Counted from the first letter of the stretch, positions 1-64,000 are shown. The stretch: 64,000 nucleotides of DNA from Dimorphilus gyrociliatus (GCA_904063045.1 CAJFCJ010000010.1:124001-188000), one strand, 5' to 3'. Numbers and translations are program-made. The notes: a model not told the origin generated them from the letters alone.

Positions 1-323
1 AACGTTAGGTGGTGGGGGTGAAAAAAAAGGGGAGGGAAAATGGGAGTGTTGTAAAAGACGGAGGAGGGGGGGATAGGTGGGAGTGCTACAATATATATAA
101 ATTTATATATATGCAAGTAACAGGGGGACGGAATAGGCGGGAAAAGTTGTTATGGAAAAGAGCCTAACTGACGGGAAATGCGGGACATATTAAAGCCTAT
201 AAAAAGAAGAGTTTGAAGGGATCAATATTCGACGTATAAAGGCCGTCCATCATCGTTCTACCTAACAATAAGGGACGGAAAAGACAATTTTACCTTTCTT
301 TTTTATATATAAATAGGGTATAC

Positions 324-2457
324 TTAAAGCGTATTTTTATCGTATTTGTAAACACAGTCGCCTAAATCAAGAGTTTAGAAGGTGTAAAAAGGAGAGTGGA
401 TGAACGAAGATAGAGAGAGAGAGAGAAAAGTGAAGGAGAAGCGTTAAAATAAAAATTCTTAGTTTACTAGTAGAGAGTATTTGTAAGTTGTAAAGGAAAA
501 TTTTGGAGATTATTTCGGTCAATTTATTCTTTTATATATTGTTAAATAGATATTATATTAGAAAAAACTGGTATATAGTTTGGACTATTGCTAATTTGAA
601 TCGATAATTCTACTAATACTTAAAAGTCTTACTAATATAATAATCATAGTAATAATAGTAATAACAATAATACAGTATTAATAGGTTTGAAACTGATTCT
701 CTTTGATATATAGAATTTCGTTTAGGGTCAATTTTATCAGTATTCTTTAAAAACAAATACTATTTTTAGATTAGATGAAACTTATCGGGAATAGAGAAAT
801 ATGAAGCACGTGACTTCCACTCTACATACTTATAATAATCAGAGTATAAAAGTCATACATTGTTTACGCATATTGTGTATAGTAATATGACCAATATATA
901 ATACCGTACTAAGGGATAGTTTACACCTACCTATATAGACTCAACAAATATATAATCAAATTTAGTCACGTGACTCGGCTGTTACGATAGTTATAGATAA
1001 CATACGCTATATTTCCCACGTAGGCCTTTCTACATCATACTTATGTGTATAGCGTCTTGAATAGAGATTAAAAAAGAACCTGATCAATCATAAAACGGAA
1101 ATGTATGTCAACCTCTTCCCTATGGTGACAATTGCCTTAACCGCAAAACTAAATATAATCCCTGTTTCAAAGGAAAAAGGAAAAAGGAATATATAGAGAA
1201 GAACCAATTCCAATCCCCTTAGAACCAAGCGAAAAATCTCTATAGGTTTTGAAGAAGGTTAATTAAACGGTAAAAAAAAATATTTAAGTAGGTCATTCAA
1301 TTTTTACACTTTTATAGCGTACATTCAGTGACGACGGAATAGTCAGCATTCCAAAAAGAATTTCTGAAGAAACCGCATACTCTTTTCACGTGTTTATCTT
1401 ACCAGAAAACGAGTCTTTACAAGTTGTACGTATTACTATGGAACTATCAAGACTTTGAATAAACAAATTAATAAGACACGAAGTCGAGTGGAGAGGTGAA
1501 AGAGCTGGGAGAAACATAAAGAAGAAAACAAAGGAAAGAATATATACAAGGTGATTGCAATAATTTTTTCCCACTCCCTTAACTTAAGATAAAACACGCA
1601 TAAGATACGTCGTTAAGATACTGAACCATAGTAAATAAATATGCTACTCGACACAATTCATCATTATTCTTTATTCTTCGTCCCTACTATCGAAGGTATA
1701 CGATAGCTACATGTGCGTACAATGTATAATAGAAATGTGCGTATTTTCAAATAGACGCCAGCCTAAAAAGAATTTATGGGATGTCTGAAAAATCCATTTG
1801 GTTCTGTAGACCAGCTATTGCAGGAAAAGCGATAAGTTGTACTCACTCATTCGCACTGTAAAACTATATACGGGTAGCGTGTAATTGGGTATAATAATAT
1901 GCCTAAATGATTTTTATAAACACTAGTTTAATATTGATAAAGTATGACGTAGATGTGGGAAACTGCTTTAGAAGGAAGCTTATTAGGGCAGTGGTTAGTG
2001 AGAAATAAAGTACAAATCACAGTAAATTATAGTATTATACACATAAATAAATACGTGTACAGTATTTATAAGATAATTTACAAATTGTAAGTTTATTAAT
2101 AATATAAGCAAAAAGAGAAAAGAATGGAATATATGTAACCCAATTACTAATTTCAATTTATTTTGTATAATAATTAAGGTTGATGAGGGATTCAATTCGA
2201 TTTAATTATATTCATAATCAGGCCTTATTTACATCCGACACATATCGTAACAGCTCGTCATTAATAGTACAATTTGTATATATATGTATACTTCTAAATA
2301 TAGGCTGTGGTTGAATAATTACTTAAAAAACGGTATTCTGTTGATAAACTTATTATATTTCAAGTATAGTAAAGGGAACAGACTACCGTTACTTATGTTA
2401 CATCTGTTCACGTTACAAACAGTAAGGGAAAGTTTGAAGAGAAGGAGGAAGAATTGA

Positions 2458-2488
<31 letters not shown>

Positions 2489-2675
2489 AATAATGAAAAA
2501 GAAAGGAAGGATAATTTAGTATTTTATGTATATAGATAAAATGTAATATATACAAAATATGGTAATTAGTTTACTCACCAACTATCCTTGTTCTTCTTCC
2601 TATTTCAATATTACTTTTATCGCATGTTTTAGTGAGTTTATAAGTTGAATAACTTCCGATTACACAAGTCATCAT
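324..2675 (-). CDS. Possible small spliced gene of unknown function (about 78 aa), or the 5' exons of a gene continuing left of the window
   Basis: Exon 2675-2579 runs from ATG (MMTCVIGSYSTYKLTKTCDKSNIEIGRRTRIV) to a GTGAGT donor. Exon 1504-1403 has a strong polypyrimidine/CAG acceptor and a GTAAG donor, and is phase 1-1 and open. A possible last exon at 361-324 (GDCVYKYDKNTL*) follows a pyrimidine tract. No homology recognised. Confidence 0.3.
2459..2484. repeat. (GA)n microsatellite
   Basis: Perfect GA dinucleotide run, directly visible. Confidence 0.95.
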
Positions 2676-2885
2676 TTTGAATCAAAGTATCTTTTTTTGT
2701 ATAGATGGGAAGTTGAATAAAAATGACTACTAAGTAAAGTTTTTATTTCTCTTCTCGGTCTTCTTAACGATGTGTTTAGGTTGAAAGAGTTTAAAAATTT
2801 ATCTCTTTTACCCGATAGCTATTTACAAGAGGTAGAACGTTCGATTTCAATGAATTTTTAATGGAATACAATTTATATTGTTCAA

Positions 2886-2950
2886 CGAACGCGGCCGCCG
2901 CCGAATCGATTGTAAGGCGCCGATTCTTCTTCTTAGGCGCGCATGCGCAG
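2886..2950. promoter_or_regulatory. CpG-rich promoter-like island with an NRF1-type site
   Basis: GC/CpG-rich patch in AT-rich DNA, with GCGCATGCGC at 2939-2948, about 260 bp upstream of the minus-strand ATG at 2675. Confidence 0.5.
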
Positions 2951-3942
2951 TCGAATACGCTGCCAGCGTACTAGTGCTTCCATCTCTCATCGACTAGGCC
3001 TACCGCTAAAAACCACCAAAATACTAAGCTAAACACGGTAGCATTTGTTGCTTAGTAATCTATTTGATATAAGATTCATTCGAATGACTCACATGTGTTA
3101 ACATAAGATTTTAGTCACCTTTCCGCTTTTCAAAAAGTGATTTAGATGTCTATTAATGATACCAATTCAAGGTTATTTTCCCTCTTCACCTCTCAGTGAC
3201 GTTATCATTATTTTCTTTTCATACTGTTGTTTCTTCAAAATAGACAAGATAGAAGAGGAATGAAAATTGCTTACGTCTTAAGAATGTAACGAAACGTCCT
3301 TTTTTCAAATGAAAGAAGCGTAAATGACGCCCATTTTCGTATTTAGAGGTATGCGATTGAGATGATTAAGAACATTCTTTACCAATGATAAAAACGGCTG
3401 ACAGATGTACAGGGGTAAAACAGCATTCTGAAAGGAGGAATGCACATGCCTAGTAAAGCAGTCGATGCCCTTTTATTTAAACATCAAAAACAACAACATA
3501 AAAAAGAAGAAGGAATGAGACATAGCACCTGTTTCAAAAGTGCATTTCTTCGGGAAAAAAACAAATAAATAACCTTGATATAGTAAGGTTAATTTTCCTT
3601 TAGATTGATTGATTACTAGGAAGTAGCTTAGAGGGAGGTCTAGTCGCTTTGTTATATAATTCACAGCTTAAAAACGCATCCTTTCAACTCCCCGAAAATA
3701 TATTTCATTTCAAACGCCTACAATACTGATTAATCTATCGGAAATAGACTCCTTGTTTATAGTGTATTAAATATTTAAATTATAGTTTTCTTTTCTATTC
3801 TATTTCTTGACTATTTAGAATGTCATTATCGTTTGTACTTAATACGTGATATTATTTTTATATGCTATATATGCTATATATATATACATTATATATATAT
3901 ATATATACTGTATACATTTATATATATATGTATTTTATATAC

Positions 3943-5812
3943 CTACATAGTTATACTATTGTCATAAGATCTGGGAAATGGCACAATATCTTTTATATTC
4001 TTTATTCCAGTTAGGGCTTGCAGGAAACGATCGAAACCTATTCCCAATCCACAATGTGGAACTGAACCGAATCTTCGCAGATCCAAGTACCATTCAAAGG
4101 CTTCAATATTCTTAATACCACTTTCTTCCATGTTTCTCTTTAAATTATCAATGTTATCTTCTCTAACGCTTCCGCCACATACTTCACCCACATGCGGATA
4201 AAGAAGATCAACATTCTTTACGGTCTTACCATCGACGTTTCTTTTCATGTAGAATGGTTTCAAAGCGATAGGATATTCTTCAACAAATACGGGACATTGA
4301 TTACAATGGCTTACTAGGAACCTTTCGTGTTCCTTTCCAAAATCTTCTCCCCATTTTGGGACGTAATCAAACTGTTTTCTATGCTTCTGTAAGATTTCGA
4401 CAGCTTCTGTATACGTCATGCTATTCCATGGAGAATATATGATTATCAACTACAAGCCAGGCACTTAGAATAGAAAAAACAGTCATCTTACCCCTGATAG
4501 CTCTCTTTTGCAATTGCATCGACAGTTTTCATTAAATCCTCGACTTCGCTATGTTTCCATAAATATTTCAAATCCTTTTCATGCTTATCAATCAAGTTAT
4601 CAACCGTTTCGCTTAGTAAGGCGTCCACAAGATCTGTTACTTCGTGAAGGTCATCACAAAATGCCATCTCAATTTCGAGCATATAAAACTCTGACAAGTG
4701 ATGGCGAGTCTTACTATGGTCCGCTCTTAAAATAGGACCAAAAGTAAAAACTTTTGGTATAGCGCTAAATTAGAAATATAGAATTAAGTTAAGAATCATA
4801 TTAATATTCTATTATAAGTTACAGTAAACTTTTAACATGAAAAAAGTGTACTTACTGCGAAAGAGCTTCAAGGTGAAATTGGGCAGATACGGTTAAAAAT
4901 GACGGCTTATCAAAAAATTCTTTATTTTCATGAGCTACAGCTTTAAAAACATATCCAGCACCTTCGCAATCATTCGTTGTCATAATTGGTGTATGCACTT
5001 CGTAAAATCCCTCATCCTTTATTGATAAATTAATAGTTAACAAACTTAGTTACGCCTATTTCAAGGTCACTTCTTTCAGATACCGTTAAATAGGATCTTA
5101 AATCTCGACTAGCTTCGTGGCGAAGTCTCAGAACAGTACCATCAAATTTATTTCTAGGTCTTAAGTGTTGAAATTGCCTTCTATATTCAATATCATGCAT
5201 TTTCTTTGATTTGAATGGATAGGCCTATTGTTTGTGAAAAAGGAAAATGATATATTTTTATTGCAAATAACAAATATTATGTAGTAATAAGCTACCTCTG
5301 GATCGCAAGAACCCAAAACTTTTACTTCTTCAACGCTTAATTCAACCTCTTGCTTGTCATAAGGACTCCTAACTAAACGACCTTTTGCCTCAACACTACT
5401 TCCATACGTTAAGTTGCTAATAAAGATAAATTTCATAACGATTAAGTGCTACCGATGGCAATAAGCTAGAAATTCTAGATAGTATAAAACTAACGGAATC
5501 GGAAGATCGTCTAAGGCGACTATCTGCAGGTCATCGGTTGTTGTTCCATCTTGTAAATGGAGAAAGGTGACATTCTTGTGCTTTCTTATTGAAGAGATCC
5601 ATCCCTAAGAAAGCAAAAACAAAATGACTCAATCTCTTGAGAAGTCAGTCTTCGTATTTCATACTAACCCTAACAACAACGTCTTCTGTAGGAGGGTTTT
5701 CATTTAACGATTGAACAACTGTGCATATCTTTGGTTCTCTAACCATAAAAGAGGATGTATCTGTGCAAAAGCGTCGTGTTGTCGTTAAGCATTTCCGAAG
5801 TAGACGAAACAT
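3943..5812 (-). CDS. NARS2: Mitochondrial asparaginyl-tRNA synthetase (multi-exon)
   Basis: N-terminal targeting-like [17 protein letters not shown]-fold start [52 protein letters not shown], motif 3 [12 protein letters not shown] and IKDIVPFPR. Exons join in frame at GT-AG introns. Confidence 0.93.
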
Positions 5813-7390
5813 TCTTGATAAAATAATAATAATAGATGTTATCTACCATTTCATGTGGGAACTGTTTTACTTTAAATGTAACATAATCCACTGACAATTG
5901 AATTTTACTATATCGCTCAATTCTACATTCTATAATGATAACAACCAATATACAAAAAGAATACCTTATAAAACCATGAATATATCCCTAACTATATGAT
6001 CTAAGAAAAATTTTAAATGACTAATAGCAAATCGTTCAGGTCTTTTTTTATAATCTTTTCAGAATGACACTAAGGATGAAAATAAAAATCGAATATGATT
6101 CCAATTGAAGACATCGCATTCTCCCGTTTTTTTTTACTGAACAGCAACTTGAAACAATGAAATTATCTTTATTGTTTCCCTAATAAGTCAGCTGATTCGT
6201 AACGGAAATTTTTGGTTTTATTTTTCATAATATATTGCTCCACTTTTCTTTTTTTAGATCTATTTGATATTGACCTACTTCTTTAATGGACGTAACAATT
6301 TAATAAATATCATCGGTAAAGCTAAATTATCCAGATACACCCTCTTCTCTCTTCTATACTATCGAAAAGTGTGCATCTTCTATTAATAAGCTTTCTATTT
6401 CGAATCAAAAAGCGAGGCGAAACTGTAACTGTTTAGTAACAAAAAGTCAACTAAAAGAATTACAGTAGAAATGCCACATAATTTCATAGAATTTATGGTC
6501 AATTTATTATTAAATTGAAATTAAACAGACCCATAAAAGTGATCAAATTAAAAACAACTATTTTATTATAAATACCCCTGTAATAATTCAATAAATCATC
6601 TACCATTGTTTGTAAACGACAAACTGAGAAAGAATGGCACTTTTTACCGTTTGTTTGAGAATCTTAATAAAAAAAGTCTAGCAAATAAACTTAAAAGAGG
6701 AAATCCAATGTAAAGCTTACAACATACAGACATTTAATCATAGCCTGAAAAAACGTGATAAGTTTTGATTGACACTTTTCACTTTTCATCATAAGTGTTG
6801 TTTCTTTTAAATATAAAAGTATTCCAATTTGCTGTAAAACTAAATGTAAAAGATACTATCTGCTAAAATATATATGATTATTTTACTTCTATCTTAGATA
6901 GGGTATATCGGTCATTCAACTTTCTATATCCAAAGAAAACAACCTAAAGCTCTGTTCTTCTCCCTCCCCTCCCTTCCTTATTTCTTTATATTTGTAGAAA
7001 TATTCTTCCTTTAGTCTAAATATTTTGAAAGTAATAAAAGTAAAACTATTAATGATATTCTAAAAAAAATAATAAGAAAATTGCATTCCTCTTTACTCAT
7101 TCTTCGTCTATTTTTATTATTCTTTATATTCGTTTGTTGCGTCAAAGTCATATAAAGAGGAAGAGTTGAGGTTGTAAAATTATATTTAAACGACTTTATA
7201 GTCTGGTCTAACCTTGAAAAGCATATTTGATGTATTAAATAAAAAATATATACATCTTTTTCATTCTTAATGCTGTTTTTTTTTAAATAAAAAAACAAAT
7301 ATGAAGAAAATATCAATGGATGATACTTTTTTAAGAGTTTCATAACAATAAAAAGTTTATATTTTCTTCTTACGTTTTGCTAAACTTTAT

Positions 7391-7904
7391 TTATTTTCCT
7401 TTAAATTGGTCTTCTAATTGTTTTTGCCTTTTGTCTTCCAAAAACATTATTGTATCCTTTATTGCTTTTAACTGTTGGGATAACATTTGCAATTTAATGC
7501 ATAAACCGATAGATATTTTATAAACTATTAACAAAATTCATTCGATTGCTTACATTTTCAGCACTATCTGGAGGATATAATTCTTTCTGTGACAAGAAAT
7601 AAAAAGAAACAAGAAAATGTAGCCTTTTTTTGCTTTTTCGCATATTTCATTTGTTACAAACGTACCCTTTTTTTAACAGTCCATTCTTCGAAGAATTCGG
7701 GTTGATTATATAACCAAAAAACGGTAATTGGGAATGCCATATATATACTCATCTGTACGCAAGAAAAAGTGTGCAACGCAATTAATGATCCAATCGAAAT
7801 TAGGAAAATTGTTCAATAATATTAGTGATGTTGGAAAAGCATACAACTATTTTTTGAAATGAAATATTAGTAACCTTTAAAGCTTCTAATCTCCAATTTC
7901 CCAT
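7391..7904 (-). CDS. PET100: PET100 cytochrome c oxidase assembly factor (76 aa, 4 exons)
   Basis: Exons 7904-7875, 7752-7666, 7586-7554 and 7471-7391 splice in phase 0 to give MGNWRLEALKMSIYMAFPITVFWLYNQPEFFEEWTVKKRKELYPPDSAENLKAIKDTIMFLEDKRQKQLEDQFKGK. This matches the PET100 pattern (LE..M..Y..FP...FW..NQ.E.FE....RK.ELWPP). Confidence 0.9.
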
Positions 7905-8100
7905 GATGAAAAAGTAGTAAATTATATTGTAAATATGAAAAGTTCTCTATAAATTTTCAAGGAGACCAAAATTTTAGCGATCAAGATACCATACTATAAT
8001 TACGAATTTTTCTAGAAGTGAATTTCGATAGTTCAGTATCTTTGATTGTTATTCGTAACTATATACAGAAAAACACTTGACATGCTTTGATAAAGAAAAA

Positions 8101-11100
8101 ATGCCCGTAACTTATAAAGTAATCAATTTAACTAAATTTTTATTAACTAATCCTAATAATTAAATTGGTTTCTTTAGTTATTAAAGGAGAGATCAACAGG
8201 AGAATTGGATATTATTGAATATCTCGATTTAACATCAGCAGGAATAGGTAGGCCTAATTGTTTTAAAAAATTGTATATTTTGATTATATATTAATAATTT
8301 CTATTATCTTTTGTCAAAATGATATTAAAAACCAAAAGCTTATATTGATGAATTGGATTTTTGTTCAAATTTGAAATATCTAGATGTTAAAGGGAATAGT
8401 ATTGATATTGTAACAAACTTAGAGTCTTGTACCGAATTGTGGCATTTGGACCTTTCCTGCAATCAGGTAGGTATACTTTATGATAATTAATTAATAGAGA
8501 AAAAAAATAATGTTAATCTTATTGCAAAAAGATAAGAAACGTTGATTCTCTATCGGATTTTGTTGCTTTTGGTTGTTTAAAACTAAATAATAATAGGTTA
8601 AACTGGAAAAATTTGGAAAAAATAAGAGGTTGCCATATAATAAGCTTAACACTTCAAGCTAATCCTTTAGAAAAGGATCCTCATTGTAAGAATTAAAAAT
8701 TTTGCTATTAATATACTATATTATGTAATATTATATATTATTCTTTATCAGATAGAAAACACGTGATAGATTGTTTCCCGTATCTATGGATGTTGGATGG
8801 AATATTTATTACAGGTATTTAAAATATATAGGCTATTATTGACAGGTAATATTTTAATTAATCTTACTTAACAAACAGCTGCTGAAAGAGAATACGTTTT
8901 CAATTTCTTTGAAAAGTCGGCATTATCTAAAAAACCAATTGTAATAAGATATCTTTAATACCTTTACTTTATTAAATAAATAGAATAAACAATCTATTTC
9001 TATTCTAGAGACATAAACTGTTACCATGGAAATTGAAAACTTTCTCATCAACCCATCAATCAAATTTAAATCATGGGATATTGGCAAATGAATATTTTAA
9101 GAATTTTCCACCTAAGGATATGTGCCATAATCATAGTGTGTATACATTTCATTACTATTTATTAATATTACATAATCCTAATGCTTTTCGTTTTCTTCTT
9201 CAATATAATAGTTATAGATATTAAAAAACTAAAATATATGATCAATGATACAGCACAGTATTTCGTAACAAAAGCCAGGTTTTTACTTTTTGCCTATAAT
9301 TAATAAATAGCCCTGTTTTCATTTCTCTCTACATTCAATTGTTTTTATTATAGAACTGGAACATTGGCGGAATTTTCTATCAACGAACTACCTGAATATA
9401 TGGATAATTTCTTTGAATTAATGATAACAACCCCAAAGTATTGGACATTGTTAATAACTACTATTCATGTAATATAATAACTAATGATATACAAAATTTA
9501 TAAATTCTTTCTACTATTTCATAGATATCGCTATGGTTCAATATTCCATTGGTCTGCTATGACAATATCTTTACAATGTTACACTTAAATGATAGGTAAC
9601 AATAATTAGCTTTATTGATTGAGTAGTATATTTTAATTAATGAATTATTTGCCATATTTTAGTGATTTGGATTTCAATACCATATTTAAATATCCTAAAG
9701 AGATCAGAGTATTAATAGGTGTTTTTCTCTTCAATTTAGTGAAAATTAAGAGAGACTCCGGCCAGGTTAGTTAATCAACTCCATTCACGCAATTATAATC
9801 AATAGTGTTTTTAATATGTTTTTTTATTAGAAGATGGATGTAAACGATAGGCTTTATACAACTTTATTCTATTCTAGTCTTATTCAATTTAAACTGTATA
9901 ATAAAGCAAAAAAGTGCTTGAACAAGGAGGATATGATTATGTAAATTTTGTTTTTGAATAAATATAGAAGTGTATAAGATATTTAATAGAAAATATTTCA
10001 GAGTTGAGAGGATTAAGAAATCTCTTGCTATTGAATTTTTGCCTTTATTCACCAACAGTTCGGTCTGCTTAAACCAAATTGAGGAGAGTAAAGGTAAATA
10101 TCTTCAATGTTGTGTACTCTCTTATAAGTTTGTGTTTAAGAGATATCGTCTTTACAGGTATTCAAGCCCTTGTATCTTCCGCTCTTGGGACTTTGGCGAC
10201 TAATCGAATTGAAAAACTTATTCAATCAATTCGTCAAAAGGTTGGATATTGATATAGAATAAGAGTCTTCTTCTTTTTTTCTTTTTTATATAAACTAAAT
10301 TTTGCCCTTCCTTCAATATTTAGGTTGAAGAGCATGAGATAATCTCAATCTTACATCAAACAGGATTGGCAATATGTCAAATATGTTTAAAAATCATATC
10401 TGATTTATCTTTAAAGGATATACAACCAAAATCAATTAATGTATATATCATTTATACTATTGTATATTTGCACACACCAAAGTATGAATTTTTACATAGA
10501 GACGATTCAATATCTATTTAAATAGTAACAATAAAAATTCAATAAGGCGTCTCTTTTTGCAAAAGAGACATTTTAAAGTTCAACCTTTAGTAGTACTACC
10601 TCTTTACGAAATAAATTTACAACAACGCGCCCCTTAGGAGTACTTAGTCCAAAAATACACAGTGTATATAATAGTATAGTACGTTGTACTTTGTAGAAAT
10701 TCATAATTTGGTGTATGCACGGTATATTTAACATAAAGATTACGAATAATATTTAATAGCCATTTCCTTTTTTTCCTATTTTGATTCGTAGAATGGAATT
10801 ATTAAATCAAAGAAAAGATTGATTGAAGCTATTCAAAAGTCAAATTATCACGAATCTGGTCTTAGTTTTCCAGAAAAGCCAGACAACGAAGTATGTCTTA
10901 ATGTTGAAAAATATTGCAGAAAATTTCCAGGTTCCTTAAAATTATAATACATTTTAAATGATCCTAATCAACTAACGTAAATTTCCGCTAACTCGTCTAG
11001 CCATTGGTGATAAGATAATGCTAGCTGCTCAGCAACTTGGGGTAATTTTGGCACTACCCGAACCTTTTAGGGCTATTGCCCAAAGAGATACTGTTTTGGC

Positions 11101-12508
11101 AGCTAGCGGAGGAATAACTAAACCGAAGGATTCCGATGATTATTGCATAACTATTAACATGAATAATTACAAATTCGACAACGATCTAATGGTTTGGAGA
11201 AAGGCGAATAGTCTTGGAGATAAAATAGATTATTGCATAATAAAAAAGAAATCCGATATTTCAGAATCAGTGGAAAAAGATAATATTTTAAAAGATAATT
11301 ATATACATACTTGGAATTATTTAGTTGAAGAAAAAATTGGTTTTTACAGTAATTTCGATACTCTTTTAGAACCATATGAAAATAATAAATTACAAGATGT
11401 AAGTCATATTGAGAAATATATATTAGGCAGTAATGAAGAGGAAGAAAAAACTGAATTAACTGATGAAAATCAATCAACACATATATCCATTTCACCCCAC
11501 CGATTTCCCACTAGCACAAAGGTATTGCTCAGCTAATGATTTTATACAGTTTCTTTTTTATATTTATTCGTCAATTCGATATCAATTTCTATAGTCAGCT
11601 AGAACTCCAAGACTTAGCGCAAGATCCTCGAAATGTTCAAGGTTAGACAAAGTTAATTACTGCACATATATGTAACTATTAATTTTTTCTATTTTTAGAC
11701 CTTCAACAGCATCTTCAAAATGGCCTAAAACTTCCACTAAAATCGATAATGAGTAAGAATTATGACTGAATCTAACTTTAACATAAAAAACGTCTCTATA
11801 AACAAAAAATACTTATTTAGAAAAGAAAGTGAAACGCTTTTAGTTCAAGGCAAAAAATTGTCAGATGTTGGCCCTCCGCTAACTCCTCAAACTCCTAGAA
11901 AACCTATAGAAATTGATGTAAAAACGGATGTTTCCGACGATGTTTCTCTCTATCAACAGATGACGGCCGAATCTTGGACTAATAAAGAAGTATTAAGAGG
12001 TTGTGTCAACTAATCATGGTATACGCATTATCCTAATAAATTTGAGAATTTGCTTAAACAGTACCCACAGCTTCCATCGTTTTGGATACAAAATGTGACA
12101 GCAGTAGAAGAAATGATGATTGCTTATGGGATAAACGAGGCTTTTTATCGGTGGCTCATGCATCAAAATGGCTGGCCGCTGGAAGAGATATATCGCAGAA
12201 GGAAATTGCTAAGGAACATGTTCCCGGTTATTTATCGTCTAGACCGGATTCTAGGTAAATTTCTATTAACATTCAGCATAGATATCGATTAAACACATTC
12301 TTTACAGTTTATCAATTTCGAGTGTAAATCGACGATTAGAAGCATTAAGCCCGAGAACTAGTAATTTTTATATAAAAAATAGCCCATTAAGTATCCAAAT
12401 TCATTGATTTTCTTCTACTTATAGCAACCAAAAATGGCATATATCAACCATTTGTTGGAAAGTAAGTTTACTATAAGCTCTCCTACTTTATATAGATTAA
12501 TTAATTGA
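8101..12508 (+). CDS. Leucine-rich-repeat protein (SDS22-like LRRs plus LRR cap) with a long uncharacterised C-terminus
   Basis: Spliced start MPVTYK|LLKERSTGELDIIEYLDLTSAGI. LRRs include NLKYLDVKGNSI and ELWHLDLSCNQI. The LRRcap-like segment is LQANPLEKDPHYRKHVIDCFPYLWMLDG. There are many short GT-AG introns. The last exons were chained by phase to a stop at 12506-12508, and the middle exons were not all traced. Confidence 0.7.
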
Positions 12509-13061
12509 ATTCAATTTAACAGAAAGTATGTGAAGCGCCCTCTTACGGCTCAAGTGGTAAATGCATGGCCAAAAATGAAAGTAGAATGGATATGTGGTGA
12601 TTGTGTCAGTGATTTTAAGATTACAAATAATCCAAGTAAATAATTTTTTCCTATTAATTCGTGAGTACTTTCTGAAAACTATAATTTCGTTTGAATTCCA
12701 TTTTTTATTCATATCATTCAAACTGACTTGAATAAATTATTCTTTTAAAAAAGAGATTTTAAGATGATAAAGACATTTTTATTCATTAAAATTTTCTCCA
12801 AACAACAAACCTGTATTTACTATTTTTTAGCTAAAAACTGCACAAATATATGTTTTAAAACAAGGGAGAGAGAGGGGGAGGGGGAAGAAATGGCAATTAA
12901 AGTCAAAAAATAGAAGCTGTCCACTACACATTTAAAATTTTCTAAAGTTTGTCATCAACAAACTAATTGCAATAGGTGGATTTTTTTAATACAAGTATAT
13001 ATGAAATTAGATTCCATTTAGAATCCGAATCTCACTTTTATCCAATGTTTTCTAGAGAGAC

Positions 13062-15371
13062 TTATACTCCACCCCCACTACGGTTGACTGGAATTGGTTT
13101 TTTCTCTGCGGCAATTTCTGCTACTTTTGCGAAACGGCTTTGCGATACTGCTCCAGTTCTTAGAGCGCTCATTAACTGTTTTTAAAGAACAATTAAAAAT
13201 TATTTAGTTTCATATTGATAAAAGAGAATATTTCATTTACCTGTAAGAATTCTGAAAGATCAATTTGAGCGTTGTTGGAGCAATCAACCTCTTCTAATAT
13301 TTCGTGCAATTGTTCTTCACTAATTTTCTCTCCTCTTTTATGAAAGTGCCTTCGAAGATCATTTACTGTAATAAAACCCTGAAAAAAAACCAATTATTAA
13401 CAGACACTTTATATAGGGTATATAAACATCTTTACTTTGTTGCTTGTGTCAATAGATTTGAATCTCTTTTGCATTTCTCTAATTTCTTCATATGATAAAT
13501 TGATTGGGATATTCCTTAAAGATCTGAAAAATATTATGATGTATGTAGAAGAGACTATGATCTGTAAATGATATTGAAGAAACTATAAACCTTTCTTTCA
13601 TTCCCAAACCCATTTGGAGTTTCAAAAATTTCAAAGCATTTTCATGTTCAATTTTTATTCTTTGTTTACTCCAACCGAGTTCTTCGGCCATTATTGCACA
13701 GATTTTTGGTAAAGCTTCCCGTGCCGCCTGAACATTTATGAAAGCCAAGCGAGATCGTCTCGAAATATAATCAACTACACTTAAGGCGTACTCTCTACGA
13801 CACGCATATCTGACTTCCGCTTCAATGTATGGATATTGGGTATGCAATCTAAGCCCCACAACTGGCCATTTGGCTCCTGTTAAACTTGCCATTCTAGCTA
13901 CCTTGTACGCCTTGTCACCATACAGATGAGACAAGTGAACGGCAACCTCGTGATCAAGACCAAAATCTTGAATTAAGCGAATAAAATAGGTTGGTGTCCA
14001 GTGATCAGCGCCGTCAAGCATCAGACCTCTAGTCTGACAACTGCTAGCAGAGGAGAAGTTGTGAACTTCAACCAGTCTATCAACGGTCTCCTCGGCCATA
14101 TGCCTATAAGTTGTCCACTTACCGCCTGCAATCGTTATCAGACCGCTTTCGGAAACTTCAATAATATGATTTCTGGCTATGCTCTGAGTACTTGATGCAT
14201 TAGGATCAAGAACTAAGGGTCTAATACCCGCCCAAGCTGCCTGAACATCTCCTCTTCTGACATTGATATCATCTGAAAGGTATTCTTTGATTTCACGTAG
14301 AATAAATTCAATGTCAGCTTCTGTAGGAGCAGGTTCGCTAGTGAGGTTGCAAGGTGCATCTGTGGTACCGGCAAGAGTTGTACCATGCCATGGAAGAAAG
14401 AAAATAACACGTCCGTCAGATGTTGCCGGATCAAGAAGACCCATTTTTGCAGGAGAATAGTAATCTGGTAATACAACGTGCACTCCTAGCGATGGCTGAC
14501 AAATTTCTCTAATGTTTTCATTGTCCAGTTTCCTAATGGAATCCGTAAATGGCCCTGCGGCATTAACGAAAGATTTCGCTTTTACAACAAATTCTTCTCC
14601 TGTCTCTTCATCGCGTATTTTTGCCCCATTAAGCTTGCCATTTTCGCCTTTATAAAGATTAATAACAGATGCATGATTTAGGATGGTTGCTCCATACTTC
14701 ATTGCCGTGAGAACAATTTGCAGATTCATTCTGGCGTCATCGTGCTGACCATCGTAGTATACCAAAGCTCCAACAAGTTTGTCAGATTTCAACATAGGAA
14801 AGTTTTCAATTGCTTGATTTTTCCACATAAAATACGAATTTTTTAACCTTTGAGAACCTGCTACAAGATCGTACATCTTCAGGCCTGCCCAAAAGTATGG
14901 TAGTTGCCACCATTGGTATACTGGTAACATAATAGGAAGTGGTTGTGCCAAATGAGGAGCTATTTTAATAAGATTAGCTCTTTCTGCTAAGGCTTCTTTT
15001 ACCATACGATATTGTTCATAATCCAAATTAAAAACTGCCTTTTGTAAATACCTTACTCCGCCGTGTAGCAACTTTGTTGATCTGCTACTAGTTCCACATG
15101 AAAAATCGTCTTTTTCTAAAATAGCAGTCTTCAGTCCACGAGTTTGAGCATCTAATGCAACACCAGCTCCCGTTACTCCACCACCAACAACAATAACATC
15201 ATATTCTCCTGTCTTTAGATCATGAATATGATCCTTTCGACTCTTAAATACCTGATGTTGATGATGATATGGAGTTTCGGCTGCACTGGCTACATTTTCA
15301 CGTTTTTTTATATATATAAGCCCACCTCCAGTAGCTATTAGAGCGCTTCCAGTTGCTAATTTCCTTAACAT
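13062..15371 (-). CDS. GPD2: Mitochondrial FAD-dependent glycerol-3-phosphate dehydrogenase with C-terminal EF-hands
   Basis: DVIVVGGGVTGAGVALDAQTRGL, GTSSRSTKLLHGGVRYL, GLITIAGGKWTTYRHMAEE. Three short 3' exons encode the EF-hand region and the terminal PIPVNRSGGGV*. Confidence 0.96.
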
Positions 15372-16181
15372 AGTCTTGATTCTGTTGTAGAGAAGGAGAA
15401 TTCAAAGGAAAAAATATTATTTTTGCTAATCTATTGTTTTATAAGATCTTAACTCGATAAAATTTGATATCTAATATTTTTTTATAATTTAATATGACTT
15501 AAATATAGAAAAAATCTTTCGAACTTGAATGGAATTTTTCAATTTTTCATCTCCAAAATAACCTTTTTCCCCTGGAATATTTTGTCTTTACGAACATATA
15601 ATTAATATTTAATAATTTTTATAAATACAAATTTTGATTATTCGTGATTCTGCTGATGGTTTACTAATATATACGAAAATACGCATAATACTACCAGTTT
15701 TTATACTCCGGTTTTTTTCTCCACTTGAATTATTGTTCTATATTTACGTCGCATAAAATAACCTGCAACAAGTTTGTTCTCATTTCTGGACTAACATCAG
15801 AATAGACTCTTTGTGAACGTTCTAATCTCTCTGTAGAAAGACGTTCTCTCTTATATAGTTTTTGTATGTGAACAACAATAAAGTAAACATATTGCGCAAT
15901 TTTATAATTCCTTATATTTCTTTTTTATATTTTACTCTCTTGAACTTTAATCTTTTCCCCATGTAATTCAAACAATTAACAGTTAAAAGATCTAGAACTT
16001 CATTTGAGAAGCTAACTTATCTGCGATAAGAGTTTATTAATTAGTTTATTTATTACGCAAGTGTTTCTACTTTCATAGTTGATTAGTGTATAATATAAAA
16101 TAAGAAGAAAACAACATCGTGATATAGAGATTAAAGATATATCTAAACTAAGTACTCAATCGAATGGTTGATGAGTCAAGC

Positions 16182-17972
16182 TCATAATATTCCATTCTTC
16201 ATTGAACTTTCTAGTAAACTAAAAAAAAAGAAATAATATAATCTTTTTATTTAAACCATAATCTCTAAATAAGCAAACCTGTTTTGTCACGATTTCTTGG
16301 AAACGATGATCTTGTAGGCTTATCTAAATATGAAATTTTGGAAATAAAACAAACGCAAAATAAAAATGAAAAATACAAACTTCTTGTTGATCTACTAGTA
16401 GTTATACTAGCATCCGAGTCGTTATCAACCACTCTCCAGCCTCTTTGATTTTCCTCTTCATCAGAATCAGTGTTTTGAACACCTGGCGCCCATGTTTGCC
16501 TCATTTTGCTTTTAGTAGATCTTTCCGATTTTCTAGGTGTACTTCTAGCACTAGCAATTTCTTCATTAAAATACATGGGTTTACCCTTATGAGGAATGGT
16601 AGTTCTTAGCATAGTTTTACTTCTTCTAGCACTTTTATCTTCATCATCCGTCCAGACAGGTTTTCTCTTCAAATAGATAGAGTATTTAGTATTTTATTTT
16701 GTTACAAAATGATCAACATACGGGTCCAGTTACTTGAGAGACACTCTCAAATTCTTCTTCCTCTTCTTCCTCTTCTTCTTGTTCAAAGTCAGTTGTAAAT
16801 TTTGCGGGTGTATCTACCCGACTATCTAGGTCGGTATCAGAAGTGTATCTCTCGAAACCTCCTTTACAGACATCTTCACTTGGTTCACCGGTCATGACTC
16901 TGCAAATTTAAATTATTATTCTAGAGCATAATAGTGTTCATGATTAGATATTGTCAGTTTACCTAGCGCATCTTGCGCAAACGCTAACTCGAACTTGACT
17001 TTCGTTTCTCGGTATAGAAGTTGGAGCGATTTTTACTCCACGACTTCCTTTTACTTTTATACCTTCCGAGCGGAGATCATCAGCATTTTCTGAAAGAAGA
17101 ATATGATTCCGTCATAATCATGAGATAAAACATTTGGAAAATTTTAATTACCATATAACTCCAAGGCGTCGTCATTAATTGTTAAATCTTTATTGTCTTC
17201 GTATCCAGAATCTTTCTCGTCTTTTTTTCTTAAGCTTTCGATCTTTCTCCTTCTCTTTTCTTGCAAAGCAAGCCGACCCTTAGCTGTTGTTGGAGCGTAG
17301 GATACTACAGGTTGCTTCTGTGCAGTTGTCTTCTCCTTAGTTTTTCTATATTTAAGTATGTTCAGTTCAGCCTCTAGAGAATCTTCATCATCCTTTACAA
17401 CTGGACCAGCATAGCCTCTGCTTATGTAAAGATCCTCATCCGGTGTAAAACCATTTTCTTTTCTTTCATCAGGACTGCCCCATAAATCATCCAAAGATTT
17501 TACTTTCGTTGAATTGTCCCAATCTGGCTTTTGTTGCCTAGTCGTAGGACTTTTAGGTTTAGGATGAAAGTTTGTACTTTTCGATAAAGTCAAAGATTTT
17601 CCAACCTTCGAGGCAGTTGTTTCTCTTTTAATATGATGCAAATCGCTTGTACTCTTTCTCAGCATTGCCGCTGTACTAGACCTATCTTGTCTTTTCTGTA
17701 TAAGCCTTATTAAGTAAGGAAGGGGCTCCTCAGGCTTGTCATTCACAATCCTACCCATTAATTCCTATTGAACAATAATAATCATATATATTTATATAAT
17801 AATAGCAGAATTTTTCTGTTAAATTCTTCAAATATGCCATTGTTATCAAGAGAATTTTTATAATGGCAGAATATAGCCTTCTTATATAACCTACACAAAT
17901 TTTGAATACCTCGAATAATGGCCCGATTCGATGTCTTTCTAAATATCTTTGAACCAATTTTGATTTATCCAT
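16182..17972 (-). CDS. C8orf34: C8orf34 (VEST-1)-like protein with an N-terminal RIIa/DPY30-like docking segment
   Basis: N-terminus VQRYLERHRIGPLFE..LMGRIVNDKPEEPLPYLI and internal DDALELYENADDLRSEG...VRVSVCARCAR resemble recalled human C8orf34 segments (AYLEKNKIGPLFEELM; DDAMELLEDLNDLRMEG; VTLNICSRCAR). The last exons were inferred by phase. Confidence 0.72.
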
Positions 17973-18387
17973 GCTTACAGATGCTAAAACTCTATCGATT
18001 TGGTAAAGGTGAATTATTAGCAGACGCCGCTACCTGGTTGCTAATGGAGATAGGAAAGCATAAACTCGCTAGTTTCTTTTCTAAGCAGTTAGCGCCATCT
18101 TCATGAGTGTAATTTTAGAAGAATAAAGTTATCAATATAAACAACTCTGTATTCTTTGTTCGAACAAAAAAAAACAGTAAAAACCTGACAATGCCATCAA
18201 AAAAAAACCATATTTTTTATTAATTTCTGTACACGAATAAAGAATAAATATTAAAAAAGATACAAGATTTTTCTCTTAACAGTCGTATATTAAATAATAC
18301 GTTTTCCTTTATTAAGTTTCTCAAAGTGTTATCCTTTTTACTTCACTGAAGTCATTAATATAATTTGATTATTTTGACGTTTTTTTT

Positions 18388-19245
18388 TCATAGAGAAGAT
18401 ACTATTGCTTCTAAACGATCAGCTGGGCTGGCTTCAGGTAAAATTTCCTCCTAAACACAACATGAAATGGAAGAAACAAAAAGTTAAGTGTAAACCAAGT
18501 AAACAGCACCGAGTAAAGTTGTTTAAACATTTGAATACAAACCCATATTGGCCTTGAAGAAAAATTTACATCAGTATTCTTTATAATAATATCCTGTGTA
18601 GAAATACGTTTACGATATCTGGCAGATTGATCGGTTGAATCTTCAAGGCTCATCCTATCGTACATCTCGTGCATCATTGTATACTGCTCCATAGCACTCT
18701 TTCGATTGAAAGTGATCGATTTACAGACCTAATAATTAAAAATTACAAATGCAACATCTATTTGCATACACTATTCAGATACTTGATCAAACGAATGCGA
18801 TAAAAGCTGTTGACGTTTTTCAAAAATAACTATCGCTAATGAGAATCATGAAGAGAAATGTATTACACCCATTTGTTTTTATTTTGTAGCGAAATGAAGA
18901 TTATATAATTAATATTTTAATATAATTTATATTTAAATAATCAACAATATTAAAGTTTTTTATGCCCAAATTTTGGTAAATTTTGTTTTTTTTTGTTATA
19001 ATGAAAAAGTGCAGGCTGTTAAACAACAGAATGTGGTTAAATAATACCTTCATTATTGTATTGCTACAGATGTTCGTTTTACCTTGATTAATATTTTGTG
19101 GTAACATATGTAATTTTTCAAGAAAATACCTAAACCTTAAACTTTCAAATGCGACTGTTATATGAAATCTTAAAACAACGTGATTGACTTACCTTATTGC
19201 TTGATTCTGGCGAATTAAGAGCAGTTTATCCGTTCTTATTAACAT
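18388..19245 (-). CDS. Uncharacterised 5-exon gene of about 124 aa
   Basis: Five exons join through four GT-AG introns with consistent phases (2,1,0,0) into an open frame from MLIRTDKLLLIRQ... to ...EEILPEASPADRLEAIVSSL*. No family recognised. Confidence 0.55.
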
Positions 19246-19403
19246 GAAATACTATAGATCTTCTTAAGTTTAGAAAATGAAACTTTTTTTATAGAATAGA
19301 GGAATTTCTGTTAAGGAGAAACTTTTTTGGCGGTCTAAGAGGGAATTTTTTGGTCACGTGATCTTATTTTTTAATAAGCCGAACCCTATAATATCGCTCA
19401 GAA

Positions 19404-20609
19404 ATGGCAACATGTGCTGGAAAAAAAACGAAGGTTTCGAGAAACCCTTACGAAAAAGTTATTCTTTTGATTAAAGATAAAATTAAAGAGGAATATTTAA
19501 ATAATTTGTTAGTAGAAATTCCTAAAAAATATGAGAAAATTGGAAATTTGACTCTTTTCCCCGAAACTTCGTTTTCTTCTGAAATTTGGAAGGGTACGTT
19601 AATTTTCCAAAAAAACATCAAAAAAAGTGGCACATTTTTTATATATATTAGAAAATCCAATTGTTTTTACAGAATATATGGAAGAAATATGTCACATATA
19701 TAAATCTGAGAGAATAGCTGTAAAGTCTACTATAAACGATGATAATTTTCGAACACCAAAAGTCCAGTTTCTATTTCCATTCGACTGTAAAGACCCGTGG
19801 GTTATGCAAAAAGAATTAGGACTTACGTAAATAATCACATTGTAAAAAATGAATCAATTTAGAACGATACTTTTCTTTACATTTCTAGCATTCACTACAA
19901 CATTGAAAGGAGTATGTTTTGTAAAGGAAATATAACGGAAAAAGAACGTCTTGCTAAACTGGACTGTTCTAATGAAATCATTGTTGACCTATTTGCTGGT
20001 ATAGGCTATTTTTCTCTTGTTTATCTTGTTCATTCTAAGGCGAAGTTTGTTCATGCATGTGAATGGAATCCTGCTGCTATTGAAGCATTACAGAGAAATC
20101 TACAAGCAAATAAGGTTCAAGACAGATGTAAAATCTATGTTGGGGATAATAGAATGGTAATTATAAATCTAATTAATAATGTAAGATTACCTATTTTTTT
20201 TATTTATAGGAAAGTCCAAAAAATGTGGGTGATCGAATCAATTTAGGTATTCTGCCCTCATCCGAACCATTTCTCCAAACTGCATGCGAATGTTTGAACT
20301 TGGAAACTGGTGGAATTATGCATGTTCATGAAAATATAAATTTATTTGATGACTCTAATGCAACCGAAAAGTATGCAAATAAGTTGAAGTACAAAATTGG
20401 TGACATTCTGGCTAAGCTAACTGATAAGAATTGGCATATAACCGTACAATTCATACATAAAGTTAAATCCTATGGTCCGAGAATCGATCATGTTGTAATC
20501 GATATTGAAAGTAGACCTCAGCAGGTTTGTATTTGGCACAGTTTAATAAATAACCCAAAAAAACAAGCTCATTACAAAACATATTTTTCTATCACAGGAG
20601 AATAAATAG
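19404..20609 (+). CDS. TRMT12: tRNA wybutosine-synthesizing protein 2 (Met-10+-like SAM-dependent transferase)
   Basis: SMFCKGNITEKERLA, VDLFAGIGYFSL, HACEWNPAAIEALQRNLQANKV, DRINLGILPSS, GGIMHVHEN, KVKSYGPRIDHVVID. The stop is at 20607-20609 if the last short intron is spliced. Confidence 0.9.
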
Positions 20610-20639
20610 TTAGTGTAAGTTAGAAAGAACAAGCAAGCT

Positions 20640-22133
20640 TCAAACAGGAGCAAATCTATTCTTTAATCCTTCTTCATCTTCCTCGGCAATAACGTCAACT
20701 TGATCTAGAGGCACATTCAAGGCAAAAACAGCATTTTTCATAATGTTACTGACAGATATTGACTGATCATTAGATGGCGCCGGCAAATCCTTTTTTGAAG
20801 GGGTTTTCGGCGTCTGTAATCTTGATATGTCGTCTAAGTCAGTTGGTGGGCGAGCACTAATCGTAAAATGCTCAGAATCGGAATCAAAAATATAGGCTGC
20901 GTTATTATTGGCTGTCGAAGGTGCACTTGTTTGAAGTGCATTGGGAGACGGAGGGGGCGGAACTGGTGATGGATCTTCGTCGGCAACTTTAGCCGTCTCT
21001 CCAGCCCATTGTATCTTTTCCATTAACTCTTCTCGTGCCGTTAATTCTACCTCTTCTGTGGATTCAGCCTCAATAGTCTCTGGAGTGAAAACATGCAAGG
21101 AACTTTCTGTATTCGTATCTAGATCTGGTGTCTTTTTTAATAGGACTATATGTCGTTCTGGGACTTCATCTTTTTCAGTTTTGGGAGCGAGTTCCAATAC
21201 ATTAGAATCTAAAACAATACGTCCAACGTCTTTTTGTTTATGTAACATCTTCGCTACATCAGCTACTGGAATTGTTGTTCTATCTGGATCAGATGATCCA
21301 GCACTGTCACTTCTATGTAATTTAACAGTTGGTTTTGTCTGTGAGCGGGAGAAAGTTTCAGAAAGAGAGGTTTGTAGTTCAGCAATTCTCATCTTGTGTT
21401 GGGTTAAAACTCTACTAGCTGCCAAAGCAACTGCTGAACTGTGTCGTTCTAGTTGGGGAACCAGAGTCAATAACTTTGATGTAAGACGTTTTCTATCTCT
21501 TAAATCATTAGGAGATAGACTACCAACGACTTGGTGCAAAATATCTCTGGGCAAATCCAGTAGATCATCTAAACCTCTATACCCAGCTGAGGGAGACTTT
21601 CTAAATCTTGTTACTCTAGTTGGCTGACGAGAACTAGCAGCAGTATGTGGAGGAGGAGCCGGTGGAAGAACATCTAACGGATTTTGTATTATTTTACGAG
21701 TTTTCGGCTTTTTAGGTTTTTCCTTAGAAGGGTGCCAGACTAAATAAGAAGTTGGCATAAATGTTTCGCCTACACTACTCCGCAGATCAGATAATTCAAA
21801 AACTTCATGGACAATAATTTGATTGGCACGTTTTGTTTCAAGGCTTGTCAATGTGATGTCATCTCCGACGGCTGGCGTAGCCTGAGGGGCTGGAATTCGA
21901 CTGCCTGTCGTTCTTGTAGGCAGACGTTCCGTTGGCTCATAAAATATACGCCTTTCACTAGGTGGAAGAACATTCTCAAATAAATTCACTACGGACTGAG
22001 TTGGAAGAGGCTCGTAACTGGAATCAGCAGATTCTCTTGTATTTTCTGCTGTCTTTGGAGGTTTAGAAGACCTTTGGACCTTCCAACAGGAGGGATGAGG
22101 GCATAACGGCCCGCAAACATTGCCGTTCGACAT
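20640..22133 (-). CDS. Intronless 497-aa largely disordered protein, C9orf43-like
   Basis: Long intact ORF. N-terminal CGPLCPHPSCW, LPTQSVVNLFE and YLVWHP resemble recalled C9orf43 motifs (CQHPQCW, LPVLTVVDILD, VVLWIP). The rest is low complexity. Confidence 0.65.
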   Translation of the reverse strand: MSNGNVCGPLCPHPSCWKVQRSSKPPKTAENTRESADSSYEPLPTQSVVNLFENVLPPSERRIFYEPTERLPTRTTGSRIPAPQATPAVGDDITLTSLETKRANQIIVHEVFELSDLRSSVGETFMPTSYLVWHPSKEKPKKPKTRKIIQNPLDVLPPAPPPHTAASSRQPTRVTRFRKSPSAGYRGLDDLLDLPRDILHQVVGSLSPNDLRDRKRLTSKLLTLVPQLERHSSAVALAASRVLTQHKMRIAELQTSLSETFSRSQTKPTVKLHRSDSAGSSDPDRTTIPVADVAKMLHKQKDVGRIVLDSNVLELAPKTEKDEVPERHIVLLKKTPDLDTNTESSLHVFTPETIEAESTEEVELTAREELMEKIQWAGETAKVADEDPSPVPPPPSPNALQTSAPSTANNNAAYIFDSDSEHFTISARPPTDLDDISRLQTPKTPSKKDLPAPSNDQSISVSNIMKNAVFALNVPLDQVDVIAEEDEEGLKNRFAPV

Positions 22134-22289
22134 CTCAGCCCGCCATAATAGTTGTCCTTAACAACTGAAAACTGAACTGGGACCTCTTTACCTGTTCAAT
22201 TGGGAAACATAGCGCCATCTATCTACATATAAAGATAAAGGTGTGCTTTATTTCGTCCGTTAGAGTCTTGGTCCCCGTTAATTAACAGG

Positions 22290-25200
22290 ATGATTAATGA
22301 CGAAGAAAAAGACCTATTAGGTGGAACCAAGTTAGAGGCAGGAGATATTGGAGTAATAGTTGCATATTTCGTTATAGTTTTAGGATTTGGTTTGTGGGTA
22401 AGCGATTTGAAACTTGACTAACTCAACTTAATTTTGTTATCTAGTCATATAAAAATTTCATCTACTGATATGTTGGAAAGACTATCTGATTTTCTCAACA
22501 AGTATAGCATATTGTAGCATGTGCAATATGCAAAGCGAACCTAACTATGTTTACATACTTTATTTAAAGTTTGCTTTATTCTTCACTTTGGAAATTTTAA
22601 TGCATTCATTAAATAATTTCCTCATTGCGTAAATCATTTTTATTAGAATGTCTTCTATATTCTTTAAATAAAGACGACATTTTGCACACTATTACTATTA
22701 GATATTTTTCGGAACAAGCTCTAAAATAAAGCAATATTTCAACTAGTATTAACATGTTATACTTATCTTTATAGGATATATCTGCATCAACAAAATAAAG
22801 TCATTCTGAATTTTTTTTAGCGCAAAAAATTAATTCGTTAAACTGTCTAAGGTTTTGAATAAAGACTTTAATTTATTCACAAAAACCTACAGATTAAATT
22901 TAAACAGAATGCATACGTTCTATCGTTGATTCTAATTAATATGTAATATCGCTATAATAAATAATTTTTCCAAGTTTATAGGGAAACTCTCATATTCTTT
23001 CAACTCAGCATTACTTTTATAATATCATATAAATTCGTTTTTAATAGTCATCGTTAAGAAATAGAGGTAGTGTTGGAGGATATTTCCTGGCTGGCAGATC
23101 TATGCACTGGATACCTGTAGGGGCTTCTCTCTTCGCTAGTAATATCGGAAGCGGACATTTTATTGGATTAGCAGGATCCGGAGCGTCTAGTGGAATAGGA
23201 ATTTCGGTTTTTGAGTTAAGTGTACGTTGAAGGCGAATTTTCAATTTATTACTTGAATAATAATATTAATTTTCAAAACAACATTTAGGCCATATTTATA
23301 TTAATGCTATTAGGCTGGGTTTTTGTTCCAGTATATATGGCTGCAGGTGTAAGTTCGATTCTGTTCCATCTTTTGATATTGTTTAAACTTTTTATGAGAT
23401 AGGTTTTTACAATGCCCGAATACTTACGGAAACGTTTCGGAGGCCAAAGAATTCGAGTCTATTTGGCTATTATGGCTTTAATTTTATCCATTTTCACAAA
23501 AGTTGCAGTAGGTATTCTAATGGATATAAGATTAATATATATATATATACTGTATATGTTTACTTACAAAGTTAAAAATCTTTATGTAGGCTGACTTATA
23601 CGCCGGAGCTATATTCATTGAACAATCACTTGGTTGGAATTTATATTTTGCAGTAACCCTTTTGTTGGGTATTGCTGCCTTATTTACTATATCCGGCGGT
23701 TTAACTGCAGTAATATGGACTGATTTTATTCAAACAATCATTATGCTTATCGGAGCAGCCGCATTGATGATAATAAGTAAGTGGTGTCTATCAACTTTTT
23801 TAAACAAAACTCTGATTATCATATGATCGTAAAAAAATTATAAAAATAATTCAGGCATGGCCAAGGTTGGTAATTTTTCAACGATTTCACAACGCTTTAT
23901 GGAAAGCCTTCCTAATTCAACAATTTTTAATTTGTATCATCCGGATGGGAATCGTTCAAATCCTTATATAAATTGTGGATTTCCTCCCGAAAATTCTCTC
24001 CATCTTTTCAGAGCAGCCAATGATTCTCAATTGCCTTGGCCTGGGGTGTTTATCGGTTTAACAATATCTTCAATTTGGTATTGGTGTTCCGATCAGGTTG
24101 AGATAACCTACATATTGTTAATTAATTTTAATTTCTTTTTGTTGAACACTCTATTTATCATCTTTCTATCTCTCTTTACGTTTTTAGATTTCTATTCTGG
24201 TTACACCTGATTTACTGACATAAAAAAAGCTTCTTAGAATAGTAATAATATCTTCATAGTAGTCGCATTTTCTTTATCGTACATTTGATTGAGTGATAAA
24301 TTTGTTAGAAGATTATATTTAGCTCAATAACAACTTTTATAACTCTTCTTTCGCAATAAAGGTATAACAGAAGTTGGCGGTTGGGAAAATATTAAATATA
24401 GATTTTTTAATGCCATATCAAATAATACTTGGCATAAGTTTTTGAGAAATAACCTAACAAAGCCTGATTGTGGACTTCCTCCATCGAATTCTTTGCACTT
24501 ATTTCGTAGTCATAAAGATGGAAACTATCCTTGGCCAGGCGTCGTTTTCGGTGCAACCGTTTCAGGTGTCTGGTATTGGTGTTCCGATCAGGTTTAAATT
24601 TAACTCAATTTTCATAAAATTTCCTCACTAATGCACCTTTCTTTCTTAACAATTTCATTTTATTTTAAATTCGTCTTAACACTGCCTTTAAAGTATTTTA
24701 ATTTAAAACAATATCAACAGGTTATCGTTCAAAGGGCTTTGGCATCCAAAAATCTAACACATGCTAAAGCTGGGACGATTCTGGCTGGCTACATAAAGTT
24801 GTTGCCCATGTGGCTATTAGTTGTTCCTGGAATGGTTGCTAGAATTTTGTTTCCGAATACTGTTGGATGTGCTGATCCAGTTACATGTGAAGAGGCTTGT
24901 GGACAAAAACAAGGATGTACAAATATCGCTTATCCTCTTTTAGTTCTAAAGGTTAAGAAATTTTTAATAGAGAATAATTTACTTAAAAGATGTTTCTACC
25001 TTACCTTTTTCTTAATGGCTACAGTTAATGCCCGTTGGTGCTAGAGGTATGATGTTGGCCGTTATGATGGCGGCTCTTATGTCTAGTTTAACATCAATAT
25101 TTAATTCTTCTTCTACACTCTTTACGCTGGATATTTGGAGAAAATTTCGCAAAAATGCCACTGATACAGAATTGATGATTGTTGGCAGAGTTTTTGTTTT

Positions 25201-26202
25201 GTTTATGGTTGCCGTGGGGATTGTTTGGATTCCTATAGTTAAAAATTTCGCTGAATTGTTTCACTATATACAAAGTATTACAAGTTATTTATCTCCACCT
25301 GTGTGTGCTGTTTATGTTCTCGCAATTGTATGGAAAAGAATTAACGAAAAAGGAGCGTTCAGTGGTTTAGTCATAGGACTCCTCATTGGTATTGCAAGAT
25401 TTGCATGGGAGTACTCCTACAAAAGACCTGCTTGTGGGGAAGAAGATTCCAGACCTGCTATAATCAAAGTAAATTATGTTACCACAAATTAGTGATATAT
25501 TTATACAGAATATCATTGTTTTGTTTGCATTATACAGGACGTTCACTATCTGCATTTTGGAATTATTCTTTTTGTTATAGTATGCATTGTTACGACTGTA
25601 GTTAGCCTTGTCACCCAGCCTATTGATGATATTCACGTAAGTTTTTACGCAAGCCCAACTAAGTATACAAATCTCTTTTTGTTTTGTGTATTATATGTGC
25701 TTTTCATAATAATAATAATAAAACAGCTTTTCCGATTAACGTTCTGGACAAGACATAGTATAGAGGAAAGAGTAGATTTGTCCGAATTGGAGAAGACCGA
25801 TGATGAAGGCACAGAAAGCCAAAGAGAAAAGGATTCAGTATACGAGGAAACAGAAGAGGATTGTAAGAATCTCTTATACTGCATATCTTATGTTTGTTAC
25901 GAATAATTTGCGAAAATAATTTATTAGACGATAGTCTGCCTTGGTATAAGAAAGCGTTCAATTGGATATGCGGCATTGAAAAACAAAATGAACCCGCCTT
26001 AAGCCCTGAAGAACAGGCTTCTATTCAAGTAAACAATCGATTTGTTTATTTTATTTTTAAATATTTAAAAATATTTATTTATTTTTTATTTTAGAAAAAG
26101 TATGAATCTTTGTCCGAAGATCCATTCTGGAAGAAAGTTTGCGGTTGGAACGCTATGATTCTTATGGTTATTACCACTTTTATTTGGGGATTCTTTTATT
26201 AG
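22290..26202 (+). CDS. Sodium/glucose cotransporter-like SLC5A (SGLT subfamily) solute symporter
   Basis: [100 protein letters not shown]. The exact human ortholog is not assignable by eye. Confidence 0.95.
23855..24096 (+). other. SLC5A alternative exon A (242 nt, phase 1 to phase 0)
   Basis: TCAG acceptor and GTTGAG donor. Encodes SMAKVGNF...[42 protein letters not shown]. Confidence 0.85.
24362..24591 (+). other. SLC5A alternative exon B (230 nt, phase 1 to phase 0), paralogous to exon A
   Basis: AAAG acceptor and GTTTAA donor. Encodes SITEVGGW...[42 protein letters not shown] with no internal stop. Confidence 0.8.
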
Positions 26203-26463
26203 TTCTGTTTAATTAAACTTAAAAAACAAATGAGACGAAATTTTTAGAATTTTAATATTTTATTTTATTAAAAGAAATAATAATTAAAAAATTAATTTTA
26301 CGTTTCGTTTTTTCAATTTTTGAAATTTAAAAAAAATTCGATTAATATTATTTTGTCTTTTTTTTGTTTAGTTTCTATGGGATAAAAAAGTTTGTTTAGT
26401 GCCATTTATCTTTGTCCTTTCAATATTTCAGCAGTCCGAGTCCTTGTTCCATTCTCAAATTTT

Positions 26464-26799
26464 TTAGGCTCCCATCATATCATTCATAGCTTTACTCTTT
26501 CGGCCTCTGGATTTTCTTTTCGAGCCCATTCCTTTTGGTTTACGTCCTCTAGATTTGCGTCCTCTTGATTTTCTTGAAGATTTTCTCATACCAGATCTGC
26601 GTTTTGATGATCTACGTCTAGCCCGTCTAGCCTTCTTTGGACTCTTTGAGCGTGATCTCGAAGCTCTCTTTCTCTTTACCCTCATCGATCGTCTTTTCAT
26701 CGGTTCCATAGGCGCAACGACAGTTGCTTCGTTATTATTATTTTCATTGATCTCGGGTTCGATAGCATTATTCAATTCAGCTGCAACAGGGCTCGACAT
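26464..26799 (-). CDS. Intronless Arg/Lys/Ser-rich protamine-like (sperm nuclear basic protein-like) protein, 111 aa
   Basis: ATG in good context (AAGATG). An acidic Asn/Glu leader is followed by a highly basic block with SPKK and three repeated SRGRK units. The function is inferred from composition only. Confidence 0.7.
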   Translation of the reverse strand: MSSPVAAELNNAIEPEINENNNNEATVVAPMEPMKRRSMRVKRKRASRSRSKSPKKARRARRRSSKRRSGMRKSSRKSRGRKSRGRKPKGMGSKRKSRGRKSKAMNDMMGA

Positions 26800-26975
26800 C
26801 TTTATCGTTTGATTCCTCGGACTTTAATGATTTAATAGAAGAATTTAAATTTTAAGTTTTAAATTGTGACGTTATTATTGATGTAAGAAGGAAATGCTAA
26901 CAATTGAAGCTCATACGCTATTAATAAGTTGAAACAAGCTTTTAATAATATTTGCAATGAGCTGCGTTTATTAAT

Positions 26976-28912
26976 TTAAACGTTATCTTCAAAAGTTGAA
27001 GAATTCTTTACACGATTACTAAAACGTATATTACGATTGTTGCCCAAAGTATTTCTTGAAGCTCTGGGTAATTGAATATTATGAGTTCTTGAACAATGAT
27101 TCACCAATAAGAATCTCTGATAGGAGGCGTACGGACAAAGTTGACATTTGAACTTTTGTAAACCATCGTGTTTATTCAAATGTCTTTTCAAATCGGAAAC
27201 TTCGTTGGTCTTGAATGTGCACTTTGAACACTGAAACGGAAAACGGGTATTACGGATAACCTACGCATTTATAATACACAACTTACATTATACGGTTTGA
27301 CTCCTTCGTGTACAGATAAACGATGATTAGATAAACGCTTCTTTACCGGAGTTGTATAACCACATTCTTCGCATACATAAACAATTTTTGATTTTTTTGA
27401 ACATTCAAGTTTGGATTTGCTCTTTGGACGATGAAATTGTGATATATGTGTTTGTTGACTACCTTGTGATCTGAATATTTTCTCGCAATATTGACACTTG
27501 AATCGTCTGTTTATGAGATTTTAATGCAAATAAATTTTTGCAATAGATACTATTAAACTATTTAGAAATAATAAAAATAAACGAACTTGTAAGCGTCTAA
27601 GGCGCTATGAGATTTTCTCCAGTGAAAAATGAAAGCTTCTCTAGAAGAGAATGTCCTCTTACAATAACAGCACCTTGGTGTATCTGATTCAGATATAATG
27701 GGCTCATTAGCGTGTTTAGTATTCATATCATCTAAGAGTTTAAGTAAATCTTCACCTAGTACAGATTAATAGAAGAATTAATTTTTCAGTATTCTAATAT
27801 ATAAACTATCACTTACGAGTTGACAGATTATCTTCATTTTGTAAAGAGTGAAATAGACCATGATGATGTAAAATTGTATATAAACTATCAGTAAGAAAGT
27901 CATGTTCATCGCAATAATATGTGCAGTTTTTTCCAGTTTCTGCATTAATATCCTCTTCAATACAAATTAACTGTGAAACATCGGGAATTGTATAGCTACT
28001 ATTTGTCGCTTCGTAAGCTAATCTTTTAATCTTCCCAGATCTATTTGGAATTTTATAACTACTGTTCTCCCTCTTCTTTAGGCAATGTTTTAAATGCTTA
28101 TAGTATAATGGCAATTCGGCGCAGCCTTCTTGACAATTTGGACACTGGAAAATGAGATATTTATTGATAATAATTGTAAAGTATATATAAGCTTCTATAT
28201 ATACCTGATATGGCGGTATAACTGTTTGCGGATGATGCAAAATTATATGCTTAGCCATAAGACTCCATCGACTAGGTAGTTTATTATATGAATAACCACA
28301 AATGAAACATCTAAAATGTTTGCTATTTCTTATATGGCACTTTGAATGAGCTTCAAAATTTTGTTGATATTCTGTTTTAAAGCTACATTTTGAACAGCAA
28401 ATGTAGTGAACTTCTTTTAAATGCTTTTGATATTCGGTTGCTACTGGATATATATTTTGGCAGTACTTGCATTCAATTGTAAAATCTATTTTATGCATTT
28501 GATAAAGATGAATTCGTAAACGACTCCAATCGGCTTTCTCTCCTAATCCATAGTCGCAATGAAAACAACTTAAAATAATATCTTGACCAGATCCTATAAT
28601 GTTTGAGTGACATTTGTGATGAATTTCCAATTCGTAAGAATTGTAGAATTTCGATTGGGGACATTCTAAGCAAATTAGCATTGAATCTAGATCCTTTTTC
28701 CCTATGAAATCAGGTGGTTTTTTAAATTTACGTCGTTTTATTGGGTTTATATCAGTTTCTTCAATTGTGACGGTAATTAAATCGTTTTTGAAGCATGTTT
28801 TTATATGTTCCTTAATTGTACTTTTATTATCCGATTTCAAATTACACTGTTTACAATAATATATTGTAAGTTTTCCAATACGTTCATCTTCGCTTTGATC
28901 GTTCTCTAGCAT
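26976..28912 (-). CDS. Multi-C2H2 zinc-finger protein
   Basis: Repeated CxxC...HxxxH units, e.g. CKYCQNIYPVATEYQKHLKEVH, CSKCSFKTEYQQNFEAHSKCH and CQLCPYASYQRFLLVNHCSRTH. The first in-frame ATG is at 28912, and upstream exons are possible. Confidence 0.85.
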
Positions 28913-29625
28913 TTTCTCATCTTTCAATGATGGAATTTCTCCAGAACGCAAACAAAGATCTCTACGAAAATAGATACCCAAAACATTCGTAATGTAAGTA
29001 TAGATGGCGTTGGTTGATATGATTAATACTATAGCGTCTATTCCCGAAATAAAAAGTTAAGGTTTGTAAAATAACTCAATTATTCTTGTAGATTTGATGC
29101 ATGTAACATTTATTTCCGCAATAAAGATTATATTATGTTATATATATATGAGTTATATTTGGCATCGATTTGGATTAATAGCATATTCAGTGATAGAATA
29201 TACTATATACAGTATATATATATAGTAAGAGGAGGGAGGGAGCGAGTAAGCGATCTAAGTATCACAGTGATTACATAGTTAAATCATTACTTTCATTACT
29301 GAAAAAATATTCCACTCGTATAACTAAAGATGACCTAAAACCTTCCTAGTATTAAGTAGTTAAACTAACATTAACCCACGTGATAAAATTTTAGCACTGG
29401 TTTGGCAACGAATTAAATTGTTTTCGTAGTTAAAAAGATTTAAATATTTTTAATAAGCTCAGTCACTTTAATATTTTTTAATCCTATCACTAAAGTTGTT
29501 TTTTTTTATCTATTCTGTAAATGAAATAGGATTAGGAGGCTACAATTGGCATACACTAAATTTTTAAGTATCCGGCATATGGCGACTTTTCGTTTCGTTC
29601 TTTAATTCGATCGTTTGTTTAGACC

Positions 29626-31062
29626 ATGGCTACTGCGGTAGAAACTAAATACAAATGGGATAAACCCGATAAAAAACGTATTATGCCAACAAAGAAGGTT
29701 TACGCGTCTCCTATTGAAATCGATAGGAAACTATATGTTATTGGAGGTTGTGATCATGTGGGCAAACCCATTGATACATTCGAAGTATACAATACATCAA
29801 ATGGAAAGTGGACTCGATTAGCTCAAATGCCTACGCCAAGAGCAGGAGCATTAACTCTCAGTGTCGGAAAGAAGATTGTGGTACTTGGAGGAGTGGGAAA
29901 TAATCAAGAACCAGTTGATGCTGTAGAAATTTATGATATCGAGAAAACTACTTGGTCGAAGGGTAGTTCTCTAATAGAGCCAATTTTAGGTTTATCAGGA
30001 ATAGTTAAAGGTGAGAATTTAACTCTAAAAGAAAGAAAAGTATTATTTATTGTTTACTTTTATAACTTTTAGATAATGAAATCTATGTTGTTGGAGGAAT
30101 GCAATTAAATGGGAATCCAAGTGATCAATTTTCAGCATATAATATAGAAGATGATACCTGGCGAGCACTACCGAAAATGCCAACTGAGAGATATGCAACA
30201 TTCTCATTTCTAATAAACGATAAATTATACAATATGGGTAATTAAAACAGAATCATATTCATTTTCGATATGTTAAAAAGATATATACTCTCCGTCCTTA
30301 GGCGGTCGTCAGGGAAAACTACCAAGAACTGATATAGAAGTTTATAGTTTTAGTGAAAAAAGTTGGAGGAAACTACCTAACATACCATCAGCTAGAGTAT
30401 TTGCTTTGTATACTGCTTCTAATAAATACATATATTCGTAAGTTGTACAAACATAACTTTACCTTCATGCTATTATATATAATTCTCTTTATTAATACAT
30501 ATATATATATGCTGTATATATTTATTTGTTTAATAATTATTATGATAGGTGTGGAGGTTTAAAAGATCATCCTAAGGAATTTGTGGACAACTTTGATATA
30601 TTTGATATAGAAACAGGTAATGTTATTTCCGACGGATTTATTTATTTTAAGAAAGATTATCTTCCATAGAAACTTGGACTGAACAGAAAATGTTAAATGC
30701 TAGAGCAGATTTTGCTATTGGATATATAAAGGATAAACTTATTGTTGCAGGAGGCTTAGGTATATCTTATTGTATACGTCTAATAAAAAAATATTTATCT
30801 TTACTATTTCATTTCAAGGTAAACAGGGAAAACCTCTATGCGAAGCTGAAGTCTACGATCCGGAAATTAATAAATGGGAACAATTATCTAGCATGGCAAT
30901 ACCCCATTGCTCTTGTTCATATTACACTATACAAGTAAACATTTTATATCAAGTTTTCACGTGAATTATACTATCTCTTATCTATAGGATCGGCTCTACG
31001 TCATTGGAGGATTATCAGTTGGCGGTGTAACTGCAGAAATGCAAATACTTCGTTGTTCTTAA
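29626..31062 (+). CDS. KLHDC8: Kelch-repeat beta-propeller protein, KLHDC8-like
   Basis: Successive kelch repeats (LYVIGG...FEVY...W; IVVLGGVG...VEIY...W; IYVVGG; LIVAGGLG; LYVIGG) with no BTB domain. The subfamily call is tentative. Confidence 0.75.
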
Positions 31063-31774
31063 TTATAGTAGATGATCCTATATTCCTTCTTTTCCTTTTT
31101 AAAAAAGAAGTCAATCAGTAAGATATGTTAATATTCTTTGCTTCAGTCCTTCAAAATCCCTTTAATTTTTACTAAAATTCACTATTTTTGTTCTTATGTA
31201 CATTATTAATTTTATAAATTCAACAACATAGTGAAAGTGAACATTTGAAATGAAATAAATATTATTTAGACTACGTTTCGTATTTCTTCTAAAAATGACA
31301 AATTACTGAGATTCCTAGGCGTAAACATGTATAAATATGATATTGTTTATATAATACTATTAAACAATGAGGACAAATATTTTCTTGAATATCCAATCGA
31401 ATAAGTAATTGTTTGATACGTATAAGTTTTAATCGTTATATACTTTGTATATATTTTTATTATGATCAATTCACAATATAGAATCACACATGCTGGGTTA
31501 TATTCTAATTATTTGATGAAAAAAAAGGTCTTTTTTGTTTTTTAAATAAAGCATTATTACAGTTGGTCGAAATAGTTTTAGTCTCTTGTTCAAGACATAA
31601 ATAAATCATTTCTGAATACTTTTGTAAACAATTGTTAACTTATTTCACCTCTTATTCATATAAACATCAAGTGTTAAATTATAAGCTATAAATATAAGCA
31701 GTATTGTATAAAACATGATTTTTATACATAAAAGACATTTAAAGTAGCAAATATACAAAGCAACCACCAGGACT

Positions 31775-34700
31775 TTAATATCTTCGCTGATTTGTCGATT
31801 TATAATCATATCTGGAGTCTGAGGTGGTGCTGTGTGGCTGTTGGGGCTGCTGTTTATTATGTTGAGCGGCTAAACCCATTAGAAGAGTCGCTACATTGGT
31901 GTTTGGAAGCCACGTTTGATTGTTATTGCCCCCACCATTAGTATTTCTATTACCTCCTATCGAAAAAAAAATCAGATAATAGTTTTATGGTATCAATCAA
32001 AGAACCGTATATTAAGAGATAGTAAAACTACAAACCTTTCTCTTGTTCTGGCCACCAATTATTATCGTGCCTTCGCCCACTGCTGCTTGGCGGCGTTCGC
32101 CTATTTCTTCTATTATCGGATGATTCGCGCACGTCCATTCTTCTTTTACTGTCCCAATCTTCCCTGCCTCTATTATTATCATATGGTCTTTTCTGAGATC
32201 TTTTTTGTTCTTCTAATTGTCTTTGAAAATTCCTTAGCTGTTCTTTATCTCTTTCTAATTGGCGTTCCCTTTCTATCCTCTCTCTCTCCATTCGAATTCT
32301 CTCTCTTTCTAATCTTTGCATTTCTAATTTTTCTCTTTCAAATCTCTCTCTTTCCATTCTTAGCCTTTCACGCTCTCTTTCCAATTTCGCAGATTCTTCA
32401 CGCTGTAATTGTTCTATTTGTCTTTGCCTATCCCTCTGTTTCTGTAATTCGATTCTCTTTCTTTGCTCTAATCTTTCCATGCGAGCCAGTCGCTCATGAT
32501 CTTCACGTATTCTTTGGCGACGTATTCTCTCCTTTCGTCTTTCCATGTCTTCACGACGTTTTTTGATTCGCCTCTTCTCTTCTTCTCTTCTCTCTTGCTC
32601 TCGTTCAGTTTCCAATCTAGTATTTCGCTCTCCCGATTCCCTAAACATTACATAAAATAATAAGTCAACAAGTTCACAAAATATGACCAAAAACGAGCTC
32701 AGTTGGTTTTTAAATGAAAAAAAATAAAATAACTATTCGATGAAATCTTATAGATATTAACAAAAAATAGAGCTGAACAGTAAGAATATTCTTCATTCAC
32801 TTTAAATTTAAGTTCCTTTTAATTCTTTCGTTCAATTTCTTTTAAAAAAAAAATTGAAAGCTTGTTGAAAACTTTGAAAGAATAAATATTTAGAAACGTT
32901 GAGATAATATTTAATCTTTGATTAATATGAAATTTAAACCTTTTAGATGGTGAATTTGCCTTTGGTTTCTGTGATTGGGCAAGTTCTAGAATTTTTGGAT
33001 CTGGTTTTGTTATAGAGAGAATTTTTTCTTCAAATTCTGTATCATGTAGTTCATTCATAGCTCTTTCCGCTTCTTCCTTCTTGGACATAATAATCAATCC
33101 GAAGACTTTTGAACTTTCTTTGTCCTTCTTCATAACAACTTTTGCAACTATCACCGTACCGTAACTGGTAAAAAGTGTTTTGAGATCGGCAGCTCTTGCA
33201 TGCGTTGGTAAATTACTGACCCAAAGACTTCTGTCTTCCCTGTTGTTCGATGATAAAGAAAGTATAAGCTGATGTTTTTCTTATTTAGACACATTTCTGT
33301 TTTTATATTTTTGGCAACTATTGGAAAGTTGCTTTGTTAATGATATGAACTTCAGATAGAAAGTTAAACCTAGTTAAGCAAAAAGTGATGTTAATCATAA
33401 AGAGGACGCGACAGGACATTCAAAATTGCTTCAATTGAATGTTTTGGAAAAAGTATAGAAGGAGTTTTTGTTTCGGATCCATTTGACTTTAAATAATAAT
33501 AGCATTATTGCTTAGTTGTTTTCTTTCAGCTAGTCTTTTCGAATTCTGGATCTTTGCACCTTACTTTAATATTTGCGGAAGTAAAACTCGGATAATCTTT
33601 CAACCTACATTTGCTATTTAAAGACGGCTTAACTATGTCATCACAATATCTCAAGTTCAAGCGATCAAGTAATAAATGAAAAAAATGAATCGCTATGATA
33701 AAATATATGGGATTTCCATCTCTATGTTGTAATTTGTATAGGTGTACAAAAATATTAATACCATACATCTCCTATACAAACAAACCTCTTTTCCTGCATC
33801 CTCTGCTCACAAACTTCATCTTTCTTGCTATCTTTTTCTTTTCCTTCTTTTTCAGAATTGTCCTCACCCCTTGTTTTATGATCATCCCTAACTTCTTTAT
33901 TGGTTAGAGTTTCTTGAACTTTATGGCCTTCAATTTCCCGTTGCTTTTCTTCATGATCAATGCTGTCAACTGTTGGTAGATCAGCATCTAAGGCATTCTG
34001 GGAAGCGTCATCCACATTCACAATAAACGTCTCTTCTTTTCCTTCTTCAACTGATTCAACTTTTTTAACTGCTTTTTCAGCCTCATCCCCAGAAACTGTT
34101 CAATTTTGAAAAGATGATAGATTTTTATAACGGATAAATATACTTTGATGCTGCTGTTTTATATTTTTTTACATAGGGTGAACTGTGGCCTATGTAGAAA
34201 AAATATAGCACGAAAAGACTTTTCCAAAAAACTAATGGTAGATCTTTAATTTATCTTCAAAAGGTATATTGTCTTTTGGTCATCCAAAGTTAAATGCTGC
34301 TGTTGACTCTTTTACGAAACGTAACACGAAACACAGACGTACAAACACGAAAAAAAAAACAATCTTGCATATTTAATTGCACTTACCATTTTCATTTGAT
34401 TCATCCTTATTTTCTTCCTTGAAAGAATGAAAGTACATAAATTATATTAGAATAGACAAGATTTAATTAAACTAACATCTAAAATGCTTTCATCTTCTTC
34501 ATCCAGAGTAATGGTAATAGTATCTTCTTCTGAATCTTTATCTATTTTGGATAAATTAAAATATTCATTTATGTTTAAAATGGTTTTAATATATTATAAC
34601 TATATTTTCTGTTCTAGTAAAAAACCCCTAAACTAAAAATATTCAATAATTCCATATATTCTCATATTTTGGTTGTTCATAATTAGATGACAACTTGAAT

Positions 34701-35346
34701 GCTGCTATTGACATATGAATAACTGAGTCGTGTCAATATGGTTAAGGTCCTCTTTATATAGATATCTAAGATAGCTATAAAAATTTCTAAAGTTGGGACA
34801 GCAATAATGGATTATATAAATATTCGAGCTCTTGAATTGTGATTTTATAAAATATGGTGAATATTTCTTTTCTATGGACCATGCTTTTCTTTGGATTATT
34901 GGTTATGACAAAGGAATTATTTTTGCAACACTCTACTAATCGATCAGCCTTGTTATCTTATTATTTACCTTCTTTGTTGGCTAGTTTAAAAACAACTTCG
35001 TCAATCGTTTGTCCTTTCTTTTCTACATCCTGTATAAAAATAAGGAATTAATACAATATGCAGATAATTGTTTGTTTTTTAATGACGTATTTATCGAATA
35101 TTGTAAAATATATTAAGGGAATATAAAAAGAAAAAGCTGAAAATTAAAACAAAGGGCTTTGCTTCGGGGTGCAATTATTATTGTAATAATCATTTGGAAA
35201 TAGTTTTTATTTACCTCTCGCAACCGTCTTTTAAGATCATCTATTGTTCCTTTAGTGCTTAAATTCCGATTTTTTAGAACCAAATTTAGCTCAGAAGCAT
35301 TTAATTCACAAAATTTCTTTTGTAAATTCCCCTCACCTACTGCCAT
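31775..35346 (-). CDS. SAFB: Scaffold attachment factor B-like protein (SAP + RRM + R/E-rich coiled coil)
   Basis: N-terminal SAP-like ELNASELNLVLKNRNLSTKGTIDDLKRRL, RRM SLWVSNLP...DLKTLFTSYGTVIVAKVV, ER-rich region, and a C-terminus ending ...RRY*. Confidence 0.88.
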
Positions 35347-35358
35347 CTTGGAGTGAAG

Positions 35359-35370
35359 TACGCATGCGCA
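35359..35370. promoter_or_regulatory. NRF1-type site just upstream of the SAFB start codon
   Basis: TACGCATGCGCA about 13 bp from the ATG, in the SAFB/GFPT divergent intergenic region. Confidence 0.5.
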
Positions 35371-36014
35371 TCGAGAGAATTTTATAGTCTAAAAACCGGT
35401 CAAATTTGGCATGTTCTAATGTGAGTTGAAAAACTCCTATATATATTTTTTGTTTTAATGCTTAATAGCTTTTGACCTGTATAAACCATATCTTGAGCAT
35501 AATAAAAATAAAAAAAAATAAGCATGTGCAAAATAAGAATAATATTTGAAATAATATACAGAACATCCATTAGCTCAATTTTCGCTTTCTTCAACTAGAT
35601 TAGAGTACGAAAATTAAGAGAAATAATGGAATGGCTTTAATCTATGCATAATTAATTTCATTTAAATTTAAATATTAATCTGATAACAAATTAGTTTGAT
35701 TTCTTCTAAAAAATGAATTCTGGTACTTCTCAAAGAATTTGTTTTTGCCTCTATTAAAATAAAATTTATATATTGCTAGTAAAATTCAACATTTTTTACT
35801 GATTAGATGAAGAGTGGCAATTTTTGGGCGTGGTAAAGAAGTTTTTTTTCTTCGACTGATATAAACCGGTGATCAACCGGTTGCTTGAAGAAATCCACGA
35901 AATAGATTACACATCGTGAATAATAACGTGGCAAATCGCTCAATATATAAGTCCAATCTTCACCAACTACTTATATTTATTTTCTCTTTCGCATCGAACT
36001 ACATTGCTTGAAAT

Positions 36015-41992
<5,978 letters not shown>

Positions 41993-42303
41993 AATATTCT
42001 TAGGTCAGTTTAATTTGAACTAAGATTTTGAATGCCTTTAACAATAATATTTTTAACACTGTTTCTACTCTTATCACAAAATAATTACTCATTACATATT
42101 CAACATTATTTACATGATTCTAATACGCCAGGCAGAAATGCATGGAATACTTTGCTTCATTGTAAATGAACGAGCACTAGATGGCGTTAAATAGATTATT
42201 AGTTGATTTAATTACTTTTAGATTAAAGAGAATAACATTCATAAACAATACACACAAAATTCTTGAAATATAATTAATCAGTTTGTTAATTTTATTTCAA
42301 CAG

Positions 42304-42354
42304 GTTGACAAACCCAGAGGACTGCTGAAGGTGTACTCAACCAATCATACTTAA
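42304..42354 (+). other. Candidate alternative terminal exon of GFPT (VDKPRGLLKVYSTNHT*)
   Basis: TTTATTTCAACAG acceptor in phase 0. It starts GTTGAC like the canonical last exon and is paralogous in peptide. AATAAA hexamers lie downstream (about 42460 and 42487). Confidence 0.6.
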
Positions 42355-44327
42355 TTTCTTCGATTTTCTTTGGGAACAAAATATCGGTACTTTCGGAAAT
42401 TAGTCCTAATAATTCAAATATGTTTGCTTTTAAAAAATCTGTATATGAAAACCAATGTGAATAAATTTATTCATGAAAACAATATAAATAAAATTATTGT
42501 CCGTCAAAATATGTGGCTTAAAACACAACTATTGGGAAAAAAATGAATGGGAATATACACAAAATACAAATTTTTAAATATTCACTTAATTGTCAATTCA
42601 ATATTTTATGAACAATTTGTTTATGACTGTGTCTGCTAAATAACAAATCATTTGTAGAACTACAGTATATATACTCCAATATACAGTACATACAGTATTA
42701 GAATTTTAAAATATATAATACTCATCTTTATTGAATACTAGTAATGTTTAATGCCCACCTTCTCTCCTCATTTCTTTGATGGTGTTTATTATTTTCTATA
42801 TTTATAAAAATAGAATTGATATAGAAAGATTTTCTTTAATCCCTACGTTTAGGTACAAAAAAATGACCATTTCAAATTAGCTTCATGGTGATTTCATTAA
42901 AGAGAACATAAAAGTTGATTGAGATTGAAGAACAGAGCGAATTATACGTATAATTAACTTCAATAGACTGATACACTTCATATAATCAGCAACACTTTGA
43001 ATTTGGATATTTCCTTTGTTATTTGTGTAGAAAATACTTAGTAATTAATTTTCAACTAAAATGACTAAGGTATTTGTATACGAAGGTAAAAATCCAATTT
43101 GTTATCTAGTGCGAAAGAAATCTCTATAGATCTATATATTTCTGTTATATCTTTCTTTTTTTCTCTACCCACATAGATACAGTAGTAATTAAATGTATAA
43201 ACATTTATCGAACGAAAAACTATAATTAAGTTACGGAAAATAAGGATGAAAGCTGAAAAGAAAGAGAGAGGAAAGAGCAAGGGTAAATTCCTTATTCTTT
43301 CAACCTCTAGAAATAAAGACATAGTATGTACTTTGAAATTTCTGTTACCTAAGCAAAAAAGAGAGAGAACTTAAAAAGTTTTATGCGTCTTGCTTTCTTT
43401 TTTGTAATACTATTTTGTATTCCAGCGACTTTGCGAACTGCAGAGTGACTCTTTCAGTACATTTATTAAATTACACAAGTCAATTTATGTTACTTAATAA
43501 TCTAAACATACTTGTTTACATATAGACAAAATTTTACACAGTTGCTTAAGAGAAAAAGAAGATAGAAGGCAAAAAGATACGAGATTAAAGAAGGAAATAA
43601 TCGTACATTCCGTGTCGAAATAAGATAAGATCTTGTTACATTTACATCTTGTTTTTCTTTTGTACTATTCAACTGTTTTCCTCCCACATAGAAACTACTT
43701 TGATAGTTAATCAATGAGTAGGCTGCGTGAACATATTTTTGGTTTCGCTAATTAAGACTGTTGCAATATGGCTCTGCCAGGAAGGAATTACTTTTAAAAG
43801 ATTTCTTTATAGCGTGTCATTTTTAATGTTGTCCAACTGAAGAAAAAGAATTCTTTGAAAATGTTTACTTCCTATTATTATTAATTCTTATTTTCAAGCG
43901 GTGATTTATTGATTTGCAAATAGGCTTATACTCTGGAAAAGGTGGCGTAACGAGAGGGGGGGTGGTCTAAGGGGAGGAGCTATTTTGATTGAACGTTATA
44001 AATCATTAAATTGTACAAATAGTATCAACGTCATCCGAAATTGTGTTAAAAATACAGCTTTGCGTTAGCTAAATGGACTAGGTCGGCACTATATAAATAG
44101 TGTCTCTACCTGGATCATAGATGGCGCACTGAGAGAAAAAAAATAGAATAAAAAGCTCACCGTCAACAGATGACGCGAAACCTCGTTGCCAGGCGACAGG
44201 GATGCATTATACATTTTTCCGACGACATCATTAAAGTCCATATACACAAAGAAGGATAGTTAGTATGAAAGTTTAGCTTGGACAATAGTATTAATCCGCA
44301 ATAGAGAGCTAATTAAGGATTATAATT

Positions 44328-46876
44328 ATGACGAATCATCAAATTGAACCGGACGTTGGGGCTATAATCGATCAATTGTTATCAGTGAAAGAAAGCCCGG
44401 GAAAACAGGTGCGACCGGAAATAAATTGATTTTTTTCTAATTCATTAATCAGTAACATTCATAAAAATTTATATCAATCTTAAATCTAGGTTCAGTTACC
44501 CGAAACTCATATAAGATGGTTATGTTCTGCCTCCAGAGAAATATTTTTAAGTCAGCCAATGCTTTTGGACCTATCCGTTCCTATAGTTATTTGTGGAGAT
44601 ATCCATGGACAGTATGATGATTTAATTAAGCACTTTGATAAGTGTGGTTATCCGCCCAAAACTAATTACCTTTTTCTAGGCGATTACGTTGACAGGTATG
44701 TACAACTTTTGATTACTCTTCTAAATATCAACCATACAACTTCTTTACTTGTCCCAAAAATCTATTTCCTTTATTTTCTTTCTCTTTTTTTTCTTATACA
44801 ATCTTTATCGATAAAAAAAAGTATGAAAACTCTTCAAAAAGATAATTAGGCCTATAGGCGAAAGATAACATATACCTAATATATGAATAGTTAAAGCTTT
44901 ACAGCTTGGTTCGTTGTTAAGATAGGAATTAGTAAGGGAAAAAAAGGGAAGCAGATGAAGACAGAGAGGGAGAAGAGAAAAGCAGCCGGTATTGTTTTCT
45001 CTCTTATTGAACTACGTTCATAGAGTGCAGTCCAAACACTTTAGTAATAAGGCTAATTTACATTAATCAACCATTAAATTTGAGCTGATCTATTCATAGC
45101 TTATTTTATAATTTGACATATTAAAGATAAAATACCATGAAAGATGGGATTTTTTTAATTAATATAAAAAAATCCTTTTCTTTCTAAGAGAAATTCCATT
45201 GTAGTGAAGAGAAAATAGATGTTTTTCATTAAGGGAATATTAATTCAGGTAAACGAAACCTGAATGAGCGTTTAATTAATCCATCAAAGATTGAAATTGG
45301 ATCGTTTTCTTTTCCTTGTCATATAAAATTAAGTTTTGTGCAGGAAAATTGTATCCAATTCAGGTAAATTTTATAGACGATAATTGCTATTTTGACGTCA
45401 TAGGGTAAACGAAGTAAACATAGTCACGTGATGGTATTTTTGACAACAGCTTTTACTATAGATTACGTGCGTAGATAGACAATGGAATTGAAAAAAATAT
45501 GCATATATTTCAATTTTTATTTTCCGGTTTAATCATAACAATCGATTTAGTTGGTTTCGAATATCTCTCTTAATACATATTTTTATATTTTACAGAGGTA
45601 AACGTTCGCTAGAAACGATTTGTCTAGTCTTAGCCTATAAAATCAAATATCCCGACAATTTCTTCCTGCTGCGAGGCAATCACGAATGTGCAAGTATTAA
45701 CAGGTACATTAAATTTGAAATATTACTTTTGCATATGCAAATATTAAGACGATGTAGGTTATATTCTCTCTTTACTTTTTAATGGAAAAAAAAACCTTTC
45801 ACATATTTCTCTATTGCGTTTAACGTCCGTAGAATAACAATAAAAAACACTCTCCCGATAAAGGAGAGGAGAAGGGAATAGAGTACTTTTTAATCGATTT
45901 AAAAAGAATTAAAGATCTTCCAAAAGATATTTAGTTTTTATGACAAGTGGCGTCTGGTGCAAATGATCCATTTCCATTATCTTGTCTAGTGGAGAATTGT
46001 CTAATATAGAACTTGATTTTCTATCAGTTACAGTTGTAGAAGCTAACGAGAAGCTTTACGGAATTTGATTTGTCCTAAACATACACTTTCGAGTAACTTT
46101 AAACTGTTTTCATACAACTAATCCTATTTAATTTACCACTCAGAATTTATGGTTTTTACGACGAGTGCAAGAGACGTTACAATATTAAGTTATGGAAGAC
46201 TTTTACTGACTGCTTCAATGCTTTACCCATAGCCGCTCTCATTGAGGGTGCTATATTCTGCTGCCATGGTGGCCTTTCTCCAGATCTCTTCGAATTAACT
46301 CAATTAAATAGTATAAATCGTCCTCTTGACGTTCCCGATCATGGACTAGTTTGCGACTTACTCTGGTCAGATCCGGATGAAGACATTACAGGTTGGGGAG
46401 AAAACGATCGAGGCGTTTCCTATACATTTGGTGGAGACGTTGTTAGATCATTTCTAAAGAAGCAAGAATGTTCGCTGATAGTTAGAGCTCATCAAGTTGT
46501 TGAGGATGGATATCAATTCTTTCAAAAGAGGAAGGTAATTATAAAATTAAAAAAAGATAGTTTGTTGTCACGCAGTAGAAGCAGAGCCATCTACTGTGTA
46601 AATTTTTTTAACAATAAGATATTACATTTAATGGCTTTTCTAACCTTCCCTTAAGCTTGTAACGCTCTTTTCCGCTCCTAATTACTGCGGGGAGTTTGAT
46701 AATGCAGGAGCCGCAATGGTTGTCGACGAAGACTTAACATGCTCGTTTCGTATAATTCCGGTAAGAAATACAACCGAAAATATAACCTTAATATTCTGTT
46801 TTTTCTTCTTTTTTTTAAAATACTTTAGCCTTTTACATCAACAAAATCAGTTGATAAAAAGAAAGGAAAATCTTAA
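44328..46876 (+). CDS. PPP1C: Serine/threonine protein phosphatase 1 catalytic subunit, divergent paralog
   Basis: [59 protein letters not shown]. Six exons are in phase. Confidence 0.95.
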
Positions 46877-47587
46877 AGCCCCTTCGGTATCTCCATCATC
46901 AATCCATCTATCATTTCATTCATCTTTTCATCCTTCCGAGAAAACAACGCTGTTATTTGCTAAAAAGGAATTAAAATCAGATATGACAAGTAAAAAGTAT
47001 AAAAATGGGGTTTTATAATCAAAAAACATGTTTAAAAAAATGGAAAAAAAAAACACATATTCACTGCAGACTTAAAAACAATTGAAAATTAAGAAGCACT
47101 CACTTTGTATAAGAGTTAAAATGATATGTTCAAAAATTTACTTATTATCAAATTATATATATTTGTAGTATATAACACATATCCATATAACACACTTCTA
47201 TGTGTATTTAGATGATATTTATATTTAATATTTGTCTTATTATGAAGTATTTATACTCGACAAAATAGGCGTATGAATAGTGCCAAAAGAATTATGTACA
47301 TACATGTGAGTTTTCCTTTTTTTCTTTCTTTCTCTCTATCTCTCTGTCATTCTCTCTATCTGAATTGTATCTCTTTGCAACGAAAACAAAAATGTTAACA
47401 CATAATAAAGTAAACTAATCGAATCAGGGAAAATCGAAAAATTGATTATATAGGAAAAATCCTGGATTAAAAACTTACGCTAGTTGTTAAAGAAAAAGAA
47501 CTGTCAAATATATAGAGATGATCACTCATTAGTATGTAAATAATTGATTATTTATCAAAGCTATTTGCATATTAATATAAAAGTAGA

Positions 47588-47619
<32 letters not shown>

Positions 47620-48305
47620 AACTATAAAACTCGTAACCTTTAAAAGGAGGACAGAGTACGAAAATATATACTTCCTTTTTTTTCGTCCTCTTCCTCCTCC
47701 TCCTCACATACTATATACCTAGGTAATGATATTTCCGAATGGAAATCTTAACTAGAATAAGGCAGAAAAAATTTGTAATCTGCATTAATTACTTCTTTAA
47801 CTTGCTTAGTTTTTTTTTGTTCTAATTGTATTCCATGATTTGATTTTTAATGCTTTCCCATAAAACTCTATGGGTCATTTTTTTCATGTCGTTCGCTTGT
47901 TTATTTGTATATTTCAATTATAAACGAAAGTACAATGATAATTACGATTGTGATCTGTTTGTTTTTTAATTTTTTGATTTTTATGTTTCGATTTTCAATT
48001 TCTTTTCTCTTTCGTTTTGCCTTTGATTTGTAGATTTTCATTTCTTGTCTTGTTTTACTTTCAAGTAAATTGTATATTTATTTTGTTTATTTGAAATACA
48101 GATGGCGCAGAGATATATTTCTTGTATATTTTATATAATAAAGAGGGAGAAGAGCGCTGACGCTTTCTTCATTGAGGCGCTAATCAGCGAAAATCCGATT
48201 TATTCGATAAGAGGCGCTTCGAGATGTTGGCGAGCGCCAACGTAAATAAATAAACATTCCAAAGCCGTTCCGCAATTTGTCAGCATCTATTGCGGTAGCC
48301 TAACC

Positions 48306-50718
48306 ATGGAAAAGTTGTTGTGTAAAGCCCTAGGTGTGCTGCTAACTCGACGGGGCCAACTCGCTAATTTATCTCTTCTGAACCTCTTCGAACAGAACTT
48401 TGTTAAGAGCTGCCGTAATTCTTCGGTAATTGAAGAGGAAACAACCGGAAACGAAAATGAAAATCCTGTTTGGAATTCGAAAATTTTTGTCATTCCCATA
48501 GTGTTTGGATTAATTGTATTAATTGGAGCAATTGGTAATGTTCTCGTATTTGTTGCGGTGTGGAAGAGAGCCCTTAGAACCACGACCAACTTTTTTATTG
48601 TTAATTTAGCAGTTGCTGATCTGCTTTTCCTCTTATTCTGTGCACCTTTTCATGCAGTCATCTATACGGACCAGGCGTGGTTCTTTGGCGAAATTGCTTG
48701 TAAATTGGTCCATTTACTCCAATACTCTTCCATGCTTGCCAGTGCTTGGACATTGGTGGCAATGTCAGCAGATAGATATTTCTCATTGATGAAACGTTTT
48801 AAAGTGATATACGATATTAGCCGTTCTAACGCCGCATCCTTTATCAATTAACTCTTAATTGTCTCATTACTGAAAGAAGTAAAAACTTTTCTTCTATTTG
48901 ATAAGTTTTAATGATCAAAAGTTTCTTTCTATCTAATTTTTTTTCTCTACTTTTCACTCGAATTCTAAAGAGAATTTTTGAATTAACAACCTAATAGGAA
49001 GCGTTTTTTTCGTTTTCCTTTAAATCTACAGGAAGTGCTAGTAGATTTACAGCTATAATATGAGTTTTTAATTTCCTGTAAAGAGAAAATCCCTTAACCT
49101 AATTCCCTATTTATTCATTGTAATAAGATTAAACTAGGTTAAGAATTAGCTATAACTATAAGAGACCCAATATTTTTTCTCTAAGAAAAAGTATTAGCTT
49201 ATTTTTTCATAAAAGAAAAAAAAATCTATTTTTAGATACGATTTTTTTCTCATTTTTATGATATTTGTGTGTATATTTTTCAAGATAGAACCGATAGATT
49301 TATTCATAATTTTGCTTTCATTCCATTGAGCATTATGCATTAGAACTGGTTAATTAATGTGATCATTTCCGAAAGAAAAAGCAATATAAATACGTGCTTA
49401 GCACTTATCAATATGAATTATGAGCCGAACAGATCCCAAATAGTTACGAACTAATAATAAAATAATGAAAAGCTTTTCTCTACTATTAGCCAACGTACTC
49501 CACTTAGAACAAGAGGCTATACAGATTTCCCAAGAATTCTTGAAAAAAATTCCACTTTTTTTTCTTTTCACCCTTCCTTTGTTATGTACTTTAAAAGAAA
49601 ATGCAAAAGAGTGTATGTAGGAGAGAGAGAGAGAGAGAGAGAGAGAGGAAGAGAGATGAATTTTTCTCACTTCAAATTACTATTATTTCTCCTATGAAGA
49701 AGAGCAATAGTACACTTGTATAGTTTATACTTTTAAGTGATTTTAATTATATGAAACTCCAGTAGGAAGGGTTAATATATACCATTCTAGAACTGATAAA
49801 GATAAATGAACTAAACTTAGATGAATAACATTCTCTGGTTAGAATTACAAACTCCCAAAAACTCTTTAATACTAGATCTAATTATTCCAAGAGAAAAACT
49901 TCTCTTCTTACTTTCTTGTTTAGTTGTCTTCTCTTTTTTTCTCTTCTATACAAACTATTCTAACATTTTATTTAATAGTTTATGTAAAGACAAAAGTTAC
50001 AAAATGGCTTATATTGTATATCCTTACTATTGCGTAAACACTCTTGAACACGTGCTTTACATAATAGAAAGCGAAAATAGCTTTACTAATTAGTGTTGCT
50101 ATTTGGATAGCAGCTTTACTCTTTGCTATTCCGTGGCCAATAGTTTATACTGTAAGAAGTTACGAAGGAGCTGAAGTTTGCAGTGACGCTTTTGATTCAA
50201 TAGAGAAGAGAGCCTCAACATTTATTTTACTTTTCATATTTGGTTATGTTATACCTCTTGCAGCTATAGCCGTATTTTCGTATCTACTCGTAAGAAGTTT
50301 ATGGAGCGTGCCGAAGACGCAGAATGGTAATACTGCAAAAAAGAAGGTCACTCGTCTAATTATTTCAGTTGTCTTAGCGTTTGCCACTTGTTGGCTACCT
50401 ACCCATTTGTTCTCCTTATATGTTAACTTGAGAAACTTATTATCTTCGCGTCCCTTCCGTTTTACAACCACAATATTTGTCTTACGTCAATGTAGTCACG
50501 TTATATCTTACGCCAATTCGGCAATTAATCCCGTGCTGTACGCTCTATTATCTAGGCACTTTCGTCTGGCCTTTAAGAGGGCGTTAAGATGTAGGAATAG
50601 AGGTAGTAGAACTGGTGGTCGAGGTTTAATGGCGTCTCAACCATTACCATTTCACGTACGGCTACAAAATATTCGCTGTCAAATAGGCGTCGGTAAAAGA
50701 GTCAATCATAGCGTTTAA
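48306..50718 (+). CDS. Class A neuropeptide GPCR of the galanin/allatostatin-A/kisspeptin receptor group
   Basis: GN..V, TTNFFIVNLAVADLLF..FCAPF, CKLVH, MSADRY, FIFGYVIP, CWLP, YANSAINPVLY. The TM3-TM4 splice junction is uncertain. Confidence 0.85.
49621..49646. repeat. (GA)n microsatellite in the GPCR intron
   Basis: Perfect GA run. Confidence 0.95.
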
Positions 50719-53700
50719 ATCAATTTATAATTAAATAAATTCTCTCAGTTAGGCTAATTTATTTAAAGAATGATTAGTTATCGTGATAGATCGGCGGAAT
50801 ATATATATATATATACGGTATATATAGTATATACTGTATAGATATCAATTATTTATTATAAAAAGGTTGTAAGTAAGATCTTGTTTCCTAAAAATGACTA
50901 ATTCCATTAATCTGAGTTTAAATCTAAAAAAAAAGAAAAAGAAAGGAAAAGAAAAGGTTGAAAAGTCAATAATACAATAATTTATATTCTATTTCATCTG
51001 ATTTTTCCCATTTAGATGAAATTTGAAAAGCAATATTTAAAAAAAGAGGATATTTTACATAATTTATTAAATTTTCATTATTAGTATAATATAAATTCTC
51101 CCACTACCCGTTACAAGATTTTCCGCCTACTTATTCCTAATCAACGTCATGTGAGTTGAGGAATTTGCTGTCGTCCAACCCCTTTTCACATGACAGCCGC
51201 AATTTTTTTACTCCTCCAGAATGGCAGCGTTCCTTTTTCCCAGTAGCAAATTCAGCACTTTGGCTTCCTTTTAATCAATTCTATTCTTTATTTATTCTTT
51301 TGTAAACTTTCATAAAGGTGATTGGAAGTGATCATTCCTAATCTTTACAAACCAAAGAATAGTACCATTGTAAATATTTTTAATATCATTATTTGTATAT
51401 GTAACTTTAAAAATATATCAGTATTACGTAATATTTTGAAATCTTTATCTTTATTTCCAAAACTGTTTCTTGATATAGTAAAACTATTGAAAAAAAATAT
51501 ATATAGCGACCTCGGGTGAGAAAACGCAAATTTAGTGTTTTTTCCTATTTATTTAACATTTCACAACGGGTGGTTAAGTGCGAAGCTGTTTGTTTTTACG
51601 ATGCAAAAGTCTTAAGTCAAGTACAAATTTCTAAAGACCTTTAAAACAATTCGTTGGTCGATTAAAGGTCAAGAATTTTTTTTTACTAAGTTTCCCTTAG
51701 CCAGCTAGCTTTTTCTTTTCTATTTGAAACAAAAAGGTGCTGAAGCTTGAAAAGATTAGAATAATATTAAAATTTCATTATCGTTGAATTATTTATCGAA
51801 AATGTTTACATAAAGAAGGAAATTTTTTACATTTTTCTTTAGTTATTAGATTCCATCTGTTATTAATTTATTTCCTTTTTTTATATGTTTCTTTAATATT
51901 CTGTTGATTTCGAACTATGCAATATATTTCTTCCAAAAATAAACGCTATAGAAAAAAGATCCAATCTATAGGAAAAAGTTTTTATGGGCGTAACTTTTTA
52001 ACAACTCGTTAATAAACTTATGCAGAGAGAGAGAGACAGAAGAGGGGAAGAGAGGGAATAGTGATTGATTCATAAGAATTATAGTAATAACAAACCACAC
52101 TTGCTGATTGCTGATCTTTAGTTGTAATAATAACTTTGTAGCAAAACTTTCACAATGTATACAGAGTATCGTATACACTATTGAGGCTATATATATACCT
52201 TTATATTGTAAATAGTCTTCTATATAAGTATGTAAGACTATTCATGACTCTCTAATAATCATAGAAAAATTCTTATTGTTAATAGACCTTTAATCGTTAA
52301 GATTTTTCATTTCATCACGAATGATACACTCTCAAAAGCTAACAAAAAAACTGAAATAGTATATATATATTGTAGATTTCATCTACTTTTCATGCAGAAC
52401 AGATTCTCTTCCTTATCTTCTTCGCCATTTTCTGCCTCCTTGCGTACAGAATTATCATATTTACAAAATTTGATTTTCAAAAGAGACGCTTTGCTAAAGA
52501 GAAAACTAATAATCAGTTTTTGGAAACAAAGGCGGTAAATCAATAATTATTGATTGGTTCTTTGAAATGAAACCTCAAAAAAAGGGTCAAAATATATATT
52601 TAATATATCTATTAAATATATATATATATTGCATGTAAAATACATTAAAATAACTTTGTATATTATTCATATCTAGGACAAAAAATAGAGGAATATACAG
52701 TATGTCTTCCGCTAACCTATAACAACTTATATTTCCTTCTATGATTTCATTTAAATAAGAGATTTATAGTTTCAAGTATTTAAACATATTTCCCGATATA
52801 TCAAACTTTCATCTTTTTTCATAAACTAGATATTGTTAAGGAGCTAAAATTCTAACTAAATGAAATCATAATACTACTATTCATTATTAAAATAGAATGG
52901 TATTTTTAGTGATGAAATTATTGGAAATGTCAACATCATGGAAAGAGAATGCTAACTCTATATGATAAGGGTTAACTATTCGTGATCTTTAGAGAAGAAA
53001 CACAACAATATATAGATAGATAGTATATATATTTTATTGATATTCGTACAATATATGTATATTATTATGGATTATCCCTATCATTTCAACACTCTTAACT
53101 CCATATAAGATTGCATTTATTTCTAAATATCACATATTCGTTTCTTCTATTTATTGAACGATTGTATAAATTTTCGAGTTAACTTTCAGAAGAGAAATAG
53201 GAATTGAATAGTTAAAAAAATCTATTAACGGACGACAGATGAGAAGTTTTAATAAACTGTAAACAAACTTATCTAATCACGTTCTCAGCTTCTAGAAATG
53301 TTCTCAAAGAGGCCATCTACGATTCCTTCACCTTAAATATCAAGTACACTTTTTTGTATACAAGGAAAGAATTTGTTATATTCACATGAACAAATAATAT
53401 CGTCTATGAGAATTTCATTATCCAATATGAAAATAAAAAAAACGTTACATTTTCAAGATAATCTGCTTAACTTCTGTGATAATTAATACTCATATATAAA
53501 TTTATATACTTAATGTATTAGGATTGTAAAGATCTTGATGAAAAAACCTGAAAAAGACACTCCCTCCGAACGATTTAACTTTTAAAATATAAACCTTTTC
53601 ACTATAACTTTCATCTATTCAAATGCCGATAAATTATTGTCAATCATTCTAACAGTTTCTTTTAGGTGAAGTAAAAGTCAAATCGAAAGTAATTTAACAT

Positions 53701-54146
53701 ATAAAACTTATATTACTTAACCTATATTCGATTATATTGATATGAAAGTTGTAAAGATAATTGGGCCTAATTTTGGAACTATATATAAATTAATATATTA
53801 TACATTCTCTTAGCTATTGTTTCCTGTTTTAACAGTCTTTAATACAGGATGTTAAATGTTGTAGCATATTCGAAATGGTTAAAATTTATTTGTTATTTGT
53901 TTTTAAAAAAAAAAATAATGAATAAAAATTCATCTGTAATAAAGAATTGAAATATACAGAAATACATCAAACGTTTTGCCGATGAAATCTGTAATCGGAT
54001 ATGCGTCATCTCATAAGCATAAACTTTTTATAAAAACGTCGTCGAAATAAGATTTATTCGTATCAGATAATATACAAATATATGAATAATTCACTTGGAA
54101 AAAATTGCTTTTCTAGAAGAAATTATACATTTGATAGAAGAACTAG

Positions 54147-54191
<45 letters not shown>

Positions 54192-54948
54192 ATCGATCTA
54201 CATTCTATTTTCGATAGAAGAAAGAAAAGAAACATTGTCCTTTTAGGTAAATTATCTCTTTAAAAAAGTAAATTAAAAGTGAAAATACAACACGCTGCAA
54301 TTCTTGCCTCAGTAACAATCTATTAAAATCTGTGAGTCATAATTCAATTTTATATCCGTACATTATACTATTTATTTGATATTGTATTGGTAACACTGCC
54401 TGAACATTTACATATTGTTTTATATATTAATTATATTTTAGACATAATTCAGCAGATGGTGTAATGCAAGCATCATAAAGAGGGAACGGAATGCTAGAAA
54501 GCCTTGACCCAATAGCTCTAATGTAACTAAAATACTTTACTTATAGACGTCCAAAATGATAGGCACGTGTAAAAAATAAGGTAATTTACTTTTCTCTCGT
54601 TCTATTGAAAAAGGGTTTTTAAATAGAAAGTAAACATTATCGAATCTACTTATATACTTTTAAAGGCGATTTTATCAATCAAAACCTAATCGGAACAGTC
54701 ATTTTTCTTTTTTTGTAAATGTATAAACAAGCATATTTGCACATATAGTATATGTGATGTAATCTGCAAAGTTTTCTACAAATCTTGCGTAACTTTCTTT
54801 CATGCTGTATCGCTTCTCAGCTGTTCCAAGTTGAGAGGATAGAGAATCGTACAATGGTAAAGTAGAGACATCTATCGCTTCTTTGTGTTATTTTTTATGA
54901 GAGATGACGCAATAGCTTTAATTTTTGACTTAAAAAACACATAAATAT

Positions 54949-55701
54949 TTAGTTTGATTCAATTTGTTTATTTCCTAAATTTTGTAAAATTTGTCCTTCC
55001 TTCACTTTAGCTCTATCATAATAAACTTCCATGTAATGTCTCACTTCTTGTGTATAGTCACTGGCTTTCAGTGCCAGTAGAATGCATGAACCACCAATTA
55101 GACCTAAGAATCCTCCGATAGTACCACCAGCAATAACTCCTCTCAATCCTAAGTTTGATCTGAGTATTGCCGCAGTTAGTGAACCACCTGCGACATACTC
55201 TCTAAGGGATGACTCATTTCTATATACGGCAATAGATGAAGAGGTAAAGAGAAATATTCCTGAAAATATTGCAGTCTTTGCAAACCATCGAAAGCCGGTT
55301 CTTAGGCCTGCTACGAATGTCTGATCCAAACTGGCTCTTGAAGCTCTAAATTGGGTATCGAATTTTGTTGCTTTGTTTCTTTCAATAAAGCGATCTCGCC
55401 CCTGCTTGGCACCAATTCCCGCAGTAAAACCGAAGGTAACTGCAGCGGCGTATAGAGGAACTGAACTGCAAAATCGTAAATCTTCAGATATTTTGTCACG
55501 GCCTAAGATATTGTACATTGATTTTAAGCGTTGCATGCCAGACTCCTTTTCCAGGATTGACCTAATTTCTGACCTGGGTACTGCAACATTGGGTATTGGG
55601 TTTTCGAAATTATCTAATAAAATGGGAGCCGGTTCGGTGTCATTTTCATATAGGAAAGATAGTCGCTTTGGTAGAGTCTGCGGCATTTCGCCAGAGTTCA
55701 T
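54949..55701 (-). CDS. TIMMDC1: Complex I assembly factor TIMMDC1 (Tim17/22/23 family), intronless
   Basis: ESGMQRLKSMY, FIERNKATKF, GFRWFAKTAIF, IAVYRNE, and the glycine-zipper NLGLRGVIAGGTIGGFLG, which match the TIMMDC1 pattern. Confidence 0.88.
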   Translation of the reverse strand: MNSGEMPQTLPKRLSFLYENDTEPAPILLDNFENPIPNVAVPRSEIRSILEKESGMQRLKSMYNILGRDKISEDLRFCSSVPLYAAAVTFGFTAGIGAKQGRDRFIERNKATKFDTQFRASRASLDQTFVAGLRTGFRWFAKTAIFSGIFLFTSSSIAVYRNESSLREYVAGGSLTAAILRSNLGLRGVIAGGTIGGFLGLIGGSCILLALKASDYTQEVRHYMEVYYDRAKVKEGQILQNLGNKQIESN

Positions 55702-56715
55702 GTGCTTTCAAGGTCGAGGTCGTAAAAGTTCCTTTAGCGGACTTTCTTTTCGTATTTTCTGTCTGCGTTAACAAAATTCAAATAAACTATCACTAAAAAA
55801 TCAGCTTTTTCATAATATTTATCTCCTTAGCTATCACGTTGTCGTCTACGTCGTCACTTCCGCTGGCGGGAATAGCCTCTTACTCAAAATATAATGATTA
55901 AATATCTACAATATCCTACTTTTTACCGACTTTCATCACACGATATCATAACGATATTACATTTTCGTTATTACATAAACACCTCCGTGCCTATTGAAGA
56001 AAACCTCAATTAAATATGTCGAATTTATTAAATAAATGTACATTTTGACGATAAAAACTCACAAGGATAAGTTTTGGATGTGACTTTTTCATTTTTCTAC
56101 TAATACATTTGTCAATTTTGCTATTTGTTTACTACAATTTAACCCATTATAAAATTCTCCTCTCCTTGACACAATTAGCACTTGATTAAAAATTTAGTAG
56201 TCTGATTGGGCAGGTGGAGGGAGCTGGTCATTAAAAGTGGACTAAATTAATACATTATTTGTTTTTTTTCTAAATACCAGTTGGAGTAAGTATAGTTGTT
56301 ATTGAGGTGAAAGTTAATCACAGTCAACTTGATGACTAAAGTCTGAACAGGTTTTTAGTTGCTAAAGCAACTCTTTTAGCAGTTAAAAGATACACAATTT
56401 TTTAATGAACTATTTAAAAGATACTGTTCCAGACTATTGTATAAAAAAACATTAAAAAATCGCTTCATACTTAAAAAAGATGAAAGTAGAGTCGATAAAA
56501 GATTTAAATATATAACTAGTAAAACGCGCCATCTATCGTCTGCAAAGTTTTAAATGAAAGTAGTCCCCACATAAAACTCTCTATTTTTCAAATTTTCCTG
56601 AATAAAGCCTACTAATTTGAAATATAATAATGTTAATTTAAACAATTAACTTTAAAGTAACTTATTACCAGTGCTAAAAGAACTGATACAGAAATTAATT
56701 CGGCGTCGGAATACG

Positions 56716-56770
56716 TGACGTCATCAATAGTATAAAAACGTACTGCGCCGGAAATCTGCCTTCACTAGTT
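56716..56770 (+). promoter_or_regulatory. PABPC1 core promoter: CRE, TATA box, ETS-like site
   Basis: TGACGTCA at 56716-56723, TATAAAA at 56731-56737, CCGGAAAT at 56748-56755, then a pyrimidine/Inr-like CTTCACT about 28-30 nt after the TATA box. Confidence 0.7.
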
Positions 56771-56828
56771 AGGAGCGAGTCAGGTTGTGTGAAAAAATCC
56801 GTTTTTCACTCAACTTTTCTATTGTTTA

Positions 56829-56910
56829 AGAAAATTTAAAATATTTTCAAAAACCCAAAAAAAATCTACAAAACCTCCCGAAAATCGCTTTAAAAAAAGT
56901 CGTAATAAAA
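56829..56910 (+). promoter_or_regulatory. A-rich autoregulatory element in the PABPC1 5' UTR
   Basis: Oligo(A) runs separated by pyrimidines (CAAAAACCCAAAAAAAATCTACAAAACC...TTTAAAAAAAG). This is the same layout as the known PABP 5' UTR autoregulatory sequence. Confidence 0.65.
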
Positions 56911-56999
56911 GGAAGGGAATCGAGAAAGGTTTGTACTTGTCGCCGCCATTTTGTCTTGGGACCGTTTTTTGCAAAATTGAAAAAATAAGCAAGTTTTGA

Positions 57000-59775
<2,776 letters not shown>

Positions 59776-60918
59776 GAATTTCAAGACGCAGTGGCGATTC
59801 TTTGTTTTTTTGAGTTTTTATGTTTAAGGTAATTTAAAAAGTCTAAAAAAAGAGCAAAATTTCAGTAAAAAAATCGAATTTCGTTTTGAATACATATAAG
59901 GAATAAATGTTATCGGAGTCTTTTGTACGCTTCGCTTGTGTACTGGTGTGGTGTTCGTTATGGGTGTGGGTGAGAGTTGTGTTTTGTCGTCTAGAGGCGA
60001 TAAATACAAATTTCTAGATTTCCTTTAAATGTGTTGTTTCTTTTTTAATATTATATTTTTGCATGCACAAATCAGGTATTTAACTTGAAACAAGTTAAGA
60101 ATTTTTTAGGCAGAATAAACCAAGTTCTGAGAATATATTGGCAGTTATTCTTCGGCTAACCAGAAACGATTCGAAAAAAAAAGTTAACCAACCCGCCACT
60201 AGATGTCTGACATTCTCTAATGAATAAGTCAATGACAATTCACGACATGACCTTGTCTTTATATTTAGATTATCTTGTGGGATTCAGCAAGTATTAACTG
60301 TCAAATTTAGCCTTTAATTAATTTTGTAATAGATTGGGCACATTTGATGAGGCAAATAGCCTGTTTCAGGGGTCCTAATTGTTTCTTTAGGGACATAATA
60401 TGGGTTTATGAATATTTATAAGGTTACTTGAATTAAAAAAGGCCAATTTGACGAGAAAACAATTGAAAATATGATACTTAATCCAAAAGCAGTTAATATT
60501 TGGCCACTCCTACTATTAGACAAGACAGAAATCAAATTGCAACCGTTGCCACGATAAATGTTATAAGCCTACAAAGCGTTATAAGTAACTAATAAGTAGG
60601 CCTTTAAAGCGTAGAAATTTTTACGCTTGTATCTAAAGTTATTAAAATAGTATTTTAATTGAAGAAGAACGAAGATGAGGCAGACGTCTTTAACTCTTTC
60701 GAACAACGTAATTTATTAATTAATGTAATTAAAAAAGTTTCTTTTATTAGACTTTCATAAGCAGAGTGTAAATCGATTAGGCCGTTGTCAGGATAAATCG
60801 ACACAGTGTCTGTTTACCTCGTTGTTCAGATCAAATCAGGGCAAGATACGACAGGGTAGAACTAGCTACTTCACCCTACAAGCTTTATCTCTTATTTTAA
60901 AAAAGTTTAAAATTCAAA

Positions 60919-61941
60919 ATGAATTGGTGTACTTTTCTAATAGGAATACTAACGCTGAACAGAGGTAAGATTTATCAATGCTTAATGATTTTAAATAAAA
61001 ATGAGGGAAAAAATTGCATTTAATTTAATTAAACCGTCTAATTATTCAATCTTTTCTCTTTTACAGTTTCTACTCAATTCATTCTCAATTTAAGAGTGGG
61101 AATAGTGGTGTTGGAAAATGATGCCGATTTCGAATGTGATTATTCAAACTTAGCAATCCACGGAGTTTCTAATATAAAAACTATTGAATTTTTAAAAAAA
61201 AACACTTCAATTCACATAAAAAATGCTACTGGTGATTATAGTTTTGGAGATTATGTTGGAAGGATAAAACCTGTAATTATTAAAAGTGATATTTCAACGA
61301 TAACTATGGAAAAGGCAACTTTCAGCGATAATGATTTATATAGCTGTCGAGTTGAAACTGTATTAAATGGAACTGAAACTACAGATGCAAATATGGATGT
61401 TAAATGTAAGATAAATTTTTATAGACTTTTTTCCGAAACTTTCGCTAAACAAATGGTAGCGTTAGTTTCTGCTTTCCCGCTCTCAACGCCGCTTTTATTT
61501 ATGCTTACTTAATCGAAAAATTTGCGTACCTTGTATTTTTTTTACTTATATCTATAGTCATAACAAAATGAATCAATAGATAGAAGCGTAATGAGAAAAA
61601 TTATATCGATATCCTTCGTAATATTGGTAGACATACAATATTCGTAAAGTTAATTTTTTTAACTTTTTCAAGTAGCTTATGTAGAATTTATGAGTTTTTG
61701 TTAATGCTCTATTTTCCGACTATACAGTTATAGATTATATTAGGATATTTTTAATTGTCACAAGTAACATGAAAATAAGACAGCTTTTCAATTATTGAAA
61801 AGAGGAAATCTCTTCTCTCTCTTTCGAAACAATGTTCTTTATGAAATACTAAAGATATAATAATAAAAATGTTCGATTATGGTTAATGAAACATACTATA
61901 TTAAATTGTTAATAAATGTATACAGTAGGCGATAATTACAT

Positions 61942-61989
<48 letters not shown>

Positions 61990-64000
61990 CATATAGGACA
62001 AGTATAAACAATTACATAGGCATGAAGCTCTCTGTTGTCCTTAACAAATTAAGATTGTCTCTTATTGAGTAAGAAATAAATAATCCACTTTTCAATCAAT
62101 TTCAAATTCAATATTAAAATATAACTGTGTCCTATAGGATAATAGTAGTAAAAACACTAATATGAGTAATATTAATTGAACTCAGTATCGTCAGAAGAGA
62201 ATGAAGGTTTGCAGGATTGGACAAGGGAGGGGAATTCCAAAAAAATACGATATTGACATTATCTATATGACTAATTATTAATTGATTTATATAATTCTGA
62301 ATTGGTTATTTTTTTTCTTTTCATAAAAAAAGATGTTGGAAAAGGCGGAAATACAATAAGCTTCTTGGATGAAATAGTAACGTCATCGTCCTGTTCTACA
62401 ATCGATGTTGAACTATCCAAAGTAATTACTGTTAGTTGTAAATCTCCTCAAACTATTGGTGAAACTTCAATAACTTGGACTAGTAATAAGACAGAACAAA
62501 CTTTTTCAAAGACAACCGATTCTCAACCTCTAGAAATTGATAAGTATAACGCAACGAATGGTATTGTAACAACAGCCCAAAAGAATGTGATAGTTACAAA
62601 AAGGAACGAAATTATCGAAGTTACTTGTGAGTTTCATTTACCGGATAATACAACTAAAATTACATGCGCTAAATTAAGGGGAGATCGTAAGTATAGGCTA
62701 CTTATAATTAAGGAGTAGAATCAAAGTTATTATTTTCCCTCTGTTTTCAGCTTTGAACGAATGTTCAACAAGTCCTTGCAAGAATGGCGCCACTTGCGTC
62801 GATCAGTTTAAGAATTTTACGTGTCAATGCCCTTCTTGCTATGGAGGGAATACTTGCGAGATTGGTAAAAAATTAATCATTATATTTAATTGATTTTTCT
62901 TAAACATATAAATTTATTCTCTCTAAATTGGAAAATTCTCTACTATTCTTCGCTATTTAGATAAAATTGATGAATGCGCAAGTAATCCTTGTCCGTCCAA
63001 ATCAACTTGCGAAAATTTATGCGATGCCTATAAATGCACCTGTAATGTTAACTACAAAGGACCACTCTGCGACAAACGTAAGTAAATACTTCGTTAAATT
63101 TTAATTGATTATCTATTAAAACTGTTATCCTTTTACAAAAGCGTGTGGAAATATTAAATCTATTGACTCTGATACTCGAGTTCTTTATGGAACAAAACTC
63201 AATTTAACATGCGTAAAGAATTCTACTGATGGAAAATGTAACTAAAAATAGAATTTCTCATCCCTGCATTACAATGCAATTATTTAAATGATTTTCTTTT
63301 TGTTCTATCACTTTTAGATTCGTGGAAAGATGAAGCTGACAAGGAATTAAGTACTGATTCAGTTTTTGCGATTCAAGCTAATTTCTTGACTGCAAAACAT
63401 TACTATTGTAATGTTAAAACTGATGAATGTATATCAAAGTCACACATTAGAGTTTCCACCTACTATACCATTCATCCAAACACTACGGAAAAGAAAAATA
63501 TAGAGAAAAAAATAGGTGATAAAGTTGAATTAAAATGTACTGGTGAGGGCAGTCCAACTCCTCTTCTCTTTTGGAGATTTTCTGCTGAAGCTCAAGATGC
63601 TGGTGGAAATGTCACTACTCCTGAACCAACTAAAGCGTCGATTGTTACAAATAAGACAATCAACTCAACGACCTACGTTATTGACAAACTTTCTAAGGCA
63701 GACTTTGGAAAATATGAGTGTGTTGCTGAGATTGGACAGACTATTAAAAAGGTTATTCAGATTCTCAATCTAAAGGAAGCACCTTCGGAGGATGACAGTG
63801 GTCTTAAATGGTGGATTATCCTTCTTATAGTTCTTGGGAGCGTTTTGTTAGTGGCAGGAATAGTTATTTTGATTGTGGTATTGTGCATTAAGGGTGAATG
63901 CCCCGAATGTTGTACTTGTTGTAAATTACCTGCAATATGTCCTGCTGAGAAGTCGGTTGAAATCTCGAAAAGAGATCCTGCAAATGAACCAATGAAAAAT
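60919..64000 (+). CDS. Type I membrane protein: signal peptide, Ig-like x2, Ca-binding EGF x2, Ig-like x2, TM, Cys-rich tail (3' end truncated)
   Basis: Signal-like MNWCTFLIGILTL, Ig motifs (DNDLYSCRV; KVELKC...W...DFGKYECVA), EGF repeats LNECSTSPCKNGATC and IDECASNPC, and TM WWIILLIVLGSVLLVAGIVILIVVLCI. The frame is still open at 64000. Confidence 0.85.
61945..61986. repeat. (AT)n microsatellite
   Basis: Perfect AT run. Shorter or imperfect AT runs also occur at about 3870-3930, 47590-47618 and 54160-54190. Confidence 0.95.

Follow-up and report, generated by a model that had tools for sequence, protein, structure and literature searches.

A candidate mutually exclusive exon pair for the extracellular loop and TM6 of an SGLT4-like cotransporter gene in Dimorphilus gyrociliatus

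Background

The sugar selectivity of SGLT transporters, which are major targets for drugs, is still being mapped residue by residue. In the annelid Dimorphilus gyrociliatus, a gene of this type contains two neighboring homologous exons, here called 6A and 6B, for the same stretch of the protein. The locus raises the question of whether one gene makes two transporters by using one of these exons at a time and, if so, whether the two differ in the sugars they handle. The gene lies in the window, the 64,000-nucleotide stretch of DNA that was analyzed as a whole (CAJFCJ010000010.1:124001-188000); positions are counted from its first base unless another sequence is named. An earlier sequence-only reading of the window had proposed that the two exons are mutually exclusive and that the resulting transporters differ in sugar selectivity or trafficking.

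Structure of the transporter gene

The gene is an SGLT/SLC5A-type sodium:solute symporter gene that runs on the plus strand from 22290 to 26199, the 3' end being approximate, and has about 12 short exons. SGLT motifs are found in open stretches along the plus strand over ~22.3-26.2 kb, and the gene is compact within an AT-rich window (~31% GC). Introns of D. gyrociliatus are very short in general, with a median of 66 nt (PMC7854359). Exon 5 (63.6 bits, E 2e-17, profile positions 103-164), exon 7 (53.5 bits, E 2e-14, positions 220-286) and exon 8 (131 bits, positions 288-406) all score above the curated cut-off of 22.8 bits for the Pfam SSF family (PF00474). The variable loop keeps exons 6A and 6B, each searched alone against the SSF profile, from reaching E 0.01. 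Both match residues 225-295 of human SGLT1 (E 4e-11 for 6A and 8e-12 for 6B), and the closest solved structures for both exons are human SGLT1 (7sl8, 7wmv) and SGLT2 (7vsi), again over residues 225-295, with E values from 1e-8 to 8e-12. The TM6 motif WYWC(S/T)DQ, followed by VIVQR, is read from 6A or 6B into exon 7. The nearest named relatives are annotated as 'sodium/glucose cotransporter 4-like'. The gene belongs to the SGLT/SLC5A1-like branch of PF00474, and Na+-coupled transport of sugar or inositol is predicted for its product.

The two alternative exons lie between constitutive exons 5 and 7 on the plus strand. Exon 5 (23590-23776, AG/GT) ends in phase 1 and has 95% amino acid identity to its counterpart in a related species. 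It is followed by a 78-nt intron (23777-23854), exon 6A (23855-24096, 242 nt), a 265-nt intron (24097-24361), exon 6B (24362-24591, 230 nt), a 129-nt intron (24592-24720) and exon 7 (24721-24951, AG/GT), and all three introns are of the GT...AG type. Each alternative exon runs from phase 1 to phase 0 and encodes the extracellular loop and TM6, with ISSIWYW in 6A and VSGVWYW in 6B. The loop has four N-glycosylation sequons in 6A (NFS, NST, NRS and NDS) and two in 6B (NNT and NLT). The two products share 45% amino acid identity, and the window holds two exon-6-type copies only. When the sequence was re-read, the exon bounds, splice sites, phases and sequons were those given in the earlier reading, and the translations also agree with it in that both exons end in WYWCSDQ and keep the loop Cys.

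Reading frame and exclusivity

The lengths of 6A and 6B are both 2 mod 3, and each exon has AG before it and GT after it. Because of these lengths, inclusion of both exons gives an immediate stop and omission of both shifts the frame, as had been claimed from the sequence, and spliced translations bear this out. With exon 5, 6A, 6B and exon 7 joined in order, translation stops right after ...WYWCSDQV, where 6B begins with GTATAA. Joining exon 5 to exon 7 without either copy gives a stop 15 codons into exon 7, and with 6A alone or 6B alone the frame is open through exon 9. Every mature mRNA would then carry one of the two exons, and the two proteins would be the same outside the segment equivalent to SGLT1 225-295, which comprises the glycosylated loop and the TM6 of the sugar pocket. 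Transcripts with both exons or neither would give truncated products and would probably be cleared by nonsense-mediated decay.

Frame incompatibility is the one means of exclusivity that can be seen in the sequence. The intron between 6A and 6B, at 265 nt, is too long for steric exclusion. The arthropod mutually exclusive exon clusters of Dscam1 and 14-3-3zeta are governed by competing RNA pairing. As is proposed here, they consist of tandem homologous exons used singly, but a search of the window and of a related-species locus (L001, see below) for conserved intronic docking/selector pairing returned only AT-rich matches, none of them common to both species.

Selection on both exons

A word search with exon 6A identified an ORF with 86% identity (P0001), and its contigs (L001-L004) are Logan assemblies of SRR23372228 and sister runs. 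Their sequence runs collinear with that of the window for 20 kb, with a nucleotide identity of 70-80%. The transporter gene has the same neighbors in the window and in L001, being preceded by a TYW2-like gene and followed by a kelch gene. Exon A lies at 9999-10240 and exon B at 10782-11011 of L001. Their lengths (242 and 230 nt) are those of the window exons, both have AG/GT sites, exon B again begins with GTATAA, and the stop at the A-B join is also kept. All three introns flanking the two exons are unalignable between the window and L001; the one between A and B measures 541 nt in L001, twice its length in the window. A relative whose introns cannot be aligned has both copies at unchanged length and with the same splice sites, which excludes chance as the origin of this arrangement. 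The sequons are all kept in L001 except NDS of exon A.

Exons 6A and 6B are both under strong purifying selection. Between the window and L001, 6A has a pN of 0.071, a pS of 0.53 and a dN/dS of 0.081 (Fisher p 6e-13 for pN vs pS), and 6B has a pN of 0.055, a pS of 0.58 and a dN/dS of 0.051 (Fisher p 1.4e-14). The corresponding values for seven constitutive exons pooled are a pN of 0.038, a pS of 0.70 and a dN/dS of 0.019. The earlier reading had named a dN/dS near 1 as a sign of a decaying exon and had asked for the measurement on 6B; the value for 6B is far from this, and decay is seen in neither exon.

Taken together, 6A and 6B have diverged less at synonymous sites (pS 0.55) than the seven constitutive exons have (pS 0.70; Fisher p 0.01), a comparison that rests on few sites. 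Lowered synonymous divergence is the usual mark of alternatively spliced exons, and the lower pS of this pair suggests that the exons contain splicing signals.

The upstream neighbor of the transporter gene, at ~19.3-22.4 kb of the window, is a TYW2/TRM5-like methyltransferase gene with its counterpart at 5322-8437 of L001. The two loci are collinear throughout this stretch, with ~74% nucleotide identity. The minus strand of L001 has an ORF of 497 residues at 6653-8146 with no Pfam match, and the same gene should sit in the matching stretch of the window.

Exon 6 arrays in other animals

The earlier reading had called for a search for the duplication in related genomes, and exon 6 arrays were found in another annelid, a nemertean, a brachiopod and crabs. 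The hunt used a profile of four exon peptides against 1.84 billion representatives, together with a full-length search with a Fasciola homolog. The profile search returned mostly single-exon ORF fragments of eukaryotic contigs. P0037 and P0038 were considered as spliced transcripts and rejected; they are genomic ORFs of species with the intron elsewhere.

The annelid Capitella teleta (KB309360.1, CAPTEDRAFT_167766) has three copies, reading ISSVWYW, ISSVWYW and VSGVWYW, and a further Logan contig (L008) also has three, reading ISSVWYW, ISGVWYW and ISASWYW. As in the window, the copies at both loci stand in tandem, flanked by exons 5 and 7, and every copy has AG/GT sites and a length of 2 mod 3. 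They number three instead of two, and the residue at the T287 equivalent (the TM6 position discussed below) is in turn S, S and G in Capitella and S, G and A in L008. Of the three Capitella copies, the gene model includes only copy 1.

The nemertean Tubulanus polymorphus has two copies, each bounded by AG/GT sites and 2 mod 3 in length: an S-type copy at 4262-4486 of its contig (L011) and then a G-type copy at 4795-5001. The order of the two types and the intron of ~300 nt between them are as in the window. The contrast of ISS[VI]WYW with VSGVWYW recurs in an annelid, a nemertean and the L008 locus. A single exon-6 copy is present within 10 kb at the Aplysia locus and at one other locus (L005).

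The brachiopod Lingula anatina has two copies (ISSVWYW and ISATWYW), both of them contained in an old gene model (P0007). Two Lingula isoforms, XP_013421875 and XP_013421876 (P0184 and P0174), both carry the first exon-6 copy. The difference between them is a C-terminal block that looks paralogous, beginning near LYRLTFFTR or LHRLTFWSR and running to the end, which suggests that this gene holds a second set of alternative homologous exons.

The crab Chionoecetes opilio also has two copies (ISGIWYW and IGSTWYW). Its deposited model (P0232) has both alternative exons in series at residues ~205-360, a fusion that is probably an error of annotation brought about by the array. The gene models of Capitella, Lingula and Chionoecetes thus miss or mishandle exon-6 copies. 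A TARA ocean scaffold (TARA_SAMEA2731923 scaffold_79153, L007) has two copies, reading VLAVWYW and VSGVWYW. These are followed by GA and GC, not GT, at 390-392 and 796-798, and the source organism may use non-canonical splice donors.

RefSeq holds pairs of isoforms in which the swap is restricted to exon 6. In Tubulanus the pair is XP_074640671 (ISSVWYW) and XP_074640673 (VSGVWYW), and in the crab Portunus trituberculatus it is XP_045128405 (VSAIWYW) and XP_045128408 (MSGVWYW); Scylla paramamosain has an equivalent pair with exon 6 as the only difference. As is expected for the window gene, these SGLT4-like pairs swap the equivalent of SGLT1 225-295 and leave the rest of the protein identical. 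They differ from the window pair in coming from other phyla and in being annotated isoforms, whereas the window pair is known here from genomic sequence alone, and the two crab pairs combine Ala with Gly where the window combines Ser with Gly. The RefSeq pairs mean that use of one exon 6 at a time has already been recorded in two other phyla, at the level of annotation rather than of reads.

Since the RefSeq pairs differ only in exon 6, the copies recur, and both exons are under selection, the array appears to be real, conserved and mutually exclusive. Exons 6A and 6B are very likely a genuine mutually exclusive pair in an SGLT4-like sodium/sugar cotransporter gene, and this gene can very probably make two versions of the transporter. 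The original proposal of such a pair is thus supported by the anatomy, the frame logic and selection on both exons, and by isoform pairs in other phyla; both exons are presumably used in D. gyrociliatus too.

Mutually exclusive exons are known in other solute carriers, including SLC7A2 (CAT-2A/2B), SLC25A3 (PiC-A/B) and SLC8A1. In these, as here, the swapped unit is a single homologous exon whose product lines or gates the path of the substrate; the families and folds are different. The earlier reading knew of no such switch in SLC5A genes. The literature on mutually exclusive exons in SLC5A/SGLT genes likewise yielded no description of one, but RefSeq annotation does hold such isoform pairs. 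Mutually exclusive exons in transporters are a known kind, and the exon-6 isoforms of a nemertean and crabs are already on record; what sets this case apart is the conserved exchange of a helix of the substrate pocket across phyla.

What the swap changes in the protein

Residues 225-295 of human SGLT1 comprise an extracellular loop, which holds C255 and a glycosylation site, and then TM6 with T287, Y290 and W291. Most of the divergence between 6A and 6B lies in the loop. In TM6 and its approach, 7 of the 22 residues aligned to human SGLT1 273-295 differ between the two exons, the T287 equivalent included; Y290 and W291, the main residues of the pocket, are the same in both. At the T287 equivalent 6A has Ser and 6B has Gly, as the earlier reading had assigned them, and counting back from Q295 gives the same assignment.

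T287 of human SGLT1 is in the sugar pocket, and the T287N substitution cuts affinity for glucose more than affinity for galactose (PMC11061222). This shift in glucose/galactose preference makes position 287 an experimentally shown determinant of selectivity in human SGLT1 (PMC11061222). The equivalent residue in vertebrate paralogs is T in SGLT1, S in SGLT2 and SMIT2, and A in SGLT4; these genes vary at the same TM6 position as 6A and 6B, but by gene duplication and not by alternative splicing. Gly was found at this position in none of the vertebrate SGLT sequences examined. Among 134 related segments, the residue is S in 82, A in 32 and G in 17. The residue differs between copies in every array found, though the arrays may be orthologous, so that these differences are not independent observations. 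Its relation to exon type is variable in crabs, where A/G pairs occur and Chionoecetes has G and then S. Because the residue is not fixed for an exon type across taxa, a simple functional code of Ser versus Gly is not established. That the two isoforms truly differ in sugar selectivity or affinity is a serious possibility, if somewhat short of a probable one.

A swappable TM6 exon would amount to a set of natural chimeras, proteins alike except in the loop and TM6 segment, which could be used to probe the part of this segment in substrate choice, affinity and trafficking. The array would also add a clear case for alternative exons and gene duplicates as interchangeable routes to transporter diversity.

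Two other accounts of the pair bear on what the swap does. It is conceivable that one exon is an unused relic of duplication, or a frame-breaking 'poison' exon that is included along with the other and lowers expression, and the immediate stop at the 6A-6B join, conserved in the related species, would suit the latter. A poison exon requires no conserved amino acid sequence, however, and dN/dS is 0.05-0.08 on both exons while introns and synonymous sites are saturated and splice sites and lengths are intact; with equivalent second exons translated in the annotated Tubulanus and crab isoforms as well, this account is very improbable. A stronger alternative accepts that the exons are used singly and places the difference between the isoforms mainly in the loop, affecting glycosylation, folding, trafficking or partner binding, or in kinetics, with the same sugars carried by both. 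It draws on the concentration of divergence in the loop, the four sequons of 6A against two in 6B, the invariance of Y290 and W291, the occurrence of Ser, Ala and Gly at the T287 equivalent in single-copy relatives, and the loose tie between this residue and exon type in crabs. It fits less well with the difference between copies at that very position in every array, with the ISS[VI]WYW and VSGVWYW contrast shared by annelid, nemertean and L008, with the change in sugar preference caused at the same position in human SGLT1 (PMC11061222), and with the differing residues (T, S, A) of vertebrate paralogs that have different substrates. Such a loop-based difference is plausible, though we would not expect it on balance.

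Age of the array

The pair in the window is one case of an array of two or three exon copies that also occurs in other annelids, in a nemertean, in a brachiopod and in crabs, and it is probably old. In a tree of 49 exon-6 segments (~77 columns), exon 6A clusters with Capitella copy 1 and a D. gyrociliatus paralog, and 6B falls outside this group (UFboot 96, SH-aLRT 85). With the placement of Dinophiliformia among annelids taken from PMC7854359, this grouping suggests that 6A and 6B had already split when Dinophiliformia and the other annelids diverged. The sequence of 6B has likenesses to two Capitella copies, sharing NYPWPGV.FGAT with copy 2 and TVSGVWYW with copy 3.

The arrays of different phyla could instead have arisen by independent, recurrent duplication, in which case the window pair would be specific to dinophilid annelids. 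The exon tree is poorly resolved, and it leaves room for this: a constraint that places 6A and 6B together is not rejected (p-AU 0.73 and 0.21 in two tests), and the free tree has no single G-type clade. Copy number also varies between 2 and 3 among the arrays, with one copy each in Aplysia, in L005 (within 10 kb) and in the D. gyrociliatus paralog. Against recurrent duplication stand the grouping of 6A with Capitella copy 1 to the exclusion of 6B, the same order of S-type first and G-type second in Tubulanus, and the motifs that 6B shares with Capitella copies 2 and 3, and a single G-type clade is not rejected either (p-AU 0.21). Separate origins therefore seem rather unlikely, and an old shared array is the likelier history.

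If the array is old and shared, several phyla would have preserved it over hundreds of millions of years, with the T287 equivalent varied every time. A broader proposal is that the array predates the split of annelids, nemerteans and brachiopods, perhaps also of arthropods, and that it yields two to three sugar specificities through a swap of Ser, Ala or Gly at the T287 equivalent in TM6. This combined proposal is speculative and, taken as a whole, doubtful. Were it true, an ancient specificity-swapping array would be the protostome counterpart of the split of vertebrate SGLT1, SGLT2, SGLT4 and SMIT paralogs.

The D. gyrociliatus paralog, DgyrCDS12944 (P0258), comes from the same assembly (GCA_904063045.1) and is 77-90% identical to the window gene. 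It was considered as an annotation of the window gene and rejected, being a paralog at a different locus (3828-4202 of L009, from CAJFCJ010000022.1) with flanks unrelated to the window. The paralog has one A-like exon 6 and no B-type copy at that locus, and its exon 6 runs into exon 7 without an intron. It looks like a duplicate that has fixed one splice form, or one that has lost the intron and the second exon.
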